Shown one piece after another: positions 1 to 64,000 of a stretch of 64,000 bases of DNA. The stretch is from Malacoraja senta (taxonomy: Eukaryota). The notes beneath the pieces are model-generated. The model saw nothing but the letters and a program-made list of their open reading frames with translations. It ran no database searches and was not told where the DNA came from. The stretch is from assembly GCA_038087875.1 (NCBI GenBank), contig JAXLNO010000674.1, forward strand, positions 62,001 through 126,000. The letters are read 5' to 3'. How positions within the stretch are numbered: position 1 is the stretch's first letter; each line of letters begins with the position of its first letter. The position numbers and the translations under genes were made by a program.

Positions 1-1260
1 CGGAGACAGTGGGCTGTGGGAGAGCTGAGAAGGGGAGGGGAAAGAGAGAAAGCAAGGATTACCTGAAATTGGAGAAGCCAATGTTCATACCGCTGGGGTG
101 TAAACTACCCAGGCGAAATATGAGGTGCTGCTCCTCCAATTTGCAGTGGGCCACACTCTGGCCATGGAGGAGGCCCAGGAGAGAAAGGTTGGATTCAGAA
201 TGGGAGGGGGAGTTGAAGTGCTGAGCCACCGGGAGATCAGGTTGGTTATTGCGAACTGAGCGGAGATGTTGGGCGAAGCGATCGCCAAGCCAACGCTTGG
301 TCTCACCGATGTAGAGCAGCTGTCACCTAGAGCAGCGGATGCAATAGATGAGGTTGGAGGAGGTGCAGGTGAACCTCTGCCACACCTGGATAGACTGCTT
401 AGGGCCTTGGATGGAGTCAAGGGGGGATGTAAAGCGACAAGTGTAGCATTTCCTGCGGTTGCAAGGGTGGGAAGGCACGAATTGACCAGGGAGTTACGGA
501 GGGAGCGGTCACAGCGGAAAGCCGAAAAGGGAGGAGATGGGAAGATGTGGCCAGTGGTGGATCCCGTTGGAGGTGGCGAAAATGTCGGAGGAATATCTGT
601 TGTATGTGACGGCTGGTAGGGTGGAAGGTGAGGACAAGGGGGACTCTGCCCTTGTTACGAGTGGGGGGGGGATGGGGAGTGAGAGCAGAGCTATGGGATA
701 TTGAAGAGACCCTGGTGAGAGTCTATAGTCGAAGAGGGAAACACCCGTTCCCTAAAGAATGAGGACATTTCCGATGCCCTGGTGTGGAACACCTCATCCT
801 GGGTGCATCTGGGTGTAGACGGAGGAGTTGGGAGTATGGGGATAGAGTCCTTACAGGAAGCAGGGTGGGAAGAATTGTAGTCCAGATAGCCATGGGAGTC
901 AGTGGGTTTGTAGTAGATGTCGGTCAGTAATCTGTTACCTGCGATGGAGATAATGAGGTCTAAAAACGGTAGGGAGATGTCGGAAATGGTCCAGGTGTAT
1001 TTGAGTGCCGGATGGAAGTTAGTTGTGAAGCGGATGAAGTCAGTCAGTTGTGTGGGTGCAGGAGGTAGCACCAATGCAGTCGTCGATGTAGCGGAGGTAG
1101 AGTTCGGGGATAGGGCCACGGTATGCCTCGAACAAGGATTGTTCGACGTACCCAACAAAGAGGCAGGCATAGCTGGGGCCCATGCGCGCGCCCATAGCTA
1201 TGCCTTGGATTTGGAGGAAATGGGAGGAGTCAAACGAAAAGTTGTTGACGGTCTTGAACA
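1..1260 (-). mobile_element. Penelope-like element fragment (RT C-terminus plus GIY-YIG endonuclease), decayed
   Basis: ORF 1040-1264 has YACLFVGYVE...YLRYIDD; 691-1170 has LPFLDL...TDIYYKPTDSH; the GIY-YIG region near 85-420 matches other PLE copies in the window. Confidence 0.9.
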
Positions 1261-1419
1261 GCAAGTTCTATTTCCAACACTGGCATTTTATACAGTGGGG
1301 GAGCAGTGGTGGAGGAAACCATGGCTACGCTTGGCCAGGCCGACCCTGCAACACCGCCAGGACAATAGGCCTTCATGATCAGGCCAAAACCCTGTACTTA
1401 CAACAAATGGGACTTGGAA

Positions 1420-1585
1420 ATGGTGACTCTGATTACTGTCTCAGCGTACTACTGCTATACACTTGTACTGTACCTGAGATGTTATCTAAGATGTATCTAA
1501 GTGCTCAGTGATACTTGTACTAAACTGTATACAAAAATGAACTGCACTGTACCTCGGTACGTGACAAATAAAGTACCAACAGGTT
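1420..1585 (+). repeat. LINE 3' tail remnant, Rex1/Babar-like
   Basis: Ends in cactgtacctcggtacgtgacaaataaa, a tail motif recurring at about 34640, 40780, 52980 and 62150. Confidence 0.5.
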
Positions 1586-1859
1586 TGGAGTCAAGGCTAC
1601 ACAGAGAAGGGTAGGTAATTGAATGAAATGGATGAAGGGTCAAATGGATCAATGTCAACAAGGGAGTGCAAGAGAGAAAAAGAAACACATGTTACAAGGT
1701 AATGTTACAATGAAGGAGAAAGTATAGGTAAAAAGTGCAAGGGCCGCAACAAAGTGCATTGGCAGATGAGGAATTCATTCTTAGTGTATGAGAGATGCAA
1801 ACTCCACTCATGTAAGGATCAGCAAATTAAGTTCGACAAAAACAACACATCTTTGCTAT

Positions 1860-2097
1860 AAGCGATCGCTCCATACACTAACACTATTCTACACACTGGG
1901 GACAATTTACTATTTTTACTAAAACCAATTAACCTAGAAACCTGTGCATCTTTGAAGTGTGGGAGGAAACCAAAGCACCCGGGGAAAACCCACATGTTAA
2001 CGGGGAGAAGGTACAAACTCCGTACAGATAGCACCCGGGCATGATTGAAACTGGGTCTCTGTCGCTTTAAGGCAGCAACTCAACCGCTGTGCCACCC
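1860..2097 (-). mobile_element. tRNA-derived V-SINE (HE1-like)
   Basis: Reverse strand shows a tRNA-like head, then the V-domain gtgggttttccccgggtgctttggtttcctcccacac. Confidence 0.85.
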
Positions 2098-3058
2098 TGA
2101 AGAAGATGCTTCCAAGTCATCTAGTTCCACACGATACACTTGAATTTTACCTTGAGAATTTCATTAATCGTGACGGGTGACTGATCCTCAGACCTCAGCA
2201 CCATCTGCTGGATCAGGCACTCCAAAGACAGGCTGAGAACCCTTTCTTCTTCTTCACCCAGACTCCAGTCAGGAGCCTTGTATATCAGCACGCCCAGAGA
2301 CACAATGACCTGAAATAAGCCAGTACCAATTAAATATTTAGCAGCTAAATACAGCTGGCATAACCATTAAGGACCTTTCCCTTTTAAAACAGAGGGCAAT
2401 GGAGAAAGATCAGTGCACACTCTAGAACGAGCAAGCAGGTAAAGCACAGACATCCAGATGGTGAAACTGGTCCATGAAATCATGCCATTTACGCATGAGT
2501 AATTACGTTACGGGAGCACCCACTGGAACACAGTAACGGTGAAAATCAGGAACATCAAGAAAATACTCAGAGGCTTCTACAAAAAACACCCTTCAATGTG
2601 CAATGAAGATGGCCCACTGGACATTACCGTTGACATCAGCTGTGGAAAAAAAATGTTTGCTGAATAAAGACTGCATATTCTATGAAGAATTACTGCCTTT
2701 GCATGTTTTTAAAATCAACATTAGCTGAGAATCGCGGAGAGAGTAAATGTATTTACTGAGCCCTCGGAATACAATTCATGGGATAAAGAGGATTAGAGAA
2801 TGTCCTAAGATTAATAGCTAATAGATCAACATCAACGAGATGGTTCAAGAGCTATTTGCAGGCTTAGTATTGCAGCATGTGCTGTGGATTCACTACATAG
2901 CAGAAGATTCCTCTGCCTGGTTTGGACAAAGATAGCACCAAGGAAAGGAGGGGCATGAGAGACAAGTTAGCAATACACCCAGGGCCGGCCTTAGGAGGTG
3001 CGGGGCCCAATTGGGAACAACTTTGTTGAGCCCCAGGTTCCCAGCCAAGGTCTGTCAG

Positions 3059-4031
3059 CAGGGCTCTCGCTTAACTTTTTTTCCCTGTTGCCAGGCGGGC
3101 AACCTAGGCAGTTTTTTAGGTTGCCAAATGACAGTTTAGGTGGTCATTTAGGATGGCTCGCATGACACGTGCGATAATGTGCTCGGACGAAGTGCGTAGT
3201 TACCAGTCAGAATTATGGTCAATGAAGCATTCACATATTATTTCTGCTTCAAATAAAGTCACAAACTAAACATATTCACCAATCAAGACATGATATATAC
3301 CACAATGACATGCAGCCACATTACAATACAGTATCTCATCTCTTTTTACACGTTGCAATGAATGCAATTTCGATTATTTCTTTCCACTTCCAAACAAAAT
3401 TCTGGTTGGATTATTCACCGTATGATCAACCCCAGTGAGACAAGTGCAGGCTTGGCGATCGCTTCCCACAATACCTACACTCAGTTCGCAATAACCAAAC
3501 TGATGGTGGCTGAGCACTTCAACTCCCCCTCCCATTCTGAATCCGACCTTTCTGTCCTGGGCCTCCTCCACGGCCAGAGTGAGGCCCACCGCAAATTGGA
3601 GGAGCAGCACCTCATATTTCGCTTGGGTAGTTTACACCCCAGCAGTATGAACATTGGCTTCTCCAATTTAAAGTAGTCCTTCTTTCTCCCTCCTTCCCCT
3701 CCCATTCCCAGCTCTCCCACAGCCTACTGTCTCCGCCTCTTCCTTTCTTTTTCTCGACCCCCCCCCCACTTGCCGACATCAGTCTGAAGAAGGGACTCAA
3801 CCGGAAACGTCGCCTATTCCTTCTCACCATAGATGCTGCCTCACCTGCTGATTTTCTCCAGCTTTGTCTACCAACGGGATCCCACCACTGGCCACAACTT
3901 CCCATCTCCTCCCCTGTCGGCTTTCTGCAGAGACCGCTCCCTCCGTAACTCCCTGGTCATTTCGTCCCTTCCCACCCAAACCACCCCCTCCCCGGGCACT
4001 TTCCCTTGCAACCGCAGGAAATGCTACACTT
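3059..4031 (+). mobile_element. Composite unit copy 1: hAT-like left end (3059-3430) plus two PLE fragments
   Basis: Colinear with 28042-29011 including both internal junctions; the PLE part encodes VAEHFNSPSHSESDLSVLGLLHGQ (ORF 3362-3676). Confidence 0.8.
3784..3811 (+). ncRNA. Minimal hammerhead ribozyme motif in PLE terminal repeat (stem II degenerate)
   Basis: CTGAAGA-A-GGGACTCAACCG-GAAA-C-GTC. Confidence 0.6.
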
Positions 4032-4032
4032 A

Positions 4033-4200
4033 CAGTGGCTTGCAAAAGTATTCATACCCCTTGAACTTTTCCACATTTTGTCACATTACAACCACAAACG
4101 TAAATGTATTTTATTGGGATTTTATGTGATAGACCAACACAAAGTGGCGCATAATTGTGAAGTGGAAGGAAAATGATACATGGTTTTCAAATTTTTTTAC
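4033..4200 (+). mobile_element. Tc1-family DNA transposon left end
   Basis: TA followed by CAGTGGCTTGCAAAAGTATTCATACCCCTTGAAC, a typical vertebrate Tc1 terminus; no right end seen. Confidence 0.75.
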
Positions 4201-4299
4201 CAGTCAGAAGCATGGAATAGTTGTCACCCTACTATAGGTACCCAACCAGAAGCAATTAAATTTAAGGTAGCTCTTTTTTACCCCCCAAGAACCCTTTTT

Positions 4300-4490
4300 T
4301 GTTTAAGTCCAAGTCAGGAGTCAAGAGTTTTATTGTCATGTGTCCCAGATAGGACAATGAAATTCTTGCTTGCTGCAGCACATCAGAATATGTAAACCTA
4401 ATACAGAACAGGAGATAAAAGTTCAGTGTGTCTATATACCATAGACCATATATATATACACACACAATAAATAAACAGATAAAATGCAAT
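4300..4490 (-). repeat. Rex1/Babar-like 3' tail remnant
   Basis: Reverse of ...gaatttcattgtcctatctgggacacatgacaataaaactcttgac, the same tail family as 49640-49690. Confidence 0.6.
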
Positions 4491-4599
4491 AGGCTATTTT
4501 TCAGTTTGGAGTTTGGTGGTGGTGTTTAAATTCTGTTTAAATTCCATTTCAAATATTTTTGGAGGACCAGAAAACCAAGAAGCAAGAGTTACTCCAGCT

Positions 4600-4960
4600 C
4601 CAGCGAGTGATTCTGCGTTGATTTTCAGCTAGCGGTCGCGTTGAGGCGGCGACCAGACAGCAATGGCAGCCAAATCTCCCACAATGCAAAGGAAGGGAGA
4701 AAGTGGCCAACGCTGACCAGTTGCAGTGGCAGTGCGCATGTGCAGGGTGGCACATGCGCATAACCACGGCCGATGATGCGCTGGCCAAAGATCCTCGCTA
4801 TAGGATGGTTGGTGCTGGCCGTGGTTGTCGGTTGTGCGCATGTGTAAGGCGGCCGGCCGTGCCGGTGGACGAGGAGTGGGCAGAAACCAGAGACATGGAC
4901 AGCAGGCGGAGTTGGAGAGAGAAAGATAGAGAGGGGGCCCGCTCAGAATTAAACGAGAGG
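4600..4960. promoter_or_regulatory. CpG-rich promoter-like segment with three NRF1-like motifs
   Basis: gtgcgcatgtgca (~4732), gcacatgcgca (~4750) and gtgcgcatgtg (~4834) in CpG-dense sequence not matching other repeats in the window. Confidence 0.4.
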
Positions 4961-5644
4961 TGTCCCTGGCGCTGTATCTCCAAACTAAACTGTATAACAT
5001 GCAGGTACATTCATTTAAAATACAATTCAGTGATTATTTCACATGATTTCTCACTGTATCTGACCAATCTCTGTTTAAGATGTTTGGTCTGCCTTCGGCA
5101 TTGACTCTGAACTAAAAACCTAAACCAGACTCAATTGTATAGTCACATTGGACTCAGTAAACTCACACATCTCTGCATTCAGGAGGCTGCCGTGGTTGGA
5201 ATTACCGGCTCCGAGACCTGAGTGGGTAAAGCGACCTGAGATCAATACATAAGATGATAGCTCTTCTCAATAAAAAAAACTGACGTTTTTCATTCTAACC
5301 ATGATGGCTAGAGCTTCTTGCAAGGTGATCTATGACCTCGCCAAGTAAATATTGTCGTAACGCTCAGTTGAGGTCAAATGAAGAAGATATTCATTTCATT
5401 GTTCAGTGGAGTCCATGGATGTGTCACTGAAAGCAATCTCCACACTACTTGTCCCCGTGTTGTAAGAAGTTACTTTTAAATTACTTGAAATAAAAGTTGA
5501 TTTCTCTTTGTCACAAATGTCAACCGTGCTTCTAATGAATGAGAAATCAATACACTTCTTTCTCTAACCTTCCGTAATTCAGTTGACTTTCATTTAAAGT
5601 GGAAGATGCAAACATTGTCAGCTCCACCTGGACTTCACCCAGAG

Positions 5645-5975
5645 TGACTGGGGAGTCCAGAACAAGGGGCCACAGTTTAAGAATAAGGGGGTAGGCCATT
5701 TAGGACTCAGATGAGGAAACACCCTTTCACCCAGAGAGTTGTGAATCTGTGCAATTCTCTGTCACAGAAGGCAGTGGTGGCCAATTCACTGGATGTTTTC
5801 AAGAGAGAGTTAGATTTAGCTCTTAGGGCTAACGGAATCAAGGGATATGGGGAGAAAGCAGGAACGAGGATATTGATTTTAGATGATCAGCCATGATCAT
5901 ATTGAATGGCAGTGCTGGCTCGAAGGGCCGAATGGCCTACTCCTGCACCTATTTTCTATGTTTCTGTTTCTATGA
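5645..5975 (+). mobile_element. CR1 (HER1-like) LINE 3' fragment
   Basis: ORF 5711-5896 FTQRVVNLCNSL...FKRELDLAL; 3' end gggccgaatggcctactcctgcacct followed by a tttctatg tail. Confidence 0.9.
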
Positions 5976-6075
5976 CTGATAGAAATGAAGGTATCTCGTG
6001 TGGGATTTGAAATCCCCATCAAGTCATAATGTACCAATAAAGATGCTCTGCTTTCTTTCCATAAATTATCTGCTC

Positions 6076-6376
6076 TAGTTTAGTTTAGTGATATAGCACG
6101 GAAATAGGCCCTTCGGCCCACCGTGTCCGCACCGACCAGCAATCCCCGCACACAATCACTATGCCACACACACTAGTGACAATTACATTTGTACCAAACC
6201 ACTTAACCTACAACCTGTACGTCTTTGGAGAGCGGGTGGAAACGGAAGATCTCGGAGAAAACCAATGCAGGTCGCGGGGAGAACGTATAAACTCCGTACA
6301 TACAGCACCGGTCATCAGGAAAGAACCCGGGTCTCTGGTGCTGTGAGGCAGCCACTGTACCGCTGCGCCACCGTGT
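6076..6376 (-). mobile_element. HE1-like V-SINE
   Basis: tRNA-like head, V-domain, CR1-type tail ending in (ctaaa)n on the minus strand. Confidence 0.85.
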
Positions 6377-6689
6377 CGCGAAGGTTTCTCGTGCGAGATT
6401 TGAAAGCCCCGTCAAGTCATAATGAACCAACAAAGATGCTCTATTTTCTTTCCATAAATTATCTATTTAGTTTAGTTGAGAGATACAGCGTGGAAACAGG
6501 CCCTTCTGCCCACCGAGTCTGCACCGACCCCCACACGCGAACACTATCCTGCACACAGTTCTTCAGGCTGAGAGCCAGGGGACAGGGAAACTAGAGGTAT
6601 GAAAAGATACAGACCAAACCCCAGAACAGAATCTGTTCTGTACCTTTTCTCACCTCTCGTTTTCCTAATAATATGGAAACCTTTGAACT

Positions 6690-6795
6690 ATTGAAACGAA
6701 GATAGCCACAAAATGCTGGAGCAACTCGGTGGGACAGGCAGCATCTCTGGATACAAGGAATGGGTGACGTTTTGGGTTGAGGCCCTTCTTCAGAC
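6690..6795 (-). mobile_element. PLE terminal-repeat remnant with mutated hammerhead (6766-6793)
   Basis: Minus strand CTGAAGA-A-GGGCCTCAACCC-AAAA-C-GTC (G12 changed to A). Confidence 0.75.
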
Positions 6796-6939
6796 CCTTC
6801 AACCATTGAACCAGCTCATTGGAGGTCTGTGAAACAGTGCAGAGCAATGCACCTTCTAGTTTTGTCCAGCACATTGGGGAAGTGAGTTATGCTTTACTCT
6901 AAAACCTTGGTAACAAAAGTAAATGACCCCCCGCACCCC

Positions 6940-7092
6940 CCACCCCACCCAACCCAACAGAAAGGAATCGCAGATGCAGCCGTCACCGCAAAAAGTCAAT
7001 GATTCCTGGAATGCCGAGGCGACAGGGTGAGAGAGAGGGAGTGAGAGAGCGTGAGAATGAGAGAGAGACGAAATGGGAGCGGGGAGACTGAT

Positions 7093-7124
<32 letters not shown>

Positions 7125-7165
7125 GGAGGGACGGAAAGAGCGAAAGACAGAGAAACACAATGTTT
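6940..7165 (-). repeat. Unclassified dispersed repeat X with (GA)n tract
   Basis: Reverse complement matches 16700-16855 joined to 25045-25110 (cggcattcc..gaatcattgac.ttttgcggtga.ggctgcatctgcg.ttcctttctgttggg). Confidence 0.6.
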
Positions 7166-7263
7166 TAAAGAAGGAACTGCAGATGCTGGAAAATCGAAGG
7201 TACACAAAAATGCTGGAGAAACTCAGCGGGTGCGGCAGCATCTATGGAGCGAAGGAAATAGGC

Positions 7264-7291
7264 AACGTTTCGGGCTGAAACCCTTCTTCAG
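7264..7291 (-). ncRNA. Minimal hammerhead ribozyme motif, core intact
   Basis: Minus strand CTGAAGA-A-GGGT-TTCA-GCCC-GAAA-C-GTT; stem II has one U-G pair; NUH triplet GUU. Confidence 0.7.
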
Positions 7292-8177
7292 ACTGATAGG
7301 GGGTGGGGAGAAGAAAGGAAAAAAGGCGGAGGAGGAGCCCGAGGGCTGGGAGGAGACAACCAGAGGGCTGATGAAGGGGAGGGGACAGCAAGGGCTAACA
7401 GAGTTTGGAGAATTCAATGTTCATGCCCCCAGAATGTAGACTGCCCAGGCGGAATATGAGGTGCATTTCCTCCAATTTCCGGTGTTGCTCGCTGTGGCCA
7501 TGGAGGAGACCCAGGACAGAGAGGTCAGATACGGAATGGGAGGGGGAGTTGAAGTGCTGAGCCACCGGGAGGTCAGGTAGGTTATTGCGGACCGACCGGA
7601 GGTGTTCGGCAAAACGATCGCCAAGCCTCCGCTTGGTCTCACCGATGTAGATCAGCTGACATCTAGAGCAGCGGATCTAATAGATGAGGTTGGAGGAGAT
7701 GCAGGTGAACCTCTGTCGCACCTGGAACGACTGCTTGGGTCCTTGAATGGAATCGAGGGGGGAGGTGAAGGGACAAGTGTTGCATCTCTTGCGGTTGCAA
7801 GGGAAAGTACCCGGGGAGGGGGTGGTACGGGAGGGAAGGGAAGAATTGTCAAGGGAGTTACGGAGGGAGCGGTCTTTGCGGAAGGCAGATATGGGGGAGA
7901 TGGGAAGATGTGGCGAGTGGTGGGGTCACGTTGGAGGTGGCGAAACTGACGGAGGATCACTTGTTGTATGTGACGGCTGGTGGGATGAAAGGTGAGGACT
8001 AGGCGGACTCTGCCCTTGTTGTGAGTGGGGGGGGTGGGGAGAGAGAGCAGTGTTGCGGGGTATGGCAGAGACCCTGGTGCGAGCCTCATCTATGGTGGAG
8101 GAGGGGAACCCCCGTTCCCTGAAGAATGAGGACATTTCGGATGCCCTGGTGTGGAACGCCTCATCCTGGGAGCAGAT

Positions 8178-9010
8178 GCGGCGTAGATTAGATTTTATTC
8201 TTGTCATTTGAACCTCAAAGAGGCTCAAACGAATCTCCATTTCCACAGCCATACAACAAAACAATTCCTACACGACACACAAACAATTCAATTTACAGAA
8301 AAAACATCCATCACAGTGAACCTCCTCCTCACTGTGATGGAAGGCAAAGTCTTTTCTCTCCCCTGCACCATTTTTCTCCCGACGTTGAAGCCCCAGGCGG
8401 GCAATGTTAAGTCCCACGGCCGTAGAGGCCGCGCCGGGCGGTGTACTGCCTCGCTCCGGGCCCAAAAGTCACAAAGTTGGAGCCCCCGGCGGGCGCTGGA
8501 ATGCCCCGCGGCCATTAAAGCCGCGCCGGGCGATTTACGGCCCCGCTCCGGGTCGTTCCAACCCCGCGACACGGGCGGGAGAAGTTGCGTTGCGGGAGCT
8601 CCGGAAAGCGGTCTCTCACGCTGACCCGCGAGCTCCCGATATCACTGTCCGCAGCTTGAGGTCCGGAGTCGGGCCGCAGCAGCGAGCCACCACCGCTCCT
8701 CACACTCCGAGGCCGGCCAGCCCCACGGTGGTAAGTCCGCAGCTCCGCAGGCTCCGCGACTGGAGCCCACAGGTCGTCCCGGTCGGAGGCCGCTCCACGG
8801 AGCTAGGCACCAAGGACAACAGAGACCCGACAGGGAAAAAGTCGGGTCTCCCGTACAGGGAAGAGATTTTTTTAAGTTTCCCCCGCCCCGCTCCCCCACA
8901 TATACACAGTTAAAAACAGTATAAAAAAACACAAACAACATTTAATGAGACAAAAATAAAAAAAGACAAACGGACTGCAGTCGAGCCGCTGCCGTTAGGC
9001 GCCGCCACAC
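8178..9010 (-). mobile_element. GC-rich non-coding retroposon or LINE 3' UTR inserted into the PLE
   Basis: Splits the PLE at gcgtaga|cggagg; (tctaa)n-type tail; shares the ccttccatcacagtgagg block with 37237-37870. Confidence 0.6.
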
Positions 9011-10699
9011 CCACGGAGGAATTGAGAGTGGGGGATGGAGTCCTTACAGGAAGCAGGGTGGGAAGAAGTGTAGTCCAGATAGCCATGGGAGTCAGTAGGT
9101 TTGTAGTGGATGTCGGTCAGACGTCTATCACCTGCGATGGAGATAGTGAGGTCAAGGAATGGTAGGGAAGTGTCGGAAATGGTCCAGGTGTATTTGAGTG
9201 CCGGATGGAAGTTGGTGGTGAAGCGGATGAAGTCAGTCAGTTGTATGTGGGTGCAGGAGGTGGCACCAAAACAGTCATCGATGTAGCGGAGGTAGAGGTC
9301 GGGGATGGGGCCCTGGTACGTACTGAACAAGGATTGTTCTACGTACCCGACAAAGAGGCAGGCGTAGCTGGGGCCTATGCGTGTGCCCATAGCTACGCCT
9401 TGTATTTGGAGGAAATGGGAGTAGTCAAATGAGAAATTATTGAGGGTAAGGACCAGCTCCGCTAGGCGGAGGAGGGCGTCAGTGGCCGGGTATAGGTTGC
9501 TTCTTCGGTCGAGGAAAAACCGGAGGGCTTCGAGACCATCCTGGTGGGGGATGGAGGTGTACAATGACTGGACGTCCATGGCGAAGATGAGGGGGAGAGG
9601 GCCTAGAGAGTGAAATGCGCGCAGACGACGGAGAGTGTCTGAGGTGTCTTGAACATAGGTAGGGAGGGATTTAACCAAGGGGGATAGGATGGAGTCGAGG
9701 TAGGCGGAGATGAGTTTGGTGGGGCACGAACAGGCAGAGACAATGGGTCTACCGGGACAGTCAGGTTTGTGGATTTTGGTAAAATCGGGCCGTGCGGGGC
9801 TGGGAAACGATGAGGTTGGTGGCTCGGTCGGGCAGGGCGTGGGAGTGCATGAAGTCGGTGATGGTGCTGGAGATGGTGGCCTGGTGCTCGTCAGTGGGGT
9901 CATGGTCCAGGAGTAAGTAGGAGGTGTCCGAGAGTTGGCGCGTGGCCTCAACTTTATAGAGATCGACGCGCGAGACTACCACGGCACCTCCCTTGTCGGC
10001 GGGTTTGATAACCCAATCTGGGTTGTTGCGGAGTGAGTCGATGGCAGTGCGTTCAGGAGGGGAGAGATTGGAGTGGGACAGGGGAGTGGAGAAGTTGAGG
10101 CGGTTGATGTCACGGCGGCAGTTTTTGATGAAGAATTCTAAAGCCGGAAAGCTACGAGGGGGGTTCCACGAGGAGAGGGTGCGTTGGAGACGGGAAAAGG
10201 GGTCATCGGTGGGGGGCGTGGTCTCCTTCCCATGGAAGTGCGCTGTGAGGCGGAGGCGACGGTAGAAGCGTTCCAAGTCATGGAGGGTGCGGAACTCATT
10301 GAGGTGGGGACGGAGGGGGACAAAGGTAAGACCTCTGCTGAGGACAGACCGTTCGATGTCGGAGAGGGGGAGGTGGGGGGGATGGTGAACACCCGGCAGG
10401 GATGGGGGTCGGGGCCGGAGGAAGGCAGGTGGGTGTAATGGGGACAGGGTGATGTGTGGTGGGGGGGTCGTGGGTGGTCAGGGGGTGGGGGGTGAGAGGG
10501 CTGTAGTGTGGGTGGGGAAGAGAAGGGGTCCCATAGTTGGAGAGGGATGGGGAAGCATCAGTGGAACTGCCACTGAGGTAACCAGGATTAGGCAGACTAG
10601 CGCTAGGACCCAGTGGAGTCAAACCCAGGAGAGCGGGAGTGAGCAGCGTGGAGGCTTCAGGCCCAGTACAGAGACCAGTTTGCAGGTGAGGTGACGGCT

Positions 10700-11250
10700 G
10701 CGGGCTGCTGGAGAGAGATGCAGTGGCGATGGTCGGCGGACCCGACGGTAGGAGTCCTCGGGCAGTCGAGTCGGGGTCGGCGGGGCAAGAGGGCGGTGTG
10801 GTGGCGAGGGCCGGCGGACCCGATAGTGGGAGTCCGTGGGCAGTAGAGTCGGGGTCGTGGGTCGGCGGGGCTGGAGGGCGTTGTGGTGGTGAGGGCCGGC
10901 GGACCCGATGGTCGGGGTCCTCGGGCCGTGGAGTCGGTGGGGCTGGAGGGCGTTGCAGTGGCGAGGGTCGGCGGACCCGATGGTCGGGGTCCGTGGGCAG
11001 TAGAGTCGGGGTCCGCGGGCGGTGCGTGGGAGGTCCCGGTGGGCGGATGGTCGGTGGGGCGGCGCGGTTCGACCAGCCCGGTGAGGCGACGAGGTGAGTA
11101 GGGTGCGGTGCGGCGGCCATGTTCGGGGAGCCCCGGTCCGGCGGCGATGTTCAATAGGCCCGGTGCGACGGCGATATTAGGCGGGCCCGGTCCGGCGGCG
11201 ATGTCGGTTGGGCCCGGTGCGGCGAGGTTCGGAGGAATCGGCGAGGGGGA
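10700..11250 (-). repeat. GC-rich tandem repeats encoding Pro/Thr-rich sequence in the PLE 5' region
   Basis: Recurrent gggccggcggacccgatggtcggggtcc..gggc..tagagtcgg units of about 60 bp and shorter gcccggtccggcggcgatgt units. Confidence 0.8.
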
Positions 11251-12913
11251 GGAAGTCCGAGTTACCGTATGAGCGGCGAGGCTGGGCGTCATCGGTGGGC
11301 AGGTGAAGGTCGGCGGCAGCATCGACGTGGAGGTCGGTGAAGGCGGCGTCTTGGAGAGTACTGGAGGTACAACGTGGGTCGGTAGGTGAATGACTAACCT
11401 GCACACCAAGAAGAAGCTCGCGGTCTGAGCCCTCAACCATGATGATGCGTTTAAAGAAATTCTCAATGTCGTCAATGCATCGATCTACATTCCTCAGTGT
11501 AATTGTGTTTTGACCAAGTATTAATGACGTCGCGTTCCTTTGAATAAAATTCACAGGGCGTCATTGGTCAAAACACAAGTACATTTACTGAGGAATGTGG
11601 ATCCTTTAATTGATGACACATTTTCTACCTCGAGCTACCTACGTGTTAACTACTGGCTGTTAACGTGCTGGTAGTTAACACATCGTTTTTGTCTGACGGC
11701 CGGTGCAGTGGTTTTTATCCATGTTCGTTTATAATTTAAAAAAATCCAAGGCAAATGTAAAAAAAAAAAAAATTGTATTTAGCAACACCAATTCGTATTT
11801 CCGTACGAAATACGGAAAATTAGCGCGGGGCCCCCCATTTCCGCGAAGCCCAATTGGGAGCAATCGGTCCAATCGGCTTAAGGCCGGCCCTGAATACACC
11901 ACTAGCTTAGAGCTCAAAACGACACAAATGTGGTACACCATAAGTGGAAGATACAGAAAAGCACAAAGGGAATTCCACACATTCCCCATCGCAACTCAGG
12001 GATCAGTTTCACATTTGGCCAAACCAGCAGCCACCCAAACTATGCTACAGAATTAGCACCCCAAATGTCACAGGTTTGTAGGTTAATTGGATGTGTGTGT
12101 GTGTGTGTGTGTGTTCTAATGGACGGGGATTTTGGTCGGTGCGGAATCGGTGCGCTGAAGGGCCTGTTTCTGCTCTATATCTCTAAACTGAACTAAAACA
12201 AAATCCGGATGGAACCCTGTGAGGCAGCAGCTCCAGCACCTGTGCCACTGTGCCAGCCTGTGTACTGCACATGAAGGCAGGAAGAATGTGATGCAAATCT
12301 TCTCCGTTAGGGCAGAAAATTCTCCCACTCTGCCTCCACAATTTAATTCATCCTCATGTTAAATTTGAGGCAAAGGCAAGAATTCTTTTAACTATTTCCA
12401 GTAAAGTGCTGCACAATCACAATATTGTGTACCATTATAGTCATTTCCTCATCTCCCCTGCCCCACAAACAAGCATTGAAGGGTGTGAGAAGCCTCAAGC
12501 AGGAGATTGTCACACAAGATAAAATATGAAGGAGATTCCCTGCTCCATTCAGAAATGTTTTCAGTCTCAGTGCAGCCAGCAAACCAGACTATCACGCTTG
12601 TGGATGTGATGGAAGGGGATTACTGAATGTGTACTGCTGCACAAATGGATGCATGCTACAGAGAACTAGAGATCTATATCCATCCATCTTGGCCTTTCCC
12701 TGCCACAGGGCTTCACGTCTCCAGCCAATGAAGATCATGTCGCTAGTGTATGCGCAAAGCTCTCCCACATTAATAGAAATGACTTGAAGGCAACCAACAC
12801 GAGAATAACATTCCCCAGACCCAAAGGTGACAAGGACAGGACCAGCCCATCTGCCAGGTGCCCACAGCCCTTCACAAACCACCACTAAGGGACAGACTTT
12901 GGGGACAGTTGAG

Positions 12914-15868
12914 ACACACTGACCTCACGCCAGTGTTCTTCTCTGACCACTGCCTCCTTCAGGCTTCCTGTCACCTACAGGAGGACCAGAAGGCAGGCAG
13001 AGGGACGTGGAAGTTAAATATGAAGCTGTTGACCCCAGAGAACATTGAAGAACTACGCATGTTGGAAAACGGTGAAGCCCCTCTTTGACTCCCCAACACT
13101 CTGGTAGGAAGCAACCAAGGAGAACAGTAAGAGGTTCTTCATAGTTAAAGGGGTTCAGAGAGCAAGACAGAGTCAGAGGGAATTGTGCCAACTCCAGACA
13201 CATTTGCAACAACTGCGCCTTCTGCAGTCGAGAGGGGTGGATGTGAGGGAGGAACTTACAGAGGTGAAGGACCGGCAAGCTTGGCTCTTTACCTCTGAAT
13301 CCTCCAAGATCATCTTCTGATCCAGGGTCCGCCATGTGGAGCAGGATGAGACGTGCTCACGTTTCTTCCATAAGGTTCACAGGGGGAGCTCTGTGATGAA
13401 CAGCCTTAGGGAGGAGGACGGCTCGGTAGCATCCTCGCAGACGGACATGCTGAGGATCTGCAAATCCTTTTACACGGATTTGTATGACAAAAAGGCCACA
13501 GACAGCACCGCCTCCCAGAACTTCCTGTCCTCTATCACGGAGGTCTTAGAGGACAGCAAGCGGGAGAGTCTGGACCAACCACTGACCCGAGAGGAGCTGA
13601 CTGGCTCCATCCGTTCCTTTGACTCGAGTAAAACTCCCGGAAGCGATGGCTTACCAGCCGAGTTGTATTCGGCTCTGTGGGACTGGGTGGGCCCGGACCT
13701 GCTGGAAGTGTACAACACATGCTTCTAGCCGGCAGTATGTCAGACTCCATGAGGAAGGGCAGCATCACCCTAATCTACAAGCAGAAGGGGGAGATGAAGG
13801 ACATAAAGAATTGGAGACTCATCACATTGTTGAATGTAGATTACAAGATCCTGTCTAAGGCCATCGCCAACCGGGTCAAGTCTGCTCTGGGACAGGTGAT
13901 TCACCCGGACCAAACCTGTGCTGTACCTGGCAGGAAAATCTCAGACAGCCTCGCGCTGTTCAGAGATACCATCGCCTATGTGCAGGACAGACGGATGGAT
14001 GCCGTCCTAGTCAGCTTGGACCAGGAGAAGGCCTTCGACAGGATATCGCACACGTACATGAGGGACGTGCTCTCCAAAATGGGTTTTGGGGAGGGAATCC
14101 GAAATTGGATCAAACTGCTCTACACCAATATCCGTAGTGCAGTCCAAATCAATGGGTGGGAATCAGACAGTTTCCCTGTAAGTTCTGGAGTCAGGCAGGG
14201 TTTCCCTCTCTTTCCTGTCGTGTTTGTTTGCTGTATAGAACCTTTTACCGAGTCCATCAGGAAGGATGCGAGCATAAGAGGAGTGACATTGCCAGACTTG
14301 AAGGCAACCAACACGAGAATAACATTCCCCAGACCCATTCAAGTCAAAACCTCCCTGTACATGGACGATGTCGCTGTCTTCTGCTCGGATCCAGGGTCGG
14401 TCCGCAGATTGATCAGCATCTGCGACCAGTTTGAGTCGGCCATGGGAGCCAGGGTGAACCGCAGGAAGAGCGAGGCCATGCTCTTTGGCAACTGGCCCGA
14501 CCAATCTTCCGTCCCCTTTACCATCAAGCCTGACTTCTTGAAGGTGCTGTGGATCTGGTTCGGGGGGGCTGAGGCGTGTAACAAGAATTGGCTGGAGCGG
14601 ATAGCCAACGTGGGGAAGAAGCTGGAGCTGTGGAGGCAACGCACCCTCTCCATAACTGGAAAAAATGTGGACATCAGGTGTGAGGTGCTCTCGGGGCTGC
14701 CGTGCTTGGCGCAAGTGTGGCCTGTCCCTCCCTCCTACGCCACAGGGATCATCCGGGCTGTCTTCCAGTTCATCTGGGGGTCGAGGATAGACCGCGCGCG
14801 ACGGGCCACAATGTACAAGTCAACAGACAACGGGGGTAAAAGCGTGTCCAACGTTGCCCTCACCTTGATGGCCACCTTTGTGTGTGGCTGCATCAGGCGG
14901 AATGTAGAGCCAAGGCACGTGGGCACCAAGTCTCACTACCTGCTGAGGTTCTACCTGTCCCCGGTGTTGTGAAGGATGGGCCTGGCGCAGATGCCACACA
15001 GTCAGTCAGCTGGACATTGCCGCCCCATCTGTCGTTTGTGGAAAGGTTCTTCCGGACCAACACCTTTGACCACATGTCCATTGGGCAGTGGTCAGCACGG
15101 AACGTAATGCAGGCACTGCAGGGAAAGGACTCGATGGATCTGGTGGCGCGGTTCCCAGAGCAGACTGCCCAGCTTGTCTGGCAAAATGCCTCATCGCCAG
15201 AACTCACCAACAAGCACCAAGACCTGGCTTGGCTGGCGGTGAGGGGAGCCCTCCCAGTCAGATCCTTCCTGCACCGTCGGAACCTCACTGCCAGCGCACG
15301 CTGCCCTCGGGATGGCTGCTATGGAGAGGAGACGGTTGCCCACCTCTTCGCAGAGTGTGGATTTGCAAAAAGAGTCTGGAGGAGTATGCAGGGATCCCTG
15401 GCAGGCTTTATCCAGAACAGCTCCGTCACAGAGAACTCTGGTTTACGGACTGTTCCCAGGGACACATTCAGAGACGGACATCGAATGCTGCTGGAAGCTC
15501 ATCAACTCGGTGAGCGTTGTTCACCACCCAGCAGAGCGAGATGTCCATCAGGGAATGTTGCCGACTGGCCCACTGCAGACTGCAGGAGTATGTGCTGAGG
15601 GACGCACTGAAGCTCGGTGCAGCCAACGCCAAGGCTCGGTGGGGGAGGACCACAGTCTAGGGTCTTCCCGCTCCTCAAAATAAGGGAAGGTATCCCACGC
15701 CAGGGGGCCACATGAGTGGCACGGGTGGGGGACAGATTTGTGAGAAATGTATATAAACTGCATTGAACAATTTGTATAGACTCCGAAAATGTCGGATGAA
15801 TTTGTTGCACGGTTCATGTATTGTATATACATTTATTACCTGAATAAAGTCTATTTTGATATTTAAAA
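12914..15868 (+). mobile_element. Tx1-clade (L1 group) LINE, 5'-truncated ORF2, with 7-bp TSD
   Basis: End of the APE domain (SDHCLL), KTPGSDGLPAELY, RT ORF 13677-14972 (VSLDQEKAFDR, GVRQG, LYMDD), C-terminal CPRDGC..EETVAHLFAEC; AATAAA near 15843; AGTTGAG at 12907-12913 and 15869-15875. Confidence 0.92.
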
Positions 15869-16855
15869 AGTTGAGTACTGGTGTTGCCTCTGTATCCACC
15901 TCTGTCAAAGTGCCAATAGAAAGATTCAGCAAAGGCATGTGTTGAGGAGATGAGAGATACTCGATGAGGAGAGAGAAAGGCAAGCAGCGAACTGGTGAGG
16001 AATCGCCTGTACCTTCTGTGGGCCCCTTTGTGGTTTCGGGATTGGATTGAGCTATTTTCAATTTAGTTATTTGCTTTGGTGACGTGGTACTTAGAAGCCC
16101 TCAGAGTCTAGAGTAAACCACATGGGTGAGTTTGGAGACTCATTGAGAGTGGATCAGGTATGGACTGCAGATTCCCCCATTTTGCACCAATTCAGTTGTT
16201 TTCCAGCCACTGAGCCACCAAGACAAACATTTATTTTAATCAAACATTTTTGATTTATTCTAATGATTCATATTTCAATTCCCCAGCTCCAACAGAGAGA
16301 TTTGAACATGCTTCTGGGTCAGCATTCTGACTGATAATGCAACAAGTGTACATTATTCTACCAGACCACTGGGTGCATGAAAAGGATCACCTTCAAACCA
16401 AGTGATGTTAAATACCACAACCTCCTATCCTCACTGGATAGAATTAACCCATTCAGTGCCACCCCAGAGTATACTCGGGTCAGAGTATACAAGTGAAAAA
16501 AGAAAACAATTATTTGCAGTGAACAGGTTAAATCCTGGTCCAGACCAAAGGATTTCACATGGATGGGCATTTGCAGGGGCCTCTTCCCCAAATATTGATT
16601 CTTAGCTTTCCATTTTGGCATAAAGTTAATCCCCATTTATGAAGAGCGCAATAAAACACGTTCTACAAAGAAACACTTCTGCAATAATCAGTCTGCCATT
16701 ATCATGAAAAGTAATATACCTCCGACCCACGTTGTGTCTCTCTGTCTTTCGCTCTCCCTCTCTCGCGCGCTATCTCTCCCCCGTGCGCTCTCTCTCCCGT
16801 TCCCCACCACTCTAGCTCTCTCGGCATTCCCTGAATCATTGACGTTTTGCGGTAT

Positions 16856-16980
16856 ACAAAAATGCTGGAGAAACTTAGCGGGTGAGGCAGCATCTATGGA
16901 GCGAAGGAAATATGCAACATTTCGGGTCAAAACCCTTCTTCAGACCCGACTATTTCCTTCACTCCATGGATGCTGCCTCA
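16856..16980. mobile_element. Inverted pair of PLE terminal repeats (left part; continues at 24973-25044), hammerhead motif at 16916-16943 on minus strand
   Basis: gatgctgcctca at 16969-16980 resumes as tcacatccgctgagtttctccagc at 24973. Confidence 0.8.
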
Positions 16981-18062
16981 AGCCCTGTCCCACTGTGCGA
17001 GTTCACACAAGAGCTTAAGATCTCTGGTAGCATCTCTGTCCCATCTTCAAATTCCCACTTTGAAATCAAATACAGTTTTCGACTTAAACAATTTGCAGCA
17101 GGATCGCGATTAGTCAATTCCCACGCATTTTCAATCATCGTTCGATTCAGTGTAATTTTCACACCTAGTTGATAGTTTTTTTTTAAAGATACAGTACATT
17201 ACAATAAATAGTTTCAAGCATACCCGGTACTAAACGCACGAACATTAAGGTGGTTACTGATGTTACAAACAGTTATAAATGAATATAATTTCAAAGTGAA
17301 ATAGGAGATTTCCGTGGAAAGAATATTTAACCAGAATATGGCGAGGTCGCTGCAAAATGCTCACTTAAAACAATACGCCGTCAACTCAGGATTGTTTCTT
17401 ATCCCTCTGACAGGTGTTTCAATCTAACCTCGCAGCTCGCTGTTAATCGATTCATAGCTATTAATTTTCATTCCTGGTCCGTAAACGCTTCAAGTTACGC
17501 TTCTTGTGTGGTGGTAAGGGGTGGGGGGGGGAGGAATGCTAGGATAAAATACCATATATTAGTAAGATTAAACGAGAACTTACCAAGTTTGAAGTTTGAT
17601 CTTTATTTTATGAGGAGTAACGTTGAGGGATTACGTGAAGAAGCCCCGTCCAGCCGCACACGCGTCAATCTTTCAAAGCAGCGGAGTGACAATCACAGAC
17701 GATAATTACTGAAGTATGATAGTAAGATGCATAAAGACTTAGAACTACCAGCTTGATCTTTTTATGAGGGTGGGAGCGGAGGGCACGTAATCCCTCAACG
17801 TTACTCCTCATAAAATAAAGATCAAACTTCAAACTTGGTAAGTTCTCGTTTAATCTTACTATTTTACTTCGGAGTCACGTGAGTGACTACGTGAAGATTT
17901 CAAAGCTCTGTGATTTCACACCGTGGATTCAAATCCAGGTGTTCACTGCATCGATTGACTCTATTTGAGTAAGCACAATCAACAATGCATAACCACAACA
18001 TTTGAATGTAATCAGTTAATGGTTTTATTTTATTTTAATAAAAGTAACAAAATTAGGCCCAT

Positions 18063-19056
18063 TTATAATGGGGGATTTAATACTGTATCCAGCACGGCAT
18101 CACCAAACCCTCTGAGATCTTTAATCTCCTTGTGGTAATACTTGTGAAACATCTGTTCACTTGCCCATCCTGCGGCCGCGAGAATAAGGTCTATTGGCAC
18201 GTCTGAATCCCTGGCCGCTGATGTTGATGCCGCCCTGGTGGAATGAGATTTAAATTTATCAGTATCAATACCTGAATATCTCAAAACCTGTTTCAACCAT
18301 CGTGAAATTGTTTGTGTTGATACTTTCTTATGAGGCTTTTTATGACTAATAAAAAATGCCAATTCGGCGCCTCTTAAAACTTTTGTTGTTTCTATGTAAC
18401 ATTTCACATATGTTACTACACACAGTCGTGAATCTAGGATATGCTAAAAATTCCACCTTGCATCCTGTGGACCCAGGTCTACTTTGCTTCAGTAAATCAT
18501 AGACATAGAATGTCACGGCATTTTGCCCTATTTTCATTCTATCAATTCTGAGTTTCTGTAATGTTTGAACTCTCTGCGCTGAAACTAATGCCATGAGCAT
18601 AACCAATTTCATGGTAATTTTGGATAATGACAGGGTTTCAACTGGATTCCAACTCCTTAGGAACATCAGTACATCTTTTCCATTCCAAATTTCTGTATAC
18701 CTGGGTCTGGGAGGATTAGAGTTGAAAATTCCTTTCATAAACCTACAGACCCAAGGATGTGCTCCAATTGGAGTTTGTTCTGATTCACTGCTTAAATATG
18801 CAGAGAGTGCACTTCGTGCAGTATTAATTGCACTATAACTTAATTTCAATTCACAGTGTAGAGTTGAAAGAAACTCTATTACATCTGAAATTTCTACTGT
18901 GTTATATGCAATATTCTTTGCTGAACAAAACTCCTCCCATTTCTTTATATAGGAAATGTACTGCTTCTGGGTACTATTCCTCCAGGCTGCTGTCATAACA
19001 TCCACCGTACGGTCTGATAATCCTTTTCCAAGATATGGCCTTCTTAGAATCTGCAA
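18063..19056 (-). pseudogene. DIRS tyrosine recombinase, one frameshift near 18400
   Basis: YSAINTARSALS, KLVMLMALVSAQRVQTL, KSHSTRAASTS...ILAAAGW..EQMFHKYY (R..H-S-T-R..W..Y catalytic set). Confidence 0.95.
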
Positions 19057-20458
19057 ATCAACAAACCAATACGATTATGTAAAGGATGTGATTCATTAGT
19101 CACAGGGTGTACAAGCAGTTTAATCTGCTTTAGAATAACCATAAGGGTTTTTTTGATCATTTTTAACACCAATGGGTACCATACCTGTGTAGGCCAATCT
19201 GGTACTACTAAAATCCCTGAGGCTGAATCTTGTTTAATTTTCTGTATGCATTTGTGGATTAAACAAAATGGTGGAAAAGCATACAGAAACATACCACCCC
19301 AATGTAGCGAGAAAGCATCCACCGCTACTGCACCAGGATCAGGTTCCCATGACACATACTTAGGCAATTGGTGGTTTAGTCTTGATGCAAATAAATCAAT
19401 CTCTGGCATTCCAAATTGTGTTATAATTTGTGTAAATATTTCCCGATTTAACATCCATTCTGTATTATAATTAAATTTACGTGATCTTTTGTCTGCAATT
19501 GTGTTAAATTTTCCTGGTAAATATATTGCTGACAGCCAAATTTTCCTTGCAATACACCAGGTCCAAACTTCATTTGCCAATCTATCACATGATTCTGATT
19601 TGATACCCCCCATGTGATTTATGTATGCTACAGCTGTAGTATTGTCAACCTGTACCTGGACATGCACACTTCTCATATTAGTACAATAAGCTTTAAGACC
19701 ATGAAATGCTCCTAATAGCTCTAGGTAATTGATTCCCTGTTTTTCCAGCAAAGGTATTTCATTCACATTCCACCTACCTCCACAGCTGGAAATCATGTTA
19801 GTAGCACCCCAACCAAGAGCACTTGCATCAGTCTGTAGAGTGACGGATGTTATTTCTACCAGAACCTTTCTTGAAGCATCTGAAACTTTGTTAATCCACC
19901 ATTCTATTTCAGTAATGGATTCAGTTATTAATTTCATGGGCCGGTCAAAATGCCCTGTATTTATTTTTAAGGCTTGTACCTTAGCCCTCTGTAAACATTG
20001 ATAATCAAATGGTCCAAATGTTACAGCTGGAAACGCAGCAATCAATTTGCCCAGCAAGCTTGCCACTTCTCTAATTGAAGGTGTGTCCTCATTTATGAGT
20101 TTGATGCAACCTTCAATTAACTGCAGCCTTTTCTCTTTTGGCATCCCATGTGTTCTGAGTTGATTATGAACCCTAGATAATCAATCTTCTTGCTTGGTAA
20201 CAATTTTGATTTTTGTATGTGAATAATGAAACCCATTTTCTCAAAAATGAACTTAACCCTGGATACTGATAATTTTGCAGCAGCCAAAGTGTCCCCTACA
20301 ATCAAAATATCGTTCAAATAAGCCATTAGTACATGGCCCTCAGCTCTTAGAAGAGCTAAAATTGGTTTGAGTAATTTAGTGAATAATCTTGGTGCTGAAG
20401 ACAGACCATTGGGCAATGCTTTAAATTGCCACAACTGACTCATCCATCTAAATTTCAA
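19044..20458 (-). pseudogene. DIRS RT C-terminal part, RNase H and DAM-like methyltransferase domain (frameshifted)
   Basis: ALPNGLSSAPRLFTK, AYLNDILI (YLDD variant), LQTDASALGWG, NYLELL, VDNTTAVAYINHMGG, IDLFASRLN...YAFPPF. Confidence 0.95.
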
Positions 20459-22449
20459 ATACCTTTGATCACCCCACCATGCATTGCCACAGAGTAATAT
20501 GCATCTTTCAAATCTATGCTTGCCATGTAATAATTTTTAATAATCAGCTGAATGGCATTAGTAAATGTTTCCATTTTGAAATGTTTGTATTGTACATAAA
20601 GGTTAAGATTTGTCAGATCCAAAATGATTCTACATCCACCATCCTTTTTTGTTCTAGGAAAAATATTTGATACAAATTGATGGTGTTGTTCTACTGACTT
20701 TTCTATTACCCCTTTATTGGTCAAAATTTCTAATTCTCCTTTGATCAACGTATTCTCTTCTTTTGAGAAAATCCGTGACCAGCTTGAATTTTTCTGCCTT
20801 GGAGGATCCAAGTGTGAATAGAACTCAATTTTGAATCCTACAATGCTGTTTAGAATAAATGCATCATTTGTTATTAACTGCCATTCTTTTAGGAAGAATC
20901 TTAACCTTCCCCCTATTTGTGAATGTGAAACATTTATATTCCTTACCAGACCAGGACACCCTACCTCGGGGTTTGCCTCCGGCCATTGTTGTGCTCTTCT
21001 GGTAGGCACATTGTAACCTCCACGCATCCCCGGTGCAGCACGCCAACGTGTATATGAGAATGATCGGCTTGTTCCTTCTCCAGCACCAGCATTCCGCCTG
21101 TAGGGATACTGCCTTCGCACAGCTCTGCTCAGCATTGGTGGTCGCATTATCATACCACTCAGGTTTTTTGACTCTTCATTCAAATCCTTTAGTTTCTTTG
21201 ATAGATTTTCTCCAAACAGTAGATTAGACATTTGTATGTTGGTTGGTTTGCAGAGCCCTGCATACTTAGGATGAATATTTGGCCTTATTGCATTTTTACG
21301 AATACAATTTATTTCAAAATGAGCACCACACATCAGTGCTAAAGCATCTTGTTATGAATCTGATACAAAATCATCATCCAATCCTCTGGCAAATGCAATG
21401 ATGCCTGACCCCAGCAATTTCAGTACATGTTGCAATTTCAATTCTTGTGAGCGTAGTCCAATGCTCAAATAATTCCATATTAAGTTATTAACTGTTGGAA
21501 CTGTGAGCAATTCACAATTCACCGGGGGCTCATACTGTTTCATAGTTTGATCCATAGTTACTTCCTGGAGCTGATGGGAAAGTAAATAATTGATAGTCAT
21601 TGCTATTTCATCTCTCAAAGGTTCCCCTTTTATTCTGGGGACAGCAAACTTTTGTGCTAGTCCAGGAACTTTCAGCTCTGATACCGGGCTCTCATCCTCA
21701 TAGAATTCATCTTCTGAGTCTAGATGTTCCTCTTCAGGTTGAGTAACTTCAGGATCCCGTAGTTCAGGTAAATCTATGCCAGTATCTCCTTGCGTAAGCT
21801 CTGCTATAGGCCCACGGGTAGGCAGCCCTGTTCTAGGTGCTGCTGGCGCTGGCTCCATTCTAGGCCAACGCTTCATAATTTTCCCTTTAGGAACTTTCGG
21901 TGCTGGCACAAAAGTACGTTTGTACTGTCTTTTTTGAGACATTCCTGGTACTGGCTCTTCAGTAGGCCAGCACATATATTGCCTTTTTTCAGGCATTTCG
22001 GGCACTGGCTCTTCGGTAGGCCAACCACTGTAATAACGTTGCACAGTCATTTCTGATGGCTCTCCTGTAGGCCACCCTTGTGCCTGTCCCAACCAAGGCA
22101 CACCCTGTGCTGTATCTTCCATTGGCCAACACCGACCTGCTTCCTCCTGTGGGGGTTCTTTATATATCATTTTCCCCATTAGGAGCTCTAAGCTGGCGAC
22201 CCTTGCAGCCATAACATTTTCTGCAGGAGGGTATTCCTCCGGGTCTGACTCTTCTGAGTCTACAGGTCGGGCCGACTTTTGTCCAGCCTTGCGCCCCGCC
22301 GCCGGCGGTTTAACGGCACCTTCAACCGTAACGGGAGTAGATGGCTTCGATGCCACTGCCTCCTCTTCCTGACGCCCGCTACCCTTAACATCGGGGGTTT
22401 TACCTGCGGTGCGTCCCTGGCCTCTCCTTCCCCTACGCCCTTTCTCCAT
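20455..22449 (-). pseudogene. DIRS ORF1 (gag-like) continuing in frame into the RT N-terminus; one internal TAA at 21352-21354
   Basis: ORFs 21352-22449 and 20455-21333 share a frame; LFGENLSKKLKDL, then GGRLRFFLKEW and KKDGGCRIILDLTNLN. Confidence 0.85.
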
Positions 22450-23477
22450 TTCTGAGTTGTGTGGAACTCTGCCAACACGTCTGAGCGGGAAGAAAAGCGC
22501 CCTGCAAGTGAAAACGAAAGCACTTACCTTATCCGATTTTTACTTATGTTGCTTTTACTCACCGCCTGGAGGAGCTGCTGCTCCTCCACACACGGTCATG
22601 AACGCTATGCGTCTGATCGATAATGACGCGTGTGCGGCTGGACGGGGCTTCTTCACGTAGTCACTCACGTTGTATCTATATAGCGATCCTGCTGCGAAAT
22701 TGTTGTCGAAAGTTGTATTTTATTGCAAAGTGGGAATTGGAAGATAGGGACAGAGATGCTACAGAGATTTTGATAGGAAGGAAACGTTACAGCAGCTGAG
22801 TAAAAGATTAGTCAAATGGTAGGTTCAATGAAGATCGGGCGAGGGGGATTGGGGGTGGGGGAAAAGTATCTATAACTTGGGACTTGCCTAAATGAGTACC
22901 GAGATGGATTATCATTCCACACCAAATTTCTTAGACAATAATACATTTTATGCAATTATCACAACATTTTGTTGGATATGGATCAACCTATGGTACATGC
23001 TCGTAAATTAGTAAAACAAATGTTCTTTAAGTACTGTTGTTTCTGGGATGGGGTGACTGATGACAAATAACCTACATTCTATATTTTGTCATAATGTGGC
23101 TGAAGCAATGGCATATTTTGTGATATTTATTGAGATAGAAAGATACAACTGAGTTTGGGCAAGATATTACCTTGCAACATTCTGTATGTCTGATAGATAT
23201 TGTGAAATGGAACAGAAATTATGGGAGGATTACATAAAACTACAATTCAAAGGTAATGTATATACAGATTATTCTTATTTCCATCATGAACATACAATAG
23301 TGATATAGGACACCAGGTTCTACTACGGTAAACTCACGAGCTACTACGGTATGACTACGTGTTAAAAAGCATACATTTTTTACATCCTGAGTATATTTTA
23401 CATGTGGACATTTTTCAACATGTTGAAAAATCTTCACGAGTTACCACGTTTCCCGAGTACCTGCCGTTAGCGCTAAG

Positions 23478-24856
23478 AAATGGCATGTTGGCCTTTATAA
23501 CAGGAGGAATCGAATATAGGAGCAAAGAGGTCCTTCTGGATAGCAGTAACAGGATGGATTTACGAAGGGGAAATCTTGCTTGACTAATCTTCTGGAATTT
23601 TTTGAGGATGTAACTAGGAAAATGGACAAGGGAGAGTCAATGGATGTAGTGCACCTGGACTTTCAGAAAGCATTTGATAAGGTCCCACATAGGAGATTAG
23701 TGGGCAAAATTAGGGCACATGGTATTGGGGTAAAGTGCTGACATGGATAGAAAATTGGTTGGCAGACAGGAAACAAAGAGTACGGATTAACAGGTCCCTT
23801 TCAGAATGGCAGGCTGTTACCAGTGGGGTACCGCAAGGCTCGGTGCTGGGACTGCAGCTATTTACAATATACATCAATGATTTTGATGAAGGGATTCAAA
23901 GTAACATTATCAAATTTGCAGATGACACAAAGCTGGGTGGCAGTGTGAACTGTGAGGAGGATGCTATGAGAATGCAGGGTGACTTGGACAGGTTGGGGGA
24001 GTGGGCAGATGCATGGCAGATGAAGTTTAATGCGGATAAATGTGATGTTATCCACTTTGGTATTAAAACCAGGAAGGCAGATTACTATCTAAATGGTGTC
24101 AAGTTTGGAAAAGGGGAAGTACAACGGGATCTGGGGGTCCTTGTTCATCAGTCTATGAAAGTAAGCATGCAGGTACAGCAGGCAGTGAAGAAAGCGAATG
24201 GCATGTTGGCCTTTATAACAAGAGGAGTCGAGTATAGGAGCAAAGAGGTCCTTCTGCAGTTGTACTGAGCCCTAGTGAGACCACACCTGGAGTATTGTGT
24301 GCAGTTTTGGTCCCCTAATTTGAGGAAGGACATTCTTGCTATTGAGGGAGTGCAGCGTAGGTTTACAAGGTTAATTCCCGGGATGGTGGGACTGTCATAT
24401 GCTGAGAGAATGGAGCAGCTTGGCTTGTAGACTCTTGAGTTTAGAAGGATGAGAGGGCATCTCATTGAAACATATAAGATTTGTTAAGGGGTTGGACACG
24501 CTACAGGCAGGAAACATGTTCCCGATGTTGGGGGAGTCCAGAACCAGGGGCCACAGTTTAAGAATAAGGAGTAAGTCATTTAGAACGGGGACAAGGAAAC
24601 ACTTTTTCTCACAGAGAGTGGTGAGTGTGGAATTCTCTGCCTCAGAGGGCGGTGGAGGCCGGTTCTCTGGATGCTTTCAAGAGAGAGCTGGATGTTTTCA
24701 AGATAGGGCTCTTAAAGATAGCTGAGTCAGGGGATATGGGGAGAAGGCAGGAATGGGGTATTGATTGTGGATGATCAGCCATGTTCACATTGAATGGCGG
24801 TGCTGGCTCGAAGGGCCATATGGCCTGCTCCTGAACCTATTGTTTATTGTCTATTG
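23478..24856 (+). mobile_element. CR1 (HER1-like) LINE, 5'-truncated
   Basis: LDFQKAFDKVPH region, SGVPQGSVLG, KFADDTKLG (ORF 23735-24268), typical 3' end. Confidence 0.95.
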
Positions 24857-25554
24857 AAACGTCCCGAGCTCCGACGTACCCGCTACGTTCATTCTACGTG
24901 TTTACCACGAGTTTTGATTTGTTTTTAAACTCGGGAGAGCTCTTGGGTGAACTCGCACAGTAGGACAGGGCTTCACATCCGCTGAGTTTCTCCAGCATTT
25001 TTGTCCATCTTCGAATTTCCAGCATCTACAGTTCCTTCTTAGACATTGTGCGGTGATGGCTGCATCTGCGGTTCCTTTCTGTTGGGGGGAGGGGGGGGGG
25101 TCGGAGAGTCCTGGCCCGTGGCGGCTCCTGATAAGTGATATGTTCCCTCTGCAGGTGCTGCCTTGCCCGCTGAGTTCCTCCAGCACTCTGTGTTTTTTGT
25201 TTGGCTCTGAAGTTGAAGGTGGACCCCCCTGTGTCTACCTTCAACTCCCTGTCTGGTGTGGCTCAGCGGGACGGGCAGGGGCTCTGGGGAGAGGGTTGCG
25301 GTTCTGGTTGAGATCCTTCTTTAGACAATCACAAGTACTCTCACCGACGAGAGTTCAGTTCAGTCTGAAGAAGGGTCTTCTCTCCAGAGTCGCTGCGCTG
25401 CCTGTCCTGCTGAGCTACTCCAGCTTTTGTCTATCTCCAATTTCAGAGTTAGAGAAAATTGCAGACTTGATTCTTAAAATCTCAAAATTTTGTAACGTTG
25501 CTGGAAAATGTACCCGCATCTTGGAGGCCGAAGGTTAGGTTATTAGCCAAGAAA

Positions 25555-25628
25555 GATAGACTTCGTTATCCCTCAGTACAGCAACATCAAGAACGATGTT
25601 GTTGTACTGAGGGATAGCCAAGTCTATC
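25555..25628. other. 74-nt near-perfect hairpin
   Basis: 34-bp arms 25555-25588 and 25595-25628, loop AAGAAC, one C-C mismatch and two G-T pairs. Confidence 0.85.
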
Positions 25629-25709
25629 CCTCATTGCTAGCAGCTGATGGGAAGCGGCTGTAAATTGGGAAGCGGCTGTAAAAGGACAGCGCTGCTGGGG
25701 GGGGGGAAG

Positions 25710-26193
25710 AGAGTTCATTTCACAGCGTGTGGGTAGTCTGTCCAGGGGTAAAGTTGCGGGGAGGGCAGGAGGTTTGAGAAGGAGGGGTCGGCCGGGGATC
25801 ATCCAGCTCAAGAGCGGGTCAGCGGGCGATGGGTAACAGGACAGCGGGCGGTGGAGCTTACTCCATATGTCAGTGCGAGTAACCTCAATTGATCCCTTGT
25901 TCGCGCTGACACAGGAGTAAGCTTCAACGCCCGCTGTGATGTTATCCATCACCCGCTGACCACTCCGCTCTATGATCTTTGCTCTTGAGCTGGTCCCCTC
26001 ACTGTTCAGACGGAGAGCACTGCCAGAGGTGAGCGGGCCTCCACGGCCACAATGCGGTGCCTCCGCGCCCGGAGCGCCGCAGTAGCGGTGAGTGAGTGTT
26101 ACTGGCATCAACCCGACCCGCTCCTTCTCAACGCTCCTTCCCTCCTCGCAACTTTACCCCTGGCTAGACCCCACACGCTGTGAAAGGAACTCT
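25710..26193. repeat. Long imperfect fold-back (nested inverted repeats)
   Basis: 25710-25795 pairs with 26113-26193; 25800-25880 pairs with 25898-25997; unpaired insert about 25998-26110. Confidence 0.85.
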
Positions 26194-26265
26194 CCCCCGA
26201 ATTGTCATGTTACTCACGGCCCGTGACTCATTTATAATTATTTATTTATATTTCTACGAAAAAAT

Positions 26266-26303
26266 TTCCCAATTGGGCCCCGCACCTCCTAAGGCCTGCC
26301 CTG
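26266..26303 (-). mobile_element. Solitary hAT terminus of the same family as 2980
   Basis: tcccaattgggccccgcacctcctaaggcctgccctg is the inverse of 2980-3016 with one mismatch. Confidence 0.75.
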
Positions 26304-26594
26304 CTTCTACCCATGGGCCATCGATGTAACGTGGCTGAGAGATGGTGAGGGGGTCCACGAGTCTGAATCCAGTGATCTGTTGCCCAATTGGGATGGGACT
26401 TACCAGCTGAAGAATACAATTCAACTGAGTAGAGAAGATGTGGCAAAATTCTCCTGTAACATCGAACATGCAACTCTGCTGCAGGGAGTCAATGTTCCAC
26501 AGGGTAAGTGGCAAGTCAATGAGTCTGATCACTTGAGACAATAAACCTCCTGGACTGAGATAACATCCTCAATACACTCTTAACTAAGCTGTGC

Positions 26595-27245
26595 ATTTAG
26601 ACTTTATACTTTAGAGATATGGTGCAGATACAGGCCCCTCAGCTCACTGAGTCCTTGCCGAACAGTGATCATCCCGTACATTTACACTAACCAACACACT
26701 GGGGACAATTTACAATTTTACCTAAGCCAAGTAACCTACAAGCCTGTATGTCTTTGTAGTGTGGGAGGAAACCGAAGCACCCGGAGAAAACCCACGCAGT
26801 CACAGGGAGAACATACAATGTCCTTGCAGACAGCACCTGTAGTCAGTATCAAACCCAGGTCTCTGGTGCAGTAAGGCAGCAGCTCTATCGCTACGCCACT
26901 GTGCCGCCCATTAATAATTTGTGGTTATCTAATTGAGCAGAATTATTGATAGTCAATGGAATGTGGTTTTAGTTTAAGAGATACAGCGCAGAAACCGGCC
27001 CTTCAGCCCACTGAGTCTGCGTCAACCAGCGATCCCTGCACACTTACATTATCTTACTTATTAGGGGACAATTTACAATTATACCAAGCCAATTAACCTA
27101 CAAACCTGTATGTCTTTGGACTGAGGGAGGAAACCGGAGATCCAGGCAAAACCCACGCAAGTCCCGGGGAGAAGGTACAAAACTCTGTACAGACGGGACC
27201 CGTAGTCAGAATTGAACCGGGTCTCTGGCGCTGTAAGGCAGCAGT
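26595..27245 (-). mobile_element. Two adjacent HE1-like V-SINEs (26595-26909 and 26968-27245)
   Basis: Each has a tRNA-like head, V-domain and CR1-type tail. Confidence 0.85.
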
Positions 27246-27254
27246 TCCACCGAG

Positions 27255-27714
27255 TGGGCAAAGCAGAGCCAAATGGAATACAGTGTAGCAAGTGTCTGGT
27301 TTTACATTTTGGCAGTCGGAATAAAGACATAGACTATTTACTAAATGGGGAGAGAATTCAGAAATCTGAGCTCCAAAGTGAGAGTACTAGTGCAGGATTC
27401 CCAAATAGTTCATTTGAAGATTGAGTCGGTGGTAAGTAAGGCAAATGCAATGCCAGCATTCATTTCGGGGGGCCTAGAATATAAAAACAATGATATAACG
27501 CTGAGGATTTATCGGGCACTGGTGAGGACACATTTGGAATATTGTGAGCAGTTTTGGGCTCCATATTAGAAAGGATGTGCTGGCTTTGGAGAGGGTCCAG
27601 AGGATGTATGTCCTGGGGATGATTGATTTAACGTATGAGGAATGTTTCAAGTCTCTGTGCCTGTGCTCGTGGGATTTAGAAGGATGAGGTGGGAATCTCA
27701 TTGAAACCTACCAA
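27255..27714 (+). mobile_element. Decayed CR1 fragment
   Basis: ALVRTHLEYCEQFWAPY in ORF 27345-27569. Confidence 0.85.
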
Positions 27715-27775
27715 CAGAGCCGGATTTAGATGGAGAGGCCCTAAGCTGTTCCACTTATGAGCCCCCCCAATCCCC
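27715..27775 (+). mobile_element. Possible hAT-type left terminus
   Basis: CAGAGCCGGATTTAGA...GAGGCCCTAAGC resembles CAGGGCCGG-type ends; no partner found. Confidence 0.35.
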
Positions 27776-28041
27776 CACCCCCACGACCAGAGGAAGATGG
27801 TCCACCAGATTGACACCGATTTGCAGCCGGGCATGGCCAATCAGATAAGGGGCTGGAAAGCTGGGCTTTATTTATTTATTTATTTATTGCCTGTGCTAGT
27901 TTTGAGTTATTGGCTTAAAACACTATTATTCTGAAATGGAGGGCAAGGAAAATTACTGAAGGGTTGTTTAGAGACTACAGTGCGTTGTGACAGCATATGT
28001 AAGAAAGGCCTAGGACAGTGTCAAAAATACTATACACCTTG

Positions 28042-29011
28042 CAGGGCTCTCACTTAATTATTTTTCTCTGTTGTCAGCCGGGCAACCTTGGCAACTTTTT
28101 AAGTTGCCAAATGACAGTTTAGGTGGTTATTTAAGACGGCTTGCATGACATGTGCGATAATGTGCTCGGACGAAGTGCGTAGTTACCAGTCGGAATTATG
28201 CTCAATGAAGCATTCACCTATTATTTCTGCTTCAAATAAAGCCTCAAACAAAACATATTCACCAATTAGGACATGATATATACCACAATGACATGCAGCA
28301 AAATTATAATACTCTTTTTACACGTTGCAATGAAAGCAATTTCTATTATTTCTTTCCACTTCCAAACAAAAATGTGGTTGGATTATTCAGCGTATGATCA
28401 ACCTTGGTGAGACCAAGCGCAGGCTTGGCGATTGCTTCGCACAACACCTCCACTCAGTTCGCAATAACCAACCTGATCTCCCGGTGACTCAACACTTCAA
28501 CTCCCCCTCCCATTACGAATCCGGCCTTTCTGTCCTGGGCCTCCTCCATGGCCAGAGTGAGGCCCACCGCATATTGGAGGGGCAGCACCTCATATTTGCT
28601 TGGGTAGTTTATACCCCAGCGCTATGCACATCGGCTTCTCTAATTTCAGGTAGTCCTTGCTTTCTCCCTCCTTCCCCTCCCATTCCCAGCTCTCCCACAG
28701 CCTACTGTCTCCGCCTCTTCCTTTCTTTTTCATGTCATCCCCCCCCCCGACATCAATCTGAAGAAGGGTCTCGACCCGAAACGTCGTCTATTCCTTCGCT
28801 CCACAGATGCTGCCTTACCCGCTGATTTTCTACAGCTTTTTTGTCCACCAATGGGATTCCACCACTGCCCACATCTTCCCATCTCCTCCCCTGTTGGCTT
28901 TCCGTAGAGACCGCTCCCTCCGTAACTCCCTGGTCAATTCGTCCCTTCCCACCCAAACCACCCCCTCTCCTTGCACTTTCCCTTGCAACTGCAGGAAATG
29001 CTACACTTGTC
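28042..29011 (+). mobile_element. Composite unit copy 2: hAT-like left end plus two PLE fragments
   Basis: Colinear with 3059-4031; ORF 28394-28825 GETKRRLGDCFAQHL...HFNSPSH. Confidence 0.8.
28758..28785 (+). ncRNA. Minimal hammerhead ribozyme motif, best copy in the window
   Basis: CTGAAGA-A-GGGT-CTCG-ACCC-GAAA-C-GTC; predicted cleavage after 28785. Confidence 0.8.
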
Positions 29012-29049
29012 CTTTTAATTAAGTTCAAGACTATGGGGCTGTACATTGG

Positions 29050-29310
29050 CCATAAAGTTGCTGCCTAAAAGTGCCAGAGACCTGGAATTGATCCTGAATA
29101 TGGGTGTTGTCTGTATGGAGTTTGCTCCTTTTCCCTTTGATCGCATGGGTTTTCTTCGTGTGCTCTTGTTTCCTTCCACATTCCAAAGGTGTGCAGGAAC
29201 CTATTTCAGACCCAACCCAAAACGTTATATTTTCCTTTTGTCCAGAGATTCTGTCTGACCTGTTGAGTTACTCCTGCTTTTTGTGTCTATCTTCAGTTTA
29301 AACCAGCATC
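29050..29310 (+). mobile_element. Partial V-SINE joined to a PLE tail remnant
   Basis: aagttgctgcctaaaagtgccagagacc head, V-domain to about 29200, then aaaacgtt...tgagttactcc...ccagcatc. Confidence 0.6.
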
Positions 29311-29423
29311 TTATGCCACCCTTAACTCACTCATCCAAATGTAGGGACAGTGGAAGCAAGATAGGCTGATCGTGGCCAAGGTGTGTGCGTGTGCGTGCAT
29401 GCGTGACAAACCGACTCTCCTTA

Positions 29424-29960
29424 AGGCTCTGTCTCACGGTCTTGCGGTCATCGGCGGGGAAGCGCGTCGTCGCCGGTAGAGGGGACCGCACGGCAACGGC
29501 GACAGCGCCGAGCCTATGCCACGGGAGCTCCGCACGGGTGCTGCACGGGGGCCGAGTGATTTAAGTGCGGCTGGTCCCAGGAGCTTGCGGTAAGTAAAAC
29601 AAAAAGGGTGGGCCAACTACGATGACGTCATTTCGGATCTGCGGGGCTGTGGCAGCGGCCGTGCTGATCGCGGCGCTGTGGCGGCGGCCGTGCCGCACAC
29701 GTGCCTCACTGGCGGAGGCTGTGGCGGCGGTCGTGCCTCACTGGCGGAGGCTGTGGCGGTGCAAGTTCGACGCACGGCACTCGTGCCACACTGGCGGCGG
29801 CTGTGACGGCGGCCGTGCTGCACTCGTGCCTCACTGGTGGAGGCTGTGCGGTAGGAAACGTTTTTTGAACAGTTGGTTTTATTTTAGCACCGTCTATGGC
29901 GGCCCAGGAGCGGTAGATTCTTCCTGTTTCGCCGCCAATGACCGCAGACTTGTGAGGCAG
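29424..29960 (+). mobile_element. Harbinger-like left end with GC-rich internal tandem repeats, truncated
   Basis: TTA then AGGCTCTGTCTCACGG, similar to the AGGGCCTGTCCCAC termini; repeated cgtgcctcactggcggaggctgtggcgg units at 29640-29850. Confidence 0.5.
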
Positions 29961-31135
29961 GCCTTTAAATCTTCTCAGGAAGTAGAGGCGCTGATGTGCT
30001 TTCTTATAGTAGCATCAGTGTTCTCGGACCAGGAAAGATCTTTAGAGGTGTGCACGCCCAGAAATTTAAAGCTCTTGACCATTTCAACCATCGACCCGTT
30101 GATATAAACGGGACTGTGGGTCCCCATCCTACTCCTTCCAAAGTCCACAATCAGTTCCTTGTTTTTGCTGGTGTTGAGGGCCAGGTTATTGTGCTGGCAC
30201 CATATGGACAGTTGCTCGATCTCTCTTCTTTACTCGGACTCATCCCCATCAGTGGTACGTCCCACAACAGTGGTGTCGTCAGCGAACCTGATGATCGAGT
30301 TCGCACTATGACCGGCTACGCAGTCATGAGTATAGAGTGAGTACAGCAGGGGGCTGAGCACGCAGCATTGAGGTGCTCCCGTGCTGATTGTTATCGAGTC
30401 TGACACATTTCCACCAATACGAACAGACTGGTCTGAGAATGGGGAAGTCGAGGATCCAATTGCAGAGGGATGCACAGATACCCAGTTCTGCGAGTTTGGT
30501 AACCAGCTTGGAGGGGATGATTGTATTAAATGCCGAGCTGTAATCGATGAATAACAGCCTGACATATGAGTTTTTGTTGTCCAAGTGGTCCATAGCGGAG
30601 TGGAGGGCCAGCAAGATCGCATCCACCGTTGATCTGTTGTGGCGTTAAGCGATCTGCAGTGGGTTCAGGTTTTTGTCGAGGTAGGAGTTGATTTGCACCA
30701 TGATCAACCTCTCAAAGCACTTCATCACCACAGGCGTTAGTGCCACAGGTCGATAGTCATTGAGGCACGTCACCTTGCTCTTCTTGGGCACTGGTATGAT
30801 TGATGCCCTTTTGAAGTAGGTGGGAACCTCAGACCTCAGAAGTGAGAGGTTGAAAATGTCCGTAAAAACTCCAGCCAGATGGTCCGCACAGGTTTTTCGA
30901 ACACGACCAGGTATGCCATCAGGTCCAGGCGCTTTTCGAGGGTTCACCCCTCTGAAGGATTTCCTGACGTCGGCCTCTGTGACTGAGACTGAAATACCAT
31001 CACAGCGAATGGGAGCTCGGGAAGGCACATCGGTGTTCTCCCTATCAAAGCGTGCGTAAAACGCATTGTGTTCATCAGGGAGTGCTGTTTCGCCGACATT
31101 CGAGCTGCCTCTTGATTTCGCTTTGTAGGAGGAAA
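29960..31135 (-). mobile_element. Rex1/Babar LINE RT fragment
   Basis: KAPGPDGIPG, NDYRPVALTPVVMKCFERL, LFIDYSSAFNTI, FADDTTVVG in ORFs 30230-31196. Confidence 0.92.
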
Positions 31136-31524
31136 TCATTGAAATATCAGCAAAGTTTAAAACCTTTGAAGTTTTATCAACTATAAATGGGTTCACTTTT
31201 ATTTGCTATAATAACAATCGTCAACATAAGAAAATAGCCTTGTTGATCTCTACACTGCAAAGTCATTTATTTCTGACGTACTTGATTCTTTAAATTCTTA
31301 ATTAAATGCTGCAGATAAAATCTCAACGCCTCAATGCTAATATGAACTTAATGATTTTTCATTGATCATTTTAAGCACATCCATCCTCTGTATAAATACA
31401 TAAACCTAAAACTTTATTACTTTGTAATTAGATGTGAACAGTGCTAGTTTAATTTAGATAATAAAATCATTACAAAGTTGTTATTGATCAATAAATGTTT
31501 AAAATGCACTCTATATGCCAACAG

Positions 31525-31754
31525 AGAGGGCAGCGAAAGAAGATATAAAGATTAGGATCGTGACTGGAGCTGAAATCGTTCCTCTCATTCTCCTGGGGAT
31601 CATCCTTGGAATTGGTTGCTGGAAGAAGAGGAAAAAGATAAAACCTTTCAATGAACAGGGACCAGCTGACAACAACAGAGACCAGGAGAGGACTGCAGTG
31701 ACCATGAAGCACAACCAGCTTCCGTTGGGATGCAGAGGAGGTCTACCAGAATGA
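31525..31754 (+). CDS. Candidate terminal exon encoding a transmembrane helix and cytoplasmic tail
   Basis: Acceptor ccaacag|AG in phase 1; IVTGAEIVPLILLGIILGIGCW followed by KKRKK and about 45 polar residues to TGA; non-repetitive sequence. Confidence 0.4.
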
Positions 31755-31779
31755 TGCCTGGATTAGTGGGGTATTAGCC

Positions 31780-32215
31780 ACAGGGAGAAGTTGGACAGAC
31801 TGGACAGTTGGATTGTTTTCTCTGGAATGTCGGGGATTGAGGGAAGACCTGACAGTAATATATCAAACTGGGAGGAGTAGCGATAGGGTAGACCATCCGA
31901 CTTTTTACCCAGGAAGGAAATATCAAATAAGAGCAGGTATAGCTTTACAATGAGTGGCAAAATTTAAAAAAGACGTGCAGGACAAGTGTTTTACGCCAAG
32001 GGTGGTGAGTGACTGGAATGTGCTGCCGGGGGTGGTGGTGGAAGCAGATATGATAGTGGCATTTAAGAGACTTTTAGATAGGCACATGTATATGCAGGGT
32101 ATGGATGGATATGGATTATGTTCAAGCAGATAACAATTGGTCTTGGCATCATGTTCGGCACAAACATTGTGGGTCAAAGGGCCTGTTCTTGTGCTGTACT
32201 GTTCTATGTTCTATG
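31780..32215 (+). mobile_element. Decayed CR1 3' fragment
   Basis: ttttacgccaagggtggtgagtgactggaatgtgctgcc...gggtcaaagggcctgttcttgtgctgtactgttctatgttctatg. Confidence 0.85.
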
Positions 32216-33037
32216 CTCTTTATTCTATCAATGCTGACTGATGACTTTACATTCAGCCATTAATTTTTCAAGTGCTGTCTTCACTGCAGTTACCCTGTGA
32301 TTCCAAAGTCATACATTGCGCCACATTTTGGAATAAAAGGTCACCTATTTGACTGATTGATACTTTATTATCACATGTGTCATGTCACAGTGAGATTCTT
32401 TGCTTTGCATAACATACACAAGGTATAGAAAGAGTCACCATGTATAGGGTGCCGACAGTTACAAAGTAATCATTACAGTCCCCAATGGTCCCTCTTTGTT
32501 CTCGGCAGCCCCTCCATGTTGGGTTCACCTGTGTTATCTGCGCCCCCCCCCCAATTCCAGGACGCTCTTTGTTATCTTTGTTCTCGGCAGTCCTCCCATG
32601 TTGGGTCCCTCTTTAAAATAGTTACGAAGAAGATTTATTTTCCAGGAGGTGTATGATTTGCCTGAGCTTTCTATTCCAGCTGTGAAGATAAGGTGCATGG
32701 GTATTTTCCAGGTTGAGATATAGAGAGTTTTAGATCAGAAATGAATCAAAGGTAGCAGGAATAATGCAGTAAACTGATCAAAATCAGATTGGACATAATA
32801 TTATTGAATGATGCAGTCTGTTCAAGGGGGCTTACAGCTGATTACTAATCTTATTTTATATAAAACATAAAAATATTCATCTCAGGAAGAGGCCCTTTGG
32901 CCCACAATGTATGTGGTGAACATGATGAGATGCTAAACTGATCCCATCCAACTGCAACATGATCCATATCCCTCTATTTCCTGTAGCTCAGTTTGTCGAT
33001 CTAAAAGCCTCTCAAATATCATATACATATCTTGCCA

Positions 33038-33220
33038 GAGATAGACACAAAAAGCTGGAGAAACTCACCGGGTCAGTCAGCATCTCTGGATACAAGACAT
33101 AGGTGACATTTCGGGATGAGACCCTTGTTCAGACTCCAGAAATGCTGTTTGACCCGCTGAGTCACTTCCGCTTTTTGACTCCATCTTCGGGTTAAACCTG
33201 CATCTGCAGTTCGTTCCTAG
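33038..33220. mobile_element. Fold-back pair of PLE terminal repeats with degenerate hammerhead (33105-33132, minus)
   Basis: Minus-orientation tail 33038-33135 directly followed by plus-orientation tail 33136-33220. Confidence 0.7.
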
Positions 33221-33414
33221 TTATTTTGCCACTTCTCTTTGTCACATACTGTAACCTGCATTCCTTGTTCACATACCTGATGGTGTAGTGGAGAAGTAAT
33301 TGCCTTTGCATTTAATGCTTCACTCAGTGCTTCAAGTATTTGATGGGCCATTCAACAAGGATCTTTGTTTTCAATACGAACCATGCTCTACACCACAGCT
33401 TACATAATATTGCT

Positions 33415-33660
33415 TAGTTTAGTTGAGTGATACAGCATGGATGCAGAGCCTTCAGCTCATCGAGTTGATACCAACCATCCTGCACACCAGTTCTATGTTA
33501 TCCCTCTTTCACATCCTCTTTCGATACACTAGGGCAATTTTACAAAGGCCAACTAACCTACAAACCTGTACATCATTAAGATGTGCGAGGAAACCAGAGC
33601 ACCGGGAGAAATCCCACGTGGTCACAGGGAGAACATGCAAACTCCACATAGACAACATCC
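33415..33660 (-). mobile_element. HE1-like V-SINE, partial
   Basis: V-domain and CR1-type tail on the minus strand. Confidence 0.75.
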
Positions 33661-33964
33661 CAGTACCATGTCCTGTGAATATTTATGGAACACGGTAACG
33701 TATGGGGGCTTTGTTTTGTTGACCCGACAGATCACAGGTAACAATACTCATTATCAAAGCTGTGGTGTAATAGCTCTGGAAGTATTTTATGTGCAACAGA
33801 CCGAGAATTTCATTGTATATCCACCAGTGTCATTTCTGAATTATGAGCATTTATTAAAATACTTTTGAATGAGTTTTACCAAGACTTTAGCATGCTACAC
33901 TGAGCTATATACTTGTTTTGTCATTGTTAATACTACAGACAGCTACTTACTCAATCATAAGATC

Positions 33965-34378
33965 ATCAGTGATAGGAACAGAATTAGGCCATTCATCCCA
34001 TCATTCATGGCTGATCTATCCTATCCTCCAAACCCCATTTTCCTGCCTTCTCCCCATAACCCCTGACACCCATACTATTCAAGAATCTATCTATCTCTGC
34101 CTTAAAAAATATCCAGTGACAGCCTCCACAGCCTTCCGTGGCAGAATTCCACAGATTCACCACCTTCCGAATAAAGAAATTCCTCATCTCCTTCCTAAAG
34201 GAGTGTACTCTAATTGTGAGGCTTTGCCCTCTGCTGAGATGCTCCCTCTAGTGGAAACATCCTCTCAACATCCACTCTATCCAGGCCTTTCACTATTCGG
34301 TAAGTTTCAATGAGGTCCCCCCTCATCCTTCTAAACTCCAGTGAGTAGAGGCCTAGTGCCGTCAAACGCTCATCAGAG
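33965..34378 (-). mobile_element. CR1 3' fragment
   Basis: ORFs 34005-34187 and 34210-34392 (GLYSLEFRRMRGDLIETY). Confidence 0.88.
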
Positions 34379-34409
34379 TGGAATAACAACAACTTTACTC
34401 TTCATATAA

Positions 34410-34660
34410 ACAATTGTCAAAACTCACACCTCCACATTCAGGGGCAGTCTCTTCCCAATTGTTATCAGGCAACTGAAACCATCCTACCAACAACTAGGGT
34501 GCAGTCTTGAACTACTGTCTCCTGCATTGGAGATCCTCGGACAATCTTTGATCGGACTTTACTGCCATTATCTTGCACTTCACGTTATTCCCTTTATCAT
34601 ATATCTGTACACTATAGATGGCTCGATTGTAATCATGTATTTTCTTTCCACTGACTGGTT
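34410..34660 (+). mobile_element. Rex1/Babar 3' fragment
   Basis: cacattcaggggcagtctcttccc...atcaggcaactgaa followed by a typical 3' UTR. Confidence 0.6.
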
Positions 34661-35514
34661 AGCACATTTAGTTTAGTTTAGTTTAGAGATACAGGGCAGA
34701 AACAGGGTCCGCACCAATTCCCGCACACTAACACTATCCTACCCACACTTGGAACAGGTTTACATTTATACCAACCCAATTAACCTACATACCCATAGTC
34801 AAGATCAAACCCGGCTGTGTGGCACTTAAGGCAGGAACTCCAGTGCTGCATCACCATGCTGTCCTTATTGTTGTAGGATGTGCAGGGAATGGAGGTATAA
34901 TATGTGCAGGCAGATAGGAGTTGGTCTTGGCATCATGTTCAACACAAACATTGTGGGCCAAAGGGCCTGTTTCTGTGCTGTACTGATCTATTGTGGTGAT
35001 TGTGAAAACACATAATAATTACTTGTTGCTGATATCTTAAGTGTATTTACTAGGTACATTAAATATTCAGACAAAACTAAATTCCATTCCCGAGCCATCT
35101 AATTCCCACACCCCATTCAGCGTGAAGCATCAACTTTCTTGATGTAATGATATATTTATTTTCTGTTAATATTTAACTGTGAGTTTAATGTTACACCAAA
35201 TGGCAATTGGCTTGTTTCCATCAGTGTTTGCAATCTGGGTGACCCTGAATTTATTGCTTAGGTGTGAGATTCCTCGCAAGGACTGAGATGAGGCAGAAAC
35301 CTGACTGTTACAGACTTTTTGGAGGGGTTTGCAAGATTTTGACCCAACACCTCCGAAGGCAAGACAATATATTTACCTGCAGCATCAAACATACCTCAGA
35401 CAGTGTCATCAAGGCATTCATCACTGTCTGTGAAAAAACATGCCCTGCACATTTCCTTTAAACTCTCATCTTAAAGCTATGCCCTCTTGTATTCAATGTT
35501 TCCATCCATATTAA

Positions 35515-35822
35515 GTTTAGTTTATTTTAGTTTAGAGATACAGGCCCTTCGGCCCACCGAGTCCGCACCGACTAGTGATCCCTGGGCATTAGCACTACCC
35601 TACACACACTAGGGACAATTTATACATACACCAAGCCAATTAATCTACATACCTGTACATCTTTGGAGTGTGGGAGGAAACCGAAGATCTTGGAGAAAAC
35701 CCATGCTGTCACGGAGAGAACGTACAAACTCCATAGATACAGCACCCGTGGTCGGGATCGAACCTGGGTCACCCACGCTGCAAGCGCTGTAAAGCAGCAA
35801 CTCTACCGCTGCGCCACAGTGA
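35515..35822 (-). mobile_element. HE1-like V-SINE
   Basis: Minus strand gtggcgcagcggtagagttgctgc (A box), ggttcgatccc (B box), V-domain, (ctaaa)n tail. Confidence 0.9.
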
Positions 35823-36435
35823 CTGCCCCTGTTCTGACTATCTATCCTATCTATACCTCTCATAGTTTTATGTACTTCTATCAGGTGTCCCATCAAACTC
35901 CGGCATTCTAGCGGAAGCAATCCATGTCTGTCCATCTGTTTCATGTTGCCAACACACCCTAGTTAAGGCATCATTCTTGTAAACCTCTGCACCCTTTCCA
36001 ATGCCTCTACATCCTTAATGTAATGGGTCAACAAAAACTGCACATAATACTCCAAATGTGGACTACCCAGCCCTATAAAACTGTATTATGACTTCCTGTC
36101 TCTAGAAACCCAAGATTCAACCCCAAGATCTCTCTGTAGATTAATGCTAACGGTCTTGCCAATAACTGTATACTTTTCCTTTACATTCGACCACTCAAAG
36201 TGTAACACCTCATAGTTGCTCAAAATGAACTCCATTTGCAATTTTTCTGCCCATTTCTGTATCTGATGTATTTCCCATTGTACACTACAGCCTTCTTCAC
36301 TGTTCACAACTCCATCAATTTTGGTGGCGCCTGCAAACTAACTAACCAACCCAACCACTGGGTGGCGCCAGCAATGGCTGCCTCGCCAACAGTCTGTCTG
36401 TCCTTTCCTTTGTGTTTTAACAGTTTGTGTTAAAT

Positions 36436-36500
36436 CAGGGGTTGGCAACCTACGGCCCACGGGCCGGATCCGGACTGTAACTCGAAATCATCCGGCCCGC
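36436..36500 (+). mobile_element. hAT (Charlie-like) left terminus
   Basis: CAGGGGTTGGCAACCTACGGCCCACGGGCCGGATCCGG. Confidence 0.6.
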
Positions 36501-36595
36501 AGGCGTAACACAAAACACACACAACACTTATCCGAGAGTAGTTCTCGCACACACACACACACAGCCAATTCCATATCACAATACCTGTCGACTCA

Positions 36596-36911
36596 AGGGC
36601 CTGTCCCACTGTACGAGCTAATTCAAGAGTTTTCCCGAGTTTCCCATGATTCGAACTCGGAGAATTACAGTAATAGCCGCTTGTAGGTACTCGGGGCTCT
36701 CGTGGACATTTATCAACATGTTAAAAAATCTTCACGAGTCTTCACGAGCTTACCGCGTTTCCTGAGTACCTGCCGTTAGCGTTACGAGCCGTTAAGAGAC
36801 GTCCCGAGTTCCGACGTACCCGCTATGTACATTCTACGTACTTACCACGAGTTTGATTTTATTTAAACTCGGGGGAGCTCTTGAATTACCTCGTACAGTG
36901 GGACAGGCCCT
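36596..36911. mobile_element. Complete Harbinger-like MITE
   Basis: TIR AGGGCCTGTCCCACTGTACGAG(C/G)TAATTCAAGAG at both ends; flanks TCA and TAA (3-bp TNA target). Confidence 0.85.
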
Positions 36912-37236
36912 TAAATCTCTCTCTCCGTCCCTACCCTCCCACCCCCTCTTCCATCCTCCCGACCACCGGAGTGAAAGCGCCCCCCCCCACCTCGGTGCTG
37001 CGGCTTGTGTGAAACTGCAGCGGGATGAGAGTGACTTCGACAAGGTGGTGCTGGAGCGGTTTCTTCGGGAGCCCAGCGGCGGACGGGCTGGAGGAAAACA
37101 AAGCATCAGCGAGGTCGGTGAGCAATTCCGCTCCGGCCACAGTGTTGCACTTTAGTCGTATTTGTCGCAGGGGTAATTGTCTTTTTGTTACGATTTTATA
37201 AAACTATAATGAATTAATTATTAACTATGGTGACAG

Positions 37237-37870
37237 ATGTGGCCCTCCATCCACTCACAGACATGGGTCCTGGCTCCTATGCAGAACACGGATGCCTACC
37301 CATGTGTTAAATGTATGTATTTCGTGTTCTTTAGCTTGTTTTACGTGGGGTGGGGTCGGGTGGGGGGTTGGGGGAAACTTTTTCTAATATCTTACCTCAA
37401 TGGAGATGCGATTTTTTTCTGTATCGTATCTCGGTCCGCACTGCAGCCTAACATCCAGGAGTTGGCGGCCTTTGGTGGGGACCGACTATTGACAGCACCA
37501 CCACGGGAGCCTGCGGAGTTACCATCACGGAGCTCACGATCCCTTTGCCAGGGATCGACCTCGGAGCTCCAACTGTGGGTGCTTGCGGAGGTAACATCAC
37601 GGAGCTCGCGTTCTCTGGTCAGAGGCCGACCTCGGGAGCTCCAAGCTGCAGGTGCTTTGACCACCCCAACACAGGAGCTTCTATCGCCCTGACACAGGTG
37701 CTTCAACCGCCCGCTGCAGGAGCTTCGATCACCCTGACAATGGTTCTACTGCCCCGACCGCGGGAGAATAAAAAGAAAGAAGATTGGACTTTGTTGCCTT
37801 CCATCACAGTGAGGAATGTGGGAATCTGCCGTGGTGGATGTTTATGTTAACTTTTATGTCATTGTGTCTT
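37237..37870 (+). mobile_element. Repeat related to 8178-9010
   Basis: Shared ccttccatcacagtgagg block and short internal ggagct... repeats. Confidence 0.5.
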
Positions 37871-37984
37871 GTTGCTTGTCTTGGGCCAGGGGTGGGATCC
37901 AGTACAGGCAAGGCCAACAACTTTAATGACACATGGATAAACAATCAAAATAAGAATGCAAGGAAACAACAAGAGATCCAATCA

Positions 37985-38085
37985 GAACATAGACACAAAA
38001 TGCTGGAGTAACTCGTCGGGACAGGCAGCATCTCTGAAGAGAAGGAATGGGTGACATTTTGAGTCGAGACCCTTCTTCAGGCTGA
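37985..38085 (-). mobile_element. PLE tail remnant with mutated hammerhead (38053-38080)
   Basis: Minus strand CTGAAGA-A-GGGTCTCGACTC-AAAA-T-GTC. Confidence 0.7.
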
Positions 38086-38697
38086 TGTCAGGGGAATGGG
38101 AGGTCGATAGATAAGGAAGTGTATAGATAAGGTCGTGTGAGATGTGAAAACAGGACAAAGGGAATGGAGATCAAGGGAAATGTAGCAGCAAAGGAAACAA
38201 AGAAGGGAAACTCTCGGAAAAGATTGACAAGGGGGGGATCTGCTACATCGTGAGAAGTTGGGGTAAATATAACACCTTTATTTAACAGCAAGCTGCTTCG
38301 ATAAACAAATAGGTAACAAGCCAACAGATGGTTACACTGATAAAGTTATACCAACAAGGGTGTTTGCAGGTTCAAGCGGAACATAAACTCTGGCCTTGAA
38401 GTATGATACTGTTTGGTTGGTTTCAGTGTGCGTACACAATGAGATTCTTTACAATGTAAATCAGAATATGAAAAACGGAGAAAAAAGTAAAATATATAGA
38501 TTCATTCTTGCAAAACCTTTCACAACATTTCAAAAACATTTAGAACCACTGAGTATTTCTTGAAATGTAAACACTATTGAATGAATAAACAAAGAACATT
38601 GAGCAGGATGACACAGGGATAAGCCCTAGCATCACAATGTCTGTGCTGGCCATGTTGCCATTACAAACTAATCCCATCTTCCTGCACATGGTCTATC

Positions 38698-38830
38698 CAG
38701 ACTGAAGAAGGGTCTCGACCCAAAACACCACCAGTCCTTCTCTCCTGAGATGCTGCCTTTCCCGCTGAGTTACTCAAGATTGTTGTGTCTACCTTTGGTT
38801 TAAACCAGGATCTGCTGTTTCTTTCCACAC
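38698..38830 (+). mobile_element. PLE tail remnant with mutated hammerhead (38702-38729)
   Basis: CTGAAGA-A-GGGTCTCGACCC-AAAA-C-ACC. Confidence 0.7.
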
Positions 38831-39734
38831 AGCCCTTCATTTCCTCTCTGTTCACATGTCAGGACCCAAGAGAGACAAGAGAAAGCTTCTTTAATGAAAT
38901 GTCTAATTAAATGTTCCAACAACAGAACAATTACAATATTACATGCAGCAGCCTAACAGGCCCATAAACAGAGTATAAATTGATAAAAAACGATAATAAT
39001 TTAAAAAAAAATAAAAGAGCCACTGTGTGGCGGGACAGTCAAAATCAATTTATTAGTTAACATAAAACATAGAGCAGTACCACATACATGCCTGTTTAAA
39101 TGCCTTTAAATATTGCTATCATATCTGTTTCCACTACTTCCTCTGACAGCACGCTCCAAGCACCCACCACTGTGTAAAAAATCATTTAAGATTTACTCCT
39201 CTCTACTCTGTGTCTCTCATGATTATATATACTTCCATCAGGTGTCCCCCACCCCCCTCATATTCCAACTCCACAAGAGCAAATGATCTAAGTTTGTCCA
39301 ACCTGTCCTCACAGCTGACACTCTCAAACACTGCTTTCAATTTTCATTCAAAGGGAAATGTGATGAGCGACAGATGATCTGTGTTCTTCGGTGGTATCAA
39401 CTGCAAGAAAAATATCAATGAGGATTCTGGGATTAACCTGTATTCCTTAAATAACGTTTTGGGATTATTTTTTAGAGGGCTGAAATATATATCAGGCAAT
39501 TCAGCCCACCGAATCCACACCAGTCATTGACCATCCGTTCACACCAGTTCAGTGTTATCACATTTATGCATCACATTTTGACTTCACGGAAGCCGATTAA
39601 GCAACAAGCCACCACGTGGTGTACGAGGAAGCTGGAGCACCTGGAGGTAGCTAGCGCAGTCACAGGGGGAAGGTGCAAACTCCACACGGACAGTACTTGA
39701 GGGCAGGATCAAGGCCAGGTCATAAGGAATGTGT

Positions 39735-40262
39735 GTAGAATTAGGCCATTCGGCCCATCTAGTCCACTTCACCATTCAATCATTACTGATCTATCTCCCT
39801 CCTCACCCCATTCTCCTGCCTTCTCCCCATAACCTCGGACACTTGTACCAATCAAGAATCTATCTATCTTCGACTTAAAAATATCCACTGACGGCCTCCA
39901 CAGCCTTCTGTGGCAACAAATTCCATGGATTTGCCACCCTCTGCCTTAAGAAATTTCTCCTCATCTTCCTAAAAGAACGTCCTTTAATTCAGAGGCTATG
40001 ACCTCTAGTCCTAGACTCTCTCACTAGTGGATACATCCTCTCCACATCCACTCTATCCAAACCATTCACTATTCTGTAGGTTTTAACGAGGTCTCCCCTC
40101 ATTCTTCTAAACTCCAAAGAGTACAGGCCCAGTGCTAACAAATGTTCATGATAGGTTAACCTACTCATTTCTGGGATCATTGTTGTAAACCTCCTCTGGA
40201 CACTCTCCAGAGCCAGCACATCCTTCCTCAGATATAGTGCCCAGAATTGCTCACAATATTCT
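39735..40262 (-). mobile_element. CR1 3' fragment
   Basis: ORF 39989-40351 YCEQFWALYLRKDVLALESVQRRFT. Confidence 0.9.
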
Positions 40263-40479
40263 CTAGCACTGAGGGAGCAGCTCTGCCAGTTGTGCCATTG
40301 TGCCGGCCTGGTAGTATTTTGGTTTAACATGTGGTAGTAAAATTGCATCACAAACTCTGCAGAACGCCCTGTATAGCACTAGATTCCACTGGTGTTTCTT
40401 TGGTGGGATATTGACCCGTGGCTCTCTGACTGAGAATGGAGATATGAAAAAAAATAGCTTTGCACATAACTCAGTTACT

Positions 40480-40800
40480 TCTTGCCTGAGTGAATGGAGC
40501 CCGCAGCTGGGGCCTGGGTCGGTGCCACGAAGGCGTCCGGAGAGGACACGGCAGCGTTAATGTAAAGGCCAGTGTGGCGGTCGATGATGGCGCCGACCGA
40601 TGGACGAGGAAGGACAAATGGAATCGAGGACGCCGCTGCTGAGGGAAGGAGCAAAGGAGGACCCGGCGTGGGGGACGTGAATTTGTAACTTTGTAAACGC
40701 CCTTTATGGGCAACTATTTCAATACCTTGTGTGTGCAAGCAAAGAATGTCACTGAGACTTGTCACATGTGACAATAAAGTATTCAATTCAATTCAATCGA
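40480..40800 (+). repeat. Retroposon 3' end with (ttcaa)n tail
   Basis: cacatgtgacaataaagtattcaattcaattcaat. Confidence 0.55.
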
Positions 40801-41309
40801 CAGCCACCTCATAATCTATTGATAACAGGCCTTTTGTTACAAGATGGCATTCTCTGGAAAGGTGTAGGTTATTAAAAAATGTTTTAATCAATTTCTCTGA
40901 TACAAGTGCACTGACCTCTTGTTCTGCTTTAACTGTAAGTAGACACACTCTCTACAATACCTTTCTCACACGACCGAACTTTGAGGATCAATTTGCACAT
41001 GGTATGTTTGAGAGCTATTTTCATTTACCGGGAGACATCACAGCCTAGCCTGAACTAGACTGCATGCTACTCTATAGTTAATCGCGAGAACAAGGCTTTT
41101 TGACTGTCAGTCTGATATTGATTACAGTTGAATTCAGGAAACCCAATACCAAACACAGCCTTTCACAAGGAAAAGCAAACAAATTGTGGCATTTACTTCA
41201 AGAAATACTCACACTCCATATTGGACAATTTTAATGAATTCTGTTTCAAACAATGAGTTCAAACCATGCTAAACAAGTCCAAAACATTCTTAATGTATAC
41301 GGAGGAACG

Positions 41310-41690
41310 GCATATGCTGGTTTAAGCCGAAGATAGACACAAAATGTTGTAGTAACTCACAGGCACAGGTAGCATCTCTGGATAGAAGGAATGGGTGATA
41401 TTTTGGGTTGAGATCCTTTGGGGAAAAAATCATCATGGCCTATGTGTAAATCTCATGTCAATGAGAATGGAGATGTTGATTGAAATGTGAGTGAGTGGGA
41501 TTTGGATGGAAATGTGAATGAACAGAATTTAAAAGTAGTCTATTGGATCTGAACACATCTTGGTCTGAAGTAGGGTCTCGACCCACAATTTCACCCATTC
41601 CTTCTCTCCAGAGATGCTGCCTGTGAGTTACTCCAGCATTTTGTGTCTGTCTTCCGTGTAAACTGGCATCTGCAGTTCCTTCCTACACAT
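41310..41690. mobile_element. Inverted pair of PLE tails separated by a short spacer
   Basis: Minus tail 41310-41420 and plus tail 41562-41690, the latter with a degenerate hammerhead starting at 41565. Confidence 0.7.
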
Positions 41691-42399
41691 TTGGTATGTG
41701 AATCAGTATTGTCTGAATGGATAATTTTTTGAATGGGTATAAGCTTCAGAATGGTGTTGGTGGGTGCATTTTTGAATGGGGTATGTGATTCAGAATGTTG
41801 TGAATGGAGGAATTTTTGAACGGGGCATGTGATTCAAAATGGTGTGATCAAGTTTATCAATGACAGATACATTTATGCAATTAATCTATATTTATCATAT
41901 TTAATTTTATAACATAAATATGAACTTCAAATTGAATTAATTACGTTCCACCCTGTTACTTGATCTTTTAGATAGTTGAGAAGGTATTGAAAGAGTGCCT
42001 TGTTCACTCAAGACCCCAGGCAATAGTGGACAGTTTATCAGCAAACACTTGGCCCAGTGCCCGAGGTACTCCAGTCACTAAGTGATGGAAATGTATTTGT
42101 CATTCCACAAGTCTCACATTGTGTAAGAGGTTGGGGCTGGAGTCTCAGCCCAACAGATCAGTCAGAAGAGGTACAGGAACAGAGGCAGGGTGAATGTGTG
42201 CTTTGTAGACTATCAGATACAGAATATTACAGGTCAGGAACTCACCATTTGGCCCACAATGTATATGCCGAATGTAATGCCAAGATAAACTGACCTAGTC
42301 GAATGCAAACAGAAATTTTACATTCGATGAACTCTTTCACATCATACAACCCATCTGCAATGAAAATTATCTCCTTCCTTCCATGACTTTTAGTTATGG

Positions 42400-43487
42400 A
42401 GTCATAGAGTGATACAGTTTGGAAACAGGCCCTTCAGCCCAACTTGTCCACACTGGGCAACATGTCCCAGCTACACTAGTCCCACCTGCTTGCCTTTGGT
42501 CCATATCCCTCCAAACCTGTCATATTAATGTACCTGCCTAACTGTTTCTTAAATGAAGGGATAGTCCCAGCCTCAATTACCTCCTCTGGGAGCTTGTTCC
42601 ATACTCCCACCACACTTTGTGTGAAAAAGTTACCCTTCGGATTCCTATTAAATCTTTTCCCATTGACCTTGAAACTATGTCATCTGATGATCTGGTCCTC
42701 GATTCCCCTACTCTGGGCAAAAGACTCTGTGCATCTACCCGAACTATTCCTCTCATGGTTTTGTATACCTCTTACAAGATCACCCCTCATCCTCCTGCGC
42801 TCCAAGGAATAGAGACCCAGCCTACTCAACCTTTCCCTATAACTCACACCCTCTAGTCCTGGCAACATCCTTGTAAATATTTTCCGACCAGTTTCAAGCT
42901 TGACAATATATTTCCTATAACATGGTGCCCAGAACTGAACACAATATTCTAAATGCAGTCTCACCAACGTCTTATACGACTGCAACATGACCTCCCAACT
43001 TCTGTACTCATTATTCTGACTGATGAAGGACAGTGTGCCAAAAGCTTTTTTGACCACCTTATCTACCTGTGATTCGACATTTAAGGAACCTTGCACTTGT
43101 ACTCCTAGATCCCACTCAACACTCCCCAGAGACCGACCATTTACTGTGTTAGACGTCCCAAAAAGCAACACCTCACACTTCTCTGTATTAAATTCCATCA
43201 ACCATTCCTCGGCCCACTGGCCAATCGGTCCAGATCCTGCTGCAATCGTTCACAACCATCGTCTACCTGCAATCGTTCACAACCATCTTCACTATCTGCA
43301 AAACCACTCACTTGTGTATCATCAGCAAACTCGCTAATCTTGGATAATTATATCATCCAAATCAATTATGTAGATGACAAACAGTAACGGGCCCAGCACC
43401 GAATCCTGAGTCACACCACTAGTCACACGCCTCCAATCAGTGAAGCAACCTTCCACCATCATCCTCTGCATCCTTCCATGGAGCCAT
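42400..43487 (-). mobile_element. CR1 LINE fragment (continues at about 45665-45830 beyond the Rex1 insertion)
   Basis: ORF 42680-43201 LVRLHLEYCVQFWAP; (ctatga)n tail near 42385. Confidence 0.9.
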
Positions 43488-45640
43488 TTAGATTAGATTA
43501 GATTAGATATACCTTTAATAATCCTTTACAGGAAATTACAGTGCCACGACAGCTTCAAGACAGACATAACATCACACATTTCCTCAAATAGCTTCCATAC
43601 TTAACAAGTTAACATACAAGTTAAAATACAAGTTAAAATACAATTAATGAAAAAAAAAAAAAAAGTGCAGTTATTTATGCGCATATATAACCTTATAGCA
43701 GCTGGTAAACAGGACTTCCTATGTCTCTCAGTTTTGCACATTGGTGCAATCAGTTTCTGACTGAAGATGCTGCTCTTGATCACCTTCAGGGCATGGAGTG
43801 GGCGAGTGGGGTTGGTCATTATTGAACCCAGTTTGTTCAGAGTTCTGGCCTCTGCCACCTGCTGGACCGTTCGTTGCTCAGCCCCGACCATTGAGCCGGC
43901 CTTCCTGATCAGTTTGTCCAGTCTGTTTTTGTCCGCTATGCGGGCGCCATCTCCCCAACAGGCCACAGCAAAAAACAGAGCACTGGCCACCACTGAATGG
44001 TAGACACTGCACAGTAGGGGTTGGCAGATGTTAAATGACCTCAGCCTCCTTAAAAAATACAGTCGGCTTTGTCCCTTCCTGTACACCGCCTCCATATGAC
44101 ACTTCCAGTCCAGCTCACTGTCAAGCTGCACACCAAGGTACCTGTGGTTAGCGACCACCTCCACCTCAGTGCCCTTAATGGTGATTGGTGTTGCTTGAGT
44201 CCACCTCCTCCCCCTCCTGAAGTCCACAACTATCTCCTTGGTTTTTGTGGTGTTAAGATGGAGGTTATTGTGTGCACTCCACTCCACAAAGTTACTTATT
44301 ATGTCTCTATACTCCTCCTCATTGCCCCCTTTAATGAGGCCGACAACAGCTGTGTCATCCGAAAATTTCTGCAAAAAGCAGCTGTTGGTGTTATATTGGA
44401 GATCCACTGTGTAGATGGTAAACAGGAATGGAGCCAGCACAGTTCCTTGTGGAGCCCCTGTGCTGCTCAAGATGGTGCTTGAGACATTGTTCTGTAGGCG
44501 CACATACTGTGGTCTGAGGGAAAGGTAATCCAAACACCACAGTACCAGTGATGGATCCACTTTCATCTTCTCCATCTTCTCCCTTAGCAGTCGGGGCTGA
44601 ATTGTGTTGAAGGCGCTTGAGAAGTCAAAAAATGTAATCCTTACAGATGCATCAGTAGTGTCCAAATGTGTGTACACCCTCTGCAGCATGTAAATGAGGG
44701 CATCATCGACACTGATGTTAGGCTGATATGCAAACTGTAAAGGATCCATTTGATTTGACACACTGGTCCTGATGTAGGAAAGGACAAGTCTCTCAAATGT
44801 CTTCATAATATGTGAAGTGAGCGCTACTGGTTTGTAGTCATTGTGGTGAGTGGGATGGGTCTTCTTTGGGACAGGTACCAGGCAAGATGTTTTCCACAGC
44901 CTTGGAACCTTCTGTAGACGCAAACTCAGGTTGAACAGGTGTGTTAGAATACCACACAGCTCTGAAGAGCAGGTCTTCAGTAGCCTTGGGCTGGTGTCAT
45001 CAGGCCCCACTGCTTTCCCTGGCTTCAGTCTGTCCAGCATCATCTTGACCTGAGCAGTATGAAGAGTCATAGGTGGGGCTGCTGGTGGAGTGGGAGGTGG
45101 AAAGAGGGGACTCCGTACAGGTGACATCTCAGGAGTGATGGAGATGATGGAGAGAGGGAGGGGAGGTGGAGAGGAAGCAGCAATGGTCAGCAGACCAGGT
45201 GGGGGAGGCTGGGGTGGTGTGGGGCAGTCAAATATGTTGAAAAATCTGTTCAGATCATCAGCCAGACTCTGTTCACCATCAGGCAGTGTACCACCTTTCT
45301 GCTTCATGCCCGTGATCTTTCGCATTCCAGCCCATACCTGCTTCACACCATCTTGCTGCAGCTGTCGTTCTAATTTGAACCTATAGGCTTCTTTCCCCTC
45401 CTTAATCCTCACCTTCAGTTCCTTTTGAAGTTCTTTGATTTTATTCCTGTCGCCCTCCATGAAAGCCCTTTTCTTCTCATTTAGTAAGGCCTTCAGGCTG
45501 CTGGTAATCCAAGGTTTGTTATTAGGGTAGCAACGAATTACCCTGGATGGCATGATGTCATCTTAACAGAAATTGATGTAATGGGTAATGCATTCTGTTA
45601 GTCCGTCAATGTCTTCCCCATACTCCCCACAGAACACATC
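43488..45640 (-). mobile_element. Rex1-type LINE, 5'-truncated, with an uninterrupted 650-codon RT ORF (43601-45553)
   Basis: GKAVGPDDTS, DYKPVALTSHIMKTFERL, FFDFSSAFNTIQP, PQGTVLAPFLF, FSDDTAVVG, YLGVQLD; (TCTAA)n tail at 43488-43510. Confidence 0.95.
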
Positions 45641-45961
45641 CCAATCTGTTGTCTCAAAACAGTACCTCATTTGCTATCCATTCAGCTATCTCCCCTTGGA
45701 TCTCATGTGATCAAATCTTCCAGAGCAGCCTACCATGCTACCTTTTCGAATACCTTTCTGAAATCCATGTACACAACATCTACAGCTCTGTAGAGCTTCC
45801 ACAGCTTGAGTTGTGCAAAGTCATGGAGAACACATTTCCGGTCAGTCAGCTAATTCCCATTGTGTTCAGTGTGTTGGACTGAGGGGAAAAATGGGATTAA
45901 AGGATGAGATTCGTTCTCCAGTTGCTGTGATACATTGTAAATGGATCAATTGTAATGTGTA

Positions 45962-46150
45962 CGAAGGAACTGCAGATACTGGTTTAAACTGAAGATAGAC
46001 ATAAAAATGCTGGAGTAACTCAGCGGGGCAGGCAGCATCTTTGGAGAGAAGAATTGAAGAAAGGTCTCAACCCGAAACGTCACCCATTCCTTCTCTCCAG
46101 AGATGCTGCCTGTCCTGCTGAGTTACTCCAGCCTTTTGTGTCTCTCTTCA
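45962..46150. mobile_element. Fold-back pair of PLE terminal repeats with central hammerhead variant (46054-46081, plus)
   Basis: gctggagtaactcagcggggcaggcagcatct..ggagagaag pairs with cttctctccagagatgctgcctgtcctgctgagttactccagc; core TTGAAGA-A-AGGTCTCAACCC-GAAA-C-GTC. Confidence 0.8.
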
Positions 46151-46934
46151 GATCGATTACAATCATGTATCGACTTTCTGCTGACTGGTTAGCACACAAC
46201 AAAAGCTTTTCACTGTAAACAGCTTTCACTGTTTCACAATAAACTAAACTGAACTGAGACTATTAATACTTCATACCTGTGCATAAACCTGGGCAAATGA
46301 ATTTTAAAATAATTCTTGACTATAACCTGCTTATGTATTCAAGTGACAGTGGGTGCATTGATTCAATGGTTCAATGATACTTTATTGTCGCATATACCTG
46401 GGTTCAGTGAAATTCCTGTTTGCATACAGTTCTGTCAAACATTTACAATACACAAGGACAATCATACTTTAGTACAAGACTACAGGAAATAGATTACATT
46501 GAGACAATACACAAGAGTTACCACATTTCCACTAACATTTTGCATAAATCAAAACTCCAAAGTTGTAAACAATGTAGAGATTTAACTTGACCTTATAACC
46601 TATTGCTTTGGTGGCAGCACTCGTTTGGAGCTGCAGGGTTTAGCCCACATTATTTGGTATTAGTGTAATGTTCACAGGATTAATCTTGCATGGAACAGAC
46701 ACTGGTCCACGGCCCTAACTTAAATCTGACTTTATGAAATAATTGAGCATTGTACACTTGACCTGACATTCCTTATCAAGATTACTAGAAGCGACAACCT
46801 GCCCAGCCAATGTTACCTCAAAGTGACTATGATTGTGATGAACATGGATTGACTTGGAACGTTTTCTGAAAGATCAGCACACATTGAAATGATAACGCAT
46901 TCAACCGTTATTCAATGCATAGATTACTTTGCCC

Positions 46935-47248
46935 ACAGTAGGGGAATCGAGGACCAGAGGACATAGGTTCAAGGTGAAGGCGAAACGATTTAATAGGTAT
47001 CCGAGGGGTAACTTTTTCACACAAAGGGTGGTGGGTTTATGGAACAAGCTGCCAGAGGAGTGAGTTGAGGCTGGGACTATGCTATTGTTTAAGAAACAGT
47101 TGCACAGGTACATGGATAGGACAGGTTTGGGTGGATATGGACCAATCGCAGGCAAGTGGGACCAGTGTAGCTGGGACATTGTTGGCCGGTGTGGGCGAGT
47201 TGGGCTGAAGGACCTGTTTCCAAACTGTATCACTCTATGACTCTATGA
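46935..47248 (+). mobile_element. CR1 3' fragment
   Basis: ttttcacacaaagggtggtggg...gggctgaaggacctgtttccaaactgtatcactctatgactctatg. Confidence 0.85.
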
Positions 47249-47654
47249 TATTATTAATAACATTAATTAACGACAATCAAGTAGATTGTTTGAAGCTGTT
47301 CCCATTCCTTATGCAGATACCAAGTAACCCAATCAAGGTAAATCAATGTTAGGTGCCTGGAAAATGTAGAGCACACAATAATCAAGATCTGGAACTTTAG
47401 TGACCTTCCTTCCTTCCTTCCATTATAAAGTCAAAAGTGATTGTCAGTTGTTGAATGCACAATGCTCAATTTCATTTCCTCGTTTATTCACTGCACCACA
47501 AGCTTTAACCAGCGACAAAACACACTGCAGATACGTGTCGTCTAGCCCATGAGAACATTCCAAACTCAACATCTCAAGCACAAGAACAACAAGGTCAGCA
47601 GATGTGTGAGAACCTGACCTGGGATCCATCGTGATCCCATTTGTTCATAATTGA

Positions 47655-48200
47655 GTTTGGTTTAGAGATATGTCATGCCGGCAGTTCGAAATAAACAGGT
47701 CGGGAGAGGGTAGAAGGCCGGCACAGGGGGTCAAAGAGGAGGGGGAATGTTGGATACGGAGGACGGTGTTTTCACTGGGAGGTGAGGACTCCTTCCCGTA
47801 GAAAAAGGCTCGGAAGCGGAGGCAACTGAAGAAGAGCTCTACATCATGGTAAGCCCTGAACTCGTTGAGGTAGGGGTGTAGGGATACAAAGGTAAGGCCT
47901 CTGTTGAAGACTGACTGTTCTGTATCAGAAGGAAGTCGCGGGGCGGGGGGGGGGAGGATCCCAGACAGCTCTACCATACATTGTAGGGGCCAACAGCCAA
48001 TGGCCGAAAACTGGGACTGCAAACCATGTGAGTTGATGTCTTTGGCCGGCTGGTGGCCAGTGACAAGGCGAGGATCGGCGGAGTCAATGGGCCCACGAGG
48101 GGCTAGAGTACAGGTGAAGGTTGGAGGCAAACATGGCCTGGAAGCTTTGTGGGCCGATGGTGGCATCGGCAACAGTGTCAGTAGGTCAGGCCTGGAAGCT
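47655..48200 (-). mobile_element. Decayed PLE N-terminal fragment
   Basis: ORF 47645-48211 SVFNRGLTFVSL...DVELFFSCLRFRAFF...DLFISNCRHDI parallels 9761-10392. Confidence 0.75.
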
Positions 48201-48469
48201 CCATTAACCATTCTTCAGCCCACTTGTCTCACTGATCAAGATCCTGCTGTAATTTTTGACAACTATGTTCACTGTTTATGATACCAACTATGTCAATGTC
48301 ATCTGCAAAGTTTCTAATCATGCTGCACATTTTCATCTAAGTTGCTCATATAAACCACAATCAGCAATGGGCCCAGCACTGATCCCTGATGGACACCTCT
48401 ATTCACAGGCCTCCTGTGTGAAAAGATCTTCCACTATCACCCTATGCTTCCTTCCATGAACCTAATTCA

Positions 48470-49105
48470 TTGGTTAGGCAGCTAGTTCTCCCTGAATGCC
48501 ATGAGCTCTAATCATCAAGGGCAGCCTACCATGCAGAAACTTATCAAAGGCCTTGCAAAAGACCATATGTACAATGTCTATGACCTTGTCATCATCAACC
48601 TTCTTGGTTACTTTTTCCAAAAACTACCAGATGGGTGAGGCATGATCTCCCACGTCCAAAACCACACTGAGCAGCCCTTGTCTCTTCAAATGCATATTTA
48701 TCTTCTCTCTCTGAATCCTCTCCAGTAACTTACCTACCGCAGATTGTAGGCCCACTGATTTATAGTTTCTAGGTTTTGCCCTGTAGTCCTTCTTAAATAG
48801 ATGCACAACATTTGCCACCCTCCAGTTATCCGGTACCTCACCCATGTCTAACAATGATTCATATCTCTCAGTCAGGGCACTTGCAATTTCTTCTCTAGCT
48901 CCCCACATTGTCCTCACATATATGTGATCAGGTCTGGGTGAATTATCTACTTTCATATGTCTTAGGATTTCCAGGACATCATCGGCCATAACACGGACTG
49001 ACCTCCAGACATCTCCATTTCCTGTTGCAAGCTCCCTCATCTTCAAATCTTTCTCCACAGTAAAAACATGGGAGAAATATTCATTGAAGATCTTGCTCAT
49101 CTCAT
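48470..49105 (-). mobile_element. Decayed CR1 RT N-terminal fragment
   Basis: ORF 48624-49100 SPRPDHIY..VPDNWRVANVVHLFKK..NYKSVGL. Confidence 0.85.
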
Positions 49106-49189
49106 GCAGCTCCTCACAGAGATGACAGCTTTTATTTTCTGAGTGGATTTATTCTTTATCAAGTTACCCTCATTCATTTAATATAGGAG

Positions 49190-49501
49190 CGAAGAAGACT
49201 GTAAAAACTTGTGAACACTGCCCAGTCCATCACGGGTTCTGATCTTCCTACCATCGAAGGAAGCTCAAAAAGGCAGCAAGCATCATCAGAGACCCACACC
49301 ACCCTGGCCACACACTTATTTCACCCTTGCCATAGGGTAGAAGGTACAGGAGCCTTAAAACTGTAACGTCAGGTTCAGGAATAACTTCTACCCTACATCC
49401 TTTAAGTTATTAAACACTACAGCCTTAAACAAGCTCTTAACTACATAGACTATTATTGTTATTGTTGCACCATTATTGTTTGTTTTTGTGTGTACATATG
49501 A

Positions 49502-49532
<31 letters not shown>

Positions 49533-49690
49533 CGAATATGATCTGTATATATGTGTATTTATGAGTATGTGTATATATACACCCAGATATTTTTATTTCT
49601 TGTTTCTTATATTGTTTACAGTGTACTATGTTTACATATTCTGTTGTGCTGCTGCAAGTAAGAATGTCATTGTTCTATCTAGGACATCTC
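49190..49690 (+). mobile_element. Rex1/Babar 3' fragment with (TG)n(TA)n tract
   Basis: gcaagcatcatcagagacccacaccaccctggccacac; tail ctgcaagtaagaatgtcattgttc. Confidence 0.75.
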
Positions 49691-50584
49691 TATATAACTA
49701 AAAGTCTTTGGCTTGTATGTGCCCACGATGTGTCTCTGTGTGTGTCAATCTGGTTAATTGCTATCTTCTTCCTAATGCTAGGCCACAGCTTTCTCCTTTT
49801 CACACATCTTACTCACATTTTTCCCCATGGTGGCGATAAACATCTTCCCATCACATTTCCACCTATATTTTCGAAGTTATTAATCGTAAAAAAAATTGAG
49901 ACGGTCTGATTTCTTCAAACTCTTCCATTTTGGAAACAAAATCCGAGTGACTTCATAATGCACTCGCAAGGCAGGACAGGGCCACTCCAGGAGGGATGGG
50001 CACTCCAGTGTTCCAACCCTCCCTCCCCCCTCCCCACCCCCCTCCAGTGCACCAATCACGATGGGCTCTCAAGCTGCCGAGTGCCACACGCCCTGCCCCA
50101 TCCCCCCGTCCCCCCCACCGGGTTATTCATGATTAACGTTTTTTTTAAGCCAAACGGTTTGCGTTGGGGGAACGGGTGAGTGCTGGAATATTTCGTTGGG
50201 GGAGCAGACCTGGTCTGCATTTGGTCTAGTATGACAATAAAACAATATTGACTCTTGAATGTACATAAAGTATCTTTGGATTCTTCTTTGCCAGAGTTGA
50301 CACCAAAATTGATAAGTATATTAGGTAATGAAAATTGTTGTCTAAGATTACAAAATAATGTTGATCAACCGGAAAGGTATGGAGGTGAGGGGATGGGAGG
50401 TGAGGGGGGGAGGAATGCCAGTTGAAATCTAACTCGAACAAGTGTGATTTGATGCATTTTGGGAAGTCAAATCAGGGCTGGCCAAATCTATTGCAGGATT
50501 GTAAATGGAGCTGTACCTTGGTGTACAATTACATAGTTCCCTGAAAATGGCATCATAGTTTGATAGGGTAGTGAAGGGAATATA

Positions 50585-50690
50585 TGTCTGAAGAATCGCC
50601 TCAACCCAAAAGGTCACCCATTCCTTCTCTCCAGAAATATTGCCGCTGAGTCTCTCTAGCTTTTTGTGTCTATCTTCGGTTTAAATTCCT
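50585..50690 (+). mobile_element. PLE tail remnant with degenerate hammerhead
   Basis: CTGAAGA-A-TCGCCTCAACCC-AAAA-G-GTC. Confidence 0.6.
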
Positions 50691-51449
50691 ACACAGAGTA
50701 TATGTTGTGCCTTGTTTCCTCAGCCATGGTACTGAGGACTAGGTTTGGGGTGTCGTGTTACAGTTGTACAGAATGTTGAACAGGCAACCATTAATCTGTC
50801 CAGGGGCTCAGCTGATTTGTTGCACAATAGACTAATCCAAGGTCTGAACTCTGAAAAGAAAATCAAGAAATTCAAGTTGCCACTCATCCAGGGACTGAAT
50901 AACAAAACACCTTAGTGTTGCTTATCTGGCTTGAGAACTCTTAACATTGATCTATTTTGCTTCATAGTGTAGTCCATTTATAAACTGGCCATCCCCAGAC
51001 ATCCTGTGTCCACACTGTTTCCCAAGGGCACCTCACCTATTTTCAGCTCTGCTCTCAACAAGTATCAATCACATTATCCCCCTCTCTATCTATCATCTCT
51101 CTCCATCTCACTATATCTCTCTCTCTCTCTCCCTATCTCTCTCCATCTATTTATCACTCCATCTCTCATCCCTCAGCTCTATCTCTCTTTCCTTCATCTC
51201 TTTCATTTCTGCAAATTGAAATCATTAATCAGTCTGAGAGCACTGTGTGCGACTGAATGACATCAGAGCATCAGTCCCTGAGGCATACCACTGGTCACAG
51301 GCTTCCTATGTAAAAAACAACAACCCTGCACTACCATTCTCTGACTCCTACCACCAAGCCAACTTTGTGTCCAATTGACTAGCTCACCCTGGATCCCATG
51401 TTTTCCAACCTAATGGACCAGCCACCCATGTGGGGCCTTGCTGAAGGAT

Positions 51450-51760
51450 GGCATGGTGGCATAGTCATAAGGCTACTGCTTTACAGTGCCAGAGACCTGG
51501 GTTCAATCCTGACTACAAGTGCTTTTCTATATGGAGTTTGTAAGTTCTCCCCGTGACCTGCGTAGGTTTTCTCCAAGATCTTCGGTTTCCTCCCACACTC
51601 CAAAGACGTACAGGTTTGTACGTTAATTGGCTTGGTATAAAAGGTAAAATTACCCATAGTGGGTGTAGGGTAGCGTTAAAATGCGGGGATCGCTGGTCAG
51701 TGCAGGCCCGGTGGGCTGTAGGGTCTGTTTCCTCATTGTATCTCTAAACTAAACTAAACA
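51450..51760 (+). mobile_element. HE1-like V-SINE
   Basis: B box GGTTCAATCC, V-domain ggttttctcc...ggtttcctcccacactccaaagac, tail tatctctaaactaaactaaac. Confidence 0.88.
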
Positions 51761-52003
51761 TAGACAACATCTGTCATCCAATCACACACTGGGCAATTTA
51801 CAAAATTCAATTAACCAACCAACTCGCATGTCTTTGAGATATAGGAGGAACGGAGCATTTGGTGGAGATCCACGTGTCATAGGGAGAACAAAAAAATGAT
51901 ACACGTTGTACCCGAGATCAGGATTGAATCCAAGTTGCTGTAGCAGAGGGGCACCAATTCTGCCAGTTGCCTCAATGTATTGCCTTTCAAAAAGAAAATT
52001 CAA

Positions 52004-52318
52004 AGCCTGTCCCACTGTACGAGGTAATTCAAGAGCTCTCCCGAGTTAAAAAAAAAATTAAACTCGTGGTAAGCACGTAGAATGTACGTAGCGGGTACGT
52101 CGGAGCTGGGAAAGTCTCCTAGCTGCTCGTAACGCTAACGGCAGATACTCGAGAAACGCGGTAAGCTCGTGAAGACTCGTGAAGATTTTTCAACATGTTG
52201 AAAAATGTCCACGAGAGCCCAAAGTACCTACGAGCGGCTATTACCGTAATTCTCCGAGTTCGAATCAGGGGAAACTCGGGAGAACTCTTGAATTAGCTCA
52301 TACAGTGGGACAGGGCCT
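52004..52318. mobile_element. Complete Harbinger-like MITE, inverted relative to 36596
   Basis: TIR cctgtcccactgtacgaggtaattcaagag at both ends; flanks TCA and TTA. Confidence 0.85.
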
Positions 52319-52367
52319 TTAAGCTGTGTCTGCGTTGTCCAAGCACACACTCTCAGGGCAGAATTAA

Positions 52368-52662
52368 TTTAGTTTAGTTTAGAGATACAGAGTGGAAACA
52401 GGCCTTTCGGCCTACCAAGTTTGCGAAGACCAATGATCTCTTTACACTGGCACTAACCTAGGTACAAATTACAATTTACAATTTACAAACCAATTAACCT
52501 ACAAACCTGTACGTCTTTGTAGTGTGGGAGGAAACTGGAGCACCCGGAGAAAACCCATGCGTTCACCCAACATACAAACTCCGTGCGGACCGCACCCATA
52601 GTCAGGATCGAACCCTGGTGTCTGGTGCTATAAGGCAGCAACTCTACCGCTGCGCCACCCTG
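52368..52662 (-). mobile_element. HE1-like V-SINE
   Basis: A and B boxes, V-domain and tail on the minus strand. Confidence 0.88.
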
Positions 52663-53084
52663 CCGCTCCCAAGTATAGATATAGGGAAAGATACAGCAGG
52701 CTGAAAACCGTGACAACCAGATTCAAGAACAGCCTCTTCTCAGCAAACATCAGGCTCTTCAACACCACACAAAAATAACTTCAGCATCTATGATCATCTA
52801 CGGACCGTCTTTGAATGTAATATGAATTTAGTTTTTTGCACTATTATGATAGTCCAGTATTACAGTTATTAATTTATTGTTTTTTGGTTGTTTTATATAT
52901 ATCTCTGTGTTATTGCAGTTACATGCAGGTGAAGCTGCAGCAAGTCAGAATTTTGTTGTTCTATTGTTGGTACATATGACAATTAAACAACTCTTACCTC
53001 ACATTTGAATTTGGGTAAAGCTCACTCCATATTACCCCCATCATACACTCGGGAAAAGTACAAGGAACAAGTACATGTTTAAGA

Positions 53085-54112
53085 AAGAACTGCAGATGTT
53101 GGAAAAATCCAAGGTAGACAAAAATGCTGGAGAAACTCAGCGGTGAGGCAGCATCTATGGAGCAAAGGAATAGGTGACGTTTTGGGTCGAGACCCTTCTT
53201 CAGACTGATATGGGGGTGGGGGGCGGGAAGAAGAAAGGAAGAGGTGGAGATAGTAGGCTGTGGGAGAGGTTCGAAGGGGAGGGGAAGGACCGAGAAAGCA
53301 AGGACTACCTGAAAATGGAGGTCAATGTTCATACCCAAGCAAAAACTACCCAAGCAAATAATGATATGCTGCTCCTCCAATTTGCAGAGGGTCTTACACT
53401 GGCGTGGAGGAGACCCAGGACAGAAAGGTCGGATTATGAATGGGAGGGGGAGTTGAAGTGCTGAGCCACCGGGAGATCAGGTTGGTTAATGCGGACTAAG
53501 CGGAGGTGTTGGGCGAAGCGATCGCCAAGCCTGAGCTTGGTCTCACCGATGTAGAGCAGTTGACACCTAGAGCAGCGGATGCAATAGACGAGGTTGGAGG
53601 AGGGGCAGGTGAACCTCTGCCTCACCTGAAAAGACTGCTTAGGTCCTTGGATGGAGTCAAGGGGGGAGATAAAGCGACAAGTGTAGCATTTCCTGCTGTT
53701 GCAAGGGAAAGTGCCAGGGGAGGGGAAGGTTAGGGAATGGGGCTTCTTCTCTTCGACTATAGATCAGGCTCTCACCAGGGGGGTCTCTTCTATATCCCGT
53801 TGCTCTACTCTCACTCCCCATCCCCCCACTCATGACAAGTCCCCCTTGTCCTCACCTTCCACCCTACCAGCCGTCACATACAACAGATAATCCTCCGACA
53901 TATTCGCCACCTCCAATGGGATCCCATCACTGGCCACATCTTCTCATCTTCTCCCCTTTCAGCTTTCTGCAGAGACTGCTCCCTCTGTAACTCCCTGGTG
54001 AATTTGTCCCTTCCCACCCAAACCACCCCCTCCCCTGGTACTTTCCCTTGCAACCGCAGGAAATGCTACACTTGTCGCTTTACCTCCCCCCTTAACTCCG
54101 TCCAAGGACCTA
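53085..54112. mobile_element. PLE 3' fragment (minus, 53085-53730) joined to an inverted PLE segment (plus, about 53735-54112)
   Basis: ORF 53434-53625 QRFTCPSSNLVYCIRCSRCQLLYIGETK; 53620-53725 is the inverse of 54020-54112; hammerhead at 53176-53203 with G12 changed to A. Confidence 0.88.
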
Positions 54113-54244
54113 GGCATGCCATGCTATCCAAACAGATTGGATATACCATACACAGATATAATCAATTAAAAGGGGAATAATATCATGCAGAATAACGATC
54201 TCAGCATTGTAGCGCATCAGTTCCAGTGAGAAAGACCAATGATC

Positions 54245-54830
54245 TCGGTGGATAGAGGTATGTGTCCAATGACTCTTACCAACTTCCACAGATGCACCAT
54301 AGAAAGCATACTATCAGGTTACATCACAGCTTGTTTTCAGAATAGCTTTGCCCAAGACCACAAGATATTGCAGAGAGGTGTGGATGTAGCACAGTCCATC
54401 ACACAGACCAGACTGCCCATCATTGTCTCCATTTACACTTCCTGCCTCTTCAGGAAGACAGCCAACATAGTCAAAGACCTTTCTCACACTAGTGATTCCT
54501 TTTTTCTCCACTTCCATCAGGCAGAAGATGCAGAGCTTAAAGGTGTAGAGCACCAGACACAGGAACAGCTTCTTCTCCTCTGTTATCAGGCTTTTGAATG
54601 TTCCATGTGCTAGGACCCATTCCCAATTCTCCTTTACCTCAATATGGCCATTGGATTTTGTCTCTGGAACTGTTGTACAATAATGTTGGGAGCTATATTC
54701 TTCACTCTGTATCTTATCCTTCAGTCTGCCTATTGTACTTGCGTTTGGCTTGATAGTATTTATGTATACAACAGCAAACACAATGCTTTTCACCGTACCT
54801 TGGTACACATCACAATACCAAACCTAAAGC
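54245..54830 (+). mobile_element. Rex1/Babar 3' fragment
   Basis: ORF 54239-54613 LTNFHRCTIESILSGYIT. Confidence 0.8.
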
Positions 54831-54834
54831 TAAA

Positions 54835-55480
54835 CCTTAAATGGTGGATTATTGTCTAAATGGAGAGAGACTGTAACTGAGTGAAGTTCAGATGGGATCT
54901 TGGTATTCAAGTGCATGCATCAAATTAAGTTAGTAGCAGGCCCAGTAACCAATGGAAAAAATGCAGTCTTTACTGCAAAGGGGATGGAATTTAACAACAG
55001 GGAAGTTATATTGGAATTATGCAGGATGATAGTGAGTCAATAACTGGAAAACCGCACACAGTTTAACATTAAAAAGGGTATAGGAGCATTGGATGCAGAC
55101 CAGGTGAAATTCACCAAACTAAGTCAAGAGATTAAAAGGTTGTCCCATCAAGAGCGGTAAACACTTTAGGTCTGCATTCCTTGGAGTGTAGAAAGTGATG
55201 AGTGACCTTATTCACACATGCAATATCTTAAGGGGCTTTTCATGATAGATGTTGAGATGTTTCACTGGTGGGAAAGTCTAAAAACAATGGGAAGCAAATA
55301 CAGAATAAGGGACCAGTTGTTTAAAACTGAGGTATATAAAAGTTACTTCTTTCAGAAGGGTGTGAATCGCTGGAATTCTGTGCCCAGAGGTGGTGGTGGC
55401 TAAGGCATTAGATATGCTTATGAACAGATAGTGAAATCTTTGAAAGGTTCAGGCAATTGAGGGTTTTGGGGTAATGGAAC
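54835..55480 (+). mobile_element. Old decayed CR1 fragment
   Basis: gattattgtctaaatggagagagactg...; ORF 55218-55403 FFQKGVNRWNSVP. Confidence 0.75.
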
Positions 55481-55585
55481 ATAGGATGAGTCCACTCCTG
55501 CTATTTTTACTTGTGTTGTTGACGATCACCCTCATGAATAAAGTTAGAACTTGCAACCAACATTTCAATCAGAGGGGCCTCAGAG

Positions 55586-56097
55586 TGGCTCAGCAGTAGA
55601 GTTACTTCCTTGCAGTACCTGTGACTCAGGTTTGATCCTGACTAAGGGTGCTGTCTGTACCAACTTTGTATGTTCTCTCTGTGACTGCATGTGTTTTCCC
55701 CTGGTGCTTCGGTTTCCTCCCAGTTCCAAAGACCTGCAGGTTTATAGGTTAATTGGCATCTGTAAATTGTCCCATGTGTATAGGATAGAACTGTGTAGGC
55801 AGCATGGTGACGCAAAGGGGTGGCACTGAGTAGCAGCGGTAGAGTTGCTACCTTGCAGTGGCAGAGACCCCGGTTTGATCTTGACCATGGGTGCTGTATG
55901 TATGGATTTTTTAACGTTCTCCCCGTGACCTGTGTGGGTTTTCTCTGGGGCTTCCAGCTTCCTCCCACACTCCAAAGACATGCAGGTTTGCAGGTTAATT
56001 GGCCCCAAGTGTATGTAGGATAGTGTTAGTGTGTGGGGATCACTGGTCAGGGCAGACACAGTGGGCCTAAGGACCTGTTTCAAGGCTCTACCTCTAA
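55586..56097 (+). mobile_element. Two tandem HE1-like V-SINEs
   Basis: Heads at about 55586 and 55820; V-domains at about 55690 and 55935. Confidence 0.85.
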
Positions 56098-56416
56098 ACC
56101 ATTTTATTGAATGGTGGGACAAGTTTGGTGACTATTCTCAGGGGCTGATAGCCTACTACTGCTCTATTTCCACTTGTTCTTAATAGTTCCCCTCATGGTA
56201 GAAACTAGACCTTGGAGGCCAAGGTTTCAAACTGAGAAGAAAAACATGTTTTATTTTTCTCCCAGATGATAACGAATCGTGGGAATTTTCAACTGCAGAT
56301 TGTAGATTCATTACGTTACTGAGAAGGATGGATTTGTTTCTTTGGGAAGTTGTGGGTTACTGGTTACAGACTCTTCTGGTCAAGAGTAGATCAGTCATGA
56401 CCTAATTGAGCTGCAG

Positions 56417-59400
56417 AATAGTAAGATTAAACAAGAACTTACGAAGTTTGAAGTTTGATCTTTATTTTATGAGGAGTTACGTTGGTGATTACGTGAAGAA
56501 GACCCGTCAGGGCACATGCGCGTCAATCTTCAAAGCAGCGGTATGAAATCACAGATAACACAATATTTGAAGTAACATATTAAGATGAGCAACATGAGAA
56601 CTACCATATGACCTTTTTTTATGAGAGAGGGTTGGGCGTGGCGGGCACGTAATCACCAACGTAACTCCTCATAAAATAAAGATCAAACTTCAAACTGGTA
56701 AGTTCTCGTTTAATCTTACTATTTTACTTCGGAGTCACGTTTGTGACTATGTGAAGGGTTCAAAGCTCTGTGATTTTATGCCGCAGATCCAAATCCCGGC
56801 TTCTCACTGCATTGATTGACTTTCGATGAGAAACAATCAATAATGCGTTAAACATGAAATGTGAATATCATGCAGTAACAATTGATTTGAATAATCAAAA
56901 TAACCCTTCTATCCCAGGGGAAACTAAACAGGACTTTATCCTGAATTTGCAAACAGCCTCTCTCCGATCAGCCGATGGTAAAATAAAAAATAAAAAAACA
57001 TTCATTTGACCAACCGGCACCTATAAAAATATGGCCGCTGTGAACATCCATCGCCCTAGCCGACGACGTTGCTGCTGCACTAGTTGAAAAAAGGATATAT
57101 ACACTTCAGTGTTAATACCTGCCTTAATCAACATTTGCTTTAAACCACCTTGAGATAGTCTGCACTAACATTCTCCTGTGTGGCTTCATGTAACTGATAA
57201 ACAATGCTGTTGCCACATTTCTTAAGGTCTTTATAGCTTCAATATAATGAAAATAAATGTGCCATTACACATAAACATGGATCAGTAGGTTATGCTGAAA
57301 CACAATATTAACAACCCTGTGACACCTGGCCTGCTCTGCTTAAACAGGACACAATTATATAACATAACATTCTCTTCAGCAACTTCCATCCTGTCTAGCA
57401 GAAGCTTTTGCAAACTCTGCACTTGCTATGCTGAACCTATGCCAAGAGCATAACCACTTTCATGATTAGTTTGGCAAATTCAGAGACATGACAGGAACCT
57501 ACTGTCAAAGCATCTTGAGGAACACACTTACATCCCAGATCGCCATATACCTGGGTTTAGGAGGTTTCTAGTTGAAATTCCTTTCATCAATCCAGCTATG
57601 ATATAATGAAACTCAATAGGATCTTTCCTGACCCCATCAAAACCATACGATGACAAAGCACTTAAAGCTGTATTAATGGTGCTATAACTGAGCCCCTCAT
57701 CATCATAGAGTGTCAACAGGAACTCTAAAATATCCACAATACCTGCAGTATTATAGTCAATATTATTTTGTACACAATATTGCTCCCATTTTTTACATAA
57801 GTAATATACCCCTTCTGAGTACTCTTTCTCCAGGCTACAGTGAGCATGTCCACCGTTCACCCAGACAGTCCTTGCTTCAGGTATGCTCTTCTTAAAACCT
57901 GCAAATTAACAAGTCAATACAATCACATAACAGATGACTTTCCCTTGTTAGCGGATGCTCCAGTCAATTCCTTCACTTGGGAACCACCAAAAAGAGGTTT
58001 GATCCCTAACTGTAACATCAACTGTAACATTGATTCGGCCAATTAGATATTACAAACACCCCCAAAGCGGCATCCTGATTGATTTCTTGCAGACTCCAAC
58101 CTATTAGGCAAAATGGTAGGAAAATATATAAAACATACCACCTCAATGTAACGACAAAGTATCAATTGCAACTGCCACCTGGTCTGGTTTCCATTAAACC
58201 TATTTAGGCTGCTGATGGTTGAACCTTGATGCAAACAAATCGATATCTGGCATTCATATACAAGTACTATATTATTGAACACCTCCTGGTTCAACATCCC
58301 ATCTGTGTTGTCATGGGACGTTCGTGACTTGGCGTCTGCTACTATGTAGAATTTACCTAGTAGATAAATAGCTGAAATATATTTTTCCATGCACCAGCTC
58401 AAATGTGATTAGCCAATCTGTCACATTAATGTATATGCCTCTTGCGTATTATTGTCAATCTGATACTGAACATGCAGATTACATGTGTTAGAGCTATAAG
58501 CCTCTTTATAGTTAATTGCCCAAGTCTGCACAAACGATGCCTCTTGCTCAGTCCATCTGCCTCCACAGCTGAAACTCGTATCCGTGACACCTCACCCGAG
58601 TGCACTGACATTCATCTGCAAAATCATGGAAGGCTGGTCAAGCATTACCTGGCTATAACTTCTGGACACATGGTGAATCCACCATTGCAAATCAGAAATA
58701 GCCTTTACTGATAACTGCATAGGTCTATTATAATGACCCTAATGTATCCTTAATGCCTCAATTAGCTTGATACACCTGTCAATTAGCTCTACCCTTTTTC
58801 CCTGGGCAGAGTCACTTAATTGAATCAATTGTGACCCAAATAGTCAGGTTTTAATTTGGATTCCTCTGGATAGATAACGCCCAATTTTTGAAAATTGGAT
58901 TTAACAAATATCACCTATTACTTCAGCAGTTCTCTTGGATACCCCTGTAATCAAGATATGATCGAGATAAGCCATGAACACCTGTACCCTGGCCTTTCAG
59001 CATGCCTATTATAGGTTTTAACAATTTTGTTGCCATAGTTGATCCATCCAGGTGAATTTCAAATATCCTGCAAATAAACAGACATTGAGTAATGTGCATC
59101 TTTAAGCTCTAGAGTCGCCATATAGCATCCTCTTGCCCAGTTGCTTGGCAGTGACAATTCCATCTTACAATGTCTATACTACATCCCCCATCCTTTTTTG
59201 GCCTGGGAAAATATTAGACACAAATTGATGGGTTGGTGAACAAACTTATAATTACACCTTTATCACATAAGCTTGCAAGCGCAGTCTGAACATCCATCTG
59301 TTCTGTTAATGAAAACTGAATAGTTCTACCAAGAACATGCTGAATGTGCAAATCACAATCTGGATTGAAATCCATTCGAAACCTTTGAATGACACTCTGT

Positions 59401-61114
59401 ATAAACAGAGCTAAGGTAATTTGCTTCCATTCATCCCAGAAACAGATGTAATGTACCCCAGTTTAAGTTGTGTCACATTTGATATGTGCACCTGAGAACC
59501 AGGCCCACCTACCTCCTTGATACCTGGTGGATGTTTGACCATGTTCCCGCTTCGTTTGTAGGGGTACTTTCTTTTTTTGAAACTTGCCGACTGCTTCATC
59601 AAGCCCGCCGTCTTTGCCTCGTCATCCATGTCCTTGACACTCTTGGCGAGGTCCTCTCCGAAGAGTAGGTTGGCCGGCTGTATGTTGCTAGGCTGGAAAA
59701 ATACTGCAATCTTGGAATTAATGGTGGGCCGAATGGCACTTTCGCTGAGACAATTTATCTCAAAAATGGGTGCTACAAAGCAACCCTAGCACCTCTTGCT
59801 GCGTCTCCGACACATGCCCTCCATCCACCGTTCTCGCTAACGCCGTGATTCCTGAGCCAAGTAATTTCAGGATTCTCTGCAGCTTCATCTCCTGGGCTCT
59901 GCACGCCCACGCCCATCTGGCTCCATATCACCCGGTTCACTGCTGGCACCTTCAGCAACTCGCAGTTACCCCGTCTCTTGGTGATTCCAGACTCATACTG
60001 GACAGCGAATCGTACTGCCAGAGATGGGAACTCTGACAACGGCCATCTTTGCTTTCCCAGTGGCATTCCATACTCTGACGGGACAGCGAATCGTACTGCC
60101 AGAGAATGGACCTCTGACAATGGCCATTCTTCGCTATTCAACAAAGTCTCCATCAGAATCGTGTCAGAACTGAGCTGACCCTATCGTGGAGGCCAGCTCT
60201 TCTCCCAGTGGCACTCCATACTCTAACTGGACAGCGAATCGTGCTGCCAGAGAATGGACCTCTGACAACGGCCGTTCTTCGCTATTTTCAAGTCTCAGTC
60301 AGAGTCGGGGTCAGACACTCTGCACTCACCTCATGCATGAGGGTGCTTTAAGCAGCCCTCTACCAGGTGCTGCCGGCGTGGCCTTTCTGCAGCCTACCGC
60401 CCACACGACTCCTCCCCGGAGTGTGCGTTTCTGGAGCAACCTTTGGATGAGGTGCTCCATTTGGGAGAACCATTTAAAAAAACGTCTCCAGCCCCGTACA
60501 GGCTCGTTGTGGCCCGACTCAGTTGAGTCCAATGGCCTCCCAGACTTCCCCGTGCCTTACGCCCGACAGGCGTTGGCTTTGGTGCTTTTTAGCACTCAGT
60601 CTGAAGTCACCCCGCTCCCGGTCAGCGACTGTGCAGGGGTACGAGGCAGCCGCTGACAGACCGCATTCCCGCGGCTCTCCTATGCTTTACCTGCGGCTGC
60701 CCTCCCCCTGGTCGTCTTCGTCATGGTGCTGCCTGTAATAAAAAACACAGAGCACCACAAAATAAACTTTCCCCTCCAGCTAAGCTTCCCACTTAGCTGG
60801 AGCTTTAAAACTATAAAAGTACCTGCTACAGGAGGAGCTCTATCCTACCCTGCTCGTCTTCACCATGGTGCTGCCTGTGACAAGACACAGAGCACAGCAC
60901 CACAGTCAAGGAACTTATTTTACTCCAGCTAAGTTTCTGACAAGTTTCAGACTTAGCTGGAGCTTTAAAACTCTTTAAAAATACCCTAAAAGTACTTACA
61001 TCGGGAGGAGCTCTGTCCTCCCGCTGTCTGTGCGCCAATGAGACCGACGTAATGACGCGCATGCGCCCTGACGGGTCTTCTTCACGTAGTCACAAACGTG
61101 ACTCCGAAGTAAAA
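56417..61114 (-). mobile_element. DIRS1-type retrotransposon (copy 2), both termini present, coding region decayed
   Basis: Inverted repeat 56417-56495/56646-56723; ICR 56724-56755 complementary to 61080-61114; YR remnant LSYSTINTALSALS (57528-57860); MT remnant (58043-58402); ORF1 remnants 59411-60724. Confidence 0.93.
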
Positions 61115-61654
61115 CAGACTTTACTCATGGCCAACAAATACTTCATTTTTCTTGTGATCTCTACAATTACCCACTACAATCATTGCACTCTTACTTGTTT
61201 ATGATTGCACTCACGTATGGTGTATTATGACTGGATAGCATGCAAAACATGGTATTTCACCGTATTTTTGTACACATTACAATAATAAACTAAACTTTAG
61301 GGAGAAGGGAGCAGAATAATGTGGCCTCTATCAGTGGTTGAGTAATATGAACTAAAACATTGGTTTGGACTAATTCTGCCAGTGGCTTGTGGGTCTATTC
61401 CTGCTTCTCCTTTCTTGTGTTCATGTATTTGATGTCTCTTGCTTACTGTGGTCACTGCTGTGAGTTATAACTCCAGTAACATAAGCAAATTAGTTCAGCA
61501 CTATCCGAGCAAAATTAAAAGCATTTTTTTAAATGTAGACTTAAATCTGGTGTAGTGAGGGAGAAACACAGACATCTTTGGGTTGATTGAAATGATTTTG
61601 GTTAAGAGCTGAAAATTAAAATGAATAGAAATTAACATTTTGACATTAGACTTC

Positions 61655-61935
61655 AGAGGTACATCACAGAAGCAGGCCATTCGGCCCACCGAGTCCTCGC
61701 TAACTCCCCGTACAATAATACTATACCACGACAGGTGACAATTTACAATTTTACCAAAGCAAATTAACCTAAAATCCTGTACTTCTTTGAGATGTGGGAG
61801 GTAACTGGAGCACCCAGAGAAAAACAATGCAGTCACGCATGGAGATGCAGGGAGAATGTACAAACATCGTACAGACTGCACCGTTAGTCAGAATCGACCC
61901 GAGTCTCTGCTGCTATAGGCAGCAACTCTACCCTT
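61655..61935 (-). mobile_element. HE1-like V-SINE
   Basis: V-domain and tRNA-like head on the minus strand. Confidence 0.8.
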
Positions 61936-62324
61936 GCAACACTGAGGATATCTTGAATTACAAAAGCAATATGTTGGGCTCATCACCAACCATACAAGCA
62001 CCTGCATTCTTTATATGGTACATTAATATGGAGTTTATTGCATTGAAACAGGCCCACAAGCCTGCCCTGTTCAATACAATCCCTCAGTCATTCCTGATCT
62101 GGTTTGATTAGGATGCAAATAAAAGCTTTTCACTATATTACAATACAAGTGACAATAATAAACCAATACCAATGCTATTGTGTAAGTTCTCCCCATATCT
62201 GATAGATAGATCCTTGATAAATTTGTAGACACCATCGCCGTCTATATCCACCACCATTTGCTGCACAGTTTCAATGTCCAAACTAGCTTCCAATATAACT
62301 TTTTTACCGAATTCCATTTTGAGT

Positions 62325-62545
62325 TGAAAGATACAACATGGAAACAGGCCCTTCAGCCCACCATGCTGACCACCGGTCACCCCTTCACACTAGTTCAATG
62401 TTATCCCACTTTTTGTCAAATCCCCACACACGCTAGGGGAAATTTACAGATGTCAATTAACTGACAAACCCACACACCTGTGGAATGTGGGAGAAAACCA
62501 GAGCACCCGGGAAGAACCCAGGTGGTCACAGGAAGAAGGAACAAA
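62325..62545 (-). mobile_element. HE1-like V-SINE, partial
   Basis: V-domain and CR1-type tail. Confidence 0.75.
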
Positions 62546-62552
62546 ATCTATA

Positions 62553-62660
62553 CAGTAGCTAGACAAAAATGCTGCAGAAACTCAGGGGGAGAGTTTTGGG
62601 TCAAGACCCTTCTTGGAGGGTCTCGACCAGAAACGTCACCTATTCCTTTGCTCCATAGAT
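62553..62660. mobile_element. Fold-back PLE tail pair (continues at 63919-63995 beyond the CR1 insertion)
   Basis: Minus tail, then gggtctcgaccagaaacgtcacctattcc...ctccatagat, resuming as atgctgcctcacccgctgag at 63919. Confidence 0.75.
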
Positions 62661-63918
62661 AGAAACATAGAAATAGAAACATAGAAATTAGGTGCAGGAG
62701 TAGGCCATTCGGCCCTTCGAGCCTGCACCGCCATTCAATATGATCATGGCTGATCATCCAACTCAGTATACCGTACCTGCCTTCTCTCCATACCCTCTGA
62801 TCCCTTTAGCCACAAGGGCCACATCTAACTCCCTCTTAAATATAGCCAATGAACTGGCCTCAACTACCCTCTGTGGCAGAGAGTTCCAGAGATTCACCAC
62901 TCTCTGTGTGAAAAAAGTTCTTCTCATCTCGGTTTTAAAGGATTTCCCCCTTATCCTTAAGCTGTGACCCCTTGTCCTGGTCTTCCCCAACATCGGGAGC
63001 AATCTTCCTGCATCTAACCTGTCCAACCCCTTAAGAATTTTGTAAGTTTCTATAAGATCCCCTCTCAATCTCCTAAATTCTAGAGAGTATAAACCAAGTC
63101 TATCCAGTCTTTCTTCATAAGACAGTCCTGACATCCCAGGAATCAGTCTGGTGAACCTTCTCTGCACTCCCTCTATGGCAATAATGTCCTTCCTCAGATT
63201 TGGAGACCAAAACTGTACGCAATACTCCAGGTGTGGTCTCACCAAGACCCTGTACTACTGCAGTAGAACCTCCCTGCTCCTATACTCAAATCCTTTTGCT
63301 ATGAAAGCTAACATACCATTCGCTTTCTTCACTGCCTGCTGCACCTGCATGCCTACTTTCAATGACTGGTGTACCATGACACCCAGGTCTCGCTGCATCT
63401 CCCCTTTTCCTAGTCGGCCACCATTTAGATAATAGTCTGCTTTCCTGTTTTTGCCACCAAAATGGATAACCTCACATTTATCCACATTATACTGCATCTG
63501 CCAAACATTTGCCCACTCACCCAGCCTATCCAAGTCACCTTGCAGTCTCCTAGCATCCTCCTCACAGCTAACACTGCCCCCCAGCTTAGTGTCATCCGCA
63601 AACTTGGAGATATTGCCTTCAATTCCGTCATCCAGTTCATTAATATATATTGTAAATAGCTGGGGTCCCAGCACTGAGCCTTGCGGTACCCCACTAGTCA
63701 CTGCCTGCCATTGTGAAAAGGACCCGTTTACTCCTACTCTTTGCTTCCTGTTTGCCAGCCAGTTCTCTATCCACATCAATACTGAACCCCCAATGCCATG
63801 TGCTTTAAGTTTGTATACTAATCTCTTATGTGGGACCTTGTCGAAAGCCTTCTGGAAGTCCAGATACACATCCACTGGTTCTCCCCTATCCACGCTACTA
63901 GTTGTCCACGCTACTATC
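62661..63918 (-). mobile_element. Young 5'-truncated CR1 (HER1-like) LINE
   Basis: ORF 63255-63893 YLDFQKAFDKVPH, SGVPQGSVLGPQLF, KFADDTKLG; ORF 62763-63245; (tttctatg)n-type tail at 62661-62690. Confidence 0.96.
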
Positions 63919-64000
63919 CATGCTGCCTCACCCGCTGAGTTTCTCCAGCATTTTTGTCTACCTTCGATTTTTCCAGCATCTGCGGTTCTTTCTTAAAGCA

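Follow-up and report, generated by a model that had tools for sequence, protein, structure and literature searches.

An 8.9-kb stretch in the skate Malacoraja senta is enclosed by short inverted repeats and an identical 8-mer on each side, and it raises the question of whether a hAT-type transposon has captured and moved a piece of chromosome. The locus lies in a window of 64,000 nucleotides (contig JAXLNO010000674.1), the whole stretch of DNA that was analysed, and all positions below refer to this window. The original prediction proposed a Pack-type capture of about 8.8 kb of chromosome, with an old element later filled by nested insertions as the alternative. We find that positions 2980–11892 are a real 8.9-kb hAT-type insertion with perfect ends, in which no captured single-copy or gene-derived chromosomal sequence was found. 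The reading we prefer, at a probability of about 0.5, is a long composite non-autonomous hAT element, whose mosaic body was assembled earlier elsewhere and to which a Penelope-like retroelement (PLE) was added separately.

Ends and target site of the insertion

The insertion is bounded by perfect 14-bp terminal inverted repeats (TIRs), CAGGGCCGGCCTTA at 2980–2993 and its exact reverse complement at 11879–11892, with 14 of 14 bases complementary and CAGGG at both tips. A perfect 8-bp target-site duplication (TSD), AATACACC, flanks them. The window contains 783 perfect 14-bp inverted-repeat pairs no more than 20 kb apart, and identical outer 8-mers are found in this pair only. By chance, about 0.012 such cases are expected over all 783 pairs, and composition-matched shuffles yielded none at k = 10. 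The predicted repeats and flanking 8-mers are thus both perfect and form the sole case of their kind in the window. Both tips fit 5'-YARNG, which Rubin et al. reportedly gave in 2001 as the hAT tip consensus. The hAT target preference nTnnnnAn is a tendency and no rule; AATACACC does not fit it, as its second base is A and its seventh is C. The parts of the insertion are as follows.

2972–2979: left TSD copy, AATACACC
2980–3058, plus strand: left hAT-A end, with the TIR at 2980–2993, the conserved terminus to about 3017 and CCCAATTGGG at 3006–3015
3059–4031, plus strand: chimera B, a second hAT-like end (CAGGGCTCTCGCTTAA) with about 380 bp, fused to rearranged Penelope-like pieces
4032–4200, plus strand: Tc1-like stub, left terminus only, ending at 4200 (read from the sequence)
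4329–4600: high-copy interspersed repeat, loose ends at 4329, window copies at 49622–49686 and 52934–52988
4600–4950: CpG-rich repeat block with decayed NRF1-like palindromes
4951–5650: low-copy "backbone" segment, initially called unique, at 15–45 times flank depth in X1 (the closest relative, see below)
5651–5972, plus strand: 5'-truncated LINE 3' fragment, 6-bp TSD TGACTG at 5645–5650 and 5973–5978
5979–6560, minus strand: tandem duplication of an 85-bp backbone piece and a tRNA-type SINE (unit 1, 5987–6379; unit 2, shortened, 6380–6560)
6691–6797: short Penelope-tail-like repeat with many window copies
6798–7163: backbone piece followed by a GA-rich simple repeat, about 46 times flank depth at 6843
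7173–11449, minus strand: PLE of 4.3 kb, perfect TSD of up to 9 bp, TTTAAAGAA, at 7164–7172 and 11450–11458
8188–9013: 826-bp high-copy repeat inside the PLE, loose end at 8187
11459–11892, plus strand: right hAT-A end, comprising the subterminal region, a 150-bp hairpin (11467–11618), an A14 run (11760–11773), CCCAATTGGG at 11849–11858 and the TIR at 11879–11892
11893–11900: right TSD copy, AATACACC

The ends belong to a family of termini. A third family end in the window, at 26303–26266, has 37 of 38 bases in common with the element terminus, which is composed of the TIR and GGGGCCCAATTGGG. The motif CCCAATTGGG, located 12–20 bp inside the TIR, is common to all three ends. The conserved terminus also recurs in two unrelated metagenome contigs (L001 and L002); the metagenome scan found neither the other end of the element nor further likeness to the window in them, and the part available holds no transposase. 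The DNA to the left of the third end (25000–26303) matches the element only in the 38-bp terminus and in common PLE tails, and the order of parts is not shared. Perfect ends were also considered as proof of youth, and this argument was rejected: 44 paired bases with zero changes limit the divergence only to less than about 7% per site (exp(−44d) = 0.05).

Composition of the interior

The repeat status of the interior was assessed by word depth in the contigs of four related skates (X1, X3, X4, and X5), relative to single-copy flank. The comparison with these contigs covered 6 kb, and the depth bins of the element span 2980–8499. None of these bins is at single-copy or double depth, and the element has no single-copy part within this range. 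The backbone (5141–5591, 6018, and 6843) is at 15–46 times flank depth in X1, and the ratios in X3, X4, and X5 are comparable; these are summed word depths and not copy numbers. Repetition is much higher next to the left end, where the depth reaches thousands of times flank, with about 10,000 times in the left part of chimera B. The segments 4500–5640, 5985–6075, and 6800–6940, previously described as about 2 kb of non-repetitive sequence, are therefore multi-copy in all four organisms. One piece, 5987–6071, even has a second copy inside the element, at 6380–6464.

The promoter-like CpG/NRF1 block is present in composition and motifs, with a GC content of 0.61, a CpG observed/expected ratio of 0.86 and decayed GCGCATGCGC-type palindromes in 4700–4899. 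Instead of unique DNA, it is itself a high-copy repeat at about 440–4000 times flank depth (about 4000 times at 4571, 660 times in 4700–4899, and 440 times at 4932).

The remaining parts form a mosaic. Chimera B has a second copy in the window at 28041–29008, with 88.5% identity over 984 bp; neither a right end nor a second copy of its flanking 8-mer, TCTGTCAG, was found. The Tc1-like element extends past 4200 in other copies (loose ends, agreement 0.98–0.99) and is represented here by a 170-bp stub. The lack of a right end in chimera B and the reduction of Tc1 to a stub indicate that the interior is no clean nest of complete insertions. Copies of the LINE fragment are located at 24531–24847 and 62666–62987, with loose ends at 5650 and 5959–5965. 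The two units of the tandem duplication differ by about 15% mismatches, the depth at 6018 is about 45 times flank, and no TSD was found for the SINE. The decayed SINE, LINE-tail, Tc1-end, and PLE pieces noticed earlier are all supported by other window copies and by contig loose ends. The original prediction would have been refuted if the unique segments belonged to a repeat family and every nested repeat carried its own TSD. The segments proved to be multi-copy, and TSDs of their own flank both the PLE and the LINE fragment, but none was found for chimera B, the Tc1 stub, or the duplicated SINE.

The PLE makes up half of the 8.9-kb element, and the piece at 6798–7163 was contiguous with 11459 onward before it landed. 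Its reading frame is broken at several places. A PLE would be expected to encode a reverse transcriptase and, after it on the same strand, a GIY-YIG endonuclease. An RVT_1 match in 8998–9975 is barely above the cut-off (E = 6e-07, 29.8 bits), and a weak GIY-YIG match in 7398–7676 (E = 0.012), downstream of RVT_1 on the same strand, is below it. The 5' part has a CpG observed/expected ratio of 1.1–1.3. Other PLE copies in the window are found at 1–1252 and 53075–54116. The copy at 1–1252 runs uninterrupted across the site of the 826-bp repeat, with 7363–8187 matching 20–819 and 9013–9447 matching 819–1252.

No Pfam family was detected in any stop-free piece of at least 40 aa (n = 63) from 2980–7170 or 11380–11892. 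The RVT_1 and weak GIY-YIG signals, both from the nested PLE, are the only enzyme signals in the element, in agreement with the earlier observation that a recognisable transposase is absent. hAT elements are moved by transposases that carry a hAT dimerisation domain. The large protein libraries were queried with one frame of the CpG block: its 133-aa frame has no relatives in a search of 5.8 billion proteins, and its 160-aa stop-free frame has no match in a library of 1.84 billion representative proteins. In these protein searches and in the 63 pieces scanned against Pfam, no gene-derived sequence and no sign of a captured exon were found. A search of 2900–12000 against Rfam gave two sub-threshold matches only, at the hairpin (11465–11623) and at the Tc1 stub.

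Comparison with related skates

In the closest relative, X1, a contig spans 2667–2993 and crosses the left junction at single-copy depth. In the three more distant skates, X3, X4, and X5, single-copy flank contigs match from 2508, 2513, and 2533, respectively, to 2970 at about 92–93%. Beyond 2970 they continue for 634–637 nt that fit nothing in 2971–8499, and the element is not entered. For the left flank, which is the side compared, the match stops at 2970 and not at 2979. The orthologous left flank of 460 nt contains small gaps only, with no large insertion in X3, X4, or X5, and orthologous flanks differ by about 5–6% substitutions. The insertion would accordingly be lineage-specific, present in the window species and its closest sampled relative. 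The comparison is unrooted, and a loss by excision or deletion in X3, X4, and X5 would be no less parsimonious than a gain at this locus.

Two internal junctions of the mosaic are present in species without the element at the site. The junction between the backbone and the LINE fragment, at 5650, is bridged by low-copy contigs of X4 and X5, and that between the SINE head and the backbone, at 6379/6380, by a low-copy contig of X3. Therefore, at least this 1-kb composite was not built at the present locus. The suggestion that the ends are younger than the contents is consequently supported for part of the contents, namely for these junctions and for the internal duplication, whose divergence of about 15% is about three times that of the flank. 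Together, the internal junctions and the diverged duplication make it most likely that part of the mosaic formed at another locus and was then carried in.

Origin of the composite body

In the preferred reading, a transposase supplied from elsewhere would have cut the element at both termini and pasted it into AATACACC, with duplication of the 8 bases. About 4.6 kb would represent a mosaic of older repeat pieces around the backbone, whose depth suggests roughly tens of copies. This mosaic presumably arrived as the element's body, travelling between these ends. Either the long form would constitute a family of its own, with tens of copies, or it would have arisen when two adjacent short elements were mobilised jointly through their outer ends. 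The remaining 4.3 kb, the PLE, would have entered by a separate reverse transcription with its own TSD, probably after arrival. As a counterpoint, no second full-length copy of the element was seen, and the backbone may instead have inserted as a unit of its own into a short hAT element at this site.

Filling in place is a serious rival, and we consider it possible, at well under even odds. A hAT-A element of about 0.5 kb (2980–3058 and 11459–11892) would have landed and then been enlarged by separate insertions of chimera B, Tc1, the CpG repeat, a composite backbone unit, and the PLE, some ends being deleted later; its absence in three skates would reflect excision or deletion there, or all events would have been fast. 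This agrees with the TSDs of the PLE and the LINE fragment and with the finding that each interior segment tested is an independent repeat, at depths from 15 to more than 10,000 times flank, and the stop at 2970 is possibly an excision footprint. However, the 1-kb composite defined by junctions 5650 and 6379/6380 was not made here, and the internal duplication is far more diverged than the flank. For chimera B, the Tc1 stub, and the two SINE units, TSDs or ends are missing, and the 460 nt of orthologous flank compared contain no large insertion in any of the three species. More doubtful is a proposal in which at least 4.6 kb, and perhaps 8.9 kb, of repeat-rich chromosome was mobilised as one unit by a hAT transposase of the skate. 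The enzyme would have acted on the outermost ends of two adjacent short elements, whose inner ends then disappeared, and the move would date to the last few percent of sequence divergence. If true, it would be a macrotransposition of ordinary chromosome in a vertebrate. No inner TIR with up to two mismatches was found in 2994–11878 (one poor match with three mismatches lies at 11177), and no further CCCAATTGGG was found inside the element. A fusion of two elements would thus have left no mark, which counts against such an origin.

It is improbable that a one-off Pack-type capture picked up a host promoter together with the surrounding single-copy chromosome, about 8.8 kb of ordinary DNA in all, and moved it once. 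The interior does resemble ordinary repeat-rich intergenic DNA, and in the published model for the Pack-TYPE transposons of plants (Pack-hAT, Pack-MULE, and Pack-CACTA) two adjacent insertions mobilise the DNA between them through their outer TIRs (PMC8903248). But the absence of any single-copy or double-depth bin contradicts the capture for 2980–8499, the CpG block is at about 440–660 times flank depth, no protein or Pfam similarity was found, and a PLE with a separate TSD accounts for half of the length. The single hAT-type insertion without transposase is supported, and the capture of chromosome is not. Least probable of all is that there was no single transposition, and that two unrelated solo family ends face each other by chance or through an assembly misjoin. 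The ends do come from a high-copy family with a third end in the same window, but the identical outer 8-mers would hardly be expected by chance, and the left junction is crossed by a contig of an independent run.

The composite element that we favour resembles known non-autonomous hATs, both long internally unrelated derivatives and MITEs, in its 8-bp TSD, short CAGGG TIR, conserved subterminal motif, and lack of transposase. Its termini are likewise common to shorter or other copies with a different interior. Compared with non-autonomous animal hATs, 8.9 kb is unusually long, and half of it is a retroelement that probably came later. With Pack-TYPE elements it shares TIR and TSD bounds, non-autonomy, and an interior unrelated to transposase, and the two-neighbour model would account for its repeat-mosaic body (PMC8903248). 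What defines Pack-TYPE elements, however, is captured sequence from genes or exons, and their interior is less repeated than the ends (PMC8903248), whereas no gene-derived sequence was found in the skate element and its interior is multi-copy where tested (2980–8499). An 8-bp TSD and many kilobases between the ends also recall a maize system. In Ac/Ds macrotransposons, according to what Huang and Dooner are said to have described in 2008, the ends of closely linked elements jointly move many kilobases with an 8-bp TSD. A macrotransposon retains the inner ends of both elements, whereas 2994–11878 holds no inner TIR or second CCCAATTGGG pair.

The element adds a member to an already known kind, the non-autonomous hATs, and is no evidence for gene or promoter capture. 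For annotation, it illustrates that a low-copy repeat can pass for unique DNA within a 64-kb window, a point that the read depth of relatives settles quickly. For skates, it points to hAT mobility recent enough for related species to differ, in a family able to carry a body of several kilobases.

Termini and target-site duplication of hAT-A

The left boundary of hAT-A, the 8.9-kb hAT-type insertion at 2980-11892, reads gcAATACACC followed by CAGGGCCGGCCTTAGG (2972-2995), and the right boundary reads CTTAAGGCCGGCCCTG followed by AATACACCac (11877-11902). The window contains just two exact copies of the 14-bp terminal inverted repeat (TIR), inverted relative to each other, and a further copy with one mismatch lies at 26290-26303. 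Perfect 14-bp inverted repeats are frequent owing to the repeat-rich nature of the window (783 pairs at most 20 kb apart); identical adjoining 8-mers, as originally predicted, are present at the hAT-A pair and at no other, against a chance expectation of ~0.012 over all 783 pairs. Shuffled sequence gave no inverted-repeat pairs with matching 8-mers at k=10, and the window contains no N stretches. The left end is identical at 37 of 38 bases to a third end at 26303-26266, and CCCAATTGGG is common to all three ends, 12-20 bases inward of the TIR; the terminus is a family feature. From the unique TIR/TSD (target-site duplication) pair together with this family-wide terminus, it follows that the ends and TSD are genuine and mark a single insertion event. 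By our own calculation, the perfect ends alone limit its age only to less than ~7% divergence per site.

In addition, the same ~38-base terminus, composed of the TIR plus GGGGCCCAATTGGG, is found in two contigs of metagenome Ga0049107 (L001, 466-501; L002, 676-711), which are eukaryote-looking and non-coding and otherwise have no similarity to the window. This end sequence is conserved beyond this genome.

The third end adjoins an immunoglobulin C1-set (MHC-like) exon (26266-26538), cut at position 25 of 86 of the Pfam profile (E 1.5e-10), precisely where the TIR tip lies; neither the first part of the exon nor a partner end with the TSD CTTCTACC was found in the window. Just inside this end, a large fold-back is seen by eye (25690-26200), its reverse-complementary arms of ~100 bases lying near 25700-25800 and 26100-26200.

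Composition and copy level of the interior

The interior was mapped by comparing the element against all of the window, and by repeat finding, Pfam and the contigs of sequencing runs from four skate relatives (X1, the closest, X3, X4 and X5).

Features of hAT-A
2980-3058: left end
3059-4031: B chimera, a second hAT-like end (CAGGGCTCTCGCTTAA) fused to rearranged Penelope-like pieces
4032-4200: Tc1-like element, first 170 bases, cut off where other copies continue; loose contig ends
4329-about 4600: high-copy repeat
4600-4950: CpG-rich block with decayed NRF1-like palindromes
4951-5650: low-copy backbone
5651-5972: LINE tail, 5'-truncated, with 6-bp TSD TGACTG
5979-6560: 85 backbone bases plus SINE, tandemly duplicated
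6691-6797: Penelope-tail repeat
6798-7163: backbone, then GA-rich simple repeat
7173-11449, minus strand: Penelope-like element (PLE), with RVT_1 in 8998-9975 and a weak GIY-YIG downstream
8188-9013: 826-bp repeat splitting the PLE; another PLE copy is uninterrupted at the same point
11459-11892: right end with 150-bp hairpin

Outside the PLE, stop-free pieces of at least 40 aa matched no Pfam family. The element has no transposase coding capacity, in agreement with the original prediction.

The B chimera has a second copy at 28041-29008 (88.5% identical); its right end and a matching 8-mer were sought, and neither was found. Since this chimera has no right end and the Tc1-like element is a stub, the interior is no orderly series of intact insertions. 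The left part of the chimera reaches ~10,000 times single-copy word depth in all four organisms. A hAT-A-family end lies close to each of the two window copies (79 bp and 1.7 kb away), a proximity that may not be chance.

Logan contigs of the four runs, each from a different organism, were aligned to 2500-8499 at a similarity of at least 90%. The flank 2500-2899, covered by one contig each at word depths of ~80 (X1), 51 (X3), 29 (X4) and 23 (X5), was taken as the single-copy level.

Summed word depth in X1 and ratio to flank (summed word depth is not copy number)
4571 (listed under the CpG block): 318,206; ~4000
Bin 4700-4899 (CpG block): 53,063; ~660
4932 (CpG block): 35,439; ~440
5023 (listed under the CpG block): 5752; ~72
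5141: 1216; ~15
5203-5219: 3254-3592; ~41-45
5342: 1597; ~20
5591: 2461; ~31
6018: 3582; ~45
6843: 3677; ~46

The backbone positions have similar ratios in X3, X4 and X5, and here the window letter differs from that in every contig, which looks like a family consensus set against the private changes of one copy. Moreover, segment 5987-6071 recurs within the element. These depths are far from the 1 or 2 expected of a moved or copied unique segment. The ~2 kb thought to be non-repetitive is multi-copy (~15-46 times single-copy depth in X1), and the element holds no unique cargo. The supposed promoter-like block is indeed CpG-rich with decayed NRF1-like palindromes, but stands at ~440-4000 times flank depth; its reading frames found no protein relatives in protein searches. 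At 4900-5099, depth is ~4100 times single-copy in X3 versus ~115 in X1 and ~500-620 in X4/X5, which suggests that one repeat multiplied in a burst in a single lineage.

Presence of hAT-A across skates

In X1, whose flank differs from the window by ~1.5%, a contig of single-copy depth spans from 2667 through the TSD to 2993, and the left junction is therefore present. This contig ends exactly at the last TIR base (2993/2994), before a 31-mer graph should break; the individual may carry two forms differing directly after the TIR. The flank contigs of X3, X4 and X5 (1063-1593 nt, single-copy depth) differ from the window by 21-29 substitutions and 9-11 gaps across about 440-460 nt of the left flank, the side compared. 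Their match ends at 2970, nine bases before the TIR, and they continue for 634-637 nt that fit nowhere in 2971-8499, so the left end of the element is absent from the site in these species. In this unrooted comparison, loss by excision in the three is as parsimonious as gain here.

Origin of the mosaic body and route of insertion

The backbone/LINE junction at 5650 is bridged by low-copy contigs of X4 and X5 (5483-5687 and 5535-5689), and the SINE-head/backbone junction at 6379/6380 by a low-copy X3 contig (6334-6441). As these species lack the element at the site, at least this 1-kb composite exists elsewhere in their genomes and was not built at the locus. The internal duplication units are ~15% apart, roughly three times the substitution difference of the orthologous flanks. 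Because of the junctions elsewhere, this diverged duplication and the incomplete B chimera and Tc1 stub, we favour an element that would have brought along a mosaic body of up to 4.6 kb, already assembled; an interior filled in place at the locus seems less likely but is a serious rival. The PLE is flanked by a perfect TSD, TTTAAAGAA, at 7164-7172 and 11450-11458, and CpG in its 5' part is 1.1-1.3 of expectation. Its insertion is an event separate from the arrival of hAT-A and probably late. The idea that the ends are younger than the contents gains support for part of the interior. Elsewhere in the window, 53075-54116 holds two Penelope-like pieces in head-to-head orientation (53075-53736 matching 7160-7832, and 53732-54116 matching 8120-7732 in reverse), the same PLE part in inverted arrangement.

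Such elements move by cut-and-paste, with hAT transposase acting in trans on both termini. This established route explains the 8-bp TSD. For the long body, two origins are proposed: hAT-A could belong to a long non-autonomous family, numbering roughly tens of copies, in which older repeats accumulated in the interior, or the outermost ends of two short elements lying next to each other could have been used together, a model proposed for Pack-TYPE elements (PMC8903248). Inner ends that would prove the two-element route do not remain inside the element. A one-off capture of unique chromosome is very improbable, as the tested interior is multi-copy and the CpG block has no protein relatives. Gene-derived cargo defines the Pack-TYPE class, whereas in the skate element neither gene-derived sequence nor unique cargo was found, which, for 2980-8499, contradicts the Pack-type capture first proposed. 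Like non-autonomous hAT elements, it has an 8-bp TSD, a YARNG tip and a short TIR. On its sequence features, hAT-A appears to be a skate non-autonomous hAT, long and composite, whose insertion is confined to one lineage.
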